A stretch of DNA of 64,000 bases. Source: an uncultured Spirochaetota bacterium. GTDB taxonomy: Bacteria; Spirochaetota; Spirochaetia; SZUA-6; Fen-1364. The translations under genes and the position numbers were made by a program. The stretch is from NCBI GenBank assembly GCA_963820525.1, contig CAWGAA010000001.1, positions 832,001 to 896,000 of the forward strand, given 5' to 3'. The notes under the pieces are model-generated. The model searched no databases. It worked only from the letters and a program-made list of their open reading frames with translations, and had not been told where the DNA came from. Each line of letters opens with the position of its first letter. Within the stretch, counting starts at the first letter, position 1. This document shows positions 1 through 64,000 of this stretch, piece by piece.

Positions 1-838
1 TGAGTGATCTGCCGCCGGAAAGCTCCACGATGCGGGAGAGGAGAAAGGGCGTGACACCCTTTCCCCGAATTCCCTTCTGCTGGAGCTCTCCCATTGCTTG
101 CTCCACATAGCTTTCAATCTGACTATGAGGGATTTCCCATTCGCCGGGCACGGGATTGGCCACCAGAATTCCCTGATGAAAGCCGAGGAGTCTCTGCGCC
201 TTGAGCATCTGCGCGATCTCCGCAGGAGAATCCACCCGCGACCCCACGGGAAAGCCGCTCGTGCGCGAATAGAAGGCGGGAAACTCCGAGGTGCGGAAGC
301 CGACAACCGGCACCCCGAGCGATTCCAGCACCTCAAGGGTCTTGGAGATATCGAGGATGGCCTTGGCTCCCGCGCAGACCACGCACAGCGATGTCCTGGC
401 CAGCTCCGATAGGTCGGCAGAAATATCGAAGCTCTCCCCAGCTCCACGATGGACCCCGCCGATCCCGCCCGTCGCAAAAACATCGATGCCGGCCATTCGC
501 GCGCCGAGCATCGTGGCCGACACCGTTGTGGCTCCGGTGATGCGCCGCACAAGCGCATAGGACAGGTCCCTACGGGAAACTTTCAACACATCCTTCTGAG
601 CTCCAAGGCGTTCCAGCGCCTTGCCGTCGAGACCGACTCTGATCTTTCCGTCCATGACAGCCACCGTGGCAGGAACCGCACCGGCCAGCCTGGCAATTCT
701 CTCAGCCTCCATAGCCGTCTCGACGTTGAGCGGGTATGGCATTCCGTGACTGATGATCGTGGATTCGAGCGCTACCACGGGAACCGCCGAGCGAAACGCC
801 GTGGCGACCTCCTCGGAGATCCATAGGTAATCGTTCAT
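1..838 (-). CDS. psuG: Pseudouridine-5'-phosphate glycosidase (3' end runs off window)
   Basis: Manual translation from ATG 838 gives MNDYLWISEEVATAFRSAVPVVALESTIISHGMPYP, the PsuG N-terminal signature. ATGA overlap with the upstream kinase. Not in the ORF track because its stop lies outside the window. Confidence 0.92.
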   Translation of the reverse strand, partial: MNDYLWISEEVATAFRSAVPVVALESTIISHGMPYPLNVETAMEAERIARLAGAVPATVAVMDGKIRVGLDGKALERLGAQKDVLKVSRRDLSYALVRRITGATTVSATMLGARMAGIDVFATGGIGGVHRGAGESFDISADLSELARTSLCVVCAGAKAILDISKTLEVLESLGVPVVGFRTSEFPAFYSRTSGFPVGSRVDSPAEIAQMLKAQRLLGFHQGILVANPVPGEWEIPHSQIESYVEQAMGELQQKGIRGKGVTPFLLSRIVELSGGRSL

Positions 839-1689
839 AACACTCCCGTCTGGAGGGCGCGTTCCACCTCGTTCATCGCCCTCCTGACACAATCCGCCAC
901 ATCAAACCCCTTCCTCACTTCATTCAGCACGAGGGCAAGGAGCAGGTCACCGGCCCCAGTGGTATCTCTTGCCGTAACTACCGTGCCGGCAGGGAAGTCG
1001 AGCCTCCTCCCGTGCCAGTAGAGGCTGACACCGCGAGTTCCTCTCTTGAGCACGATGCAGCCAAGAGACATCCGATCGATCAAGCCGAAAAGATCGGCGT
1101 CAGCAAGGGAACGATCCGCTTGCGCATGCCCGTAAGCGAGCGCGGCGGCCTCTAGTTCCGTGGGGGTTACAAGCCAGCAGCCCGAAATCGATCCTGCATG
1201 GCGCGCCGCTTTTTCAACGGAAACAGGCTCGAAAATCACTCGAGCGGCGGCACCATAGCGCTCGAGAAGGCCATGCGTGAGTGTGGAGGAGAGATTCCCG
1301 TCCAACACGAGCATGTCCGCTTGAGAAACACGGCCGATCCGCGAGACCACCCAGTCAAGCTCCAGGCCATTCTCCACGGCTCGCATGTCCGAAGCAGCCA
1401 CCTTCAGCCTCCCGCCTTGCATGAGCGCCAAATAGAGGGAGGGACCCGCATCCTGAATCTTTCTGAGAACAACCCCGGGATCAGCGGCAAGGGCATTTTC
1501 AGCGGATGACGAGATGAGATCCGTTCCTATCGCGGAGATGAACAGCTTGGGAGGCTCGAGGGCCCTGTAGATGTTGTAGCCGACGCCTCCAAGGCGGATG
1601 CTGATCTCGCATGGGTTGGACGTTCCATCGCGAAACGCCTCACGAGCGGCAACCATGTCCACGCTCACGGCACCGACGACCCAGATCAT
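835..1689 (-). CDS. PfkB-family carbohydrate kinase, probable pseudouridine kinase
   Basis: VVGAVSVD, GGVGYNI and DTTGAGD PfkB motifs; translationally coupled to psuG; start placed at MIWVVG. Confidence 0.85.
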   Translation of the reverse strand: MIWVVGAVSVDMVAAREAFRDGTSNPCEISIRLGGVGYNIYRALEPPKLFISAIGTDLISSSAENALAADPGVVLRKIQDAGPSLYLALMQGGRLKVAASDMRAVENGLELDWVVSRIGRVSQADMLVLDGNLSSTLTHGLLERYGAAARVIFEPVSVEKAARHAGSISGCWLVTPTELEAAALAYGHAQADRSLADADLFGLIDRMSLGCIVLKRGTRGVSLYWHGRRLDFPAGTVVTARDTTGAGDLLLALVLNEVRKGFDVADCVRRAMNEVERALQTGVL

Positions 1690-1953
1690 ACCGCATCCCA
1701 CCATGCGCAATGCAGTTCGCGATGTCAACCACCGCGCCTCGTCCCGGTTGATCATCGATCTCTGGTCATTTAGATTAGTCTGTGGGCACAGGAACGAACA
1801 GGTGCGCGGCGGGTATGTCTTCGCGGTTTGGCGAGTGGGCTGACGTAATGGCCTGCCAGGCGGAGACGATTTCACGGACGGGCGACCGCAGATGCCTTTT
1901 CAGTCCTGCGAGCGGGGATTCTATGGCTGCCTAAAGTCTGGCAAGGAGGCGCG

Positions 1954-3312
1954 GTGAGCCCGGACCAGGGAAGCGGACCGTCAATCAGCGAAAGCGCGCT
2001 CATCGAGAGAATCGGCTGGCTCATCAACCTGCGCTGGCTTGCGGCCGGGGCACTTTTTATTGCCATTGCGGCAGCACGCCTGCTTCTCGGCCAGGACGTC
2101 CCCTTCCTCCCCCTGCTGACGGGAAACCTCCTGCTTGCCGCTTCCAACTTCGGCTATCTTTTCCTCTTCAGAAGGCTTGAACCAGGCAGGACGAGTGCGC
2201 CGGCTCTTGCCAATGCCCAGATCACGCTTGATCTTCTCATCCTGACCTACCTCGTGCACCTCTCGGGCGGAATCGAAAACCCCTTCGTCCTTTTCTTCAT
2301 CTTTCACATGGTCATCGCCAGTATCCTTCTTTCCAATCGCGACGCGTATCTCCAGGCCGGATTCGCCACCCTCGCCACGGCGCTCGCCACGGTGGGCGAA
2401 CAGTCGGGAATCATCCGCCATCACACAATCGAGGGCCTGCTGCTTCCGTCCGGCGGCCCAAGCGGCTGGGCCTGGCTGGCGCGATGGAGCGTCCTCTCCT
2501 CCACGCTGTTCATAACCGTGTATCTCAGCACCACCATCGTGAACAGACTCCGCAGTAAGGAGAGAGAGTTGGAGGAGCTGAATCGACGGCTCCTGGAAAA
2601 CGACCGCGTAAAGTCGAGATACGTCATGACCGTGTCCCATGATATCCGCGGCTCGCTCTCCGCGATCCAGTCGAGCCTGCGGGTCGTTCTGGACGGCTAT
2701 ACGGAACCGATTCCGCAAAAGGCACGCGAAATGATCGAGCGCGCCGAGCTTCGAAGCGAGCAGCTCCAGCGCTTCGTGAAGGATCTCCTGGACCTCTCCC
2801 GGATGCGCGCGGCCGGCCAGATGACCAGGGAGATGATCGACGTGACCGAGCTGTTGGCAGAGGCAGTTGCTCGATCACAGTCTCTCCTGGAAGAGAAGAG
2901 TCTCTCGGCCTCAGTGGAGGATCGGGCCGAAGACTCGACGTTGTGCGCCAATCGCGAGGCTCTCGATCATCTGCTCGAAAACCTCCTGGGCAATGCCATC
3001 CGCTATACGCCGCGGGGGGGAAGGATCTCTCTGGAGCTGGAGGATGCGGCAGCCCCGGGGTGGCTCCAGCTCCACGTGCGCGATACGGGCATCGGAATTC
3101 CCGAGGAGGAGCTTCCCCACATTTTCGAGGATTTCTATCGGGCGAAAAATGCACGGCAGTATGTGCAGGAGAGCACGGGTCTGGGCCTCTCCATCGTCAA
3201 ACAGATCGTGGAAGCCCATGGAGGCGGCGTTCGCGCGAAGAGCGAGCCTGGCGGAGGGACGACCATCACGGTCAGCCTGCCCGGGAAGAGCCTCTCCTGC
3301 GGCGAGCGGTGA
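1954..3312 (+). CDS. Membrane-bound sensor histidine kinase
   Basis: Multiple TM helices; H-box VSHDIRGSL, N-box NLLGNAIRY, G1 DTGIGI, G2 GLGLSIV; AAGGAGG RBS upstream. Confidence 0.93.
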   Translation: MSPDQGSGPSISESALIERIGWLINLRWLAAGALFIAIAAARLLLGQDVPFLPLLTGNLLLAASNFGYLFLFRRLEPGRTSAPALANAQITLDLLILTYLVHLSGGIENPFVLFFIFHMVIASILLSNRDAYLQAGFATLATALATVGEQSGIIRHHTIEGLLLPSGGPSGWAWLARWSVLSSTLFITVYLSTTIVNRLRSKERELEELNRRLLENDRVKSRYVMTVSHDIRGSLSAIQSSLRVVLDGYTEPIPQKAREMIERAELRSEQLQRFVKDLLDLSRMRAAGQMTREMIDVTELLAEAVARSQSLLEEKSLSASVEDRAEDSTLCANREALDHLLENLLGNAIRYTPRGGRISLELEDAAAPGWLQLHVRDTGIGIPEEELPHIFEDFYRAKNARQYVQESTGLGLSIVKQIVEAHGGGVRAKSEPGGGTTITVSLPGKSLSCGER

Positions 3313-3363
3313 AGAGGCGCGGCCCATCTGCCTGCAGCGGGCATTAATCGGAGCGATGGAGCT

Positions 3364-4287
3364 TCAGTCGGATTTCAGCAGTGAGCGCAAGGTAGCAACG
3401 AGGATGCCGGCGTCGACGGGCTTCTGGAATATCCCCGCAAGCCCGAGCTCCCGAGTGCCGATGTTGTAGCGTACGGCGTCCCCCGCGGCGCTCAAGAGGT
3501 AGATGGGGCAGGTGAAGCCGGCCTCCTTCAGGCGCGAGGAGACCTTGCTCCCTGCATCAACCGTCTCCATCATCAGGTCCAGGAGGATCGCATCCGGCTT
3601 CACCGCGTGAGCGATCTTCAACCCCGATTCTCCATCGGCCGCCTCTCCAACGGCGAAACCCGCTGATTCCAACACGATGCGCAGCGCGGCACGCACGTCG
3701 GGGTCGTCGTCGACGATCAGAATGGTCTTGGTCCGTGCCTCAGTCTCCGCCATAAATGCCTCTCTCCCCTTGCGCAGAAGAACATCGAGGAAGGCGACGC
3801 TCAAGGCAGCGTTTCGCCGCGCCCCCCCGCTCAAGCCCTCTCCCACCCCAAAATGATACCCGCGAACCCCGAAAAGCCATGCGGGCGGCCGCGCGCCGAA
3901 GCTCGCTTCGCAGACGGCCAGAAGATCCCGCGGGCCGAAGAGATGCGTGGTGAATGACGTCACGGCTCGTTGATGGCCGCCCGCGCTCACGTTTTCCCGC
4001 CGAATGGGCGTCATGCTGAACGGCGCGGGTCCCTTCCGCGCCGCATCGATGAAGAGCGCGGCCCGCGTAGCGGCAAGCTCAGCACATTGCTCCAGCGCCG
4101 GCTGAAAGGCCGTCTCAACGATGACGAGCCCCGGATGGAGCCTCTCCAGCTCCTCGGCAACGGCAGGCCCGAGACCGTCATCGCGCCGTCCCGGGTTGCC
4201 GTAGCCTAGAATCAAGAGTGGCGGGCCGCCATTACCGTCATGCCGGGAGGCGCCATGAACGCGGATCCACCCATCTCCCTCACTCAT
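3364..4287 (-). CDS. hoxW: Hydrogenase maturation protease (HoxW/HycI-type) in frame with a C-terminal receiver domain (internal ATG at 3753)
   Basis: LILGYGNPGRRDDGLG, FIDAA and TTH protease motifs, then ILIVDDD, LLDLMM and IFQKP REC motifs with no stop between; ATGA overlap with hoxH. Confidence 0.85.
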   Translation of the reverse strand: MSEGDGWIRVHGASRHDGNGGPPLLILGYGNPGRRDDGLGPAVAEELERLHPGLVIVETAFQPALEQCAELAATRAALFIDAARKGPAPFSMTPIRRENVSAGGHQRAVTSFTTHLFGPRDLLAVCEASFGARPPAWLFGVRGYHFGVGEGLSGGARRNAALSVAFLDVLLRKGREAFMAETEARTKTILIVDDDPDVRAALRIVLESAGFAVGEAADGESGLKIAHAVKPDAILLDLMMETVDAGSKVSSRLKEAGFTCPIYLLSAAGDAVRYNIGTRELGLAGIFQKPVDAGILVATLRSLLKSD

Positions 4288-5711
4288 TCCTGCCCGCGGA
4301 CCTTCCTGTCCAGGACACGGCCGCCCGCGTCCACGATCTCCGCTTCGAGCCCCATGCTGCCGAGCGCATGTGTGGCGCAGCTCAGGCATGGATCGAATGC
4401 GCGGATGGCCACCTCCACCTTGTTCAGCAGCCCCTCCGTGATCTTTTTTCCCGAGAGCTCATCCCGCGCCACGGCCTGCACTGCCCTGTTCATCGCTTCG
4501 TTGTTGCTCGTCGTGGAAACGATGAGATTCGCCATCTCCACCGTGTCGTCCGGGCGGACCCGGTAGTGGTGGAAGAGCGTGCCGCGAGGCGCCTCGATCC
4601 AGGAGGCTCCCTCGGATCTCCGCGTTCCGGTGACGATGAGGTCCGCTCCCTGAAGATCGGCATCGTTCAGGAGCTCCGTGATCTTCTCCGCCGCGTGGAG
4701 CGCCTCGATGAGCCTGGCCCAATGGTAGGCAAGGGTCATGTGCACGGGCCTTCCGCCTCCCAGGGAGATGAACTCGCCCCGCTCTTTCTCCGCCAGCGGG
4801 GTGTCGATGAAGTCGCAGGTATTGAGGCGTGCCAGGGGGCCGACACGGTACCAGCCCTTCTCCTTTCCCAATGAGAGGATGAAGGGGAACTTCATGTAGC
4901 TCCACGGCCGCGCTTCCTCGCGGATCACGGTGAGGTACTCGCTGGGGGGCACCTTGTCCAGGATGATCTTTCCCTCAGCATCCTTGGCCCGCAAGAGGCC
5001 GTCGTAGAAGTCCAGAGCGCCGTCCCGGCGAACGATGCTCAAGAAGTTGCCCTCGAACCCCGCGAAGGCGCGGAAGTAGGGCTCGTTCTGGCGGAAAAGC
5101 CTCTTGAACAGGTCGAGGGCCTCCTGCGCCCAGGCGATCATGTTCTGCGTCTGAGGGAGAAGCTCGTCGCGCTCCTTCAGGGAGAGGTTCTTGTTGATCC
5201 CGCCCGGCACAGCGCCCGTGCCATGGATCCTCTTTCCCGCGGTGGCGCGGATGACCTCCTGACCGAATTTCCGCATCAGCACGGCCTTTCGGACGAGCTC
5301 GGGATTCGCGAGCGCCAGCCCCACGACGTTTCGCGTGGAGGGCGCGCTCTCGAATCCGAGGAGAAGGTCCGGCGCGGCGAGGTAGAAGAAATGCAGGGCG
5401 TGGGACTGGAAGACCTGGCCGTAATGCATGAGGCGGCGCATCTTTTCAGCCGTTGGGGTAAGGCGATCCGCGCCCACGACCACATCCATCGCCTTGGCGG
5501 CGGCCAGCAGGTGGCTGATGGGGCAGATCCCGCACAGCCGCTGCACCATGACGGGAACCTCCCAGTAGAGCCGCCCCTGGACGAAGCGCTCGAACCCTCG
5601 AAACTCCACGATGTGGAAGCGCGCGCGCGTCACCTTGCCCGCGTTGTCGAGCTGGATCGTGACCTTGCCGTGGCCTTCCACGCGCGTGACGGGATTGATA
5701 ACGACCTTCAT
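4284..5711 (-). CDS. hoxH: [NiFe]-hydrogenase large subunit, group 3d
   Basis: TRVEGHG, L1 RLCGICP, L2 DPCLSCATH followed by a cleavable C-terminal extension. Confidence 0.95.
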   Translation of the reverse strand: MKVVINPVTRVEGHGKVTIQLDNAGKVTRARFHIVEFRGFERFVQGRLYWEVPVMVQRLCGICPISHLLAAAKAMDVVVGADRLTPTAEKMRRLMHYGQVFQSHALHFFYLAAPDLLLGFESAPSTRNVVGLALANPELVRKAVLMRKFGQEVIRATAGKRIHGTGAVPGGINKNLSLKERDELLPQTQNMIAWAQEALDLFKRLFRQNEPYFRAFAGFEGNFLSIVRRDGALDFYDGLLRAKDAEGKIILDKVPPSEYLTVIREEARPWSYMKFPFILSLGKEKGWYRVGPLARLNTCDFIDTPLAEKERGEFISLGGGRPVHMTLAYHWARLIEALHAAEKITELLNDADLQGADLIVTGTRRSEGASWIEAPRGTLFHHYRVRPDDTVEMANLIVSTTSNNEAMNRAVQAVARDELSGKKITEGLLNKVEVAIRAFDPCLSCATHALGSMGLEAEIVDAGGRVLDRKVRGQE

Positions 5712-5736
5712 TCCACGGCCTCCCATGCTCCAGCCC

Positions 5737-6276
5737 TCAGTCGTACTTGATCATCCGGTAGGCCAGATCGATTTTCGCCCCGGAGAGAAGCGCGGTGAGG
5801 AAGTCCCAGAGTGTGTCCCCCGAGGGCGGACAACCAGGAAGAAAATAGTCGATCTTCACGACTTCATGGCTGGGATACACCCGGTCGAGGAGGATGGGGA
5901 TATCGGGGTCATTGGGCAGGACCCCATCCGCCACCGACGGGCCCTTCAGGTACGCCTCCTCCAGGCATTCGGAGAGCGGCACCATGTTGCGCATGGCCGG
6001 CACGCCACCCGTGAGGGCGCATTCGCCGACCGATACGAGGATGCGGCAATGCTCGCGAAAGGCGCGAAGCACGTGAACGTTCTCGTCGCTGGAGCACCCT
6101 CCCTCGATGAGCCCCACGTCGCAGGGACCGCTGAACTCCTTGATGTCGTCGAGGGGAGACTTGTCGAGGTCCACGAGCTCGATGAGGGAGAGAAGCCGCT
6201 CGTCGATGTCGAGCAGGGACATGTGACAGCCAAAGCAGCCCGTCAGATGGGCCGTCGCGATCCGCGCCTTACCCAT
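5737..6276 (-). CDS. hoxY: [NiFe]-hydrogenase small subunit
   Basis: GCFGCHMS, GECA and PGCPP motifs; short single-cluster form. Confidence 0.93.
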   Translation of the reverse strand: MGKARIATAHLTGCFGCHMSLLDIDERLLSLIELVDLDKSPLDDIKEFSGPCDVGLIEGGCSSDENVHVLRAFREHCRILVSVGECALTGGVPAMRNMVPLSECLEEAYLKGPSVADGVLPNDPDIPILLDRVYPSHEVVKIDYFLPGCPPSGDTLWDFLTALLSGAKIDLAYRMIKYD

Positions 6277-6988
6277 TGGTCTTCCTCTTTCTCTCGATGT
6301 CGGAGCCGATGGGCTCGTTGTCGTAGCGCCTTCTTCCGTACGGGATGCGGTAGCCGAGCCTCTTCACCATGAGGCACCCCGTGGGACAGATGCGCGCCGC
6401 GCGGTCTATTGCGGACATCACCGTGTCCGAGAGACCCGCTTCGGAGTCCACGGCGAGCTCGGTATGAATTCCCCTGCCGACAAAGGCGAACACGCCCTTT
6501 CCGTCAAGGTCGCGCGAGGCGAGCACGCACCTGCCGCACAGGATGCAGCGGTTCCTGTCGACGAAGACGTCGGGATGAGATCCATCGACGGGGCGCCGGG
6601 GATAGAAATAGGGATCCGTCGGGGCGGTCATCCCGAGGCGGTATCCCATGGCCTGAAGCTCGCAGGAGCCGCTCGCTTCGCAGAAGGGGCAGAAGTGGTT
6701 GCCCTCGACGAACATCATCTCCACGATCCGCCGCCTCTCGGCGTTCATCCCCGGCGTATCGTTTTCAACCACCATCCCTTCTCCCGCCGTCATGGTGCAC
6801 GAGCTTGCCGGCCTGCCGTTCACCAGCACGGTGCAGATGCGACAGTGTCCTCCGGGGGCGAGGTCGGGGTGATAGCAGAGCCGGGGGATATAGACGCCGG
6901 CCGCATCCGCGGCCTGGAGAATCGTCTGGCCCTGCTCCGCCTCGATCTTTACCCCATCGATGATGAAGTGAACCCTCTGCTCGCTCAC
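6269..6988 (-). CDS. hoxU: Diaphorase Fe-S subunit (NuoG N-terminal-like)
   Basis: IPRLCYH, CRICTV, HFCPFC, CILCGRC and CPTG cysteine motifs. Confidence 0.92.
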   Translation of the reverse strand: MSEQRVHFIIDGVKIEAEQGQTILQAADAAGVYIPRLCYHPDLAPGGHCRICTVLVNGRPASSCTMTAGEGMVVENDTPGMNAERRRIVEMMFVEGNHFCPFCEASGSCELQAMGYRLGMTAPTDPYFYPRRPVDGSHPDVFVDRNRCILCGRCVLASRDLDGKGVFAFVGRGIHTELAVDSEAGLSDTVMSAIDRAARICPTGCLMVKRLGYRIPYGRRRYDNEPIGSDIERKRKTNG

Positions 6989-8760
6989 TCTGTGCCCCCC
7001 TTTGCCGGAGGTTTCCGCCCGGTGAAGAGGATAGCGGGTTGGAGAGCCTTGTCCAGGTCGAGCTCGGGTCCGAACTCTCCGGGCTGGACGAGCAGATCAT
7101 AGAGGTGGGGGAAGTTTCGAAGGCTCGTGAGGATGGGATTGGCTGAAGTCTGCCCCAGGCCGCAGCGACTCATCCTCTCCACGGTCTGTCCCAGCTTTTC
7201 CAGCTCCGCGAGGTCGGCCCGCACCGCCTTTCCTGCCAGGATCTTGTCCAGCTTCTTCAGCAGCAGGGAGGTGCCGATTCGGCAGGGATCACACCAGCCG
7301 CAGGACTCCTCCACGAAGAAAGCCGTGAAGGCGCGCACAATGCGAAGCACGTCGCGGCTCTCGTCGAACATCATCACGGCGCCGCCCGTCGGCACGTCCT
7401 CGAAGCATATCCGCCTTCCCAGGTCCTTCGCGGCCAGACATTGGCCCGACGGACCTCCCACCTGAACCGCCTGCACCCTTCGCGCCCCCACCGTCTCCAG
7501 CAGCCTGTCGATCACGATCCCGAACTCAAGCTCGTACACCCCCGGACGATCGCAATCCCCCGATACGCTCAGGAGCTTCGTCCCCGTCGAATCCTTGGTG
7601 CCCATCGCGGCGAACCACTCGGCGCCCCGCTCCATGACCCGCGCGGCTGCGCACAGGGTCTCGGCGTTGTTCACGGCTGTGGGCTGATTCTTGAATCCCT
7701 GCTGAACGGGATACGGAGGCCTGTCCCTGGGAGCGCCGCGCTTGCCTTCCAGAGACTCGATGAGGGAGGACTCCTCCCCGCACACGTACGCTCCGGCCCC
7801 GAGCTGGACGCGGATATCGTAATCAAAGCCTTCGCGCCCGCAGACCGAGGAGCCCAAGAGCCCAAGCCTCCGTCTGCGCTCAAGCGCCTGCTCGAGTGAA
7901 TCACGGAGGTACGCGTACTCGCCGCGGAGATACAGGATGCCCTCCCTCGCCCCGAGGGCGTATCCCGCCACCGTCATCCCCTCGAAAAGGAGATCAGGGG
8001 CTTCGGCGAGGATGACCCGGTCCTTGAAGGTGCCCGGCTCCCCCTCGTCGCAGTTGCAGAGCAGATAATGGGCTTCTCCCGGCGCTTTGCGGCAGAGGCT
8101 CCACTTCATCGCCGTCGGAAAGCCCGCCCCACCTCTTCCCCGAAGCCGGGATTTGCCGATCTGCTCGATCACTCCTTCGGGGCTCATGTTCAGGGCGGCC
8201 CTGATGGCGGCGCCCCGTTCCATGGGCGAAAAGATCACCGGGCCAGCTTGGCGGATATTGCTTTCCACCCGTGTTGCGTGAAAGGGGGAGCCCGGGGCCG
8301 CGCGGAGGGCTTTCACGATTTTCTTCGCGTCCTTGGGCGCGATGTTTGTGAGCACGTCGCTGCCTATCAGCGCCGCCGGAGACTGGTCGCACATCCCGAT
8401 GCAGGAGGTGTGGGCGAGGGAGATCTCGTTATCCGATCCGGCCTGCCCGAAACGCGTCCCCGTTTCCTTCTCCAGCGCCCGTTCCACCTCTTCGGCGCCC
8501 CGCAGCGCGCCCGCCACGCAGGTGCTGAGACGGATCGTCGCCTTTCCCTCGGGCTCAAGCGAGATGAAGGAGTAGAAGCTCAAGCAGTCCCTCACCTCCA
8601 CGGGCCTCAGGCCCAGAGCCTGGGCGATTTCGCTCACGGACTGCCGGCCGACGAAGCCGAACCGAGCCTGCACTTCACGTGCAACGTCGAGCAGCCGCGT
8701 ACTGTCATTGCCGAATCGCTTTGCGATTTCCCCCACGATTGAAGAGGTGTCATCAGGCAT
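6985..8760 (-). CDS. hoxF: Diaphorase flavoprotein subunit (NuoE-like + NuoF domains)
   Basis: LRGRGGAGFPT, CNCDEGEPGTFKDR, GAGAYVCGEE, ESCGWCDPCRIG; AAGGAGG RBS before ATG 8760. Confidence 0.94.
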   Translation of the reverse strand: MPDDTSSIVGEIAKRFGNDSTRLLDVAREVQARFGFVGRQSVSEIAQALGLRPVEVRDCLSFYSFISLEPEGKATIRLSTCVAGALRGAEEVERALEKETGTRFGQAGSDNEISLAHTSCIGMCDQSPAALIGSDVLTNIAPKDAKKIVKALRAAPGSPFHATRVESNIRQAGPVIFSPMERGAAIRAALNMSPEGVIEQIGKSRLRGRGGAGFPTAMKWSLCRKAPGEAHYLLCNCDEGEPGTFKDRVILAEAPDLLFEGMTVAGYALGAREGILYLRGEYAYLRDSLEQALERRRRLGLLGSSVCGREGFDYDIRVQLGAGAYVCGEESSLIESLEGKRGAPRDRPPYPVQQGFKNQPTAVNNAETLCAAARVMERGAEWFAAMGTKDSTGTKLLSVSGDCDRPGVYELEFGIVIDRLLETVGARRVQAVQVGGPSGQCLAAKDLGRRICFEDVPTGGAVMMFDESRDVLRIVRAFTAFFVEESCGWCDPCRIGTSLLLKKLDKILAGKAVRADLAELEKLGQTVERMSRCGLGQTSANPILTSLRNFPHLYDLLVQPGEFGPELDLDKALQPAILFTGRKPPAKGGTE

Positions 8761-8876
8761 GTCCGCCTCCTTCCCCGGAAGGCCAGTCAACGGCTCGCCT
8801 CGAGGGCGGCCACCATGGAGAAAGCGGTCTCGCAACAGCCGGCCGAGGCGGCCGGCGAGCAGATTTCTATTCAGCC

Positions 8877-8905
8877 ATTGAACAGGGGAAGCGGAGCGTT
8901 GTCAA
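8877..8905 (-). promoter_or_regulatory. Putative sigma70 promoter of the hox operon
   Basis: TTGACA-17 nt-TTCAAT on the minus strand, about 115 nt upstream of hoxF. Confidence 0.5.
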
Positions 8906-8976
8906 GGTTCGGCCGCCGCTGTGTCAAGGCCGCAGCTGCCGCCGTCCGGAGCCGGACGGCCGCGCGGGTGAGCGGA

Positions 8977-10092
8977 TCATTTCCCGAAAGCCGCGATCCC
9001 CGTCTCAAGCTCCCCGCGACCCGCCGGGTTGTCCGGCAGCGCGCCTGCGGATTGCACGGCCGCGATGACATAATCCCGGACCAGGCTCTCCGGAATCCTC
9101 ATCATCGCGGGGTAATCCAGGTCCGCGGTGAGGACCACCACCAGATCGTAGACGGGAAGAACGAATATCCGCTGGCCCCCGTATCCATCGGCGTCGTATC
9201 CGCCAAACGGCGTCACCCACCAGTGCAGGGCGTACCCCTGCCCTTCCAGCGCATCCATCCGCCGCGCCGTGGACTCCCGAACCCAGGAGGCGGGAACGAT
9301 CTCGATCGCCATCCATCGTCCCTCCCGCAGGTAGAGGTAACCGAAGCGGGCCATGTCCCGGCTGGTCATTCTGACTGCGTACCCGCCGAACGAAGTGCCG
9401 TCGGAGGCGGTAGGCCAGATGGCGCTCGTAATGCCGAGAGGACCGAGGAGGTTCTCCCGGGCGAAGTCAGCCTCCTTCTTCCCGGTGACCTTCTGGAGTA
9501 TCGCGGAAATCACCTCGGAGCCGCCGGTGTTGTAGTTCCAGCGGCTCCCCGGCACGGCTTCAAGCGGGCGGCTCAATACGAAGCCCACCCTATCGGGCTC
9601 CTTCTCCATCTTGAGAAGACTGTCGGATGCATTCGGAGACTCCCATTCATCCCATGCCAGACCACTGGTCATGCCCAGGAGCTGGGCGATAGTGATCGAT
9701 GCCTTGCGGGGATCATCAGCCCCATCTGCAGGGAAGAAGTCGATAACCTTCTGCTCGATACTCTGGAGCAGTCCCTTCCGCAGGGCAATGCCGATGAGAG
9801 CCGACGTCAGACTCTTGGTGCAGGAGTTGATGGGCTGCGGCGCTTCCGCGGAAAAGCCTCTCGCGTAGGCTTCCAGCGCTACTTTGCCATGCCGAACCAC
9901 CAGCACGGAATGAAGCGCGATCCGGCTGCTGATCACATACCGGAGCATCTTTGCCAGGACGGAGGAGCTCATCCCGACGTTTTCCGGCGAAGCGTATCTC
10001 CAGGCGGCGCCGGGCCATTGGCCCGTTTGCGTCCAGGCGAGCGCGGAAACAAGGAGAAGAAGCGCCGAAAGGAAAGCATCCCGCGCTCTCAA
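8977..10092 (-). CDS. Secreted serine hydrolase, beta-lactamase/AmpC-like family
   Basis: Signal peptide; SCTK (SxxK), LLGMTSGL and WNYNT motifs. Confidence 0.88.
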   Translation of the reverse strand: MRARDAFLSALLLLVSALAWTQTGQWPGAAWRYASPENVGMSSSVLAKMLRYVISSRIALHSVLVVRHGKVALEAYARGFSAEAPQPINSCTKSLTSALIGIALRKGLLQSIEQKVIDFFPADGADDPRKASITIAQLLGMTSGLAWDEWESPNASDSLLKMEKEPDRVGFVLSRPLEAVPGSRWNYNTGGSEVISAILQKVTGKKEADFARENLLGPLGITSAIWPTASDGTSFGGYAVRMTSRDMARFGYLYLREGRWMAIEIVPASWVRESTARRMDALEGQGYALHWWVTPFGGYDADGYGGQRIFVLPVYDLVVVLTADLDYPAMMRIPESLVRDYVIAAVQSAGALPDNPAGRGELETGIAAFGK

Positions 10093-10095
10093 GCT

Positions 10096-10761
10096 TCAGC
10101 GCCTGGCCACTAAGAGCGGGTACTCCCTGCTCAACGCCGCGACCTTGGGGCGGTCCCACATCAGGATATATGGGTAATCCGGGTTTTTGTCCATGAAATG
10201 CTGGTGATAGTCCTCCGCTGGATAGAACGCTTCGAAGGGCACCAGTTGCGTCACAAGAGGATCCGAGAAGACGCCCGCGCGCCCGATGTCGCGGATATAA
10301 TCCTGCGCCACCCGCTTCTGCGCGTCGTTCATATAGAAGATCGCGGAGCGGTACTGAGTCCCATGGTCGGGACCCTGAAAGTTGAGCTCCGTCGGGTCGT
10401 GCGCGACGGAGAAGAATACCTGGAGGATCGTTCCAAAGGAGATGACGGACGGATTGTAGGTGATCTGGATCGATTCGGCATGGCCCGTGGATCCCGAGCT
10501 CACCATCTCATAATGGGCCGTTTCCTTGTCCCCGCCGGAATACCCGGAGACGACATCAGAAACGCCCTTGAGCCGCTCGAATACGCCTTCCATGCCCCAG
10601 AAGCAGCCCCCCGCCAGCACAACGACCTGAGTCCCCTTGGTCAGGGCGGGGTCGTCAGCCGGAGGATCCGGGAAGCTTGCCTCGGCGCGAGCCGCGCCGC
10701 TGAGAAAGAGGGTCGCAAACGCCAGAAAGGCGGCCAGAGGAAGCGTGAGAAATGCTTTCAT
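10096..10761 (-). CDS. msrA: Peptide-methionine (S)-S-oxide reductase with signal peptide
   Basis: GGCFWG, GTQYRS and AEDYHQ motifs; hydrophobic N-terminus; AGGAG RBS. Confidence 0.95.
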   Translation of the reverse strand: MKAFLTLPLAAFLAFATLFLSGAARAEASFPDPPADDPALTKGTQVVVLAGGCFWGMEGVFERLKGVSDVVSGYSGGDKETAHYEMVSSGSTGHAESIQITYNPSVISFGTILQVFFSVAHDPTELNFQGPDHGTQYRSAIFYMNDAQKRVAQDYIRDIGRAGVFSDPLVTQLVPFEAFYPAEDYHQHFMDKNPDYPYILMWDRPKVAALSREYPLLVARR

Positions 10762-10902
10762 GAAAGTACTCCTGATCAAATATTTGCACTGCTGGGAGGA
10801 GAGTCAAGGCATTTAGGAAGCGATGGGGGCGGATCGGCCTCCCAAGGCGGCCGAAAAGGGCAAACCGGCCGTTCGGGGGGACCCGCCCCGCGGCACCGGA
10901 AT

Positions 10903-10930
10903 TTGACAGGAGCCGAAGCGAAACTATAAT
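10903..10930 (+). promoter_or_regulatory. Consensus sigma70 promoter
   Basis: TTGACA (10903-10908), 16 nt, TATAAT (10925-10930). Confidence 0.65.
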
Positions 10931-12456
10931 TGAGAGGAGGTAGAGGGAGGGTCAGAGCCGCGGAGGGCTACGAGGCCGTCTACAGGAAAATTCGGGAAGC
11001 GCAAAGGCCGCCGTCGCTCTCCGCGAGGACCGTCGTAACTACGCCACGCTTCCTCTCCTATTACTTCCGCGAGATGCCGCGGATAGCCTCCTGGGCGAGG
11101 AGCTCCGCGCTCATCGACTTCTCGTTCCTGAAGCTCCGTCCCCTCCTTGCCTCCGATTTCAAGAAACGTCTCGACGAGCTTTTCCTCACCAATGTGCTTC
11201 CCGTCTATCCGCTTGTGGCGGAGATACTGAACGAGGGGTGGCGGTGGTGGCAGATCCTTTCGATCAGGGAATACAACACCGTCGTGCTCCTGGCCGACTT
11301 CAGCAAGAAAATGCTCGCCATCGAGCAATCGAAGAGACTGGCGTCAAACGATTTCATCAAGATGGTGGAGGCATATCTGCGGATCGCCAACCGCGCCGAA
11401 TACCCGGCCGCCCTCGTTTCCATTTTTACGCGGATCACGCAGGCAATCCCCCACGGCAGGGACGTCGTGGAGTCCCGGAGGATCGTCGAGAACCTGAAAT
11501 GCTTCTTCGATCCCGCCTGCCTCAGCCCTTCCTTCAACGACATGATCCTCGCCTACACGATGGTGGCATGCCGGCGCTTCGTCGAATGGGCCGACATCGT
11601 TCGGCCGAACCTCCCTCCCTTCGTCCAGGAGCTGTATTACGACTGCTCGCGGGAGGTTTTCGCGCGAATTCTCGAGTATCTCAGGCACCTCGAGCGCGAA
11701 ATCGACTCCCTGCAGAAGCAGAAAACCACGCTGGAATGGATCCAGGGTGCCGTAGATGAGGATGTTTCCGAAATGGTCACATCCTTCTACGCCGAGCTGG
11801 GCCGTACCTGGCATCTGGACAACGGCGACGCACATCTCCTGCTCATCTCGCTTTTGAGGGGCATCTCGCGGGCGCTGGAGGGACTTCTGGGCGATGGCTG
11901 GCAGGTCATGACGGGAAGAGAGAAGCTCTTGCGCATGAAAATCGTCTCCGATGCCGAGCTCAGCGCGTCGGTGGAGAAGCTCACATCGCTTGTCGATTCC
12001 GCCGGCGCGCGCTACAAGGCCTCGTCACCGCAGGGGATCCCCCTCGCCCGGTACCTGAGCACGGGATACCGCGCATCCCTCTTTCCGGGAGAGAACATCC
12101 ACGCCGTTGAGACCGCCCTCTCCGCCGCCCTCGACACGCTCTTCGAGATATCCCTTCTCATGAGAGACATCGCCGGCGGCTCGCGCGGTGATTACGCCGG
12201 CGAGTTCTACACCACACACATGGTGGACAGCCCGATCCGGTGGCGCGGAAAATCCGTCTCCGACGTGCTCGTCTTTCACATCGAGCTCGCCCTTCACGCG
12301 TGCTCCCTTTTCAAGGCCCGCGCCCTTTCGCGCGAGCTCGGCAGAATCCAGCTCGTGAACCAAAACCTTGACAAACTCTGCAGAGAAAAGAAGAATCTGG
12401 ATTCTTCGGGGACCCTCGGGGAATACGTGAAAGCAATGGAGAGCGCGCAGGCATAA
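10930..12456 (+). CDS. Hypothetical helical protein (start uncertain)
   Basis: 508-aa ORF with coding-like codon usage ending 2 nt before the next gene; no motif recognised. Confidence 0.75.
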   Translation: MRGGRGRVRAAEGYEAVYRKIREAQRPPSLSARTVVTTPRFLSYYFREMPRIASWARSSALIDFSFLKLRPLLASDFKKRLDELFLTNVLPVYPLVAEILNEGWRWWQILSIREYNTVVLLADFSKKMLAIEQSKRLASNDFIKMVEAYLRIANRAEYPAALVSIFTRITQAIPHGRDVVESRRIVENLKCFFDPACLSPSFNDMILAYTMVACRRFVEWADIVRPNLPPFVQELYYDCSREVFARILEYLRHLEREIDSLQKQKTTLEWIQGAVDEDVSEMVTSFYAELGRTWHLDNGDAHLLLISLLRGISRALEGLLGDGWQVMTGREKLLRMKIVSDAELSASVEKLTSLVDSAGARYKASSPQGIPLARYLSTGYRASLFPGENIHAVETALSAALDTLFEISLLMRDIAGGSRGDYAGEFYTTHMVDSPIRWRGKSVSDVLVFHIELALHACSLFKARALSRELGRIQLVNQNLDKLCREKKNLDSSGTLGEYVKAMESAQA

Positions 12457-12458
12457 GC

Positions 12459-12863
12459 ATGGATCAGTCCGGTCCTTCCCCCGAGACGCCCGCCATCCCC
12501 GCGTTCAAGAAGATCCTCGTAGTCGACGACATCGTGTATGTCGTAAAATCCATCACCAAGATCCTCAGGGATGAAGGGTACTTCATCCTCACCGCAACGA
12601 CAGGGAAGGAAGCCCTGGACAAGTACAGAAAGTATTCCCCCGAGCTCATGACGATCGACCAGAAGCTGCCCGACATGACGGGCCTCCAGCTCGTCGACGC
12701 GATACTCTCCCTCAAGTCGGATCCCCCTCCCAAGGTCATCTTCATCTCATCCGTGTACGACCGAAAGGAGATCGAGCGAATCATGAAGCACAAGATCGAC
12801 GATTATCTCCTGAAGCCGTTCCAAAAGAGCAAGCTCATCGAAGCCGTAAAGAGGCTGATATGA
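12459..12863 (+). CDS. Single-domain response regulator
   Basis: ILVVDD, MTIDQKLPDMTG and LLKPF motifs. Confidence 0.92.
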   Translation: MDQSGPSPETPAIPAFKKILVVDDIVYVVKSITKILRDEGYFILTATTGKEALDKYRKYSPELMTIDQKLPDMTGLQLVDAILSLKSDPPPKVIFISSVYDRKEIERIMKHKIDDYLLKPFQKSKLIEAVKRLI

Positions 12864-12900
12864 GGGCCGCCCGCCGGTGCATCGGATAGAGGCGGCGTGC

Positions 12901-15282
12901 ATGTCAGAAGACGTGACGACGCGATTCGATCCCGCACACGAGAAACAGGAGTTGAGCTGCCTCCACATCAGCTCGCTCCTCCGATACCTGGACGGCAGGC
13001 TCGGCCCCGAGCGGGTGGCCCAGGCGGTCGAGCCCCTGGGGCTTCCCCTCGCGTACCTGCGCAACACCGGCAATTGGGTATCCTTCGAGTTCACAAACTC
13101 CCTGATGGCAAAGCTGGTGGAAGCGACGGAAGACGAACAGGCCCCCTACAAGGCCGCTTTCAGCGTCAGGCCCCGGGAGCTGCGCGACTCCATGCTTTTC
13201 GCCGCGGGGGCGGCGATCCTGTCGGGATCTCCCAAGGCCGCCTATCGGATCAGCCTGGGATCCGACTCCTACAAACGCTGGATGAGGATCGGGGAGTTTT
13301 CCATCCTCGAATCATCCCCGACGTCCATGCGAGTGTCTCTGACCCTGAAAGAGGGGTATCGACAGACCCGCGCCTTCTGCCTCGCCGTTCAGGGGATGCT
13401 GGCAAGCGTGCCCCTGGCGATCGGGCTTCCGAAGGCCTCCATCCAGGAGATCCAATGCGCCGCGGAAGGAGCAGCCGGCTGCATGTACCTGGTGAAGTGG
13501 AAGAACAGGTCGAACAGGCCCCTCCTCTACGGCCTTCCTCTGTTGGCGGTCCTGCTCGCGGTGGAAGCCGTGTTCACCCCGTCGCTCTTTCACGTCCATG
13601 ACATCGCGATCACGTTTCTTTCGATTTCCACCCTGATGCTCCTGGCGCGCACCTTCCAATTCCGTAAATCGCTCCGCCAGGAGGAGAGCCTTTCGCAGGA
13701 ACGGGACGAGCTTCTCGTGAAGGCTCTGAAAAAGATCGAAAAAGACTACAGGCAGCTCTTCGAAATCCAGAGCCGTCTCGAGGAACGGACCCAGTTCCTT
13801 TCCATTGTCAATGAGGTGGCGGCAAGCATCTCGAGGGAGGCAAGCCTTCCCTCCCTCGTGGCCAATGTCGCAGCCTTGCTGCGGCAGCGCCTCGGTTTCT
13901 TCAAGGGAGAGTTCTTCCAGTATGACGAGCCCAACCGCCGGTACCTCTCCTTTATCAAGAAGGGCGCCATTCTCCCGGAAAGCGAATACCTCTCGCTTGA
14001 GACGAGACGCTTCAGCGTGCCCGCCTCCAACGTGAGCGCCGAGGCGTTTCCCACCATCCATGCCTGGCGCCGGACATCGAGCGCAGACCTGTACATCATG
14101 CCGGTCTTCGCCCCCGAGGCGTTCTCCGGCTTCTACTGCTTTCTCTCGGAATCGTCGCGCTCAAGCTCCCTCTCGCTCGTCGAGCCGCTTTTCGAGAGCA
14201 TCGCAAGTCAGTTGAAGGTGGCATTCCTGAAGATCGCCTCGAAAAACGTGATCGACACGATCCTGGCGAGCATCCCCGCGTACGTGCTCATCTTCAACCG
14301 CGATACCCTGATCGTGCGCTACGTGAACAAGCATTTCATGCAGTCCTTCACGAAGAGCGAAGCCGCGGCGGTGGGCTCCCCCCTCTTCTCGCTTTTTCCC
14401 TTCGCACCCGAGGCCCTCGGAAACATCGAATCGATCGCGCGCGGCATCGAGATGAGCGGGCGTTCCGCCGTCTTCGAGGCGGCCATCGGACCAAGCGTCT
14501 ACGAGTACAGCGTGTTCGCCATCCCGCAGGCGAGCGAGGGGGAGCGGCTCGCCGGGATCATCATCTCCGACATCAGCGAGGCGAAGTACTTCCAGAAGAA
14601 CCTCCTCATCAATGAAAAGCTTCTCGCCCTCGGGCGGGTTGCGAGCGGGATCGCCCACGAGATCAACAACCCGCTGTACGCGGTGCTCGCGAACGCGGAG
14701 GAGATCGTCGATGACCAAACGGTGAGCGGGGACTCCCGCGCCCTCGCCCAGGAGATCATCGAGCACGTGATGAACGTCTCCAACGTGATCAGGGACCTTT
14801 CCAACTATTCCAAGAGCCTGCGAAAGGAGGAGCGGACGGACATCGACGTGAACTCCGTGATCGAGGAGTCCCTGGTGCTCGTGAGGTACGGCTCCAACAT
14901 CATGGAAATCGACGTCGAAAAGGATCTCCGCCCGCTGCCTGCCCTCCGCGCCACCAAGGGGGAGATGCAGCAGGTCTTCATCAACATCTTCACGAACGCC
15001 ATCCATGCTATGGAGGGCAAAGGCACCCTTTCCATCCGTTCCCGCTGCGAGCAGGACGGCATCGAGGTGGCAATTTCAGACACCGGCACGGGAATCAGGG
15101 AGAGCGACCTTCCCTACATCTTCGATTTGTTCTTCACCACGAAGAAAACGGGCGAGGGCACGGGACAGGGCCTGTACATCGTCAAGAAGATCATGGCGAG
15201 CTACGGGGGAAGCATAGCCGTGCGAAGCGAGGAGGGGCGCGGGACGACGTTCACCCTCCGTTTCGATTCCAGGAGAAGCTGA
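12901..15282 (+). CDS. Sensor histidine kinase with N-terminal V4R/H-NOX-like domain, TM pair and GAF/PAS-like regions
   Basis: FCLAVQG...EIQCAAEGAAGCMY V4R-like cysteine pattern; H-box AHEINNPL; NAIHA; DTGTGI; GTGQGL. Confidence 0.88.
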   Translation: MSEDVTTRFDPAHEKQELSCLHISSLLRYLDGRLGPERVAQAVEPLGLPLAYLRNTGNWVSFEFTNSLMAKLVEATEDEQAPYKAAFSVRPRELRDSMLFAAGAAILSGSPKAAYRISLGSDSYKRWMRIGEFSILESSPTSMRVSLTLKEGYRQTRAFCLAVQGMLASVPLAIGLPKASIQEIQCAAEGAAGCMYLVKWKNRSNRPLLYGLPLLAVLLAVEAVFTPSLFHVHDIAITFLSISTLMLLARTFQFRKSLRQEESLSQERDELLVKALKKIEKDYRQLFEIQSRLEERTQFLSIVNEVAASISREASLPSLVANVAALLRQRLGFFKGEFFQYDEPNRRYLSFIKKGAILPESEYLSLETRRFSVPASNVSAEAFPTIHAWRRTSSADLYIMPVFAPEAFSGFYCFLSESSRSSSLSLVEPLFESIASQLKVAFLKIASKNVIDTILASIPAYVLIFNRDTLIVRYVNKHFMQSFTKSEAAAVGSPLFSLFPFAPEALGNIESIARGIEMSGRSAVFEAAIGPSVYEYSVFAIPQASEGERLAGIIISDISEAKYFQKNLLINEKLLALGRVASGIAHEINNPLYAVLANAEEIVDDQTVSGDSRALAQEIIEHVMNVSNVIRDLSNYSKSLRKEERTDIDVNSVIEESLVLVRYGSNIMEIDVEKDLRPLPALRATKGEMQQVFINIFTNAIHAMEGKGTLSIRSRCEQDGIEVAISDTGTGIRESDLPYIFDLFFTTKKTGEGTGQGLYIVKKIMASYGGSIAVRSEEGRGTTFTLRFDSRRS

Positions 15283-15283
15283 C

Positions 15284-15700
15284 ATGGGCGGCGACGTGAA
15301 ATCACAGGCGAAAAGGCTCCTCGTCATCGATGACGACATCTCCATTCAGAGGAGCATCCGCCGGCAGTTGAAGGCCTCGAGCGCGCTCGACATCGATTTC
15401 GAGGAGAATCCCCTCATGGGGCTTCGCAAGCTCGGCCAAACCCCCTACGACCTCGTGCTCTGCGATATCAAGATGAAACCGGTAAGCGGGCTGGAGCTGC
15501 TGGCGAAGATCAAGAAGCGCCACCCTGCGCTTCCCGTGATCATCCTGACGGGCCTCGTGGACGACCAGATCATCGAGGTTGCCCGCAGGATAGGCTCGAG
15601 CGCGTTTCTCTTCAAGCCGATCAGAAAGAACGAGCTGATCGAATCGATCTACAAGATCCTCAAGCTCCCCTTGACCGCGGCGGGGGGAAGCGAAGAATAG
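15284..15700 (+). CDS. Single-domain response regulator
   Basis: LLVIDDD, LCDIKM and FLFKP motifs. Confidence 0.92.
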   Translation: MGGDVKSQAKRLLVIDDDISIQRSIRRQLKASSALDIDFEENPLMGLRKLGQTPYDLVLCDIKMKPVSGLELLAKIKKRHPALPVIILTGLVDDQIIEVARRIGSSAFLFKPIRKNELIESIYKILKLPLTAAGGSEE

Positions 15701-15717
15701 GAGCCAGGGGCCCCAAC

Positions 15718-17838
15718 GTGAAGCATGTTTGCAGCTCGAAAGGAAAGCACGATGGCGCGGCGAAGCCGTCATACCGGCGCGGGAAGCCCCCTACCCTCAG
15801 CCGCTCTGCCGCGAAGACGACCGACCGGCCTCGCGGCTTCTCCGAGCTTGCCCTTCGCGACAGAAGGCTCACCCTCGAGATGCATGTCTACCCCTCGCCC
15901 ACGGGGCTTTCCGTGTACGCCCGCGACATCACGGAGCGCATGCGAATCGAGCGGATGCTCGACGATTCGGTGGACCAGATGGCCTCCATCCTGTCCATCA
16001 TCAGCGACGGGTTTTTCGCCGTCGATGAGCGGTGGATCGTGAGGTACTTCAATACCGCGGCAGGAAAGCTCCTCGGAGTCAAGCCCGAGTCTATCGTGGG
16101 AAAGCATCTGATCCAGGAGGCTTTCCCCGAGGCACGGGGCTCGATATTCGAGGAGAATTACGCGAAGGCCCTTTCGGAAAGGAAGCCTGTCGCTTTCGAA
16201 GCGTATTTCGGCATTGCCCCCTACCGGAACTGGTACGACGTGCGCATCTACCCGTTCCGCGGCGGGATCTCCGTGTACTTCCGCGTCACCACCGAGCGCA
16301 GGGAAGCCGAGGAAAGGATGCGCCTCCTGGAGACCGGCTTCGAGAACGTCTCCGACTCGATCGTCATCATGAAGGCGGTGGAACCCGATTCGCCGCGGAT
16401 CGTATACGCAAACCCGGCGTTCTACCGGATGTTCGGCTATGTCCCCTCCGAGGCGGCGGGGGATGCCGAATGGACAAACCCGCTTCACTGGCTCTCCGAT
16501 GAGATGATCCGCCAGATCGGGGATGAATCGCGGGGCAGGGCGCCCCTGCACACGGAGATCCCGGCGACTCGCAAGGACGGGAGCACGTTCCCCATGGAAA
16601 CACGAATCTCTCCGATCCACGGCACCGATGGGGCCTACTCCCACTACATCGCCATCATGCGCGATATCGCGGACAGGAAGCGAATCGAGGAGCAGCTGGC
16701 GCAGTCCCAGAAGATGGAGGCGATCGGCAAGCTGGCCGGGGGAGTCGCCCACGACTTCAACAACCTGCTTACCGTCATCAGCGGCTACTGCGATATCGCT
16801 CTGGACAGCGTGCCCAAGGGACACCCCATCGAGAGCGAGCTGGCCGAGATCAAGCGAGCAGCCCAGCGGGCTACGGGACTCACCTCGCAGCTGCTCGCCT
16901 TCAGCCGCAAACAAATCATGCAGCCGACGGTCTTCAACGTGAACAACCTGATCACGGGCATGGAGCAGATGCTGCGCAGGCTGATCCGGGAGGATATCGA
17001 GCTCGTCATATCCGGCCACCCGGAGCTGTGGAAGATAAGGGCGGACCCGGGACAGATCGAGCAGGTGATCATGAACCTCGTGGTCAACGCGCGCGACGCC
17101 ATGTCCAGCGGCGGCAGGCTCTCCGTAGAGACGGCGAACCAGTCGCTCGACGAGACCTACCGGTGGGAGCATCCGGAGGTCAGACCGGGAGAGTACGTGA
17201 TGGTGGCGGTGAGCGACACGGGGGCCGGAATGGACAAGGGAACCCTTTCTCGGATCTTCGAGCCGTTCTTCACGACAAAGGAGAAAGGAAGGGGAACCGG
17301 CCTTGGACTGCCGACCGCCTACGGCATCATCAAGCAGAGCGACGGCTACATCTTCTGCTACAGCGAGCTCGGCAAGGGAACCACCTTCAAGATCTACCTT
17401 CCCCGCGCCTCTACTGAGGTGGATGGAGAGCTCACCTCCGCGGCCGCGGGCCTCGACTTGAGGGGAAAGGCGACGATCCTCCTTGTGGAGGACGAGGAGG
17501 CGGTGCGCAGCCTCGCCTGCACGGTTCTCACGGCTCAAGGGTATACGGTGATCGAGGCACGCGACGGCGAGGAGGCGCTCTCCCTGATGGGCAAAGGGGG
17601 GCTCGGCGTGGAGCTCCTTCTCACGGACGTCGTGATGCCCCGGATGAACGGCAAAGAGCTGGCGCGCAGGATCTCCGCAATGCTCCCCGGGGTCAGGGTG
17701 CTCTCCATGTCGGGATACACGGAGAACGTGGTGGCCCGGGAGGACATCCTGGGGCCGGGCACCGACTTCATCCAGAAACCGTTCGATACGAAGGCGCTCC
17801 TTCGAAAGATCAAGGAAAACCTCTCGGGCAAGGGATAG
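15718..17838 (+). CDS. PAS-domain hybrid histidine kinase/response regulator (CckA-like)
   Basis: Two PAS domains, [16 protein letters not shown] and a C-terminal REC domain (LLTDVVMP). Confidence 0.93.
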
Positions 17839-17897
17839 GGCAGCGCCCAGGACAAGGTGCTTTGCTTTCCGATCGCGGTGGGATAAGATGCCGGGCG

Positions 17898-19325
17898 ATG
17901 CAGTACATCTCTGCCGCGGTCTCCTTCATCTTCAGCTTCAAGGCCTATGTCATGCTGCCCCTCATCATCCTGGTGGTGGGTCTGGCAATCAGGATGAAGA
18001 CGGGCCAGGCGCTTCTTTCGGCGCTCAGACTCGGCGTGGGATTCGCCGGAATCTTCATCGTATTCGATTTCTTCGTCTCTCAGATCGCCCCCGCCGTCTC
18101 GACCCTGGTGAAAGCCCGAGGGCTGGATTTCCCCGTGCTCGACGTGGGATGGCCTCCGCTGGCGGGCATCACATGGGCGTCCCAGATCGCCCCGCTCACC
18201 ATTCCCCTCGTCCTGGCGCTCAACCTGGCCATGCTCGCCCTCAACCTCACCCGCACCGTGAACATCGACATCTGGAACTACTGGCACTTCGCCCTCATCG
18301 GGGTCCTCATCCAGAGGACCTCCGGAAGCATTCTGCTGGGCCTTGCCGCAGTGGCTCTCATCGCCGCGTACTCGATCAAGCTCGCGGACTGGAACGCACC
18401 CCTGGTAGAGAAGGAGTGCGGCCTGAAGGGAATCAGCATCACGACCCTCTCCGTCAATGGGCTCCTTCCCTTCGGCATCGCCGCCGACCGTCTCATGGAC
18501 CGGATCCCCGGGATACGGCGGATCTCCCTCTCGCCCCGGCAGGCGGGCCGGCTCGGCATCCTCATGGAGCCGATGCTCATCGGCGTCGCCCTGGGGGTTT
18601 TCTTCGGAGCCCTGGCCGGCTACGACGCGAAGAAAATTCTCGAGCTCGCCGTGAACATCGCGGCGGTCATGTTCATCCTCCCCCAATGCGGCGGGCTGAT
18701 CGGCAAGGGCATGGAGCCCGTCTCGCTGCGGCTGAAATCGCTTATCCAGGGAAGGTTCCCGAAGAAGGATGTCCTCTACATGGGCATGGACGCCGGGGTG
18801 CTCATGCAGAACGGCGCCGTGATCGTGACCGGTCTCCTGCTCATGCCGATCAGCGTCGGCATCGCCTTCATCCTGCCGGGCAACAAGACCCTGCCCCTCG
18901 GGGACCTTGCAAACCTCATCGCCGTGATGTCGGTCATCGTGCTGGCCACCCGGGGAAACGTATTCCGCGCGGTGCTCATCGGAATACCGATCGTCGCGGC
19001 CTACCTCCTCATTTCCACGCATCTGGCCCCCCTGTTCACAAGCCTCTCCGCTCAGGTCGGGGCCGGATTCACCAACAGCTATTCAGGGCCGATCACCGCG
19101 TTCACCGACGGCGGCAACCCCGTACGCTTCTGGGTTCTCACCCTGTTTCAGGGGAACATCATCGCGTTCGCCGTGATCCCGGTCGCACTCGGCCTGATGT
19201 ACCTGTCATGGCGGAACTACAGAAAGCTCCTCGCCGAGGCGAAGACGGCGCCGGAGGGGCGGGCCGTTTACCACGCGGCCGAGACCGCGGATGCCGACAA
19301 AACTGGAAGCAGCCCTAAAGGGTGA
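17898..19325 (+). CDS. PTS galactitol-family IIC component (GatC-like)
   Basis: LDVGWP, TVNIDIWNYWH and LPGNKTLPLGDL motifs typical of GatC. Confidence 0.88.
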   Translation: MQYISAAVSFIFSFKAYVMLPLIILVVGLAIRMKTGQALLSALRLGVGFAGIFIVFDFFVSQIAPAVSTLVKARGLDFPVLDVGWPPLAGITWASQIAPLTIPLVLALNLAMLALNLTRTVNIDIWNYWHFALIGVLIQRTSGSILLGLAAVALIAAYSIKLADWNAPLVEKECGLKGISITTLSVNGLLPFGIAADRLMDRIPGIRRISLSPRQAGRLGILMEPMLIGVALGVFFGALAGYDAKKILELAVNIAAVMFILPQCGGLIGKGMEPVSLRLKSLIQGRFPKKDVLYMGMDAGVLMQNGAVIVTGLLLMPISVGIAFILPGNKTLPLGDLANLIAVMSVIVLATRGNVFRAVLIGIPIVAAYLLISTHLAPLFTSLSAQVGAGFTNSYSGPITAFTDGGNPVRFWVLTLFQGNIIAFAVIPVALGLMYLSWRNYRKLLAEAKTAPEGRAVYHAAETADADKTGSSPKG

Positions 19326-19336
19326 AAGTCGGGCGC

Positions 19337-22300
19337 TCACTCTCTCTGCCCGAGAGGCTCGGCGGCGGGCTTGCTTCGAGCTACCTTGCGCCGGCGCTTG
19401 GCACCGCCGTCCACGGCGCCCTGCTCCAGGGCGGCCAGACGCCCCTCCTCGGCAACCTGCCGTTCCAGCTTGCCCACGCGCGTGCGCTCGAAGAGAAAGA
19501 ACGCCGCCGGCACCACGAAGAACGTGAGCGCGGCTGAGAAGACAATCCCTCCCAGCATGACCACGCCCATCTTCTGTCCGAACTCGGAGCCCTGGCCGCG
19601 GCCGAAGATCAGCGGGAAGCTGATGACGAGGACCGTGAGGGTGGTCATGACGATGGGGCGGAAGCGAAGCCGCGCCGCGTCGATCAGCGCGTCCTTGAAG
19701 GGCATGCGCCCGATGCGTTCAACCACGAAGTCCAGGTACAGGATGGCGTTCTTTGCCGACAGCCCGATGAGCATCAGCATCCCCATGAAGCCGAAGATAT
19801 CCAGCCCTCCGCCGAGGATGAACACCAGCCACAGTGCGCCGATGAGGGCGAGCGGAACGGGAAGGAGGAGGTAGAGGGGGTACCGCCACGAGTTGAACTG
19901 GGCCGCCATGACGAGATAGGCGAGAAAGAGCGCAAGGAGGAAGACGAGCGGTCCGGTTTTTAAAAGCTGGCCGGCCAGGGCCGCCATTCCGAACTGGCTG
20001 GAGGCGAGGCCCACGCCGTTGCCCAGAAGCCCCTGCGCCGTGAGCTCCTTGGTGATCTCCTGCTGCATGGTGAGGGCCGGAGGCGCGTTGGGCTGAGTAT
20101 CTATCGTAAGCTCCCCCGTATAGAGGCGGTTGTAGCGACTGATGGTGACGGGAGCCTGAGTCAGGACGAAGCTGCCGAGCTGGCCGATCTGCAGGTTGGT
20201 CTGGAGCGTGGGGGAATAGATGGGCAGGTTGAGGAGCGCCTGTCCGCCATAGAGGTAGATGGGGTTGATCTGGACCTGGATGGGGTAGCTCAGGCCTCCG
20301 GCAATGACGTTTGACGCCTGGGTGCCCGTGGTGTAGGTCTGCAAGGCCTGGGCGATCATCCCGGGTGTGATCCCGGTGCCCTTCAGCCGGGCCGGATCGG
20401 GGACGAAGTCGTTCTCCAACGAGGTATCCGAAAGGCTCGAGTTGATATCCGCAACGTAGGGGTCGTTCTGCAAGGCCTGGATGATCTGGGCGTTGCGCTG
20501 GAGGAGGGTGTTGAGATCCGCCGAGGTGAGGTTGAGCTGCAGCGCCGAGCCGCCGCCCCGGAATCCGCCGCCGGCCGAAACCGAAAACCGCGCCGATGGC
20601 TGATCCCGCAGAATGCCCGTCATGGTCCTTCTATACGTGGGGATCAGGGCGAATATGTTCGGCCGCGTATTCACGGGACTGAGCTGGACCGTGAACCTGT
20701 CGAAGCTTCCGACGACGGTCTGCACGATGCTCACCTCGGGCCGTGAGAGCAGGAACGCCTCTATCTTGCCTGCCTCGTCGTTCATCACGTTGACGGGGGT
20801 TCCCGGGGGAAGGCGCAGGCCGATGTTCATCGAGCCCGCGTCCGTCTGCGGGACGAAATTGAACGGCAGGGCGGGAACGATGACGAACGCCGACAGCGCG
20901 AGGAACGCCCCGGCTCCCACCAGGACCCACAAGCCGTATTTGAGGACCTTGTTGAGGGAGCGGGCATAAATGTCGCGGACCCACTCCAGGCCGGCCTCGG
21001 TCCACCCATGAAGAAGGTTGGTAAGCGGCGAGAAGAACGAGAGCAGGATGCGGCCGAAGTAGAAGACCACGCCGAGCGTCAGCGGATAGAGGGGGACGAC
21101 GAGCAGGATGAAGGGGAATTTCCTGAAGTATGCAAGGGCCGCTACGGCAGCGAGCCCCAGGACAACCCACAGGCCATTCTTCCAGTTTTTCCATCCCCAG
21201 GCGAGGGCCTGCGGGACAGCGGCGATGCTGCGGGGCAGGTCCGCCCATGTCAGCTCCTTCATATCCGGCGTATAGGCAAGCCGCACCGTGAGGAAAAGCA
21301 CGGCCTCCAGCAGCGAGAAGGCGACGGCAGCGGCCAGTCCCAGGGAGAACTGCTGGAGGTAGCTTCCGATGAAGCCGCCCATGAAGCTTACGGGGAGGAG
21401 CACGGAGAGAAGCGACAGCGTTGCGGCCACGACTGCGCTGAAGACCTCACTGGCTCCCTTGAGAACCGATTCCTTGAGGCTGAAGCCCATTGCGCGGTAG
21501 CGCTCCACGTTCTCCGAAACGACGATCGAGTCGTCGACCACGATCCCGATGGCGATGATGATGGCCAGGAGGGAGACGAGGTTGAGGGAAAAGCCGGCGA
21601 GCTTGTAGAGCACGGGAGACGCCGAGAGGGCGATGGGGATGGCGAGGATCACCGAGAGGGCCGTGTTGAGCTTTCCCAGGAAGAGAAGCACGATGATGGC
21701 GACCACGAGGGCCGTCAGGAAGAGCTCGCGGTAGGTCGCATCCACCGAGGCCTGGATGGGGCCCGTCGTGTCGTTGCTGATCGTGATGGCATAGCCGGAG
21801 GGAAGCCTCGTTCTGCCAAGAAGGTTCCGCACGCCGGAGGCCACGGCGACGGCGTTGGAGTCCGTGGTGCGCAGGAGCGATACCAGGACGACCGGCTCTC
21901 CGTTGATCCGGGCGTAATCGCTTATAGCGGGCGACTCGCGAACCGTGCCAAGGTCTCTCACGCTGATGCCCTTTGAGGAGTCCACGAGGATCTGGGAGAT
22001 CTGGCCCAGGTCCGAGGGGACGTTCTGCGTGGCGAACTGCAGGGCGTTATTGTTCGTCACAATGGTTCCGATGGGCTGGTTCACCGCCGACGCCGTGATG
22101 GCGTTCACGACCATCTGGGGAGTGATATTGTAGTAGCGCAGCCTGTCGGGATTGAGCAGGACGTCGAACTCGCGGGTCGGGCTTCCATTCACCTGGATAT
22201 TGGCCACGCCGTCCACCCGCTCCAGGAGCGGGGTCAGGGTGTTCTGCACGTAGTCCGCCACGTCCGTGAGGCTGGCCCCCTGCCCGGAAATGCCGAACTG

Positions 22301-22762
22301 GATCACGGGCTGGGAGTTCGGGTCGAAGGTCGAAACGGTGGGGGTCTGGATCCCGGTGGGCAGATTGCGCACGGAGGCGCCGACGAGCGAAGAGACCTGG
22401 CTCATTGCCGCGTTCTTGTCCACGGATGGATCGAAGCTCATGAATACCCGGCTGAATCCGATCGAGCTATCGGAGTTCAGATCCACGATCCCGCTCAGGG
22501 TGGACACCACGTTCTCGATGACCTGCGTCACCTGCTGATCCACGACGCTGGGAGTGGCGCCGGGGAAAGAGGTATTCACGACGACTACGGGGATGGTCAC
22601 CGACGGCAGAAGGTCCACGCCCAGCCCGAAGAACGAGATGAGGCCGAAGGTCACGATGGCCAGGAAGATCCCGACGGCAAGGACGTAACGGGTCACCGAG
22701 AATTTAACGGCGGGGTTGATTCTGTTGAAGATTTTCGTCTCGAAGTCTCGAAGCGTATCCAT
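19337..22762 (-). CDS. RND efflux permease (AcrB/AcrD/AcrF family)
   Basis: GIVVDDSIVVSEN, AKNAIL and RFRPIVMT motifs; 1141 aa. Confidence 0.94.
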   Translation of the reverse strand: MDTLRDFETKIFNRINPAVKFSVTRYVLAVGIFLAIVTFGLISFFGLGVDLLPSVTIPVVVVNTSFPGATPSVVDQQVTQVIENVVSTLSGIVDLNSDSSIGFSRVFMSFDPSVDKNAAMSQVSSLVGASVRNLPTGIQTPTVSTFDPNSQPVIQFGISGQGASLTDVADYVQNTLTPLLERVDGVANIQVNGSPTREFDVLLNPDRLRYYNITPQMVVNAITASAVNQPIGTIVTNNNALQFATQNVPSDLGQISQILVDSSKGISVRDLGTVRESPAISDYARINGEPVVLVSLLRTTDSNAVAVASGVRNLLGRTRLPSGYAITISNDTTGPIQASVDATYRELFLTALVVAIIVLLFLGKLNTALSVILAIPIALSASPVLYKLAGFSLNLVSLLAIIIAIGIVVDDSIVVSENVERYRAMGFSLKESVLKGASEVFSAVVAATLSLLSVLLPVSFMGGFIGSYLQQFSLGLAAAVAFSLLEAVLFLTVRLAYTPDMKELTWADLPRSIAAVPQALAWGWKNWKNGLWVVLGLAAVAALAYFRKFPFILLVVPLYPLTLGVVFYFGRILLSFFSPLTNLLHGWTEAGLEWVRDIYARSLNKVLKYGLWVLVGAGAFLALSAFVIVPALPFNFVPQTDAGSMNIGLRLPPGTPVNVMNDEAGKIEAFLLSRPEVSIVQTVVGSFDRFTVQLSPVNTRPNIFALIPTYRRTMTGILRDQPSARFSVSAGGGFRGGGSALQLNLTSADLNTLLQRNAQIIQALQNDPYVADINSSLSDTSLENDFVPDPARLKGTGITPGMIAQALQTYTTGTQASNVIAGGLSYPIQVQINPIYLYGGQALLNLPIYSPTLQTNLQIGQLGSFVLTQAPVTISRYNRLYTGELTIDTQPNAPPALTMQQEITKELTAQGLLGNGVGLASSQFGMAALAGQLLKTGPLVFLLALFLAYLVMAAQFNSWRYPLYLLLPVPLALIGALWLVFILGGGLDIFGFMGMLMLIGLSAKNAILYLDFVVERIGRMPFKDALIDAARLRFRPIVMTTLTVLVISFPLIFGRGQGSEFGQKMGVVMLGGIVFSAALTFFVVPAAFFLFERTRVGKLERQVAEEGRLAALEQGAVDGGAKRRRKVARSKPAAEPLGQRE

Positions 22763-24135
22763 TACCTGCCTCCGGCCCCGCGCTGGCCCGATCCCTGTGC
22801 CTGCGGTGAGCCCGGCGGCTGCGAGCCCTGGGCTGCGGCGCCACCGACGGGCTGGACCGCCGATCCCGAAAGAAGCCCGGGCGGAGGGCTTACGATCACC
22901 TGTGTGCCCGCAGAAATCCCGGCCACGGCGGCCGTGATCCCCGTCTCCGCAATGACAGTGATGGGCTGTATGACGGCCTTGCCTCCCACGATTGTGAAAA
23001 CGTAATCCTGGTTCTCGTTGGTCTGGAGAGAGGAAACGGGAATCAGCGCCCCCCGGGCCAGGCCGAGGGAGTACGTCACCGTGCCGACGGCCCCGAAGGG
23101 AAAAGCGGAGCCGGCGGGGATTGTCGCCACCATGGGCACCACCCCGCCAATGGGCGCGGACGGCGCCTGGAGGATCCGAACGGGACTGTTCCTGCCCTCC
23201 AGGATGAACTGTACTACCATGCCCACCTTGAGGGCCGGAGCATCGGAGGGAGGAACATTGAAGTCGATCTGCCGATCCGCGCTCACCAGGACGAAGACGG
23301 GCGTGTTCGGGCTCACGTACGAGCCGGGGGTCACGTTGACAGCCGCTATCTGCCCCGCGAAGGGGGCCTTGATGGAGGCGTTCTGGAGGTTGAGCTCGGC
23401 CTGCGCGAGCTGATTGGAAGCCTGGTCCACCGCCAGCCTGAGTTGGGCGATGGATTGCGTGTCGGCCTGCTTGTTCTGCTCAAGGGCCGTCTTGGCGTTT
23501 TGCACGTTTGCCTGCGCCTGAGAGAGCTGGCTCTTGGCCGCATCGAGCGCAGAAGCGGAGACGCCGCCCTGGTCGAAGAGCGCCTTCTGGGAATTGTAGT
23601 TCTTCTGGGCGGAGTCAAGGGCCGCCTCGGCGGCTTGAAGCTGGGCTTGCAGGGTGGGAGTGGAGAGGCTCGTGTTCTGCTCTCCCACGGTCAGGTTTAT
23701 CTTTGCGTTCTGAAGGGCGAGCTGGGCGCTCTGCACGTTCAGCTTCAGCTGGGTGTCGTCGAGCTGAACGACAATTTGTCCCGCCTTGACCCAATCTCCC
23801 GCCATAAGAAGCGTGCGGGATACGATCCCACCCACCTGGGTGGCCACGGGGCTCTGTGTCACCGGCACGACGGAACCGGCCGTATCGTGCTGCGCGGAGA
23901 GCACGCCCTCATTGATGACCACGGCCTGGACAGGGATGGCACTGAACCTCCGTACGCCTTGATTCTGGCTTCCCGGCCCACGAGCCTGTCCTGCCGCGGG
24001 GAGCGTGCCCGATGCCTGTCCCTGACCCGGCGATGGGTCGGTGGCGGGTTTCCGCCCGCAGCCGATGAGCACGACGATCGCCACCGCGGCCCCCGCGATG
24101 AGAATCAATCTCAGTTTTTCAACCCTGATTTTCAT
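22762..24135 (-). CDS. RND periplasmic adaptor (membrane fusion protein)
   Basis: N-terminal signal or lipobox (LIGC), lipoyl-like GDWVKAGQ, coiled hairpin, IKAPFAG. Confidence 0.9.
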   Translation of the reverse strand: MKIRVEKLRLILIAGAAVAIVVLIGCGRKPATDPSPGQGQASGTLPAAGQARGPGSQNQGVRRFSAIPVQAVVINEGVLSAQHDTAGSVVPVTQSPVATQVGGIVSRTLLMAGDWVKAGQIVVQLDDTQLKLNVQSAQLALQNAKINLTVGEQNTSLSTPTLQAQLQAAEAALDSAQKNYNSQKALFDQGGVSASALDAAKSQLSQAQANVQNAKTALEQNKQADTQSIAQLRLAVDQASNQLAQAELNLQNASIKAPFAGQIAAVNVTPGSYVSPNTPVFVLVSADRQIDFNVPPSDAPALKVGMVVQFILEGRNSPVRILQAPSAPIGGVVPMVATIPAGSAFPFGAVGTVTYSLGLARGALIPVSSLQTNENQDYVFTIVGGKAVIQPITVIAETGITAAVAGISAGTQVIVSPPPGLLSGSAVQPVGGAAAQGSQPPGSPQAQGSGQRGAGGR

Positions 24136-24190
24136 AGGGGAATTATACGGAGAACCCGCGTTCCGGTGCCATTGATCCGCGATAAAAACA

Positions 24191-24209
24191 TGATAATTTT
24201 TTGTTATCA
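24191..24209. promoter_or_regulatory. Palindromic operator candidate upstream of the RND operon
   Basis: TGATAA-N7-TTATCA in an AT-rich intergenic patch. Confidence 0.45.
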
Positions 24210-24215
24210 GATGAC

Positions 24216-25001
24216 TCATGACGAAGCCCCCGAATAGTGCCTGACCCCGGCTCGCCAGAACAGGCGCGCGGAAGTGAAGAGGGCTGCAGCGAAAGCCCAG
24301 GCGCCAAGGAGGGCCTGCCACGAGAGCCGCCCGGCCAGCGCCTGTGCGGGAACGGTGGTCGCGAAAGCGATGGGGATCAGAAAGGTCAGGGCGAACCGCA
24401 GCCAACCCGGATAGATGCTCACGGGCCACCGGCCGGCGTCGTAGACGCTCTGAAAGATCACCAGGATGTTCTCCACCCGCACGAGCCAGAACGCGGTTGT
24501 CGCGAGAATGAGCCAGAAGCTGTAAACGATGAACGCGCCCGCAAGGAGCGCAAGGGCAAAGGCCGCGGCCTGCCAGAGCCCCACCTTCTCTCCCAGCCGG
24601 GCGAGCGCAACGCCAAGCACGGCGAAGCCGAGCGCGATGTCCATGGTTTTCCAGATCTCCACGCGCCAGACGCTGACCAGAAGCTGGGAATCCTCAGGCT
24701 TTGTGAGGGTGAAATCGAGGGACCCCTCGCGCACCGCCTCGGTGAGCTGCTCCATGCTGGGCTGGATCACAAGCCCAATCATGCCTCCTACAAGAAAATA
24801 CACGCCGACCAATGCCACAAGCTCGTCCGGGCCCCACCCGCCCAGGGTAGCAGTATGGGAGAAGATGATTGCAAGCCCCGCGAGCGCCGCTGCAAGCTCC
24901 AGCGCCGATTGCGCAAGATGGGCAAAGAAGTTGGCGCGGTAGGCTACCTCCGCCATCACGCCAACGCGGAAAAAAATCCAGAAAAGCCTCAAAAGCCTCA
25001 T
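24216..25001 (-). CDS. ABC-2 family permease
   Basis: MRLLRLFW start, YRANF, GSLDFTLTKP, GRWPVSIYPGWLR; ATGA overlap with the upstream permease. Confidence 0.88.
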   Translation of the reverse strand: MRLLRLFWIFFRVGVMAEVAYRANFFAHLAQSALELAAALAGLAIIFSHTATLGGWGPDELVALVGVYFLVGGMIGLVIQPSMEQLTEAVREGSLDFTLTKPEDSQLLVSVWRVEIWKTMDIALGFAVLGVALARLGEKVGLWQAAAFALALLAGAFIVYSFWLILATTAFWLVRVENILVIFQSVYDAGRWPVSIYPGWLRFALTFLIPIAFATTVPAQALAGRLSWQALLGAWAFAAALFTSARLFWRAGVRHYSGASS

Positions 25002-25802
25002 GCCCCGACCGCCGAATAATTGCGAACGCTTGCGCGCCAGACAAGCCTGAGAAGCGCGAAGCCGGCCAGGAGCCACGCACCCTGCGCCGCCAGCCCTGTC
25101 AACGCCTCGACCGGGGAGAGCCGCCCGAGGAGGAGCTCCACGGGAAAGCCGACGGTCCAGCGAAAGGGCAGAATCGCGGCTACCGTGCGGATGGGAAGGG
25201 GCATGAGGGCAAGCGGGGCGATCTGGCCGGAAAGGAAAAGGGAGGCGATGAAGTAAAGCTGGTTTATCGCATCCACCCTCGTGGTCCAAAACGCAGCCAG
25301 CGCCAGGGTCCACTCGACGAGGAAGCGTACCGAGGAACGCGAGGACAAGGGCGGGCAGAAAGAGGGCAGCCGCCCAGACGGTCGTGGCGAGGGTTGGGCG
25401 GAAGATCACGGCCAGAACGACCGCGGCGAAGAGCATGACCGGGAGGCTCACCATCTTCGACGAGATGTTATCGGCGATATCGGCGTGGATGGGGTGCACG
25501 GGCTTGAGAAGGGCAAAGGAGAACGAGCCCTGGCGGATGCGGTAATCGAACTCGTACATGATCCACGTGTAGGTGACCTGGTTGACGAGCATGAGCACGA
25601 TGTAGTAGGCGGCGAAATTGCCCGCCGTGAATCCTCCGACGCTCCCGCCGCCGGCAGCCGCGACCGTAGACCAAACCACAAGGTAGACAAGCGGCTCGAG
25701 AACCCTTCCGATGAGCCAGATGAAAAGCGAGGCTCGGTACTGCACCATCGAAGCGATGCTTGTCTTCAGTTGTTGAGCGTACAGCTCGAAGAACCCCCTC
25801 AT
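24998..25802 (-). pseudogene. ABC-2 family permease with a +1 frameshift near 25331 (real or sequencing error)
   Basis: N-half MRGFFELY...LAFL and C-half VRFLVEWTL...YSAVGA join if one G is removed from CTCGGTACGC. Confidence 0.82.
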
Positions 25803-26824
25803 GCCGGCCCTCCGGCAAAGACCTGCTCAATCACCTCCTCGATCGGGGGATCCTCCACGGTGAGGTCCGTCACGGGCAGGTCCGCAAGGAGCCTACCGGT
25901 GACGCGGGCCGTCTCCGCCTTGGGAACCCTCAGGGTCACGCGGCCGTCCTGCTCCGAGACCACCTCTCCATAGGATGCGAGATCAGCCGCCCGGTCGAGC
26001 TGAACCACGATGGTCTTGTGGGCGGTATAGCGCCGCACGAGGCTCGCCAGCTCGCCGTCGAAAAGCAGCCTGCCGCGGTGGATCACGATGACACGGCGGC
26101 AGAGCGCCTCGACGTCGGCCATGTAATGGCTGGTGAGAAGGACCGTGGCTCCCGTACGGCGGTTGTACTCCGCGATGAAGGAGCGGATGCGCCGCTGCAT
26201 CGTGACGTCGAGGCCGATGGTCGGCTCGTCGAGAAATACAACCTGTGGGCTATGAAGGAGGGCTGCCGCAATCTCGCACTTCATCCTCTCGCCCAGGGAG
26301 AGATTGCGAACGGGCTTGGCAAGGAGCTCGCCGAGCTCCAAAAGCGCTGTGAGCTCTTCGAGCGTGCGGCGGTAGTCGGCAAGCGGGATCCGGTAGATCG
26401 CCCTGTTGAGCTCGAACGAGTCGGATGCGGGGATGTCCCAGACCAGTTGATTGCGCTGTCCCATCACCAGCGTGATCTGCCGCAGAAAAGCCCTCTCCCT
26501 TTTCCACGGCGTATGGCCCAGCACGGAAAGGCCCCCCGAGGTGGGATGCAGGAGCCCTGAGAGCATCTTGAGCGTCGTCGTTTTTCCGGCGCCGTTGGGG
26601 CCCAGAAACCCGACGATCTCCCCGGGAGCGAGATCAAAGGAAATCCCATCGACGGCGTGGACATCCTGGGTCCGCCGGTGAAACACGCCGGCGAGGGCTG
26701 CGCGGATTCCAGCCTCGCGTAGGCTGACAACGTAGGTTTTCGCGAGATCCCGGACCTGGATGGCGGACAGCCCGGCTTCGTTCGAGCGCCTGACGTCTCC
26801 GTCCCTACCAGCCTCCCTTTCCAC
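25799..26824 (-). CDS. ABC transporter ATP-binding protein
   Basis: GPNGAGKTT, LSLGERMK, FLDEPT and TSHY motifs. Confidence 0.93.
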   Translation of the reverse strand: MEREAGRDGDVRRSNEAGLSAIQVRDLAKTYVVSLREAGIRAALAGVFHRRTQDVHAVDGISFDLAPGEIVGFLGPNGAGKTTTLKMLSGLLHPTSGGLSVLGHTPWKRERAFLRQITLVMGQRNQLVWDIPASDSFELNRAIYRIPLADYRRTLEELTALLELGELLAKPVRNLSLGERMKCEIAAALLHSPQVVFLDEPTIGLDVTMQRRIRSFIAEYNRRTGATVLLTSHYMADVEALCRRVIVIHRGRLLFDGELASLVRRYTAHKTIVVQLDRAADLASYGEVVSEQDGRVTLRVPKAETARVTGRLLADLPVTDLTVEDPPIEEVIEQVFAGGPA

Positions 26825-26993
26825 CACACTAGTATATGGCGGGACCGGCGGCCGGGCAAGGCAGCGCGAAAGCCGGCTGTCGCGGCCCAGACGAGCGCCC
26901 GGTCCACTTGGGGAGAAGTTAAGGAAATTTAACCCTTCCATAACCCGAACTGAACGCACCCCTTTGTACATTTCTACCCGGAGGTTGAAACAT

Positions 26994-28477
26994 ATGAGAA
27001 AACGAATGGTACTTATCGCGGTCATTGCGGCCGTGATCTTCGGAGCCGCAACGACAACCGCTCTCCTGGCGCGGGGCCGCGCGGAGCTGGCCGCCGCTCC
27101 CGTGGCCGACCAGGCGCCGGCCCCGCAGCTCGTGGCGGAGACGCAGTCGCTTCAATCGATGCAATCATCGTTCAGGGAGGTGGCCAAGAAGGTCCTTCCC
27201 GTCGTGGTTGAGATCAACGTCACCGCTGTGGTCAAGCAGCCGGCGGCGCCCAAGTTCCCCTTCAACTGGTTCTTCAACCAGCCCGGCCCCAACGGCCAGC
27301 CCAGGAGTTTCCGCGAGTCCGCCCTCGGCTCGGGGATCATCGTTCGGCACGCGGGAGACCGCTACTACGTGCTCACCAACAATCACGTGGTATCAAACGC
27401 CACAGAGGTGAGCGTCCGGCTCAACGACCAGAGGGTCTTCAAGGCGAGCGTGGTCGGAACCGATCCCCGGAAGGATATCGCCATGGTCTCCTTCGACAGC
27501 CGGGACACCATCCCGGTGGCGGATCTGGGCGACTCCGGCTCCCTGCAGGTTGGCGACATCGTCCTGGCAGTCGGCAACCCCTTCGGGTTCGAATCGACGC
27601 TCACCATGGGCATCGTGAGCGCGCTGGGCAGGCGCAGCACCCAGGGTGACGTATCAAGCTACACCGACTACATCCAGACCGACGCCGCGATCAACCAGGG
27701 CAACTCCGGCGGCGCGCTGGTCAACGTCCAGGGACAGGTTGTCGGGATCAACACCTGGATCGCCGCCCCCACGGGCGGGAACATCGGCCTCGGCTTCGCC
27801 ATCCCCATCAACAACGCCAGGACGGACATCGACTCCTTCCTTACGACGGGAAAGGTCACCTATGGATGGCTCGGAGTACAGATCGCCGACGTCCAGGATG
27901 CAAACACCTATCCCGGGTTCGCCCGAGACTTGAAGGTGGAGGGAGTGCCCGGAGCGATGGCGCTGAACGTCTACAAGGGATCCCCCGCGGACAAGGCGGG
28001 CATCCTTCCCGGGGACTACGTGACCCGGGTCGACACGACGAACATCCAGGGCAGCGACCAGCTCACGCAGGTGGTGGGCGGCCTTGCGGCCGGAAAGACC
28101 TACCCGTTCTCCATCATCCGCGGTGGAGCAAAAATGAACCTGCCCGTGACGATCGGGGTGCGGGACCCAATGATAACGTGGCCCAGTACAAGAACCTGTG
28201 GCCCGGGATGACCGTGGTGAATCTCACCGACCAGGTCCGCCAGGAAGCCAACATCCCCAAGGCCGTTCAGGGAGTCGTGGTTGGCTACCTTCCCGACCAG
28301 GACACTCCCGCATCAATCGCGGGATTCAAGGTGGGCGACGTGATTAGCGGCATAAACGGACAATCCGTCAGGAACGTGCTGGATTTCTACAAGGCCCTCA
28401 ACGACCGCTCGAAGAACCAGCTCTCCTTCCGCGTCGAACGGGAAGGGACCGAGATCGTGATCGGCATCACCCGGTAG
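26994..28477 (+). CDS. degP: Do/DegP-family serine endoprotease with two PDZ domains, frameshifted near 28167
   Basis: TNNHV, DIA and GNSGG catalytic triad; the second PDZ domain continues in another frame (PNDNVAQYKNLWPG) after GACCCAAT, which lacks one C. Confidence 0.88.
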
Positions 28478-28503
28478 AGAGCTTCCGCTTTCTACCGTTC
28501 ATG

Positions 28504-28542
28504 GACCGGCTGCGGGAGAAACCCCCGCGCCGGTCTTTTTTT
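28504..28542 (+). terminator. Rho-independent terminator after degP
   Basis: GACCGGC-T-GCGGG...CCCGC-GCCGGTC hairpin followed by T7. Confidence 0.8.
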
Positions 28543-28607
28543 GGTGAAAAGCGCTCAAGTCCCGCGCTGCATCGATACGATAGTACGAGTGAGAAAGGAG
28601 TCCCTCC

Positions 28608-29114
28608 ATGTCCAGCGTCCTGCCCCTTCGCAAACGCCCTCTCGACATCGTCATTCTCCTCTATTTCCTGTTCAACCTGGTTTTCATCAGCTACTTCTTC
28701 GACCTGGAACAGGTCGTCATCCCCGATGCATCGAACTTCAGCTACCCGGTCTGGCCTCCGAGGTTCATCGTGGACCTCTCCCACTGGTGGGGACGAACCG
28801 TCGACCCCCTTCTCTTCGCGCGGCCGGTATGGTGGCGCGCGACGATCTGGATTGACGTTCTTCTGTTCGGCCCGTACTATGTGCTGGCTATCTATGCTTT
28901 CACCAAGGGGAGGAACTGGATCCGGGTCCCCAGCCTCGTTTATGCCTCCGTGATGCTCACCAATGTGACCATCATCCTGAGCGAGGAAATCTGGGGTCCC
29001 CACGCGACGAGCAATCTCCCGGCGGTGGTCGGAGCGAACGCCTCATGGGTGATTATTCCCCTTGCCGTCATTTGGAGGATGCGAAAAGAGCCTTTCCCGC
29101 GCACCATGGAATGA
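28608..29114 (+). CDS. EXPERA / emopamil-binding (TMEM97/EBP-like) membrane protein
   Basis: Four TM helices; DPLLFARPVWW...IDVLLFGPYY...WIRVPSLVYA pattern; AAGGAG RBS. Confidence 0.75.
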   Translation: MSSVLPLRKRPLDIVILLYFLFNLVFISYFFDLEQVVIPDASNFSYPVWPPRFIVDLSHWWGRTVDPLLFARPVWWRATIWIDVLLFGPYYVLAIYAFTKGRNWIRVPSLVYASVMLTNVTIILSEEIWGPHATSNLPAVVGANASWVIIPLAVIWRMRKEPFPRTME

Positions 29115-29127
29115 GGAGGAAAAGAGC

Positions 29128-30018
29128 ATGAGCCGGAGCACCACGCGGGCGCGCTCCTTCATCTCCTGCACAGCGGTCTATATCATAGCGGCAGCCGCCG
29201 CCTGCCTGTTCGCCGCCAGGCTCGACCTGCCCACTCCCATCTTCAAGGCCGCGGCCGCCGACATTGCGGCGACAGTGCTCGTCTTCGCAGGAAGCCTGCT
29301 GTTCAACAACTCCAGCATCTATGACCCGTACTGGAGCGCGGCTCCGGTTCCCATTGCCATTTTCTGGGCGATGAACGGCTCCGCGGACGGAAACCCGGCA
29401 AGCCTGCGCGCGATTCTCGTGATGATCCTCTTGTGCGTATGGGCGATCCGGCTCACCGCCAATTGGGCGCGCCGCTGGCTCGGTCTGGGGCACGAGGACT
29501 GGCGCTACAGCGACTTCAGACGTTTCGGGGCCCCGGCCTATTGGATCGTCAGCTTCCTCGGGTTTCACTTCTTTCCGACCGTGCTCGTATTCCTGGGGTG
29601 CCTTTCCCTCTACCCCGTGCTCGCCGCCCCCCTCCTCCATTTCCGCCTTCTGGACCTCGCGGCCGCGGCGATCACGGTTCTGGCCATCTGGATCGAGGCC
29701 CGCTCTGACCGGGAGCTTCGCGAATTCCTGAAAACCAGCCATGAGCCTCGGGAGATATTGCAGAGGGGACTGTGGGCATGGTCCAGGCACCCGAACTATT
29801 TCGGCGAAGTTCTCTTCTGGTGGGGGCTCTATCTCTTCGCTCTCGCGGCGAACCCCGCCTTCTGGTGGGCCGCAGTGGGTCCCCTTTCGATTACATTGCT
29901 CTTCATGCTGGTGAGCGTACCGATGATGGAGAGGCACATGTCCGCCGGCCACCTTGGATATGCCGAACGTCAGAGATCGCGCTCCCCGTTGGTTCCCTGG
30001 TTCCATCGCAACACGTGA
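29128..30018 (+). CDS. DUF1295 (steroid 5-alpha-reductase-like) membrane protein
   Basis: NSSIYDPYWS, EDWRY and GLWAWSRHPNYFGE motifs. Confidence 0.88.
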   Translation: MSRSTTRARSFISCTAVYIIAAAAACLFAARLDLPTPIFKAAAADIAATVLVFAGSLLFNNSSIYDPYWSAAPVPIAIFWAMNGSADGNPASLRAILVMILLCVWAIRLTANWARRWLGLGHEDWRYSDFRRFGAPAYWIVSFLGFHFFPTVLVFLGCLSLYPVLAAPLLHFRLLDLAAAAITVLAIWIEARSDRELREFLKTSHEPREILQRGLWAWSRHPNYFGEVLFWWGLYLFALAANPAFWWAAVGPLSITLLFMLVSVPMMERHMSAGHLGYAERQRSRSPLVPWFHRNT

Positions 30019-30052
30019 GCACGCGGAAAACTGGGAAGCCTCAAAAAATGAC

Positions 30053-30080
30053 TTGACTTCATCCGCGGCTGGAGTACAAT
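30053..30080 (+). promoter_or_regulatory. Putative sigma70 promoter
   Basis: TTGACT-16 nt-TACAAT upstream of the HD gene. Confidence 0.5.
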
Positions 30081-30191
30081 CAAAAAAGAGATAGCAGCCG
30101 TTATATATCCTAAAGACATTATCCCCAGCCCAATTTGGATCAGGCCTTGACGCGAGCTGCCGATTCATTGAGGTTTATTGAGGAAGTAGAA

Positions 30192-31118
30192 ATGCAAAAG
30201 GATAAAACGCCTCAACTCTCTCAGCTTCTTGATTTTTCAGATGAAAGCGTGGTGCTCCGCGAGGTTGAAAAAACCTTCCGATACGGCTATCACGCTTCGG
30301 GGTTCCGCGCCATCAGCCATGTCTACGCCTTGATCTGCCGCCTCTTCGCCGGAAAGTATCCCGGCTATCGAAAGTGCAATACGGAGTACCACGATCTCAC
30401 TCATACTCTGGAGGTCCTCGTGGCGACGGCCAGGCTCGCCGACGGCCACAACCTCCAGGGAGATCCGCTCCCGCTGGAGATGGCGACAAACCTGTATCTG
30501 GCGGCTCTTCTCCACGATACGGGGTATATTCAGCAGGAGGACGATACCGAAGGCACGGGAGCCAAGCACACCAGGAATCACGAGGAGCGAAGCGTTTCGT
30601 TCACGATGAAGAACGCCTCTCACCTCCACATTCCGCCCGGCGACGTCGAGGTGGTGTCACGACTCATCACGGGAACAGATCTGAACAACGGCTTTCCTCA
30701 GGCCGCCTTCCATGACGAGGGCGAAAGGAAGGCGGGAATTCTCCTGGCCACTGCGGACCTCCTCGGGCAGATGGCGGACCGCGCCTACCTGGAAAAGCTC
30801 ATCTTCCTGTACAGAGAGCTGCGCGAAGCAGGCATTGGAGACTACAAGACGGAGTTCGACATTCTTCGCACCACCCTCGGTTTCTATAAGATCATCCGGG
30901 AGCGCCTCGACGGGCCGCTCATGGGCGCGTACCGCGAAGTACAGATGCACTTCAAGCTGCGATTCGGCGTGGACCGAAACCTCTATATGGAAGCGATCGA
31001 GCGGCAGATGCAGTACCTCGAGGGGATCATCGCGGACGATACTGCCAACTTCAGAAAGAAGCTCAAGCGAATGGACCTGGAAGCGCTTCAGCCCGGAAAG
31101 TCCGAGAGGTCCGCGTAA
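30192..31118 (+). CDS. HD-superfamily metal-dependent phosphohydrolase (PDEase-like)
   Basis: YHDLTHT, ALLHDTGY, HEERS and TADL motifs. Confidence 0.82.
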   Translation: MQKDKTPQLSQLLDFSDESVVLREVEKTFRYGYHASGFRAISHVYALICRLFAGKYPGYRKCNTEYHDLTHTLEVLVATARLADGHNLQGDPLPLEMATNLYLAALLHDTGYIQQEDDTEGTGAKHTRNHEERSVSFTMKNASHLHIPPGDVEVVSRLITGTDLNNGFPQAAFHDEGERKAGILLATADLLGQMADRAYLEKLIFLYRELREAGIGDYKTEFDILRTTLGFYKIIRERLDGPLMGAYREVQMHFKLRFGVDRNLYMEAIERQMQYLEGIIADDTANFRKKLKRMDLEALQPGKSERSA

Positions 31119-31134
31119 GGCAGAGGAGGAAGGT

Positions 31135-31566
31135 ATGCTCAAAGGAATTCCCCATGTCATTTCGCCCGAGCTCTTGAAGATTCTCGATGAAATGGGACAC
31201 GCGGACGAGCTGGTGATCGGGGACTCGAACTTCCCGGCAGCCTCCAATGCCCGGCGGCTGGTCCGGGCCGATGGGGTAGACCTCATCTCGATGCTCGACG
31301 CCGTTTTGAAGCTCTACCCTCTCGACGCCTATGTACCCCGCCCCGTCGGCATCATGCACGTGGTGAAAGGGGACACCATCATCCCCACGATTCATGAGCG
31401 GATAAAGGAAACCATTGCGCGCTACGACGAACGCGGAGTCAAGGCCATCGAAATGGTTGAGCGCTTCGCCTTCTACGAGAGGGCGCGCGGGGCATACGCC
31501 ATTGTTGCAACCACGGAGCAGCAGCCCTACGCCTGCGTGATATTGAAAAAAGGGGTGGTGCGGTAG
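31135..31566 (+). CDS. fucU: RbsD/FucU-family sugar mutarotase
   Basis: MLKGIP, MGHADELVIGDSNFP, ERFAFYERA and KKGV motifs. Confidence 0.88.
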   Translation: MLKGIPHVISPELLKILDEMGHADELVIGDSNFPAASNARRLVRADGVDLISMLDAVLKLYPLDAYVPRPVGIMHVVKGDTIIPTIHERIKETIARYDERGVKAIEMVERFAFYERARGAYAIVATTEQQPYACVILKKGVVR

Positions 31567-31574
31567 AGCCCTAG

Positions 31575-33107
31575 GAGCCTGTCGCGAAACCCTCTTCCGG
31601 GAAGCCATTGAATTGAGGTCCCGGCCATTGATAGAGTGGCCGCATGGGAGAGGGAACTTTTCGATCCTATCAGCCTGATCAGCCGTACCTCCTTCCACCC
31701 CGAGTGGATGAATGGCTGCCCGACGGCCACTTGGTGTACTTCATGCGCGACGTGGTGGAAACGCTGGACCTCGAGGCGATTTATTCAAGCTATCAATTGA
31801 GCGAAGGCGGACGTCCGCCGTACGAGCCGCGGATGATGCTGGCCTTGGTTCTGTATGCCTACAGCGTCGGGGTATACAGTTCGCGAAAGATCGAGCAGGC
31901 CTGCTGGGAGTCGGTGGCCTTTCGGGTACTCAGTGCGGATCAACATCCCGACCATGCGACGATCGCCAGCTTCCGCAAGCGGCATTTGAAGGAGTTGGGG
32001 TTGTTGTTCAACCAGGTGCTGAAGCTGTGCCAACGGGCGGGGTTGGTGAAGTTGGGGCACGTGGCGCTGGACAGCACGAAGGTGAAAGCCAACGCCTCCA
32101 GGCACAAAGCGATGAGCTACGGGCGAATGCTGAAGAGTGAGCAGCGGCTGAACGATGAGATCGCGGCGCTGTTGAAGCGGGCGCAGCGTGAGGATGAAGA
32201 AGAGGACGCACGCCTGGGGCCCGGGGGCAAGGATGAGGATCTGCCCGAGGAGTTGAAGCGGCGGCAGACGAGGCTGGCCAGGATTCGGGAAGCCAAGGCA
32301 GCGTTGGAAGCCGAGGCGCAAGAGAAAGCAGAGGAAGAGGCTCGGCGCAAGGGGGGAGACCCTGGGGCCGCCGGTGGGAAGGGGCGGGCGGAGGTAAAGC
32401 CAGCCGAGAAGGCGCAACGCAATTTCACCGACCCGCAATCGCGGATCATGCTGGACAAGTCCAGCAACAGCTTTGTGCAGGCCTACAATTGCCAGGCGGC
32501 GGTCGACGGGAAGGCCCAGGTGATTGTTGCCGCCGAGGTCACGCAGGAAACCAACGACAGCCGTCAACTGCATCCGATGCTGGAGAAGCTCAAGGCCAAC
32601 ACCGACGGGCAACTTCCCCGGCGTCTGACTGCCGACAGTGGCTACTACAACGGGGAGCATGTGCAATCCCATGAAAAGGAAGTGGACCTCTACATTGCTA
32701 CCGAGCAGTTCCGCCATGGGGAGCGTGTACCGGCTCCGAGGGGGCGCATTCCTTCCGGATTGAGCAAGAAGCAACTGATGGGGCGCAAGGTGCGGAGCGC
32801 ACGGGGGCAACGGATCTACGGGAAGCGTAAACAGATCGTGGAGCCGGTATTCGGGCAGATCAAGGAAGCGCGGGGCTTTCGTCAGTTCTTGCTTCGTGGG
32901 CTGGAGAACGTCTGGGGTGAATGGCAAGTAGTATGTACGACGCACAACCTATTGAAGCTGTTCAGAAGCGGATGGAGATTGAGCGAAGCGTAGGAGAGAG
33001 AAGGAATCCCGGCTCGATGACAAGTTGAGTTGGGGGCGCCTCATCATGAAAACGGCCCGCTCGCCTACCACAAACGGAGACTTGCGGGCCGGTTTCGCGA
33101 CAGGCTC
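31575..33107 (+). mobile_element. IS1182-family insertion sequence with 17-bp perfect terminal inverted repeats and CTAG target duplication
   Basis: IRL GAGCCTGTCGCGAAACC (31575-31591), IRR GGTTTCGCGACAGGCTC (33091-33107); CTAG at 31571-31574 and 33108-33111. Confidence 0.92.
31644..32993 (+). CDS. IS1182-family DDE transposase
   Basis: GRPPYEP, PDHATIASFR, ALDSTKVKANAS, TADSGY and RKQIVEPVFGQIK motifs. Confidence 0.93.
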   Translation: MGEGTFRSYQPDQPYLLPPRVDEWLPDGHLVYFMRDVVETLDLEAIYSSYQLSEGGRPPYEPRMMLALVLYAYSVGVYSSRKIEQACWESVAFRVLSADQHPDHATIASFRKRHLKELGLLFNQVLKLCQRAGLVKLGHVALDSTKVKANASRHKAMSYGRMLKSEQRLNDEIAALLKRAQREDEEEDARLGPGGKDEDLPEELKRRQTRLARIREAKAALEAEAQEKAEEEARRKGGDPGAAGGKGRAEVKPAEKAQRNFTDPQSRIMLDKSSNSFVQAYNCQAAVDGKAQVIVAAEVTQETNDSRQLHPMLEKLKANTDGQLPRRLTADSGYYNGEHVQSHEKEVDLYIATEQFRHGERVPAPRGRIPSGLSKKQLMGRKVRSARGQRIYGKRKQIVEPVFGQIKEARGFRQFLLRGLENVWGEWQVVCTTHNLLKLFRSGWRLSEA

Positions 33108-35537
33108 CTAGGCGATCAACTGCGCTTCGCGCGGCTGGATTCCCTTGGCCAGGAGGGCAGCGGCGAGCGCTTCGTCGATCCTGTCCACCAGGACGAACGC
33201 CATCTTCGTCCTCACTTCGCTCGGAAGCTCGTCGAGGTCGGCTTCGTTTCTCCGTGGAAGGATGACGGTCTTCAACCCGGCCCGGTGGGCGGCGAGCACC
33301 TTCATCTTGATCCCTCCCACGGGCAGCACGCGTCCGCGGAGCGTCACCTCGCCCGTCATGCCCACGTCGCTTTTCACGGGCCTGCCCGTGAAAAGGCTCG
33401 CAATGGCAAGGGTCATGGCCACTCCCGCCGAAGGGCCGTCTTTGGGGATGGCGCCCGCCGGCACATGGATGTGGACATCCATCTGGCTGAAGACCTCGGG
33501 GTCCACTCCAAGCTCCCCCGCCTTCGACCTGACGTAGCTCTGGGCGATCTGCGCACTTTCCCGCATCACGTCGCCGAGCTGGCCCGTGAGCGTGAAGCCT
33601 CCCTTGCCCTTCATCTGTGTGGCTTCTATGAAGAGGATATCGCCTCCAACCGCAGTGACGGCGAGCCCCGTGGCGATCCCCGGGATCTCGATGGATTCGG
33701 AGGTCTCCGACTCGAACTTCTCCTTTTTCAAGTACTCCCTGACGATATCCGGTGTGATCTCCAGCGTGGCCGTCCCATTGGCGACGATCCTCGCCACGCT
33801 CTTTCTGCAGATCGCCTCGATCTGCCGCTCGAGGTTCCGCACGCCGGCTTCGCGGGTATAATCCTGCACGATCTTGCCCAGCGCTTCATCCGTGAACAGG
33901 ACCTCGTCGGGCTTCAGGCCGTTCGCGGCGAGCTGCCGGGGCACCAGGTGTTCGCGGGCGATGTGGATCTTTTCATGCTCCGTGTATCCGTCGAGCTGGA
34001 TGATCTCCATCCTGTCGCGCAGGGGCGCCGGGACCGTCTCCAGCTGATTGGCGGTGGTGATGAACATCACGTCGCTCAAGTCGAAGTCGACATTGAGGTA
34101 GTGGTCCCGGAAGGTCGAGTTCTGCGCCGGGTCGAGGACCTCCAGGAGCGCGCTGGATGGATCTCCACGCCAGTCGTTTCCCACCTTGTCTATCTCGTCC
34201 AGCATGAACACGGGGTTTCTGGTGCCCGCTCTCTTAACGGCCTGGATGATGCGGCCCGGCATGGCGCCGATATAGGTGCGGCGGTGCCCGCGGATCTCCG
34301 CCTCGTCACGCATCCCTCCCAGGCTCATCCGGGTAAACTTCCTTCCTAAAGAGCGGGCAATGCTCTGTCCAAGGCTGGTCTTTCCGACGCCGGGAGGCCC
34401 GACGAAACAGAGGATGGCCCCCATGGCCCTCTCCCTCCCCTCTGTGCTGATCCAGGCCGCCGAAATTCCCCTCTCCTTGAGGAGCTTTCTGACCGCCAGG
34501 TACTCGATGATCCTGTCCTTCACCTCTTCAAGATCGTAGTGGTCCTGATCGAGGACGGCGCGCGCGTCGGCAACGTCGAGATGGTCCTCGCTCTCCGTGC
34601 TCCAGGGAAGCTCGACCATCCAGTCCAGGTACGTCTTGATCATGGGGTACTCGGCCGACTGCGGCGGCATCCCCGAGAGCCGCTTCAGCTCCCTCTGGGC
34701 TTCCTTTTTCGCCTCCTCCGGCATTCCGGCCTTCTCCAGCTTTCTGGTGTACTCCTCCACAAGGGACTGATTCTCATCGAGGTCCCCCAGCTCCTTCTGG
34801 ATGGCCTTCAACTGCTGGCGAAGGAAATACTCGCGCTGCTCCTTCTCCATCTCCTCCCGGGCTTCCGACTTGATCTTCTGCCCGAGACTGAGCACATCCT
34901 TCTCATGGGAAAGATGCGCTATCAGGGCCCGGAGCTTCTCCTTGACGCTGTCGAGCTCCAGGATCTTTTGGGCTTCCACGACCTCGAGGCGTGCGTTCGC
35001 CGCAACAAGGTACGAAAGGTAGCGGGGGTCATTGACGATGCCGAGGATGCTCCCCGCTTCCTTGGGCAGATTGGGAGAGAGGTCGATCACCTCCTGCGCA
35101 AGATCGCGCATCCCGCGCATCAAGGCTTCCATCTCCAGGTCGCGCTCGATCTTCTCTTCCCCGGACGCGATTCGGGCGCGCAGGTAGGGCTCGGAGGGAT
35201 GCCAATGAAGCACCCGGAAGCGTTCGAGCCCCTGGACGAGAACCTGCATCGCCTGGTCCTCGGAACGGATCACCCTCAGGATCCGCGCTACGGTGCCGAT
35301 CTGGTATACCTGGTCCGGCGTGGGCTCCTCGATGTTCGCATCCTTCACGGCCACCAGGCCGATGAGGCTAGTGTCCCGGACAGCCTCCTCCACGAGCTTG
35401 ACCGATCGGGGAATGCCCACCGCAAGGGGAATGACGGAATAGGGAAAAGCGACGGTGCTTCGAAGGGGCAGGATGGCGAGATCCTTCGGAATCGCCGGCG
35501 TCTGCTCGATCTCGGATGGTTTTGTGAAACCTCGCAT
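33108..35537 (-). CDS. lon: ATP-dependent Lon protease (LonA)
   Basis: Lon N-domain LPLR, Walker [24 protein letters not shown] catalytic serine. Confidence 0.96.
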
Positions 35538-35601
35538 GTATCGTTCGCTCCATTTCTCTACGCATAAGATACTAGATGTTTGGCGCGGCACCAAACGCGC
35601 T

Positions 35602-36762
35602 TCAGGAGCGGATGCGACGGATGATGGCGAGCGAGATACCGACCAGGAGGATGTTGATGATGATATAGATGCCGAATCCCCCCCGAAGCCCGACCACCTC
35701 GAAGAGAACGGCGATGACGAAGGGGAACGTGAAGGAGCCGATCCCCCCGCCGGTGGAAGCAGTGCCCACGGCGACGCCGCTTTTAAAGTGCTTGCCGACG
35801 AGGGCCATGACCAGGGGATAGATGGCCGAGTATCCCAAACCGGTGAGAAACACGAATATCCCGGCCGCAACCATCGAGTGAAGGAGAAGGAACACTCCCA
35901 GGGCCGCCGCGCTGAAAGCGGAGAGCCCCAGGAGGATGAGCTCCTGCCGCGTACCGCGATATGCGAAGGATACCCCAAGCCTCCCAACGAAAAGCCCGGC
36001 CCAGAAAAGGGAGACGGTGAACGCGGCGACGGCAATGGGAGCCGAAAGGACCTTCACGAAATACTCGGCCACCCAGCTCGAGACGCCCAGCTCGGCACCG
36101 ACATAGACAAGCAGCATGAGGGTGAGGAGAAGCAGGAGGGGCTGCCGCAGAAGGTGTGTCCCCGAATGCCCGCCCTTGACCGTGCCATCCGAGGCGCGGG
36201 GAAACGCGATGGAGGCAAACGTAATTCCCATTGCCGCGACGAGGCCGCCCGTGATGGAGAATACCGCCGCACCGCCGACGCCCAGACCGATCATCACTCC
36301 CACCATGGCGGGGCCGACTATCGCGCCGATGCTGAAGGCGGCGTGCATCAGGTTCATCAGCCTGCTCTGTCCCTTGGGCTCCATGTGGATGACCTCGAGG
36401 TTTGTGACGACTTCGATCGTCCCCTGGCAGAGCCCAAGGAGGAAGGTGAGCGCGAAGTTGAGAATGGGCGACGGGCTTCGGGCGAACAGGGCGAGGCTTA
36501 TCGCCCCCAGGGCAAGCCCTGACACGACAACGTGCTTGGGCTGAACCCTCTGGACAAGGAAACCGCAGACGAACGTGGAGACGAAGTAGCCGATGGCGCT
36601 TCCGGCCAGGACAAGGCCCGTCACGGAGTACGACCAGCCGAACGAGCGGATGATGTTCGGAATGGACGCTCCGATTATCGTGAAGACAATGCCGAAGACG
36701 GCGAAACCCGCGAGAAGGAAAAGGTAGAGGCGGCGGGCGCGGGGCTCAAGGTTTCCAAGCAT
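35602..36762 (-). CDS. MFS transporter (FucP/TsgA-like)
   Basis: About 12 TM helices; MNLMHAAFSIGAIVGP and YVGAE motifs. Confidence 0.88.
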   Translation of the reverse strand: MLGNLEPRARRLYLFLLAGFAVFGIVFTIIGASIPNIIRSFGWSYSVTGLVLAGSAIGYFVSTFVCGFLVQRVQPKHVVVSGLALGAISLALFARSPSPILNFALTFLLGLCQGTIEVVTNLEVIHMEPKGQSRLMNLMHAAFSIGAIVGPAMVGVMIGLGVGGAAVFSITGGLVAAMGITFASIAFPRASDGTVKGGHSGTHLLRQPLLLLLTLMLLVYVGAELGVSSWVAEYFVKVLSAPIAVAAFTVSLFWAGLFVGRLGVSFAYRGTRQELILLGLSAFSAAALGVFLLLHSMVAAGIFVFLTGLGYSAIYPLVMALVGKHFKSGVAVGTASTGGGIGSFTFPFVIAVLFEVVGLRGGFGIYIIINILLVGISLAIIRRIRS

Positions 36763-36959
36763 AGAGTGGAGGCTTCTTTGTAGGGGAAGAGGGAGCCGGT
36801 GTCAAGGGAGATGCCGAATGGCTCAAGCGGCGGCCGCAGGGAGCCGGGCGCGAAGCGCTGCCGGCTGAAGCGGGGGCGCGGGCTGCGTAGGGACAGGGAG
36901 GTGAGAGTGAAACCAGTTGCAGCAATAAACCCTAGAATGCTATCCTTTGAGGAGTAGAC

Positions 36960-37505
36960 ATGAATAAACAGGCCACACCCGTCAATATGAAGAAGGTGTT
37001 CTCCGTCCTCAACAAGATGAAGGAGGACGGCGTGTTCGAAAAGTATGCAGTGGGAGGGGCGGTGGCCTGCTCGATTCACCTGGAACCAGCCTACACTGCA
37101 GACATGGACATCTTCGTCATGCTGAATCGGTATCCAGGCAAAAAAGTCCTCAGCCTCCAACAGATCAACGACTACCTGCTTTCCCGGGGAGCCAAGCTCG
37201 AAGGGCAGTACATCGTTTATGCCGGCTGGCCGCTGCAATTTCTCCCTGCGGACATCAGCCCTCTTGTCGCGGAAGCCCTTGATCGCGCGGAGGAGTACGA
37301 CGCCGACGGCCTTTCCATCTGGATATTCAGTTCTGAGCATTTGGCGGCGATAGCGCTTGAGGTGGGACGGGGCAAAGACAAGCTTCGCTTGAACACGCTC
37401 ATAGAATCGGGTATATTGGATATGCGAAAATTCAAGGCGATCCTCCGGCGGCATGGCCTCGAAAAGAAATATGAGGATTGGTTGAAATGGCAAAAGGCCC
37501 TCTGA
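36960..37505 (+). CDS. Putative nucleotidyltransferase-fold protein
   Basis: YAVGGAVA...TADMDIFV (GG...DxD) and GRGKD motifs; GAGGAG RBS. Confidence 0.7.
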   Translation: MNKQATPVNMKKVFSVLNKMKEDGVFEKYAVGGAVACSIHLEPAYTADMDIFVMLNRYPGKKVLSLQQINDYLLSRGAKLEGQYIVYAGWPLQFLPADISPLVAEALDRAEEYDADGLSIWIFSSEHLAAIALEVGRGKDKLRLNTLIESGILDMRKFKAILRRHGLEKKYEDWLKWQKAL

Positions 37506-37663
37506 CTTTCGACCTCAAGTCGGCGTTAAAGAGAAAGACGGCGCAGCGGCGGATGCATTCCTCACTATCTATTTCCGAAAAGATGAAACTGCTGGATCAA
37601 TTGCATTATAACGCCGCCTTCCTCGCCAGTCTTCGTCCAAAAGCCAAGACAGCTCACAAGTAA
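37487..37663 (+). CDS. Small basic hypothetical protein overlapping the nucleotidyltransferase gene
   Basis: 58-aa ORF MAKGPLTF...LSISEKMKLLDQL; overlaps the upstream stop; GAGG upstream. Confidence 0.5.
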   Translation: MAKGPLTFDLKSALKRKTAQRRMHSSLSISEKMKLLDQLHYNAAFLASLRPKAKTAHK

Positions 37664-37712
37664 TACCTGCCCCGGATTTTTTTGAATTGGCTTTTTGGTA
37701 TGATTTTTGCAT

Positions 37713-37749
37713 AAAAAAGGCTTCCCGCTGCCACTGAGCGAGAAGCCTT
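37713..37749 (-). terminator. Rho-independent terminator for the lipoprotein gene
   Basis: AAGGCTTC-C-CGCT...AGCG-A-GAAGCCTT hairpin with an adjacent A-run (T-run on the minus strand). Confidence 0.65.
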
Positions 37750-37773
37750 GATGATCGAACGGCGCAATATCAG

Positions 37774-39861
37774 CTAATGAATGCGATTCAATACGGCCAG
37801 GCCGTTGGCGCTCGAGCCTGCCACATAGCAGTTTTTCCCATCAGGAGAAACAGAGAGGCCCCTTGCCCCGTCGAAACCACTCACCAGAGAATTGAACGTC
37901 AGCCCCCCCGCTGCCGGGTCTCTCGAAAAGAACGCCACGGCATCGTCTCCCGAGCCGGTTGCGTACACTGAAAGCCCATCCGGCGCGACAGCCACTCCCC
38001 TGGCATAATACAGGCCATTCACGCCCGCGGCACCGTCTTTGAGAAAGGTGGAAAATGAGAGCAAGCCGTTAGATTGCTCCCGCCTGAACACGGCAAGGGC
38101 ATTGTCGTAATAGCCCGTGACATAGACACTTGAGCCATCCGGCGACAACTCCACGCAATCCGCCCCGTTCAGGCCGTCGCAGCCGGAAAGACCGTCGGAA
38201 AAGGCCTGAGAATAGCTCAGCGCGCCGCTGGCCGGGTCCCTGCTGAAAACGAGGAGTGAATCGTCGGTATATGAGGCGACAAACACCTGGCTGCCGTCAG
38301 GCGCCACGGCAACCGATGAAGCGCCGCCCAAGAGTGAGACCTCACCCTCACCATCTCGGAGGGTCTGGAGAAGAGCCGGCGTTCCCGACACAGGCTCGAC
38401 CTGAAACGCGAGCAGGGCGCCGCTGGTATATCCGACACAGTAAACGCTCTTGCCGTCCGGAGAAACTGCCACATCCCTGGCCCCAGCCAGACCGTCCAGG
38501 CCGGGATCGCCGTTCTTCAGGCAAGAAAGATACGACAGCGCTCCGGTTGCGGAATCCCGATCGAAAACCGCCAGGGCGCCATCCGTGTAGCTTGCCGCAT
38601 ATAGATGACGGCCGTCAGGCGAGATGGCTATCGATTCGACTCCGGATAGACCCTGCACGCCGTCCTTGCCGTTTTTGAGCTGCCCCATGAACCTCAAGGC
38701 CCCCGTATCGAAATCCCGCTGGAACCAGGCCACGGCGGAGTCGCCGTATCCGCAGGCATAGAGGCTCGAACCGTCGGGCGAAACGCATACGGACCGGCAG
38801 CCGTTCAAGCCGTCGACACCCGCCACCCCGTCTTTTATAAACGTCGAGAGGGAGAGCGAACCGAAAGCCAGCTGGGCCAAGACCCGGATAGAAAAGCTCG
38901 ACGAGCCTGCCCGCCTTCCATCTGCGCTGAATACCGCAAGATCCACCCGGCGCGTTCCAAGGGCAAGATCGGCCCCGAGGGTGGCGATCTGGCCGCTCGA
39001 GCGGGACATCCCATCAACGTACCAGGCGCTCTTCACGCCGGGGCAGTCCTCGGCGAGCCACGCCTTGAGGGTGAAGCACTGGCCGAGCCCGATCTCGCTC
39101 TGCCGGCCGGCGATTTCAACGGCAATGGGGTTGTCGAGCCGCGGGGTGACGGTCACGTTGATGGAACCCTGAGCGCCGTCAATGCCGGTGAAGTCGAGCT
39201 CCCCGGAGGTCGTCTGGTCCTTGAGGATGCGAACGACGTCGATTGCCCCAGCAACCGGATTGCCGCTGCTCAAGAGCTGGACCTGCAATGTGTAGTACCC
39301 GCCCGGCAGATCCTGCGTGGAAGATGTCCCGACGCCGCTTTCAATCGAGAAGACAAGCGGGATCTCGTTCCCCGCCGAGGATGTGAGGCCTGCGGTTATG
39401 GATGGCGCCGGCACCGCGGCGGCCGGCCACCTGACCGTGAGCGACAAGGTCCCGCTCCCCGGCAGGGGATCAACCTGGATCTCTACCTCGTTCTGCTGCC
39501 CATCCATCAACGTGACCCTTTTCGTGCCTTCCGCGATGACTGTTCCCCCCTCGTTGAGAGCGGAAGCGGTGATCTCCCAGTCTCCCAGATCGAGGTTTTC
39601 AAGCACGATGATGGACTGCGAGCCGCTTGTCTCTGCCCGCTGCCCCGCCGGACCCGCACCAACGACGGTGTAGCCGGCCGGGACCATATCGAGAGGGGGC
39701 ACGAGGGTCTTGGATTGGGCGGGGAGAACGAGAAAAACAGAGAGCGATGCTTTCCCCCCCAGGGTTCCCGGATGGGCCTGGCAGGAGAAAAACGGAGAGC
39801 TGAACGCGAGACATGCAACGAGCGCCAAGAGGCGCGGAAAGCCGTATTCTCTTCCTGGCAT
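37774..39861 (-). CDS. Lipoprotein with beta-sandwich region and C-terminal 7-bladed lactonase-like beta-propeller
   Basis: Lipobox FFSC; seven approximately 50-aa repeats of GL.G...V.VSPDG..Y. Confidence 0.82.
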   Translation of the reverse strand: MPGREYGFPRLLALVACLAFSSPFFSCQAHPGTLGGKASLSVFLVLPAQSKTLVPPLDMVPAGYTVVGAGPAGQRAETSGSQSIIVLENLDLGDWEITASALNEGGTVIAEGTKRVTLMDGQQNEVEIQVDPLPGSGTLSLTVRWPAAAVPAPSITAGLTSSAGNEIPLVFSIESGVGTSSTQDLPGGYYTLQVQLLSSGNPVAGAIDVVRILKDQTTSGELDFTGIDGAQGSINVTVTPRLDNPIAVEIAGRQSEIGLGQCFTLKAWLAEDCPGVKSAWYVDGMSRSSGQIATLGADLALGTRRVDLAVFSADGRRAGSSSFSIRVLAQLAFGSLSLSTFIKDGVAGVDGLNGCRSVCVSPDGSSLYACGYGDSAVAWFQRDFDTGALRFMGQLKNGKDGVQGLSGVESIAISPDGRHLYAASYTDGALAVFDRDSATGALSYLSCLKNGDPGLDGLAGARDVAVSPDGKSVYCVGYTSGALLAFQVEPVSGTPALLQTLRDGEGEVSLLGGASSVAVAPDGSQVFVASYTDDSLLVFSRDPASGALSYSQAFSDGLSGCDGLNGADCVELSPDGSSVYVTGYYDNALAVFRREQSNGLLSFSTFLKDGAAGVNGLYYARGVAVAPDGLSVYATGSGDDAVAFFSRDPAAGGLTFNSLVSGFDGARGLSVSPDGKNCYVAGSSANGLAVLNRIH

Positions 39862-39927
39862 GAGCTTCTTCCTCCTCGATCTTTATAGAAAAGAGAAGGT
39901 TCCGCCCGCTTGAAGCATTCCCGCTTT

Positions 39928-41586
39928 CTATTTTTCCTGAAGGGCAACCGCCCCGGTCCATTCGGGGGGAGGCGGGGTCTCGAGGAAGGCGGCGCACCTG
40001 CTGATGAACATTTCGGAGATGATGTCCCCGGGTATGATTCTCTTGACCTGGCGGAATCCATCCGAAGCCGCCTTGAAGTCGCGATCGTAGTACAGCGCGA
40101 GGGCCTCCTCGTGGAGCCTCCACGCCTCGGTCTCCACCGTGTTGAGCTCGCGCACGGGAGTGTAGATCCCGATCTCGTTGGTTTTTCCCTTGACCACGAC
40201 TTTGTCGATCTTTCTGCAGGGAAACTTCCCCTGCAGGTACCTCACCACGGCTTCCGAGACGATCATCTCCTGCTTGTAAACCTTGGTCAGGCCTTCCAGC
40301 CGAGAGGCCACGTTCACCATGTCGCCGATCACGGTGTAGTCCATCTTGCGTTCCGAGCCGATGTTTCCCACCGTGACCACGCCATAGTTGATGCCGATGC
40401 CCACCTTGAAGGTGGGACGCCCGCGCGCGGCCTGCTGCTCGTTGAAGGAGCTAAGCGCCTCCTGCATCTCCAGCCCCGAGACCACGGACTGGTATGCATC
40501 GTCGTCGTAATGGACCGGCGCCCCGAAGAATGCCATGATGCAGTCTCCGATGTACTTGTCCACGATCCCCTTGTGCTTGACAATGATCTCCACCATGTTC
40601 CCGAAATACGTGTTGAGCGACTCGACCACCTCCTGCGGCAGCATATGCTCGGAAATCCCCGTAAATCCGCGGATATCAGAGAAAAGCACGGCAAGAACGC
40701 GCTCCTGCCCCACAAGCATGGACTCCGGGTTGGCGAAGAACTCCTCGATCACCGCCTTGGGCACGTACTTCTGGAAGATGTTTCGGATCTTCTGCTCCCG
40801 ATGCTGGGCGATTACCGCCTTCAGGGCGTAGCCCTTGATCTGGCGGTATGCCTTGTCCAGCTCCTCCGTCATCAGGTTGAAGCTGTGCCCCAGCTCACCC
40901 GTTTCATCCCGGTAGAGGATCTCCACGCGCCGCGAAAGGTCGTTTGTCGTGATGATCTGCCGCATCGCGGATGCGATGATGCGAAGGGGCTGGGTAATGT
41001 AGTAGGAGAAGACGAGCAGGAGCAAAACGGCGATAACGAGGGAAATCGACAGGATCAGGCCGGTCTGCCAGAAGATCTCCGACGTGGTCTGGTAGAATGT
41101 ATCCCGCTTCTCGGTGACGAAGATATACCACCCGAAGGGCTCGAAGCGCGCGGTCTGGGCCATCCGGTCAACGCCGGCGGCGCGGACCTGCACCCAGCCC
41201 GACGTCGATGAGGCGCTCAGTCGGCCGAGCGCCTCCCTCTCCCCGGCGTCCAGGGAAAGCTCGCTCGTGCTCATGACGACGTTTCCCTGGCGGTCCAGGG
41301 CGAGGATCAGCTCCGAATCGCTCCTGATGAGGCTCCGGGCGTAAGAGGTGACCGCAGACTTTGTCGCATCCACGAAATCGGCGTTTCCCGCCATGTTGTT
41401 CTGCACGAGCAGGGACCACTGGCTGTTGGCGTAGTTCAGAACGTCGTCCATCTTGAAGCGGAGAAAGCTCGTGGCGATGCGGGTGATGCCGTTCCGCGCG
41501 GACAACGCCGAGATGAAGCCGGTGACGAGGAGGGGGGCGATGATCAGGGGAAGCACGATCAGTACGACTTTGGCTCGTATGCTCAT
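39928..41586 (-). CDS. Membrane class III adenylate cyclase with periplasmic sensor and HAMP domain
   Basis: FSDIRGFT, DKYIGD and DYTVIGDMVNVASRLE (Lys/Asp indicate ATP specificity); HAMP motif DETGEL. Confidence 0.92.
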   Translation of the reverse strand: MSIRAKVVLIVLPLIIAPLLVTGFISALSARNGITRIATSFLRFKMDDVLNYANSQWSLLVQNNMAGNADFVDATKSAVTSYARSLIRSDSELILALDRQGNVVMSTSELSLDAGEREALGRLSASSTSGWVQVRAAGVDRMAQTARFEPFGWYIFVTEKRDTFYQTTSEIFWQTGLILSISLVIAVLLLLVFSYYITQPLRIIASAMRQIITTNDLSRRVEILYRDETGELGHSFNLMTEELDKAYRQIKGYALKAVIAQHREQKIRNIFQKYVPKAVIEEFFANPESMLVGQERVLAVLFSDIRGFTGISEHMLPQEVVESLNTYFGNMVEIIVKHKGIVDKYIGDCIMAFFGAPVHYDDDAYQSVVSGLEMQEALSSFNEQQAARGRPTFKVGIGINYGVVTVGNIGSERKMDYTVIGDMVNVASRLEGLTKVYKQEMIVSEAVVRYLQGKFPCRKIDKVVVKGKTNEIGIYTPVRELNTVETEAWRLHEEALALYYDRDFKAASDGFRQVKRIIPGDIISEMFISRCAAFLETPPPPEWTGAVALQEK

Positions 41587-41719
41587 CGTGGAACCAACTC
41601 TACAATAGCATTTCCCGGCGGTCAATCGTTGGAGTGTCCGCGGCCGGCGAGGGAAAGCTCAAGGCCGCTCTTGCCTCCATCGTGAAATAAATGCGAGAAT
41701 GTATATACTCTAGAGGGAG

Positions 41720-43717
41720 TTGGAGTTTCGCGGCGCCGCCGCCGATGAGAAAAGGGCAAGGCGAGGGTCACGATTGTACGGTCTGTATCGAAAAGCGCTC
41801 GAGATCTACAAGAATCAGTCTCACCTCAGGCTCGTTCGACCGGACGAGCTGGAAGAGGAGCGTCCCGAGGGCGCGCAGGAGCCCGACGAGATCTCCATTT
41901 CGCCCGAGGAAAAGGAAAAGATCGTTGCGCGGATCGACAGGATCATGGAGCGGAGCAGGATCGAGATCTCGCCCGAAACCCTGGCATATACCCCGAAGCG
42001 AAGCGGCGCAATCCTTCCCCTGATCTCGAACATTTCGCTCTTCGCGGCGGTCGTCGTGGTCGTGGTTGTCACGGGGAGCTTTCTCAACCGTCGTGAGCAG
42101 TCTATGGCGAGCGGTCAAGAGACGATCCTGACAGCGGAGAGCAAGCTGATCGCGGCCTTGAAGCAGGAATCCGCCCAACAGCTCCAGCAGAAGGACCGCG
42201 CCATCGTCGAGATCCAGCAGAAGCTTCAGACCATCAGCAAGGAGCGGGAGCAGCTTCGAAGCCAGACGGATTCCCAGATCCAGGCCAGGGCAAAGGAGCT
42301 CACCGCGGATCTCGAGCGGCAGCTTGCGGAGGAAAAGAATCGCCTCGAGGCCCAGGGAGTGAGCGCCGCCGAGGCGAAAAACCGCCTGTCACAGTTCGAG
42401 CAGACGGCCAGACAAAAATACGCGGACGATCTGGCGGCAGCGCGCCGCCAGGCGGAAGCTGCGCTGGCCGACAAGGAGCGGCAGATCTCATCGCTTTCCG
42501 CACAGTACGACCGGCAGCTGGCCGCCGCTCAAGCGGACAGGGTGAAGCTCCAAGAGGAGCTCGCGCAGAAGGAAGCACAGCTCCAGAGCCAGTACCAGCA
42601 GCGCGCGCAGGCGCTGGAGAGCGAGCGCGCGAAAGCGACGAGCGAGCTGGATCGGGTGCGCAGGCAGCAGGAGGAAGAGAACCTCGTTCTCGACCAGATC
42701 ACCTCAGGCTACCTGAGCGTGAACCGCGCCCTTTCGGCATCGGACTACGCCCTTGCGGCGAAGAACCTCGATGCCCTGAAGCAGCTCCTCGACCAGCCCG
42801 CGGTAGCCCTCATCCCCGCCGTTTCGAAAAGGCGCTCCGTGGAGCTCTTCCTCATCGGGTCACTCGATGAGCTCATCAGGGCGCGCGCGACGAGTTCACC
42901 TCAGACCGCTCCCGCGCCCGCCGAGACCTCTATCCAGCTTCAAAGCGTATCGAACCTCGTCGAGCGCGGCGACAGGCTCTCCCAGGCCGGGGACCTCGCC
43001 GCCGCGAGAGAGGCATATCTTTCCGCGCTGGGAATGATTCCCGCAATCAGCCATGGGTATGGAAAAATCGAAGAGATCAGAAAGACCCTCGAAGAGGGGA
43101 GCGACAAAAGGGCCCTGGAAGGCATCAAGCAGGGGAACTCGTTCCTGCAGGCCGGAAACTTCCTCAGCGCCTTGGATCGCTATCGGGCTTCCCTGAGCCT
43201 TCTCGTGAAAGACGAGGGGATCTCGCGCCAGCTCACGGACAACATCATGAACATCGGCTACAAAATACTGGCGGCCGATGAGCTTGCCCAGCTGAAACAG
43301 CTTCGTTCCGACGCTCAGAGGCGGCAGGCCGTGCTCTCCCGGATCCGCGAGCTCAAGGACCGCTCTGGCGCCGCTTCACGGCCAACGACGGCCCCCACGG
43401 CTCTCCAGACCCCCTCCCCCGAATCCCTGGCCGCCCTCCTTCAGGCCAAGATAACGGTGCGCCTCCTCCTCGATTCAGAGCCCCTCAAGTCCCAGTACCC
43501 CGGATTGGGAACGACGCTGGATCAGTATTTCTCCGCGCTAGCCACTCAGAGCCAGGCGGATGGCCGCGGCGAGGTACTCAAGGACGTGAACTCGCTCCTG
43601 GACGCGCTGGCATCGAGCCGGAAGCCGGCGAACGCCGAGCTGGCAAAGTACATGTCCTCAAGCCAGGCCGACCCGCTTGCATCGATGCTCGAACGGCTGC
43701 AGGCACTGCTGCAATAG
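41720..43717 (+). CDS. Single-TM long coiled-coil/TPR-like protein
   Basis: One TM segment, a Q/E/A/R-rich heptad region and TPR-like helices; start uncertain. Confidence 0.75.
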   Translation: MEFRGAAADEKRARRGSRLYGLYRKALEIYKNQSHLRLVRPDELEEERPEGAQEPDEISISPEEKEKIVARIDRIMERSRIEISPETLAYTPKRSGAILPLISNISLFAAVVVVVVVTGSFLNRREQSMASGQETILTAESKLIAALKQESAQQLQQKDRAIVEIQQKLQTISKEREQLRSQTDSQIQARAKELTADLERQLAEEKNRLEAQGVSAAEAKNRLSQFEQTARQKYADDLAAARRQAEAALADKERQISSLSAQYDRQLAAAQADRVKLQEELAQKEAQLQSQYQQRAQALESERAKATSELDRVRRQQEEENLVLDQITSGYLSVNRALSASDYALAAKNLDALKQLLDQPAVALIPAVSKRRSVELFLIGSLDELIRARATSSPQTAPAPAETSIQLQSVSNLVERGDRLSQAGDLAAAREAYLSALGMIPAISHGYGKIEEIRKTLEEGSDKRALEGIKQGNSFLQAGNFLSALDRYRASLSLLVKDEGISRQLTDNIMNIGYKILAADELAQLKQLRSDAQRRQAVLSRIRELKDRSGAASRPTTAPTALQTPSPESLAALLQAKITVRLLLDSEPLKSQYPGLGTTLDQYFSALATQSQADGRGEVLKDVNSLLDALASSRKPANAELAKYMSSSQADPLASMLERLQALLQ

Positions 43718-43733
43718 CGCGAGTGACACGACA

Positions 43734-45188
43734 TCAATTGGCTGAAATCGTCAGGGCATAATTGCCGACATTCACCAAGCTGGAGTTGTTGATATCTATC
43801 CACTGCTGCGTGGCAAGAGGCGGCCCTTGCCAGACCAGGATGGCCGAGGTTCCGCCCGTGACGCTTGCCGTTCCCTGGAACACGTTCGCAGCCGTCATGG
43901 ACCGAAGCATGACGTTCTGAGCGCCGATCCACACCATCGAAAAAGTAATACCGATTGCGGTTCCTGTGTTGAAGGCAATAACGTCATCGCTCTCCGACCC
44001 TGTCAGAGTGCCGGTGACCTGGATGCTCATGCCGGGCTGGAGCGTGACCCCGGTGTCGAATGGGTTGCTCAGAGCCAGTATATCATCATGCAATCCGGCG
44101 CTTTCATCGAATATCCCCACGGCCTGGGAAACGGAGAAGTTTGTGTTGTTCGCTGTTGCCGTTTCGTCGGCGGCGCTCACCGTGACCATGAGACAATAGT
44201 TGCCGAAACGCAGGGGCCAGCTTCCGTTGACTGCGATGGGTGCGGATGAAGCTCCCGCCGCCAAGGGCCCTGTAATGCCGGAGGCAACGAATGTGTCATC
44301 GGATCCAAGAGTTCCGTCAATTGAAGCGAAGGCGGTCCAGGAGACCGGCTGCGAGCCGGCTTGCGCGCTCCCCGAGTTCTGCAAGGTGAAGCTTCCGGTG
44401 ACAGGGCCTCCTACCGAAGTTCCGCCGCCGGTGATGTTTACCGTTGCCACCGTGTAATCCGGGGCGGATGCTGTAAAAGCGATCGAAGGGCCGGAATAGA
44501 TGTTGTCACCAGGGTTCAGGTCATCGCCTGCAGATATCATGACATACGCGTACTGCGTTCCGACTGCCAGCGGCCAGTTCCCTGTCGGGGTGATTGTTGC
44601 GGTAATACCCGCGCCGAGCTGCGTCGATGTTCCTTGGGCGAGAACCGTCGCGCCGCTTGTCAAAGTTGCGCTTGCCGAAAGGAAGACCCACCACGAGATC
44701 TGCCGAGTGCCGGCGGCGGTGCCGTGGTTTCGGATGGTGAAGTCGCATCCGCTGATGGCGGTGCCTCCCACCGCGTTTGCGGGAAATGTCGATGCGCTCA
44801 CGTCGTAGTCCACATTTGTGACAGCGCTGATCACGTTCACCGTGGCGCTGCTCGTGGCTGCCGACGCGTCCTGCACCTGGATGACATCCACGGTGCCGAC
44901 CGTAGATCCCGCGGTATACAGGCCGCTTGAGGGATCAACCGCGGGACTTCCCGAGCCGGCGGCGGTGATTGAAAAGACGTAGGGCGGCACCCCCCCGTGA
45001 GCGACGAACGTTACGCCCCCATTCACGTTCAGGCTGACGGACGGCGGGCTGATCACGAGCGGATCTATCTTGTTTCCCAGGAGTGAATAGAAGTTGAAGT
45101 TTTCGCAGCCGGACAGAATGAGAAGACCGGCCATGATGAGCGGCCGGAGATGGCGGCCGCCGCTTCGTTTCATCAATGCGCTCCTCAT
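43734..45188 (-). CDS. Surface lipoprotein with Ig-like/CARDB-type repeats
   Basis: Lipobox ILSGC; two repeats of DY.V...FT(I/L).N.G...W..F.S; T/S/G/A-rich. Confidence 0.78.
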   Translation of the reverse strand: MRSALMKRSGGRHLRPLIMAGLLILSGCENFNFYSLLGNKIDPLVISPPSVSLNVNGGVTFVAHGGVPPYVFSITAAGSGSPAVDPSSGLYTAGSTVGTVDVIQVQDASAATSSATVNVISAVTNVDYDVSASTFPANAVGGTAISGCDFTIRNHGTAAGTRQISWWVFLSASATLTSGATVLAQGTSTQLGAGITATITPTGNWPLAVGTQYAYVMISAGDDLNPGDNIYSGPSIAFTASAPDYTVATVNITGGGTSVGGPVTGSFTLQNSGSAQAGSQPVSWTAFASIDGTLGSDDTFVASGITGPLAAGASSAPIAVNGSWPLRFGNYCLMVTVSAADETATANNTNFSVSQAVGIFDESAGLHDDILALSNPFDTGVTLQPGMSIQVTGTLTGSESDDVIAFNTGTAIGITFSMVWIGAQNVMLRSMTAANVFQGTASVTGGTSAILVWQGPPLATQQWIDINNSSLVNVGNYALTISAN

Positions 45189-46300
45189 GGTCTCACCGTC
45201 ACGCCCAGGGAGGGAGAGACGCCCATTATCATGTAGGGCATCTCGAAGTACACCTCATAGTCTACCCCCAGGCCAATTGACAATCCAGGAAGAACGAGAA
45301 GCTCGGTCCCGATGCCGATGGCCGCATACGGCAGGATTTTCATGTAGGACCCGTGGATCTGCGTCGCCATGACGATAAGGGCGGGACCTCCCGTCAGGTG
45401 GATGAACGGTATCAAGGGCGCACGCAGGTCCAGCTCGTAGCGGAGATCGAGTCCCAATGGGATGAAGAAGTTGTTGGAGGCTTCTACTGCCCCCTGCGCG
45501 CGAAAGTAATCCATGAGGCCGTAGAGGCCGATTCCAATCCTCGCATCCGACGTGCTGAAAAGGTAGCTGCCGAGTACCGACGGCCGGTACCCGACGGTAA
45601 AATAGGAGGCGGATGCGCCGATTGGCAGGAATGTGGCGAATCCGCTGGAAAAAAGGAGGCCGGACCCGGCCGGGGGGCTCACCTGAGGCAACGCCGCGGC
45701 CTTCGGCGGCTGGGCAGCGGCGGCCTTTTCGGCCGCGGGAGAATTCGAGGAGGAGTCCTCCAGCGGCGTATCTGCGGGCCTGGTGTCCTTTGCGAGTGAT
45801 GCCCTCTTGGCGGCAAGCTCCGAGACCCTGTCACCAACCTGGCCCAACAGATCGTCGATTGCCTGCAAAACAAGGGTGTCGAACTGCAGGTCCCCCTGCC
45901 CCACCTTTTGCGCAGATGCGGTCAAGACGCCCGTCTTGGCTTCGAACCATTGCAGGGAAACAGATATATCCGGGCCGGCCAGTACGTAGCGGCAGATGAG
46001 GGCTATCGATGCTCGGGCGCCCACCGCTTTGGATACCAGGTCCTTGTCATTCAATCCGGCCCGAGCCACCGAAGGATCTTTGATGAAGGCTATCTCAAGT
46101 CCACGTCGTTCTAGGCCATACTTCACGACATCGGCCACGACCTGCCGAAACGCCTCTCCGCGGGTATCCATGGGGATCACGATAGCCTGGACATCTGCCG
46201 TCGGCTGTGCCGCCTGCCCTTCCACGGCCCAGAGCGATACACCCTGGAAGATTGAAAAGGACGCCACTAGAGCGAGCACGGCAATGCGTCGTATGGACAT
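45185..46300 (-). CDS. Exported protein with probable C-terminal outer-membrane beta-barrel
   Basis: Signal peptide, alpha/beta N-domain, P/A-rich linker and amphipathic beta-strands; ATGA overlap with the lipoprotein gene. Confidence 0.65.
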   Translation of the reverse strand: MSIRRIAVLALVASFSIFQGVSLWAVEGQAAQPTADVQAIVIPMDTRGEAFRQVVADVVKYGLERRGLEIAFIKDPSVARAGLNDKDLVSKAVGARASIALICRYVLAGPDISVSLQWFEAKTGVLTASAQKVGQGDLQFDTLVLQAIDDLLGQVGDRVSELAAKRASLAKDTRPADTPLEDSSSNSPAAEKAAAAQPPKAAALPQVSPPAGSGLLFSSGFATFLPIGASASYFTVGYRPSVLGSYLFSTSDARIGIGLYGLMDYFRAQGAVEASNNFFIPLGLDLRYELDLRAPLIPFIHLTGGPALIVMATQIHGSYMKILPYAAIGIGTELLVLPGLSIGLGVDYEVYFEMPYMIMGVSPSLGVTVRP

Positions 46301-46413
46301 TCTCATGGTGCGTTTCCCGAATCCACGTATGCGAAAGTATATCACGCCCGAGCAGGCGCAACGGGACATCGTAGCTTATTGCGAGGCGATCATCAAGGAT
46401 TCGGCCGGGCCCG

Positions 46414-46552
46414 CTACTCGAACCGCCCGCAATAGCGCTCCACCCTTTCCGCGATTTGGAAAAGCTCGGGTGTCACTTCCAAGGTCTGCTGGAAGAGAGC
46501 GCGAAGATCATTGGAGGTTCTCCTGCAAAATGCGAAGCGCATCTGCCTTCAT
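46414..46552 (-). pseudogene. HEPN-type toxin remnant with a large internal deletion
   Basis: MKADALRILQENL start overlaps the MNT stop (ATGA) and is joined out of frame to NDLRALFQQTLEVTPELFQIAERVERYCGRFE*. Confidence 0.65.
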
Positions 46553-46836
46553 TGGAGCGGCACTCCCGATCTTCTCGCCAGTTTCACAAGGGGCGTATCG
46601 GTCTCACCCATAGAGATGAGAATGTCGATTCTCTGTTCTCCTATCGCATCGCATATGCTTCTTCTGATCAACCTCTTCTCCTCGAGGCCGATTGAGTCGG
46701 AGATTACAAGCAGGTCGATATCCCCTCCCCTCTTGGCATCGTCCGTGCGGGAACCAAAAAGAAAAATCCTGGCTCGAGGATCGAACCGCCGAACCGCCGT
46801 CAGGATGACCTTTTTTTCGCTATCGGAGAGCCTCAC
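46549..46836 (-). CDS. Minimal nucleotidyltransferase (MNT antitoxin-like)
   Basis: LFGSRTDDAKRGGDIDLLV and RIDIL motifs; 95 aa. Confidence 0.9.
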   Translation of the reverse strand: MRLSDSEKKVILTAVRRFDPRARIFLFGSRTDDAKRGGDIDLLVISDSIGLEEKRLIRRSICDAIGEQRIDILISMGETDTPLVKLARRSGVPLQ

Positions 46837-46842
46837 AAACTC

Positions 46843-46871
46843 ATGGTATGGCTATCCCCATTCCCGGTCAA
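46843..46871 (-). promoter_or_regulatory. Sigma70 promoter of the MNT gene, likely leaderless
   Basis: TTGACC-17 nt-TACCAT, then 6 nt to the GTG start. Confidence 0.6.
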
Positions 46872-46921
46872 GCTCTCGCGGACTCTTCCTCATTCGCTGC
46901 CGGATGATGTACAATGGTAAT

Positions 46922-48922
46922 ATGCTACGGGATAATGTCTCATACCCGATTCTTCAACATCCCTCGATCCTGCTCTTGGAGGTGGATATATCCGAGCTCA
47001 CAGCGGGCCTTGACAGGCTGAAATCAGAAGGCGTCTTGGATTGTTCAAAGTACCTGGATCTTCATCCGCAATTCATAGCAGAAGCTGTTCATAACATCCG
47101 GATTGTCGATGCCAATGACGCAACCCTCCGGCTCTTCGGCGCGGAGCGCATGGAGCAGCTCTTGGGCCCCCTGGACGCGATTCTGGATCCCGGCGCGATA
47201 GCCTACTTCAAAGACCTCATTATTTCACTTTTCGGGGGCCGCAGGTTTCACAAGATGGAGATCGCAGTGCGAACCCTCCAAGGCAAGAATCTTGACGTCC
47301 TTGCAAGCTCCTCTATCCCTGCAGAAGACGGCTCATCGGCACACATGCTGGTGCACGTTATCGACATCAGCGAGCGAAAAGGCGCAGAGATGGCTTTGCT
47401 GGAGGAGAAATTGTTCTCCGATGCCGTCATCGCCAGCGCGCCGGGGATTTTCTTCGTTATCGATGAGCAGGGGCATTTTGTCAGGTGGAACAGGAACGAG
47501 GAAGAGGTGACGGGATACTCCAGGGACGAGCTGCTGAAGGTGCACGCGCTGGATACGATCGCCCCCGAAGACAGGGCCTCGGTAGCGGAAGGAATGAGGG
47601 AAGTCTTTGAAAAAGGCAGCACTGCCCGGGAAATTCGCGGCCTGGGCAAGGCGGGCAATACGCGTCTCACCCTGCTCTCAGGTGTGCGAGCCGAGATCGG
47701 GGGAAGGAAATACATCGTCGGGATGGGAAGCGATCTCACCGAGCGTACCCGCGCCGAAGAGGAGAGGAGGTCTCTCAGCGAGCAGCTCGCCCAGGCTCAA
47801 AAGATGGAATCCATCGGGCGGCTGGCCGGCGGCATCGCTCACGACTTCAACAATCTCCTCACCGGAATCATGGGCAACATCTCCCTCGTCCTTTCAGACC
47901 TCGACTCACGCGATGCCCGCTATCCTGCCCTTGCCGACGCCGAAAAAGCCGCCCAGAGCGCCAGAGAGCTGACGCGGCAGCTCCTTGCCTTCTCGCGCAA
48001 GGATATCGTCGAGCCGAAGGTGACCGATCTGAACGCCTTGATAGAAGGCATGCTGCGTATGCTGGAACGGATTATCGGCGCGGGCATCGAGCTTCGCGCG
48101 ATTACACAGCCGGACCTCTGGAACGTGAGGGTGGATCAAGGCCAAGTGAACCAGATCATCGTGAACCTGGTGGTGAACGCCCGCGACGCGATGCCCCACG
48201 GGGGGCGGCTGACCATCGAGACGAGGAACGTCACGCTTGTCGGGGGGGGACACGGCGCGCGGGCCATGGCGGAGCCGGGAAATTACGTCATGCTGGAAGT
48301 GAGCGATACGGGTACCGGTATGACGGATGAGGTGAAAAGCCACATCTTCGAGCCGTTCTTCACGACGAAGGAGAGGGGGAAAGGCACGGGGTTGGGTTTG
48401 GCGATGGTGTACGGGGCCGTTCGGCAGAATTGCGGGATAATCGAGGCGGATTCCGAGGTGGGACGCGGGGCGGCATTCCGGATGCTGTTCCCGCGCGTCA
48501 ATGAAGAGGTTGAGGCGATTACACAAAGAGCCGCAAGCGATGAAGTTGTCGGGGGAACGGAAACCATCCTGCTGGTCGAGGACGAACCCCTGGTGAACAG
48601 CCTCGCCGCCCGGCTCCTGACAAAGCTCGGCTACACGGTGATCTCGTGCCCGGACTGGAGGAAAGCCCTGGCTGCTTCACGCGCGTATGACGGCCGGATT
48701 CAGCTCCTTATCACGGACACGGTCATGCCGGGGATGAGCGGTAAGATGCTCGCGGCCGAGCTCCTGCGGGAGCGGCCGGAAATGCGAGTCCTTTTCACCT
48801 CAGGGTATCCCGAGGAGCTGGTCGGCGAAAATGGAATGCGCGAAGGCGGCTTCGCCTTTATCGGCAAGCCGTTCACGATCCAGGCTCTGGGGCAGAAGGT
48901 GCGAGAGGTCTTGGAGAGCTGA
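46922..48922 (+). CDS. PAS-domain hybrid histidine kinase/response regulator
   Basis: Two PAS domains, [16 protein letters not shown] and REC motif LITDTVMP; the ORF-track N-terminal extension overlaps the MNT gene and is rejected. Confidence 0.92.
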   Translation: MLRDNVSYPILQHPSILLLEVDISELTAGLDRLKSEGVLDCSKYLDLHPQFIAEAVHNIRIVDANDATLRLFGAERMEQLLGPLDAILDPGAIAYFKDLIISLFGGRRFHKMEIAVRTLQGKNLDVLASSSIPAEDGSSAHMLVHVIDISERKGAEMALLEEKLFSDAVIASAPGIFFVIDEQGHFVRWNRNEEEVTGYSRDELLKVHALDTIAPEDRASVAEGMREVFEKGSTAREIRGLGKAGNTRLTLLSGVRAEIGGRKYIVGMGSDLTERTRAEEERRSLSEQLAQAQKMESIGRLAGGIAHDFNNLLTGIMGNISLVLSDLDSRDARYPALADAEKAAQSARELTRQLLAFSRKDIVEPKVTDLNALIEGMLRMLERIIGAGIELRAITQPDLWNVRVDQGQVNQIIVNLVVNARDAMPHGGRLTIETRNVTLVGGGHGARAMAEPGNYVMLEVSDTGTGMTDEVKSHIFEPFFTTKERGKGTGLGLAMVYGAVRQNCGIIEADSEVGRGAAFRMLFPRVNEEVEAITQRAASDEVVGGTETILLVEDEPLVNSLAARLLTKLGYTVISCPDWRKALAASRAYDGRIQLLITDTVMPGMSGKMLAAELLRERPEMRVLFTSGYPEELVGENGMREGGFAFIGKPFTIQALGQKVREVLES

Positions 48923-48932
48923 GTAATTCCGC

Positions 48933-49361
48933 TCAGCTTTTTTCTCCCAATATGCTTGCGCTTAGATATTGGATAGGATCAGTAACAAGCAGTCGTCCTT
49001 TGGGATAATCTCTGATATTTCTCGTAATAAGTGTGTTTATGCCATTCTGGATTGCGCAATGAAACTGGATGCTGTCCTCGAAATCCTTGTGCGGGGATGA
49101 AAGAGCGGCATCCACCGTGGATTCGTTTATGGGAGCTATGGCTACCAGCTTCCGGAGTCTCCGCACTTTATCAATTGCGTATTGTCGACTCTCAACCTTG
49201 GCAAGAATATAATAGACGTTTGCCACAACCAGTGCCGAGGTGTAGCATTTCGTTTTGCTTCGCTTCAATTGGGTAAAAAGCCGCAGAGCCAGATTGTGAT
49301 GCGGTTGACGTTGCACATAGAAGTCAAGCACCACGTCCGCATCAAGAAATACCCTATTCAT
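48933..49361 (-). CDS. PIN-domain (VapC-like) toxin
   Basis: VFLDADVVLD, DFEDSIQ and ITRNIRDY motifs. Confidence 0.9.
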   Translation of the reverse strand: MNRVFLDADVVLDFYVQRQPHHNLALRLFTQLKRSKTKCYTSALVVANVYYILAKVESRQYAIDKVRRLRKLVAIAPINESTVDAALSSPHKDFEDSIQFHCAIQNGINTLITRNIRDYPKGRLLVTDPIQYLSASILGEKS

Positions 49362-49605
49362 GCAGGTACTTATCTTTCAGATAGCGGTATTTCGGTTCCT
49401 TTAGATTAGGGATCTTTTCCACAGGGATCTGACCGGACGCCTCAAATACTTCCGGATCAATTTCCGGCAACTCGGCTTCCTGGCTCGAGATGAAATTCAG
49501 ATAGTTTGTTACGATTTCGGAGAGGCTCTTCTTGTGGGTCCGAGCATAATGCTTAGCCCTCTGAACGATCCGCTTTTCGACGCTCAGCGTAAGTTTTGTG
49601 GTCAT
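49354..49605 (-). CDS. Antitoxin (DUF6364/RHH-like)
   Basis: MTTKLTLS...AKHYA...SLSEIVTNYL and YLKDKY; overlaps the PIN gene. Confidence 0.85.
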   Translation of the reverse strand: MTTKLTLSVEKRIVQRAKHYARTHKKSLSEIVTNYLNFISSQEAELPEIDPEVFEASGQIPVEKIPNLKEPKYRYLKDKYLHE

Positions 49606-49684
49606 TGCCTTCTCCCATACGTATATGTGTACTGCCTTTTGTACGTATCGTCAAGAGTACCGTCCAGTAGGCTGAATGGGCCGC

Positions 49685-51262
49685 TCAATGCAGCATCTTG
49701 TTGTACATCTCAATTGCTGTCAGCAGATAATCCGCGATCAGAACAAGGTCCACCGCAATCGTAATATAAGGGACCGTAATCTTCAGCTTTCGGCTCATAA
49801 TCCAGCGATACTTTCTTGTTTTTCTTGCCCGCTGCATCGCTAAGCCATATTCCGTTCGAATCTCCCATATCCGTTATTCCCCCACAGGCCTTTATGTAAT
49901 AGCTCAAATTCTCTCTATACCTGTGCGGGATGCTTCTCCGTGTCATGACTTCACCGCCGATGGTCACGAATTGATCGTCCATTGGTATGAGGATATGGTC
50001 ATCCGGCATGACCTCGAGAGCTTTGGCCTTTTCCGGGTTATGCCAGAGATCGTTGACATCGAAGCTGACTGTCTGGTTCTGGCTCGTGCGATAGATGGCG
50101 CATTTTTCTGGGATAGCATACGGCGTCGGGCCCCCGAGCGTTTGGAGCACGTAGTGCATTGTCATTCCCGAAAAATAAGGAAGGGACACTTTGATCGGTC
50201 CGGGGACCGTGAGAGCACCGGCATCTCCCGTAGCCGCAAAGACAGCGGATTGAGTTGCCTGCGGCACCTGGATCGATGAGCGGACGTCGTTTATCCTCCC
50301 GTAGAGGGCGCCTTCGACTATGACGGTCTTAGGGTTGGGGTTCGTAAGAAGGATCATTACCGTATCCCCATCGAGGAGACTGGATGACAGGACAGACGAC
50401 AGTTCCGATTGAATGAGGGCTGAATTCCCCTCCGGATCAAGTCTCCTGATTTCAATGAAACTCGGGGTCGAGCCTCTCTTTGCCCCCCCCCGCGAATGCA
50501 AGAAGACCCTGCACCGTCTCTCCGGGAAGTAACCTCGTAGTATCCGGGGAAAGCCACCTCGCCTGAAATGGAAACCTGTCTTTGGGCAAGAGGCACGTAT
50601 ATCGTGTCGCCTCGATGAAGGATAGGGTTATCTTCGTCGCTGCCGGATTGCGAGTACCTCGAAAGGTCTATGATTCTCGTCCCGTTCCTCGGATTGCGAA
50701 TTTCTATCTGCCGGTAGCTTCCCCTGGATGTCAGGCCGCCCGCAAGCGTTAGTGCCTCGCCAAGACGGGTGAGCGAGTTGACCAGCACCGGCCCAGGCTT
50801 GTTTACAGCTCCGATCGCGTGCGTCTCGAAGGTTGCAAGGGCAAGCGGCGTCAGATCCACGAAATCCAGCCGTTTCTTCTGCATAACGAGCCCAATGACC
50901 TTCTCCCGGAGCTCCGCATAGGTGACGCCTTTTGTATCAACCGTTCCGATTATGGGGATATCTATCTCGTTGTCTTCTTGAACCGTCACGGGATAAGAAT
51001 ATGAGGCAAGCTTGTCGTATACAATCGTAAACTGGTAGACGTCCCCTGGCGTTGCTGAATATGAAATGGTGCTCAGCAGGCTGTTCAGGCTCATTGGATT
51101 CGACTTGTCCACCACCGTCAGAGGGAGCCGTGCGCCGAGTTTTTCGATGCCTGCCTGAGAACTCGACGCGGGTTTGGGCGTGACGGTCTCATCCTGGCCA
51201 AAGAGCGATACAGAGAGGCTCAGGATGAGGGCGGTCAGTAATAATTCCTTTGCCTGTAGCAA
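49685..51262 (-). pseudogene. SLBB-domain polysaccharide export protein (Wza/KpsD-like), multiply frameshifted
   Basis: TPGDVY, GAVNKPG, GSYRQIEI and ISGEVAFPGYYE SLBB repeats; frame breaks near 50533, in the G9 run at 50483-50491, and near 49780. Confidence 0.78.
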
Positions 51263-51460
51263 TTTAATCTCCTTACTTTATGATATGCAAACTTGGTTCC
51301 TTCGAAAGTAAAGATAATATTGTGAATAGCTGAAGGCAAGTCGAGAGCCGATGCGCATGCCGGTGCCGACATCGTCGCGTGCATGAGTAGAGTGGGAGTG
51401 TGGAAAGGGTGAAGGTTTGGAGGTGAGAGGAGCTGGAATCAGCTCTCAGGCGGGAAAAGT

Positions 51461-52624
51461 CTATCCGTTCAAGGCGCGATCTACTTTATCGTTTTCAATA
51501 TGGCGCTGATTGAATTCCACCTCGACTCGACGATCAAGGCTCGCCAAAAGCGGGAACCCTTGAAGGATTATTGCGGGACGCTTTTCAACCCGCCGCGCCA
51601 GATAATGGGACACGCTGAAGAAACATATCGCGATCAGCCATGCTGCAACGTTTATAAAAAAGGCGCCTTGTATGAAGTACAGGGTGCTCAGCCCAGCTAC
51701 CGACAGCACTAATTGGAGTCCGCAGAGCAGGGCCAGCGCCTGCCGCGTGGAGAAGCCCATGTCTAGGAGCTTATGGTGGATATGTTCCCGATCCGCAATC
51801 AGGCAGGAGACTCCCCGCCGCATCCTTCGCCATACCGCGGAAAGAACGTCGAGGATGGGGATTGCCATCAGCGAAATCGAAGAGATGGCATTCATCGAAG
51901 ACCTGGAATTGCTCATATCGAGAATTGGGAGGATCCCCAGCATGAACCCTAAAAAGAGGCTCCCCGAGTCTCCCATGAAGATCTTTGCGGGGGGGAAGTT
52001 GAAGACCAGGAAACCAATCAGTCCGCCGAGGAGAGCCAGGGAAATGATGGAGGCCATGGCATTTCCCCGGAGGATGAAGAAAAGCGAGAAGGTCGCCGCA
52101 ATGATGGCGGAAATACCGCCCGCAAAGCCGTCCATCCCATCGATCAGGTTGATGGCATTTGTCATTCCGATCAGCCAAATGAAGGTGATGGGATAGGCCA
52201 TCCAATCCAATGCAAAGTGAAAAGGCGCCACGGGGGCGAGCACCGTCAAGAAGTGAAAGCCTGCCAAGATTACCAGCACGGATGCGCAAACCTCGACCAG
52301 GAGCTTGAGCCGGGCACGCAGGTTCCTGAAGTCGTCAACAATCCCCAGGAAGTGGATCAAGACACCGGCCACGAGAATGGGGATGTATCTACCGCTCCAC
52401 ACAATGGCCGAGGGGGAGCGCTCCACAATGAATGACATCAACAAGAGAGTGAACATGAAAGAGAAGAAGATCCCAATTCCACCCAACCGCGGTATATTGC
52501 CGTTGTGGATCTTCCTGTGATTATTAGAGTCATACCACTCTTTTCTTCTTGCCACATAGAGAATTATAGGAATAATGGCAAGGGTCATTACCAGGGAAAC
52601 GGCTGCAGAAAATACTAATAACAT
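51461..52624 (-). CDS. WecA/TagO-type (MraY-like) undecaprenyl-phosphate GlcNAc-1-phosphate transferase
   Basis: RKIH...PRLGG, GIVDD, NAINLIDGMDG, FMGDSGS and DREHIHH motifs. Confidence 0.92.
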   Translation of the reverse strand: MLLVFSAAVSLVMTLAIIPIILYVARRKEWYDSNNHRKIHNGNIPRLGGIGIFFSFMFTLLLMSFIVERSPSAIVWSGRYIPILVAGVLIHFLGIVDDFRNLRARLKLLVEVCASVLVILAGFHFLTVLAPVAPFHFALDWMAYPITFIWLIGMTNAINLIDGMDGFAGGISAIIAATFSLFFILRGNAMASIISLALLGGLIGFLVFNFPPAKIFMGDSGSLFLGFMLGILPILDMSNSRSSMNAISSISLMAIPILDVLSAVWRRMRRGVSCLIADREHIHHKLLDMGFSTRQALALLCGLQLVLSVAGLSTLYFIQGAFFINVAAWLIAICFFSVSHYLARRVEKRPAIILQGFPLLASLDRRVEVEFNQRHIENDKVDRALNG

Positions 52625-52741
52625 AATTACACCTTCTCGACTTTTTGAGTCGCCCCCCCCATGCGATTTGGTCTATCGGATACCCGGATTATACCACAGC
52701 TCAACAGAAAGTCAAAGTGCTATGGCAGAGAAAACTTTTCA

Positions 52742-54106
52742 TTATATTCCTTCCCTGAAAAGGACGGTGCGAACCGTCTTGAGGAGGATTCTCAGCTCCA
52801 AGGCGATTGATCGATTCTTGATGTAATAAAGGTCATACTGTATCTTTTTATAGGAGTCAGAATAGGAGGGGGAATGGTACTCTCCACAGATCTGGTCCCA
52901 TCCCGTCAAACCCGGAAGCACACGATTGCGCTCGAAGAAGAAGGGAATCTCATCCGCCAGCTTCTCGGCAAGCTCGGGCCTCTCTGGCCTTGGGCCGATC
53001 CAACTCATTTCTCCCCTCAGAATATTCATGATCTGAGGAAGCTCATCGAGCCTGGTCTTCCTGAGAAAATTTCCCACTCTTGTCACCCTGGCATCGTTCC
53101 GCTCCGCGGGCGCATGATTGTTCCCGTTTACCCGCATTGTCCTGAACTTATAGATGGCGAAGACTTGACGGCCTTTGCCCAAGCGATCCTGACGGAAGAG
53201 CACAGGCCCGGGGCTCTCCAGCTGAATGGCAAGGCAGATGAAAGGCCAAAGCGGGAGGCCGATAACCAGGAGAAAGACGGAAAGCGCAATGTCGAACACG
53301 CGCTTGACGACATCAAAAGCGACATGATTCGTGGGCCCCATGTTCTCACGAAGCCAACTTGTTGAGATCAGATCCAAGGGCAGCTTCTGCATGACGAACT
53401 CATAAAAACTGATTATAGAAAGGAGCTTCGTACCAGATCTTGGGAGATCAGAGCAGCCTATGCCATTGTCAGGCTGCCCATCTCGATCTCCTATCACCAA
53501 GGGGATACCTTTGGCTTCTATATAAGAGATCGCCTCGGATTCTTTTGCTATTCTCCTGAGCTTCGAGTGCTTGCCATTTTCCATGTTCGAGGTAAGCAAA
53601 AAGTCGGGCTTGAATCCGATTTGGGGATTGAGCTCGAGATTCTCAATAATCTCGCTCGCTTCCGGAATATCGACGAGAAAACCGACGGGAACCTGAAACA
53701 TGCCGTGGACAAGGAGCGAGCTCATAAGGGCACGCATTGCCACCCAGACAATTGTAAATATCAACACCCATGAAAGATAAATCATGAAAACGATTTTCCC
53801 GTGCCATAAAGCAAGAAAGAAAGTGAGGAATATGAGAGCATCAATGGTTTTATTTATGACAGACGCTTTTATGAGTCTCTGTCCGAACCTGAGCGCATTC
53901 AGAGTATAGAGGCCGCAAATGTAGCCGCTGAGTAAAAGACCCAGAGCAAGCAAAACCAGTGAAATAGGAGTACCTAGCAGGTCTTGAAGGGGTTCTCTCG
54001 CTGCAGGAATCAGAGCAGCCCATATGCTTCCCGCCACCACAAGTGAGATAAGATCGATAACCAGGATCATTACCTGACGAGAAAGCTTTCTAGCATTAAG
54101 GATCAC
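52742..54106 (-). CDS. Large polyprenyl glycosylphosphotransferase (WcaJ/WbaP-like)
   Basis: N-terminal TM helices; KRVFD, KFRTM, RLDELPQ and GPRPE motifs. Confidence 0.92.
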   Translation of the reverse strand: MILNARKLSRQVMILVIDLISLVVAGSIWAALIPAAREPLQDLLGTPISLVLLALGLLLSGYICGLYTLNALRFGQRLIKASVINKTIDALIFLTFFLALWHGKIVFMIYLSWVLIFTIVWVAMRALMSSLLVHGMFQVPVGFLVDIPEASEIIENLELNPQIGFKPDFLLTSNMENGKHSKLRRIAKESEAISYIEAKGIPLVIGDRDGQPDNGIGCSDLPRSGTKLLSIISFYEFVMQKLPLDLISTSWLRENMGPTNHVAFDVVKRVFDIALSVFLLVIGLPLWPFICLAIQLESPGPVLFRQDRLGKGRQVFAIYKFRTMRVNGNNHAPAERNDARVTRVGNFLRKTRLDELPQIMNILRGEMSWIGPRPERPELAEKLADEIPFFFERNRVLPGLTGWDQICGEYHSPSYSDSYKKIQYDLYYIKNRSIALELRILLKTVRTVLFREGI

Positions 54107-54259
54107 TTTAGGAAATCTCCTTAGGATGTAATACCTTCTGATCCACGAACAAGCTCACGGCAATTTGGCTCTGCATGATCAGGCGCTTGCGAGTTCTTTT
54201 TCTGCAGAAACTCGTAAAGTGTTCAGAATACTGCAATAATGATTACAGACAATAACACT

Positions 54260-54985
54260 TCAAGGTACTTCCGTCAACCGAAGCTTTGAAGGCCAGTCGG
54301 TTACGTGCCTTCTTATCGTGCGCATACGGCCGCGAGGCTCGTCGGGAACCTTGGGCAGATTCTTGAAGAATCTCAGTACATTAGTGCGGGGATATACCAA
54401 GACCAATGCTGTGAGGAAGATGAGAGCGAAGTACTTCCCTATGCTTTCATTTCTTGCGTACCACACCTCGAGCTCACCCTTGTATGGCGCGATCACCGTG
54501 TCATGGAAGTGATCGCGGTCGCCAAGAACATTGTCGAGCATAGCTTCCTCATCGCGGAAGATGATGGAACCTATGCCTGTCAGGCCCGGTCGCAAGCGAT
54601 CGATCTCGCGCCTGACAATCTCCGAATAAAGCTCGTAATGGCACCTTGCCTGAGGGCGTGGGCCCACAAAGCTCATCTCGCCAATGAAGACGTTTATGAG
54701 TTGGGGGATCTCGTTGATCTTCGTCTTTCTCAAGAAGTGACCAATGGGCAGGATGCGTGGATCATTCTTTTGTGTAAGGAGACCGCCAGGCAGGTTCGGG
54801 CTATTCCTGAGCATCGTCGCGAACTTGAAGACCTTGAAATCCTTGCCGCCGCGACCGACTCGCGGCTGAAGGTAGAATATATAGTGCTCGCCCGTGAGCT
54901 TGAGGCAGACCATGATTGGAACCATGAAGGGAAAGAGGATGAGAATGGATATAAAGGAGAGCATGATATCGAAGAATCGTGTCAC
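54260..54985 (-). CDS. Small sugar transferase (phosphoglycosyl transferase)
   Basis: RFFDI, KFATM, KINEIPQ and VGPRP motifs. Confidence 0.88.
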   Translation of the reverse strand: MTRFFDIMLSFISILILFPFMVPIMVCLKLTGEHYIFYLQPRVGRGGKDFKVFKFATMLRNSPNLPGGLLTQKNDPRILPIGHFLRKTKINEIPQLINVFIGEMSFVGPRPQARCHYELYSEIVRREIDRLRPGLTGIGSIIFRDEEAMLDNVLGDRDHFHDTVIAPYKGELEVWYARNESIGKYFALIFLTALVLVYPRTNVLRFFKNLPKVPDEPRGRMRTIRRHVTDWPSKLRLTEVP

Positions 54986-56188
54986 TCACATCCTCGCATC
55001 AAGGAATTTGCCAGTTTCAAGGTGGTGAAACTCAGGTATTGTCTGGTTGAAAAGCTCTATAAGCTCTCTCCTTGTCCAATGCCCTCTCCGGCGGAGCTCA
55101 AGAATCCGCGTTTCGAAGCTCTCAACGCGTGCCGCGTCGCAGGAAGCCTCCTTCTTGATGATTCCGATGGACTCGAATCGCCCCATATCTAGTTTCTCAC
55201 TCGCGGTGTAGAACTCCTCGAAATCCTTCTCTCCCGTTGTGTCGCTAGCAAAAAAATACACCGGCCACTTCCCCTGCTCTTTCAGCTCACAAACGCGAGT
55301 TCTCGCCTCATCCTCGCTCGCACATTCGAAGGGTTTGTAGCCAAGTCTCTTGAGGTAACGCTCAGCAATTTCAGAGAACGTGATCAGATGAAGCGATTCA
55401 TCAAGCTTTGGGAAAAAGAGATCTCGATTCTGTCCAAGGAGACAAGACAGAAGGCAGAGCTCACCCGATTCTTTCGGCGTCACAAAGTACCGCCGTACAT
55501 CGTTTGGCGCAGACAATGGCTGCTCTTTCTCGATCCGACGATTAAAGCCGTAGAGGAGGCTCCCGTCGGAAAAGGCTACATTTGCAAAACGCGCGGTCGA
55601 CACGGGCAACTCGAGGCTTTGGCGCATGAGGAACATTTCCATGATCCGCTTGCTTGCGCCCATCATATTGACCGGATTTGCCGCCTTGTCGGTTGAGACG
55701 CAAAAGTACTTCCGTGCTCCTTTGCTCTTCGCCTTGCGCATCGTTTTGTCCGTATTGAAGATGTTGACGTCCACCATACGCATGAGAGTGTAAGGGTCTT
55801 TCTCATTCCGGACGTGCTTGAGTGCCGAGAGATTGAGGACATAGTCGTACCCCGAGCCCCCGGCGATGAAAGCATCAAAAATATCGGAGCCTGCATCGAT
55901 GGCGAAGGTTGCAAAATCTCCCTCTATGTATCCGAGGTAGCTCCTCAGGCTGCGTACAAGCTCTACCATGTTGTTCTCCGATATATCGACGACATGGAGG
56001 AGCTTTGGTTTACGGCGAAAAATCTCACATGTTACTGCCTGCCCGATTGATCCCGCGCCACCAATAACGAGAAAACGCCCTCCGGCTATTAGTTCTGAGA
56101 TTTCCTTCTCATGGCGTGAAACGTCCTCGGCGAAGAGCTCGCGATCGCGGCCGATAAGGTCTAGGATTGAATCCATGGCGACTCTCAT
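54986..56188 (-). CDS. UDP-N-acetylglucosamine 4,6-dehydratase (CapD/PglF-like)
   Basis: GGAGSIG, SALKHVR, STDKAANPVNMMGASK and RFANVAFSDGS motifs. Confidence 0.9.
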   Translation of the reverse strand: MRVAMDSILDLIGRDRELFAEDVSRHEKEISELIAGGRFLVIGGAGSIGQAVTCEIFRRKPKLLHVVDISENNMVELVRSLRSYLGYIEGDFATFAIDAGSDIFDAFIAGGSGYDYVLNLSALKHVRNEKDPYTLMRMVDVNIFNTDKTMRKAKSKGARKYFCVSTDKAANPVNMMGASKRIMEMFLMRQSLELPVSTARFANVAFSDGSLLYGFNRRIEKEQPLSAPNDVRRYFVTPKESGELCLLSCLLGQNRDLFFPKLDESLHLITFSEIAERYLKRLGYKPFECASEDEARTRVCELKEQGKWPVYFFASDTTGEKDFEEFYTASEKLDMGRFESIGIIKKEASCDAARVESFETRILELRRRGHWTRRELIELFNQTIPEFHHLETGKFLDARM

Positions 56189-57343
56189 CTAGACTTTGGA
56201 CTTCAGAAGTGCCTTATCAAGAGCATCGCACACGAGATCTAGCTCTTCGTCAGTCATAGTAGGGTACAATGGGAGCGTGAGCTCATGTTCGGAAACGTAC
56301 TGGGCAATCGGCGTCGGGCCGACACGGTTCCTATAGGCGGCAAAAGTCTGGATTGCGGGATAGTGTATGCTTGTCTGGATGCCGTCCTCTTTCATCGATT
56401 CTACGACCTTTAGGCGATCAATATGGCCGTCGAGAAGTATCGGCATAATGTGATAGGTTGGCAGACCACGGTTGAAATGCTTGAAAGGAACTGTGATGCC
56501 GCTCATTGCGTCAAGGCGCGAGAAATAACGCATCGTGAGCTCATGGCGTCGCGCATTTGCAGCAGAGAGCTTTTCGAGCTGCACGAGACCCAGTGATGCA
56601 CGCAGCTCGTCGATACGGTAATTGAAGCCCGGTTCGAGGACGTCGTAAGATACCGCCCTGCCTTTGATCCTGTCGAAGCTGTTCGTCGTCATGCCATGGG
56701 AGCGGAGATTCTTGCATTTCTGATGGAAAGCGGGATCCATGCTGGTAACCATGCCACCTTCTCCAACAGCGAGATTTTTGTTCGAGAAGAAACTCCATGC
56801 AGAAAAATCTCCGAAAGTTCCGAGCTTCCGTCCTTTGTATTCGCCACCCGGCGCATGGGCGCAGTCCTCGATCAACTTGAGACCCCTTCTCTTGCAGATG
56901 TTGGCTATTGCATTCATATCGCAGGCATACCCCGCGTAGTGGACTATAAGGACGGCTTTTGTCTTTGGCGTTATTTTGCGTTCAATATCGGCTGGATCCA
57001 TGGCCCAATCGTCTTTCGAAGTGATATCCGCGAGGACTACCTCGCCTCCCGAAACCCGCACCACGTTAAGGTCTGCAATGAAGGTGAGAGAAGGTACGAT
57101 TACCTCGTCACCGCTTCCAACTCCCGCAGCCAGAACGGCTATATGAAGCGCGGCAGTGCCATTCGCCAAAGCGACGCACCTGACCCCCGCACCGAGCGTC
57201 TTTTCATACGCTGCCTCGAAATCGAGCGTTCGCTGTCCCATTGTGAGCCAGCCTGACTTCAGGGTATCAAGGACAGCGTTTGTCTCACGTTCGTCATAAT
57301 TGAGTTTGAATAGCTGTACTTTCCATTTTATGGTGCTAGCCAT
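56189..57343 (-). CDS. DegT/DnrJ/EryC1/StrS aminotransferase
   Basis: NGTAALH, IEDCAHA and SFFSNKNLAVGEGG motifs. Confidence 0.93.
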   Translation of the reverse strand: MASTIKWKVQLFKLNYDERETNAVLDTLKSGWLTMGQRTLDFEAAYEKTLGAGVRCVALANGTAALHIAVLAAGVGSGDEVIVPSLTFIADLNVVRVSGGEVVLADITSKDDWAMDPADIERKITPKTKAVLIVHYAGYACDMNAIANICKRRGLKLIEDCAHAPGGEYKGRKLGTFGDFSAWSFFSNKNLAVGEGGMVTSMDPAFHQKCKNLRSHGMTTNSFDRIKGRAVSYDVLEPGFNYRIDELRASLGLVQLEKLSAANARRHELTMRYFSRLDAMSGITVPFKHFNRGLPTYHIMPILLDGHIDRLKVVESMKEDGIQTSIHYPAIQTFAAYRNRVGPTPIAQYVSEHELTLPLYPTMTDEELDLVCDALDKALLKSKV

Positions 57344-58454
57344 TTCTTCTCCCAACATCATCAACAGAGAGAATTAAGTCCGCATTCTTGTCAAGAAATT
57401 CTAAAACTCGTTTAGGATTCTTGACATCGGTAGGCAAATTTACGACATGGGCAGCAGAAAAAACCGCGTTAGGATAGAGGGCTGGATCGAAATCCCAGCA
57501 GGAGAGATCTCCTTCAATTGGATGAAGCGGGGAACGAAACCAGTCTCCTAGAGAGATCCTAGCCTTTTGCGCTCTTTGCATGAATTCCGCGCGATCCCAT
57601 ACAAGAAGGGGGTACTTTAAAAAAAGATGATCTTCATGCAGCTCAGGAGCAACGGCGTTTTTCCCTAGCATCTTTAGATGGTTTGTATACATACTACCGT
57701 TTGCTTTGCGTAACGCATTTACGGCTGGCAGTAAATCCAAAGCTCGTATTGCGGCCCGCAGCTGAACTTTCGATATACCCATCAGGTAATTTGGCGGCAT
57801 GTCCGGGCTTAGCAGTTCCTCGCCTGTTGAAGAACCCGGCACAACATTAAGCTTGCTCAAATGGCGATACGTATTTACGAAATGATAGTAGTTTGCGGAA
57901 GTGATCAAAGGCCTGATCCGCATCAGGATCCAAAGCATGCTTTCAGTCCCAAATGAAGGAGACGGTAAAGCCTCGGCAAAATCTTTCACACTCTTTTCAA
58001 GGCTCGAATCGTTCACGAGAACATAACCGCCAACACCTGTTGAAATGGGTTTGTTCCATTGGCTGGAGTAAAAAGCGGCATTACACCAAACACCGTTGGG
58101 CTTGCCTTTATATGTCCCGCTGAAACCGTGCGCGCAATCCTCGATAGTCTTAATCCCCTGTATCCGGCATGCCCTAGAAATCTCATCTACACCGAAAGAA
58201 AGACCATACGTATTCTGGCATATAACAGCTTTCGTCTTAGAGCTAATCGTGTTTAAAACCATTGACGGTCTTGCGGAATATGTCTCAATATCTATGTCGA
58301 CATACCGTGGGAGCGCTCCTGCATATTTTATGGCATTTGGGACAACAACGCATGTATATGCAGGAAGGATTACTTCATCATTTGGTCCCACACCTATTGA
58401 CCGAAGAAGGGCAAAGAGCCCAACGCGTCCTTTGTAGAAGGTAAATACCCTCAT
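57336..58454 (-). CDS. DegT-like PLP-dependent aminotransferase
   Basis: KGRVGL, PAYTCVVV, IEDCAH and SSQWNKP motifs. Confidence 0.85.
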   Translation of the reverse strand: MRVFTFYKGRVGLFALLRSIGVGPNDEVILPAYTCVVVPNAIKYAGALPRYVDIDIETYSARPSMVLNTISSKTKAVICQNTYGLSFGVDEISRACRIQGIKTIEDCAHGFSGTYKGKPNGVWCNAAFYSSQWNKPISTGVGGYVLVNDSSLEKSVKDFAEALPSPSFGTESMLWILMRIRPLITSANYYHFVNTYRHLSKLNVVPGSSTGEELLSPDMPPNYLMGISKVQLRAAIRALDLLPAVNALRKANGSMYTNHLKMLGKNAVAPELHEDHLFLKYPLLVWDRAEFMQRAQKARISLGDWFRSPLHPIEGDLSCWDFDPALYPNAVFSAAHVVNLPTDVKNPKRVLEFLDKNADLILSVDDVGRRNG

Positions 58455-58651
58455 AGAAACTTCGCCCATGAATCTGTTCAACTTTGAGTTAAATTCCGAC
58501 TGTAGTTTATTGAATAAAATCTTTCTCTTAGCCGTGATTTTCGATCTTCTGATTCGCATAGAACGCCAACTCACAAAATCGATAAATTGTTGATAATCTT
58601 GCTGCATTAGCAAGAACTGAAATCTCGAGAGATATAACAAGCTCAACGCAG

Positions 58652-59281
58652 TTATGAGTACCAGAAATCTTCTGGTTTGCTCTTCAATACCCCAACAGTG
58701 ATAAGTAAAAGCCGCACATCTAGCAAGAATGAGCACCGATTGAAGTAGTCTAAATTGATACGAACCTTATCTGGGAATACGACCTCGTCGTTGTATTTTT
58801 TCGGGTCCGCTTGTGCTGCCAGAAGCTCCTCTTCGCTTCTATATTTTAATGTAGCTGGTCCAGTAATGCCGGGCCTTAGGTTCAGGAGTTTTCGATCCTC
58901 TTCGGCTAGCTGATCCATGTAGCCGGAGACATCCGGACGAGGACCGACGAAACTCATCTCACCTTTCATTACGTTCCATAACTGTGGCAATTCGTCAAGT
59001 TTCCAACGTCGAAGATATTTCCCTAATGGAGTTATTCTTCGATCCCCGCGTACCGTGATGCTGGAATCCTTTAGCTGTCGATTAAACATAGTTCTAAATT
59101 TTATTACCTTAAATAATGTACCGTTTCTTCCCACCCTATTCTGAACGAAGAATATTGGAGAGCCCGCAGTTAGACGATTAATTAGCGCAATGAGCGCCAT
59201 TGGACCCAGTGTCATTATCAGCAAGGCAAAGGAAAACATTAGATCGAATCCGCGTTTCAACCCATCGCGATAAAAGCTCAT
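58652..59281 (-). CDS. Small sugar transferase (phosphoglycosyl transferase)
   Basis: KRGFD, KFRTM, KLDELPQ and VGPRPD motifs. Confidence 0.92.
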   Translation of the reverse strand: MSFYRDGLKRGFDLMFSFALLIMTLGPMALIALINRLTAGSPIFFVQNRVGRNGTLFKVIKFRTMFNRQLKDSSITVRGDRRITPLGKYLRRWKLDELPQLWNVMKGEMSFVGPRPDVSGYMDQLAEEDRKLLNLRPGITGPATLKYRSEEELLAAQADPKKYNDEVVFPDKVRINLDYFNRCSFLLDVRLLLITVGVLKSKPEDFWYS

Positions 59282-59315
59282 ATGTCATTCCCTCAAGGCA
59301 TTAATAAACAACCTC

Positions 59316-60425
59316 TCAGGATAAGTATTCAGGAAAAAAATCTGCTCGTGGAGACCAGACTTCTCCTTGCTGCTTCTCGTATTCCGCACGCTGAAGACAT
59401 AAGGATCGATACCGATCCTCGTCGTATACAATTCTTCGAACATAAAAGGGCAAAATACTTTCTGGATCGAATGATGCTTTATATTTAAAGATACCGTCAT
59501 CCGGTTTCACTCCGCCACCCAAAACATACCATTTGTAGCCTTGTGAAGCGCCCCACAATATCATTTCATGCTTAAGCAAGTCATTGGGACGCATATTGTA
59601 TGCATGATCGAGCGTCCCTCCTAGGAAAGAATAAAGACAATCAGCAGATAGAAGCAGCAGCTCGGTGGACACTATTTCGCTGCCGGAGAAAATGTGCGCA
59701 AATATCATACCTTCATCTCGTCCCAAGCTATCAATGAGCGCAACAAACCTTTCTTTTGGGATGAAAAACGATGGAGCTGCTCCTGTACGCTTCATCGTCG
59801 AATAATAGACCGATAGAAAACCATCTAGCATAGATCCATCTCGATCCAATTCTATTCGCAGTTTTTCTTCTCGAGCTCGATTAACATTTTTCCTTACCTT
59901 TTGTTTATAGCCCCGCCAGATATTCTCCTCGGAGCGATCAAGTCGCACCACGACGTTTAGCTGCTGCAGGAATCTCTGACCGATATCCCTTTGCACGAGG
60001 CGGGCATCGAACACATCTTCACGGATAAACTCGGACACACATCCCCTACGCGACAGCTCATCGGTCATCAATAGAGCAAATCCGGCTGCGGCTGCGTCGC
60101 GAAGCGATTCATCGCCTTCGAATATTGCGCCGCCGTATCCGTATGGCGAAACTAAATGGATCAACGGCGATTCATATTTCGAAAAGGCCGGATTGCTCCT
60201 CAATTCGCACCAGCAAAACGCATAATATACGAGACTATTCGGCGAATGACGATAAACTGCCACCGCCGGCCTATAGCCTGCGGGGAGCATGAAAAACAAG
60301 AAATCAGGGTGATCGTGAGGCCGTCGCGATTTGAGCCCTCTCCAAATCTCGCGACAAGCTTCTAGATTTTCTTGGTCGCCCAAGTCGTACCACCGAAAGC
60401 TGTGGAAAAACGTAATCTCAGCCAT
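59316..60425 (-). CDS. FemAB-like GNAT acyltransferase
   Basis: SPYGYGG, VRKNVNRA, YSFLGGT, RPNDLL, LGGG and KYKASF motifs. Confidence 0.85.
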   Translation of the reverse strand: MAEITFFHSFRWYDLGDQENLEACREIWRGLKSRRPHDHPDFLFFMLPAGYRPAVAVYRHSPNSLVYYAFCWCELRSNPAFSKYESPLIHLVSPYGYGGAIFEGDESLRDAAAAGFALLMTDELSRRGCVSEFIREDVFDARLVQRDIGQRFLQQLNVVVRLDRSEENIWRGYKQKVRKNVNRAREEKLRIELDRDGSMLDGFLSVYYSTMKRTGAAPSFFIPKERFVALIDSLGRDEGMIFAHIFSGSEIVSTELLLLSADCLYSFLGGTLDHAYNMRPNDLLKHEMILWGASQGYKWYVLGGGVKPDDGIFKYKASFDPESILPFYVRRIVYDEDRYRSLCLQRAEYEKQQGEVWSPRADFFPEYLS

Positions 60426-61374
60426 CGATTTTCTTGTCCTCGGTTATTAGAGTTCCTACAGTATCAGCCAGAACATCGACCAAATTTAGCATGTCCTGAG
60501 GATTTGCATCTTGATGCACAGGCAAATTCATTATGTGCCGAGAAATATCGAAAGAAATCGGGAAATCAACTCTAGATAGCTGCTCGATCATCGTGTGATA
60601 TAAGCTGACAACGCCGAATCCCGCATGATTCATCTTCTCGTATAATCGGTTGCGCGAGACCCCGCTTATCCACACAGGATAGGTTTGTGGCACTTCTCCC
60701 GGTTTCAAGATAGGGTGGAAAGAAGCGACTCCCTTTATACGGTCCTTCAGCGCAATTGCCAGTGTTTTGGCATTTTCAATCCGACTATTTGCGATTCGTG
60801 CGAAATCATATTCAAAGCAGTCCCGCCATTCTTCATTTCCAAACTGGGCCAAATCCACAATCCCCTCGCTAGAATTGATGCAAAGGATTCCTCCCCGATC
60901 ACGGGGGAGCATCTTATGTAATGAGAAAATTGCAGCATCACCAAGATGGCCGGAGATACCGCCCACCATATCAGTAAACAAAGCATGCGCTTCATCCTCA
61001 ATGACTTTCATACCTCGCGCATGTGCCATTCGAACGACCTCTTCGTAGAAAGGGTCTACAAATCCGAAATAATGAATGACTACAAGCAACTTGAACCCGC
61101 CATAGGTAAGCAGGTTTTCAAAGTACGTTACATCGATGCTTAAATCGCTTTCCAGTCGGTAAAAGACGGCAGACAGCCCCATCGCCGCAACAGGATCAAA
61201 AACGCCGGAACCTTCTCTCGAAGACCACCCTATATATGCCGGTAATAAGATTCTATCTCCACGCTCAATTCCCAGAGCTTCCATATACGATCTAAACGCG
61301 CTCCTTGCATTGGAGTAATAGAAGTATCTCCGCTTAAAAGCGTTAGGGTTTTTCGCGAGTTTTTCTATCTTCAT
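60418..61374 (-). CDS. DegT-like PLP-dependent aminotransferase
   Basis: NARSAF, VIHYFG, IEDEAH, FSLHKML and NLPVHQ motifs. Confidence 0.82.
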   Translation of the reverse strand: MKIEKLAKNPNAFKRRYFYYSNARSAFRSYMEALGIERGDRILLPAYIGWSSREGSGVFDPVAAMGLSAVFYRLESDLSIDVTYFENLLTYGGFKLLVVIHYFGFVDPFYEEVVRMAHARGMKVIEDEAHALFTDMVGGISGHLGDAAIFSLHKMLPRDRGGILCINSSEGIVDLAQFGNEEWRDCFEYDFARIANSRIENAKTLAIALKDRIKGVASFHPILKPGEVPQTYPVWISGVSRNRLYEKMNHAGFGVVSLYHTMIEQLSRVDFPISFDISRHIMNLPVHQDANPQDMLNLVDVLADTVGTLITEDKKIDG

Positions 61375-61590
61375 CTAGCAATTCCACTAAACGATAAGAA
61401 TCTGAGTGCATCGCCACCAGGACGGCTTTCAGAAGGGTTTTCGGATGGAACGGTGGTCGCTCGTCGTCGAATCCCTCTTTATGCGTTTCTATTAATAGCA
61501 TCTGTTATCTATTCGTGAAAGGTAGAGTATGCATGCCAAAGGATCTTTCAATATGTTCGCGAGGTATTACACTTGGCGATTTTGGCCGAA

Positions 61591-62415
61591 TCAGCTTGGA
61601 GCTTTCGAGGGCCAGGAGGAAGTTGATTCGAGCTGTTTATCCATCGCATCAATAAGGGCGCTCATTTCGGTTCTCATGCGAATTGTCCTAATTAGCTTCT
61701 CCGCGTTCCTGAGTTTTCCTTGAGCAACTTCCTCGCCAAGCAGCGCAAGCAGCTTCCTTTTTGGATCCAACAATTGAAGAGCATTTTCAGCATCTGGATC
61801 ATCCAAGACATCTGCCTGAGTTATCCTGAACCATTTCTCTCCGAGCATGCCGACTTCATATTGACCTCTTATGGTCTGCACAGTGAATTGAGAAAATCCA
61901 TATTCTCTAAAGCAAAGATCGGCTTGGGCTCCTCCAGAAATAATCCCAGTTCTTTCCACGCTGATCGAATTCAAAGGTATGGAATACCAAGCAGAGAAAT
62001 GGATGGGCGAGAAACCCAATTTCCCATACCAATCCTTAGCCACACTATTATCGTCAAACACGTCAAGCACCATCGAGGAAAATCGATCCGAGCGAATAGA
62101 GGCTAGTGAAAATCTTAAGAGATGCATGCCCAACCCTCGGCTTCTAAATTCGGGATGAGTACAAACGTAATTCAGAAAGACCGAATTCCGGACAATACGC
62201 AGCTCGATGTATCCGACTATCTTATTCTTGTCTAAGGCAACGGCGGATAAGGTATCGCGAAGTTCCTTCGGTAACTTGAGCTGATCTGCAAGAAAGCGCC
62301 CTACGCCGAAGCAACCATAAATCGTGCATCCTAGAATCTTGGGCTGGAAGGATTGCTTCACGATAGCGACAATTCCGTCAACGTCATCGATGCAAGCTTC
62401 GCGCAAGTCAATCAT
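61591..62415 (-). CDS. GNAT N-acetyltransferase
   Basis: HPEFRSRGLG acetyl-CoA-binding motif; N..A..WYGKLGF. Confidence 0.85.
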   Translation of the reverse strand: MIDLREACIDDVDGIVAIVKQSFQPKILGCTIYGCFGVGRFLADQLKLPKELRDTLSAVALDKNKIVGYIELRIVRNSVFLNYVCTHPEFRSRGLGMHLLRFSLASIRSDRFSSMVLDVFDDNSVAKDWYGKLGFSPIHFSAWYSIPLNSISVERTGIISGGAQADLCFREYGFSQFTVQTIRGQYEVGMLGEKWFRITQADVLDDPDAENALQLLDPKRKLLALLGEEVAQGKLRNAEKLIRTIRMRTEMSALIDAMDKQLESTSSWPSKAPS

Positions 62416-62434
62416 AGATGCCTTCCATTGCCGC

Positions 62435-63031
62435 TCAACCCCTTTCTTCATCCAGATCTTTCATTGCCTTGCCTGGATCGACGATAACTCCACGCCGATT
62501 GATTGCTTTTGAAATCGTACGCAAAATAATATTGAAATCGAGCAATATGTTGTGATTTTCTATGTACCAAACGTCACAAGCAAGTCTTCGATCCCATGCA
62601 AGTTCATTGCGGCCATGTATTTGTGCCCAGCCTGTGATTCCAGGACGCATCACAAATCTTTTTCTCTCCTCTTCCTTGAAATAAGGCAGATAACGCATCA
62701 ATAGTGGCCTTGGCCCAACTAAGCTCATATCACCTTTCAGAACATTTATTAGCTCCGGGAGCTCATCTATGCTGCTTCTCCGCAGAAATTTCCCCAATCG
62801 CGTTAGGCGCTGCCCATCCGGAAGCAATCGACCGCCCTCATTTTTTTCATTCGTCATCGTACGGAACTTATACATTAAAAAAGGTTTTTCACCGAGTCCG
62901 GGCCGTTTCTGCGCAAAAATAACGGGAAGCCCCATTTTTCTTCTTATCAATAAAGCGATGATAATAAATAGAGGGAAAGCAATGATAATCCCGACTCCTG
63001 CAGCTAAAATGTCAAACAATCTTTTTATCAT
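62435..63031 (-). CDS. PglC-like small phosphoglycosyl transferase
   Basis: KRLFD, KFRTM, SIDELPEL, VGPRPLL and RPGITGWAQ motifs. Confidence 0.93.
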   Translation of the reverse strand: MIKRLFDILAAGVGIIIAFPLFIIIALLIRRKMGLPVIFAQKRPGLGEKPFLMYKFRTMTNEKNEGGRLLPDGQRLTRLGKFLRRSSIDELPELINVLKGDMSLVGPRPLLMRYLPYFKEEERKRFVMRPGITGWAQIHGRNELAWDRRLACDVWYIENHNILLDFNIILRTISKAINRRGVIVDPGKAMKDLDEERG

Positions 63032-63060
63032 CGCCCTTCCTATTACGCTAATGTAAACGA

Positions 63061-64000
63061 TTACGCTCGCTTCCTTTTGAGCATCACGGCTTTGATTAAT
63101 TCCAAATACCTCTCAAACAAGACTTCCCGAGAATAATATTTTTGAAAAGCTTCCCTTCCTGCCCGTCCGAATGCTTCGCGCTCCTCACGAGACATTCGAT
63201 ACAGCTTTCGAATCGAATTGGCTAGTGCCTCAGGGTCTTCTGGTGGGACAATAAGTCCGGCTCCGGCTTGCAAGATCATCTCAGCAGCATCCCCTGCGAC
63301 GCAGCAGATTATAGGTTTTCCGCATGCCATGTACGCAGTAGTCTTGCCAGGAATCGTTATCGCGAAAAGAGGTTCATTCCTTAAATGCACTAAGAGTGCG
63401 TCCGCGATAGAAAAGAACGAAGGCATTCTTTGCGCTGGCTGGGGAGGAATGAATCGAACGTTTGACAGCTTTCGATCTCGCGCTTCCTTTTCCAGCATCG
63501 AACGCTCAACTCCATCTCCAATTATGACAATCTGAATCTCAGGTATGTCGTACAGAAGCTCAGCTGCACAAATGACATTACGTAGGATCTGAGCAGAGCC
63601 AATGTTTCCACCATAGACAACATTGAAACGATTCTTCAGCCCATGCTCATCAGCAAGATCTGCTTCCCGAGGAACCGGTCTATAGATGCTCTCATCAGCC
63701 CAATTGGGGATCACATGGATTTTATTACCAGGTAATCCTTTTGAGATCAAGTTTTTCCTAAAACCCTTCGAAATAACAGTAATCGCTTCTGCGCGCCGAT
63801 AAATGAATGTTGCAACTCTATCAATCCAATTTAGCATTAATTTGGACCGTAGTATTCCCGTAGCTTTGAGTGTTTCAGGCCATAAATCTTGTACCTCATA
63901 AATAAACGGGATATGTCTTAGTTTAGAAATTATAAGAGCGGGCAGAGCAATTGAAAGCGGCGGATGATAAACCCACATAGCATCAGCATCACCGCATGAA
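63061..64000 (-). CDS. GT4 glycosyltransferase (WbuB-like); 5' end outside window
   Basis: QDLWPE, IPNWAD, YGGNIG and PGKTTAYMACGKPI motifs; frame open to the window edge. Confidence 0.9.
   Translation of the reverse strand, partial: SCGDADAMWVYHPPLSIALPALIISKLRHIPFIYEVQDLWPETLKATGILRSKLMLNWIDRVATFIYRRAEAITVISKGFRKNLISKGLPGNKIHVIPNWADESIYRPVPREADLADEHGLKNRFNVVYGGNIGSAQILRNVICAAELLYDIPEIQIVIIGDGVERSMLEKEARDRKLSNVRFIPPQPAQRMPSFFSIADALLVHLRNEPLFAITIPGKTTAYMACGKPIICCVAGDAAEMILQAGAGLIVPPEDPEALANSIRKLYRMSREEREAFGRAGREAFQKYYSREVLFERYLELIKAVMLKRKRA

Follow-up and report, generated by a model that had tools for sequence, protein, structure and literature searches.

We found that the fusion of a HoxW-type hydrogenase maturation protease to a receiver domain, encoded by the gene hoxW-REC of an uncultured Spirochaetota bacterium, is one of two natural, interchangeable states of an older cassette consisting of hoxW and a gene for a single-domain receiver. 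As annotated, this cassette closes group 3d type hoxFUYH operons in many phyla. The stretch of 64,000 nucleotides that was analyzed, here called the window, carries the fused state, and its relatives carry either one open frame or two neighboring genes. A receiver welded genetically to a maturation protease points to signal-dependent, post-translational control of the hydrogenase, and the pairing recurs in 13 phylum-level names and two hydrogenase classes. The gene combines two well-known domains and is not a new kind of system; what is new is the repeated toggling between states, the retained internal start, the statistics on neighboring kinases, the frame check on independent contigs and a 3b-type cassette.

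The fused gene and its operon

In the window, hoxW-REC closes a hoxF-U-Y-H operon lying entirely on the minus strand (Table 1). We called the operon from its Pfam domains and gene order as an NAD-linked bidirectional [NiFe] hydrogenase, HoxFUYH, of the group 3d type, and the same hoxF-U-Y-H order is repeated in related loci. The true start of hoxF probably lies some 20–30 codons inside the listed TTG frame, as relatives align from about residue 20–30. The C-terminal tail of HoxH is the presumed cleavage substrate of HoxW-REC. The ATG of the fused gene at 4287 overlaps the hoxH stop codon as ATGA, and its terminal TGA occupies 3366..3364. Scanning 3200–4400 for promoters and terminators gave no promoter-like site and one terminator-like site, which is at chance level.

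Table 1. Features of the hydrogenase operon, the fused gene and the neighboring kinase in the window
Feature	Position	Strand	Basis and remarks
Histidine kinase with PilS-like six-helix membrane domain	1954..3312	plus	6TM_PilS, HisKA, HATPase_c
hoxW-REC, fused open frame	4287..3364	minus	307 residues and stop; no internal stop; both domains above curated cut-offs
Receiver (REC), residues 189–300, no output domain	3723..3388	minus	Pfam Response_reg PF00072, 71.7 bits against a cut-off of 30.2
Internal ATG (Met179), ancestral start codon of the receiver gene	3753..3751	minus	Start codon of the receiver gene in unfused relatives
Internal Shine-Dalgarno-like purine-rich stretch, AAGGGGAGAGAGG	3771..3759	minus	Within linker codons, 5 bases 5' of ATG 3753
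A31 hydrogenase maturation endopeptidase domain, residues 25–164	4215..3796	minus	NCBIfam TIGR00072 hydrog_prot, 65.7 bits against a cut-off of 47.45
hoxH, [NiFe] large subunit	5726..4284	minus	NiFeSe_Hases; ends in DPCLSCATH and a 27-residue tail
hoxY, small subunit	6276..5737	minus	Oxidored_q6
hoxU, diaphorase iron-sulfur subunit	6988..6269	minus	Fer2_4, NADH-G_4Fe-4S_3, Fer4
hoxF with N-terminal NuoE-like part (HoxE-F fusion)	8835..6985	minus	2Fe-2S_thioredx, Complex1_51K, NADH_4Fe-4S

The preliminary description had reported a HoxW-type protease running in frame into a complete REC domain, and this was borne out: the two domains, each scoring above its cut-off, share one open frame. The junction reads ...FLDVLLRKGREAF-MAETEARTKTILIVDDD, and a TGA in another frame is located at 3742..3740, 11 bases past the internal ATG. 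The same description had cautioned that, given this TGA, a single indel would yield two ordinary overlapping genes. The TGA is indeed present and the two-gene form is that of real relatives, four of which (L034, L035, L038 and L041) have overlapping genes in different frames, but the fused frame of the window is not an error. We compared 3300–4400 with contigs of four public metagenome runs, one of which may be the source sample of the window itself, and no insertions or deletions were listed. A contig of run X2 spans 3300–4072 with one differing letter and no gaps, and a contig of run X5 spans 3696–3846 with no gaps; these two runs come from different studies, and their contigs both cross the junction at 3740–3800, for which a check against other sequencing data had been proposed. 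Run X1 gave only short unrelated pieces over the region.

The protease and receiver architecture, sought among homologues, is widespread. A protein search gave 724 homologues, the best 120 of which are all about 250–307 residues long, with 80–100% query coverage and 48–100% identity; one of them, at 80% identity, is encoded on a 25-kb contig. The fused form is common to 116 protein clusters and was also found at 27 loci in species genomes. Among 301 sampled genomes from the phylum of the window, the full-length match is uninterrupted in 11 (the window's genome counted) and broken by one or two stop codons in 8 more. Source databases label the fused protein plainly as "hydrogenase maturation protease." Because of the gap-free contigs, the full-length homologues, with the same frame in the 80%-identical relative and 115 further clusters, and the 11 phylum genomes, we set aside the explanation that a one-base indel in the GA-rich junction, from sequencing or assembly error, turned two overlapping genes into an apparent fusion, and consider it highly improbable.

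Both halves of the protein look functional. On the protease side, the Pfam HycI model gave no match to the fused protein at E 0.01. In a pairwise alignment to Escherichia coli HybD (1cfz; weak, E 0.044), the triad D37/D81/H115 aligns to E16/D62/H93, the metal ligands of HybD. D81 and H115 are found in all 116 fused clusters and D36/D37 in 114, the remaining 2 being gapped at these positions (alignment A2). The AlphaFold2 model of the domain has pLDDT values mostly above 90, and a Foldseek search with the protease half matched the folds of HybD (1cfz_A, TMt 0.68), Thermococcus HycI (5zby, TMt 0.73) and 5ttx_C (TMt 0.68).

In the receiver, none of the 116 fused clusters lacks D193–D195, D237 or S266, and K289 is found in 115 (alignment A2). 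Its model is a (beta-alpha)5 fold of five strand-helix units with a very short alpha4, and the best structural match is Spo0F (6ifh, TMt 0.91; Foldseek). The usual receiver motif at the acceptor Asp is D-x-x-M-P-x-M-D-G, whereas this subfamily reads D-L-M-M-E-T-V-D-A-G after it. Residues 269 to 290 are nearly invariant in the alignment; they run from alpha4 through beta5, which in receivers usually forms the output face. With neither a DNA-binding nor an enzymatic output, the receiver must work through contacts with other proteins. No fixed packing between the protease and the receiver is predicted: in the full-length AlphaFold2 model, mean pLDDT is 82.7 and the domains are confident, but pTM is 0.55 and linker residues 180–183 fall below pLDDT 50. 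A two-chain complex prediction for the separated halves (alignment A2) scored 0.00 against a mark of 0.32, which counts neither for nor against binding.

Fused and separate states of the cassette

To place the fusion among its relatives, we scanned one genome per species, confirmed at least 546 relatives among at least 599 pattern matches, and kept the best 80 loci, each of which was searched separately with the protease half and the receiver half. Both halves were found in 75 of these 80 loci, always in the order hoxW then REC, and hoxH is directly upstream in 79, the exception being a short contig. Measured from the hoxW stop to the REC start in the 75 loci, the overlap is at most 47 bases and the gap at most 74. 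Twenty-seven of them are fused and 48 separate, the latter comprising 20 with the genes in the same frame and a stop codon, and 28 with the genes in different frames. The earlier statement that these proteases normally stand alone thus does not hold in this lineage, where the receiver gene normally follows directly. Five of the best 80 loci depart from the pairing: in L033 and L036, the receiver directly follows hoxH and hoxW is missing there, with A31 proteases elsewhere in both genomes, while L055, L076 and L079 have hoxW and no receiver.

The loci with both halves are distributed over 13 phylum-level names: Spirochaetota, Hydrogenedentota, Nitrospirota, Planctomycetota, Acidobacteriota, Krumholzibacteriota, Chloroflexota, Lentisphaerota, Verrucomicrobiota, Myxococcota, Poribacteria, Sumerlaeota and one Bradyrhizobium. 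Fused forms within the best 80 loci come from Spirochaetota, Hydrogenedentota and Nitrospirota, and one fused protein cluster is named as a Brocadiia MAG. We placed the states on a HoxH tree of 69 rows, inferred with a quick method and rooted at the midpoint. One clade contains separate genes only (31 rows) and 3 loci without a receiver; the other contains 24 fused and 9 separate loci and 2 without hoxW. Six changes between fused and separate are needed on this tree, at least four of which are forced by well-supported branches. The HoxH of the window is sister to that of the Spirochaetota MAG L001, with 81% HoxH identity.

The unfused state in the mixed clade is backed by two pairs of independent assemblies, L034 with L035 and L038 with L041. 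In L024 and L034, hoxH also appears broken and the "different frame" state may be an assembly error, though that of L034 is backed by the independent L035. The step between states can be small: what sets L016 and L030 apart from their fused relatives is a stop codon placed one or two codons upstream of the Met, and in many clade A loci the TGA stop forms part of the Shine-Dalgarno site.

The start codon of the separate receiver gene is retained within the fusion. A Met at the junction is found in all 116 fused clusters (113 in the same column and 3 shifted by one), and the linker around it has diverged, with examples such as SRGSEAF-M, RTYEERT-M and DQWRGKN-M. We scored Shine-Dalgarno strength as the duplex energy of the 17 bases before the ATG with the anti-Shine-Dalgarno motif. 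The internal site of the window scores -8.3 kcal/mol; the mean is -7.8 kcal/mol for 28 fused loci, the window included, and -7.3 for 50 unfused receiver genes. As a control, the mean over 792 further in-frame ATGs in these operons is -2.9 kcal/mol (Mann-Whitney p 2e-16), although the loci are phylogenetically related and p-values therefore overstate their independence. Synonymous recoding of the seven preceding codons gave a mean of -5.7, and the real site is stronger than the mean of its recodings in 26 of the 28 loci, which indicates that the site is set partly by the amino acids of the linker and partly by codon choice. With the Met kept and the Shine-Dalgarno site as strong as in unfused genes, translation from ATG 3753 probably still yields a free 129-residue receiver in addition to the full-length protein, which fits the earlier suggestion that both products could be made. 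A retained internal start would imply a need for the free receiver, and the tether itself may then be of no consequence.

A second cassette, in its separate state, was found in the same genome. This genome of 5.05 Mb in four contigs contains four A31 proteases, one of which stands behind a four-subunit, group-3b-like hydrogenase on another contig. The 3b-type protease is followed by a separate single-domain receiver gene that overlaps the protease stop as ATGA and has AAGGAGGAGG upstream. The 3b-type receiver is 39% identical to that of the window (6e-27) and carries the same atypical motif following the acceptor Asp. When metagenomes were scanned with the 3b-type receiver, 80 loci were kept, 75 of them with at least 450 bases upstream. 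In all 37 loci with a receiver at least 73% identical, a protease ends at the receiver start and is preceded by the large subunit, and in none of the 38 loci with a receiver at most 44% identical is this protease-receiver arrangement seen. Identities within the 3b cassette are 73–84% for the receiver, 30–57% for the protease and 74–96% for the large subunit. The fused form was absent from those 37 metagenome loci, and a search for longer homologues of the 3b-type protease also returned no fused form, which is weak evidence. Among the 301 genomes of the phylum sample, only two have the 3b-type protease, and the other of these (L090) has no receiver within about 1.5 kb. The third A31 protease locus of the window's genome (L083), with a frame of up to 251 residues, was considered and is not a receiver fusion.

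Kinases near the cassette and conservation of the receiver

The PilS-like histidine kinase of the window is convergent with hoxW-REC, with 52 bases between the two stop codons, and is a candidate for the cognate partner of the receiver. We counted kinases behind the cassette, using the 71 loci with at least 1.2 kb downstream among 77 with a receiver match. At most two downstream open reading frames were taken per locus, 123 in total, and 120 were scanned against Pfam, three long second frames being dropped for their size. A histidine kinase was detected among the first two downstream genes in 18 of the 71 loci; tblastn with the kinase of the window added L031, L050 and L078, where the chosen reading frame lay on the opposite strand, giving 21 of 71. 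Relatives of the PilS-like membrane part were found in 11 loci. Other sensor types near the cassette include GAF, Cache and cNMP-GAF, and the kinase of L037 has an [FeFe]-hydrogenase-like domain. An adjacent kinase is rarer among fused loci, with two among the 24 scanned, plus the window. The pairing of kinase and cassette is a minority pattern, suggestive and not firm. In the same Pfam scan of downstream reading frames, no DNA-binding response regulator recurred in the neighborhood of the cassette.

Of the two halves of the fused protein, the receiver is by far the more conserved. Across the 27 fused loci, receivers are 62–77% identical and proteases 32–57%. HoxH identities are 63–81%, and the conservation of the receiver is close to that of the large subunit. 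A receiver conserved far above the protease and near the large subunit suggests a partner that is itself more conserved than the protease.

Possible roles of the receiver and known systems

The receiver is always encoded behind the protease, is often translationally coupled to it and has been fused to it repeatedly, and on these grounds we propose that the two act together. In the fused state, the cassette would give two products, and a receiver phosphorylated by a kinase would gate the cleavage of pre-HoxH by HoxW; we prefer this reading tentatively and hold it to be somewhat short of evenly probable. Full-length HoxW-REC would be made from ATG 4287 in translational coupling with hoxH, and the free 129-residue receiver from ATG 3753 and the internal ribosome-binding site that the fusion has kept. 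Asp237 would be phosphorylated by a sensor kinase dedicated to the receiver, in the window the convergent PilS-like one, and the receiver would, in one of its phosphorylation states, bind HoxW or the complex of HoxW and pre-HoxH. This binding would permit or block removal of the 27-residue HoxH tail, and an environmental signal would thus set the share of hydrogenase that is made active after translation. Internal initiation, the choice of kinase and, most of all, what the receiver acts on are inferences. The higher conservation of the receiver, the two operons without hoxW and the retained free form weigh against the protease being its sole partner.

To our knowledge, the regulation of [NiFe] hydrogenases described so far acts on transcription, and maturation is treated as a constitutive assembly line. 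A broader claim would be that the final step of [NiFe] maturation is under the direct control of two-component phosphorylation, with a dedicated receiver, tethered to the endopeptidase or made next to it, deciding whether the nickel-loaded large subunit is cut, and that such a checkpoint is general, though so far unrecognized, in group 3d and 3b-like soluble hydrogenases of many uncultured phyla; this is possible and, in our judgment, rather unlikely. Gating of this kind might matter when NAD-linked hydrogenases of uncultured bacteria are produced in heterologous hosts, where maturation might be blocked if the receiver is absent or lacks its phosphate. A full-text search of the literature, with subscription journals outside its reach, gave no account of a receiver joined to a hydrogenase protease, whether by fusion or as a gene pair. 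One paper lists HycI and Response_reg only as separate neighborhood clusters (PMC12727194).

Alternatively, the fusion may be a neutral read-through, with a receiver that is independent of HoxW and whose working form is the free protein from the internal start. The receiver could then be a phosphate sink or connector that sets hox transcription via another regulator, its place at the operon end providing feedback, and loss of the hoxW stop codon would append it to the protease without harm. Much of the evolutionary pattern agrees with this: every fused form retains the Met together with the Shine-Dalgarno site, one altered base is enough to switch the state (as seen in L016 and L030 and, with the TGA inside the Shine-Dalgarno site, in clade A), the state changed at least four to six times on the HoxH tree, no interdomain packing is predicted, and the receiver persists without hoxW in L033 and L036. 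A receiver serving transcription alone has no evident reason for its constant place behind the protease, however, and yet hoxW and REC overlap or nearly touch in 75 of the best 80 loci, which come from 13 phylum-level names, and do so in a second hydrogenase class too. A DNA-binding response regulator does not recur nearby, and the fused state has outlasted the divergence of HoxW to 32–57% identity. We regard a neutral fusion as unlikely.

The receiver may also be an accessory subunit that, free or tethered, docks on the hydrogenase itself (the HoxFU diaphorase or HoxYH) and tunes the activity or assembly of the enzyme according to its own phosphorylation state. Its position would be analogous to that of HoxI, a small protein whose gene follows hoxW in the operon for the soluble hydrogenase of Cupriavidus necator. 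The conservation of the receiver matches that of HoxH and HoxY and not that of HoxW, a pattern repeated in the 3b cassette, and the nearly invariant stretch from alpha4 to beta5 would suit such a contact, as would the receivers that stay in the operon without hoxW. It would nevertheless be awkward for a stoichiometric subunit to be fused to a protease, which has to come off the enzyme once this is mature, and the receiver is translationally coupled to the protease gene and not to a structural gene. We consider a role as accessory subunit quite unlikely.

Parts of the cassette have counterparts in known systems. HoxW of C. necator H16 and of cyanobacteria is the HoxH-specific endopeptidase of peptidase family A31. 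The protease of the window resembles it in matching TIGR00072, in directly following hoxH in a hoxFUYH operon and in having a putative substrate with DPCxxCxxH and a tail; the known HoxW proteins are stand-alone and about 150–200 residues long, whereas that of the window carries an in-frame receiver and an internal start. HybD (1cfz) and HycI (5zby), maturation proteases of solved structure, have the same fold, and the metal triad aligns to that of HybD; sequence similarity is weak (E 0.044), and both proteases serve other hydrogenase groups and are without a receiver.

In-frame internal starts yielding two proteins from one gene are known from the long and short forms of CheA and from IF2. 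These share with hoxW-REC a Shine-Dalgarno site and ATG inside the coding frame that are conserved across relatives, but the predicted internal start of the window would be a relic of a separate gene, kept after the fusion. The locus offers a clean natural example of a gene pair switching between fusion and separation with the internal start preserved.

HoxJ-HoxA and HupT-HupR are hydrogen-sensing two-component systems that act on transcription via an NtrC-type DNA-binding regulator. They too represent two-component signaling dedicated to an [NiFe] hydrogenase, but they are not known to be encoded behind the protease, whereas the receiver of the window lacks an output domain and is linked to the protease that matures the enzyme. 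Single-domain response regulators acting by protein contact include CheY, Spo0F and DivK, and CpdR and RssB steer proteolysis by ClpXP. Like the receiver of the window, all of these have the residues for phosphorylation chemistry and lack a DNA-binding output, and CpdR and RssB are precedents for receivers controlling proteolysis; unlike it, they have the usual motif after the acceptor Asp and no known tie to the maturation protease of a metalloenzyme.

Protease-receiver pair of a second hydrogenase operon

The genome to which the window belongs carries a second hydrogenase operon, of the group-3b type, on another contig (locus L088). Downstream of the hydrogenase subunits, this operon encodes a HycI protease and then a separate single-domain receiver, the two genes sharing an ATGA overlap. 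The pairing of protease and receiver seen at L088 was kept in all 37 of 37 close metagenome relatives.

Features at the window and related loci
Locus	Feature	Coordinates	Strand
Window	HoxF with N-terminal NuoE-like domain (HoxE-HoxF fusion)	6985-8835	minus
Window	beta-lactamase-family (serine hydrolase) gene	8977-10092	minus
Window	large histidine kinase, 801 residues (HisKA, HATPase_c)	12877-15282	plus
L033	hybrid protein (receiver, HisKA, HATPase_c)	2109-3278	
L037	histidine kinase (Fe_hyd_lg_C, FeS, HisKA, HATPase_c)	2845-4890	minus
L088	group-3b operon (Fer4_22, FAD/NAD, small and large subunits)	8408-13266	

Kinases and maturation genes near the receiver

Among the related loci from other genomes, L037 encodes a histidine kinase with an [FeFe]-hydrogenase-like sensor part near its unfused hoxW-REC pair, possibly a hydrogen or redox sensor feeding the L037 receiver; a second kinase lies between this kinase gene and the receiver. 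The L033 operon is without hoxW, and behind its receiver it encodes a hybrid protein that has a receiver of its own, an arrangement that hints at a phosphorelay. The window holds a second kinase, about 4 kb past the hox operon. At five unfused loci (L040, L052, L066, L074 and L075), the maturation genes hypF or hypB (cobW-type) stand behind the cassette or its kinase, and the receiver is flanked by the protease on one side and by more maturation genes on the other.

The hox operon and its HoxH relatives

The NuoE-like domain of the window HoxF is of the thioredoxin-type [2Fe-2S] kind. As relatives of the protein align only from about residue 20-30, the listed TTG start of hoxF probably lies too far upstream. 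Directly upstream of the operon is the serine hydrolase gene, without evident link to it.

HoxH was nearly identical between metagenome-assembled genomes labelled Hydrogenedentota and Nitrospirales (L005 and L011 versus L007 and L014), with end branches of 0.03 for L011 and 0.02 for L007. Either the operon was transferred recently or these genomes were mis-binned.
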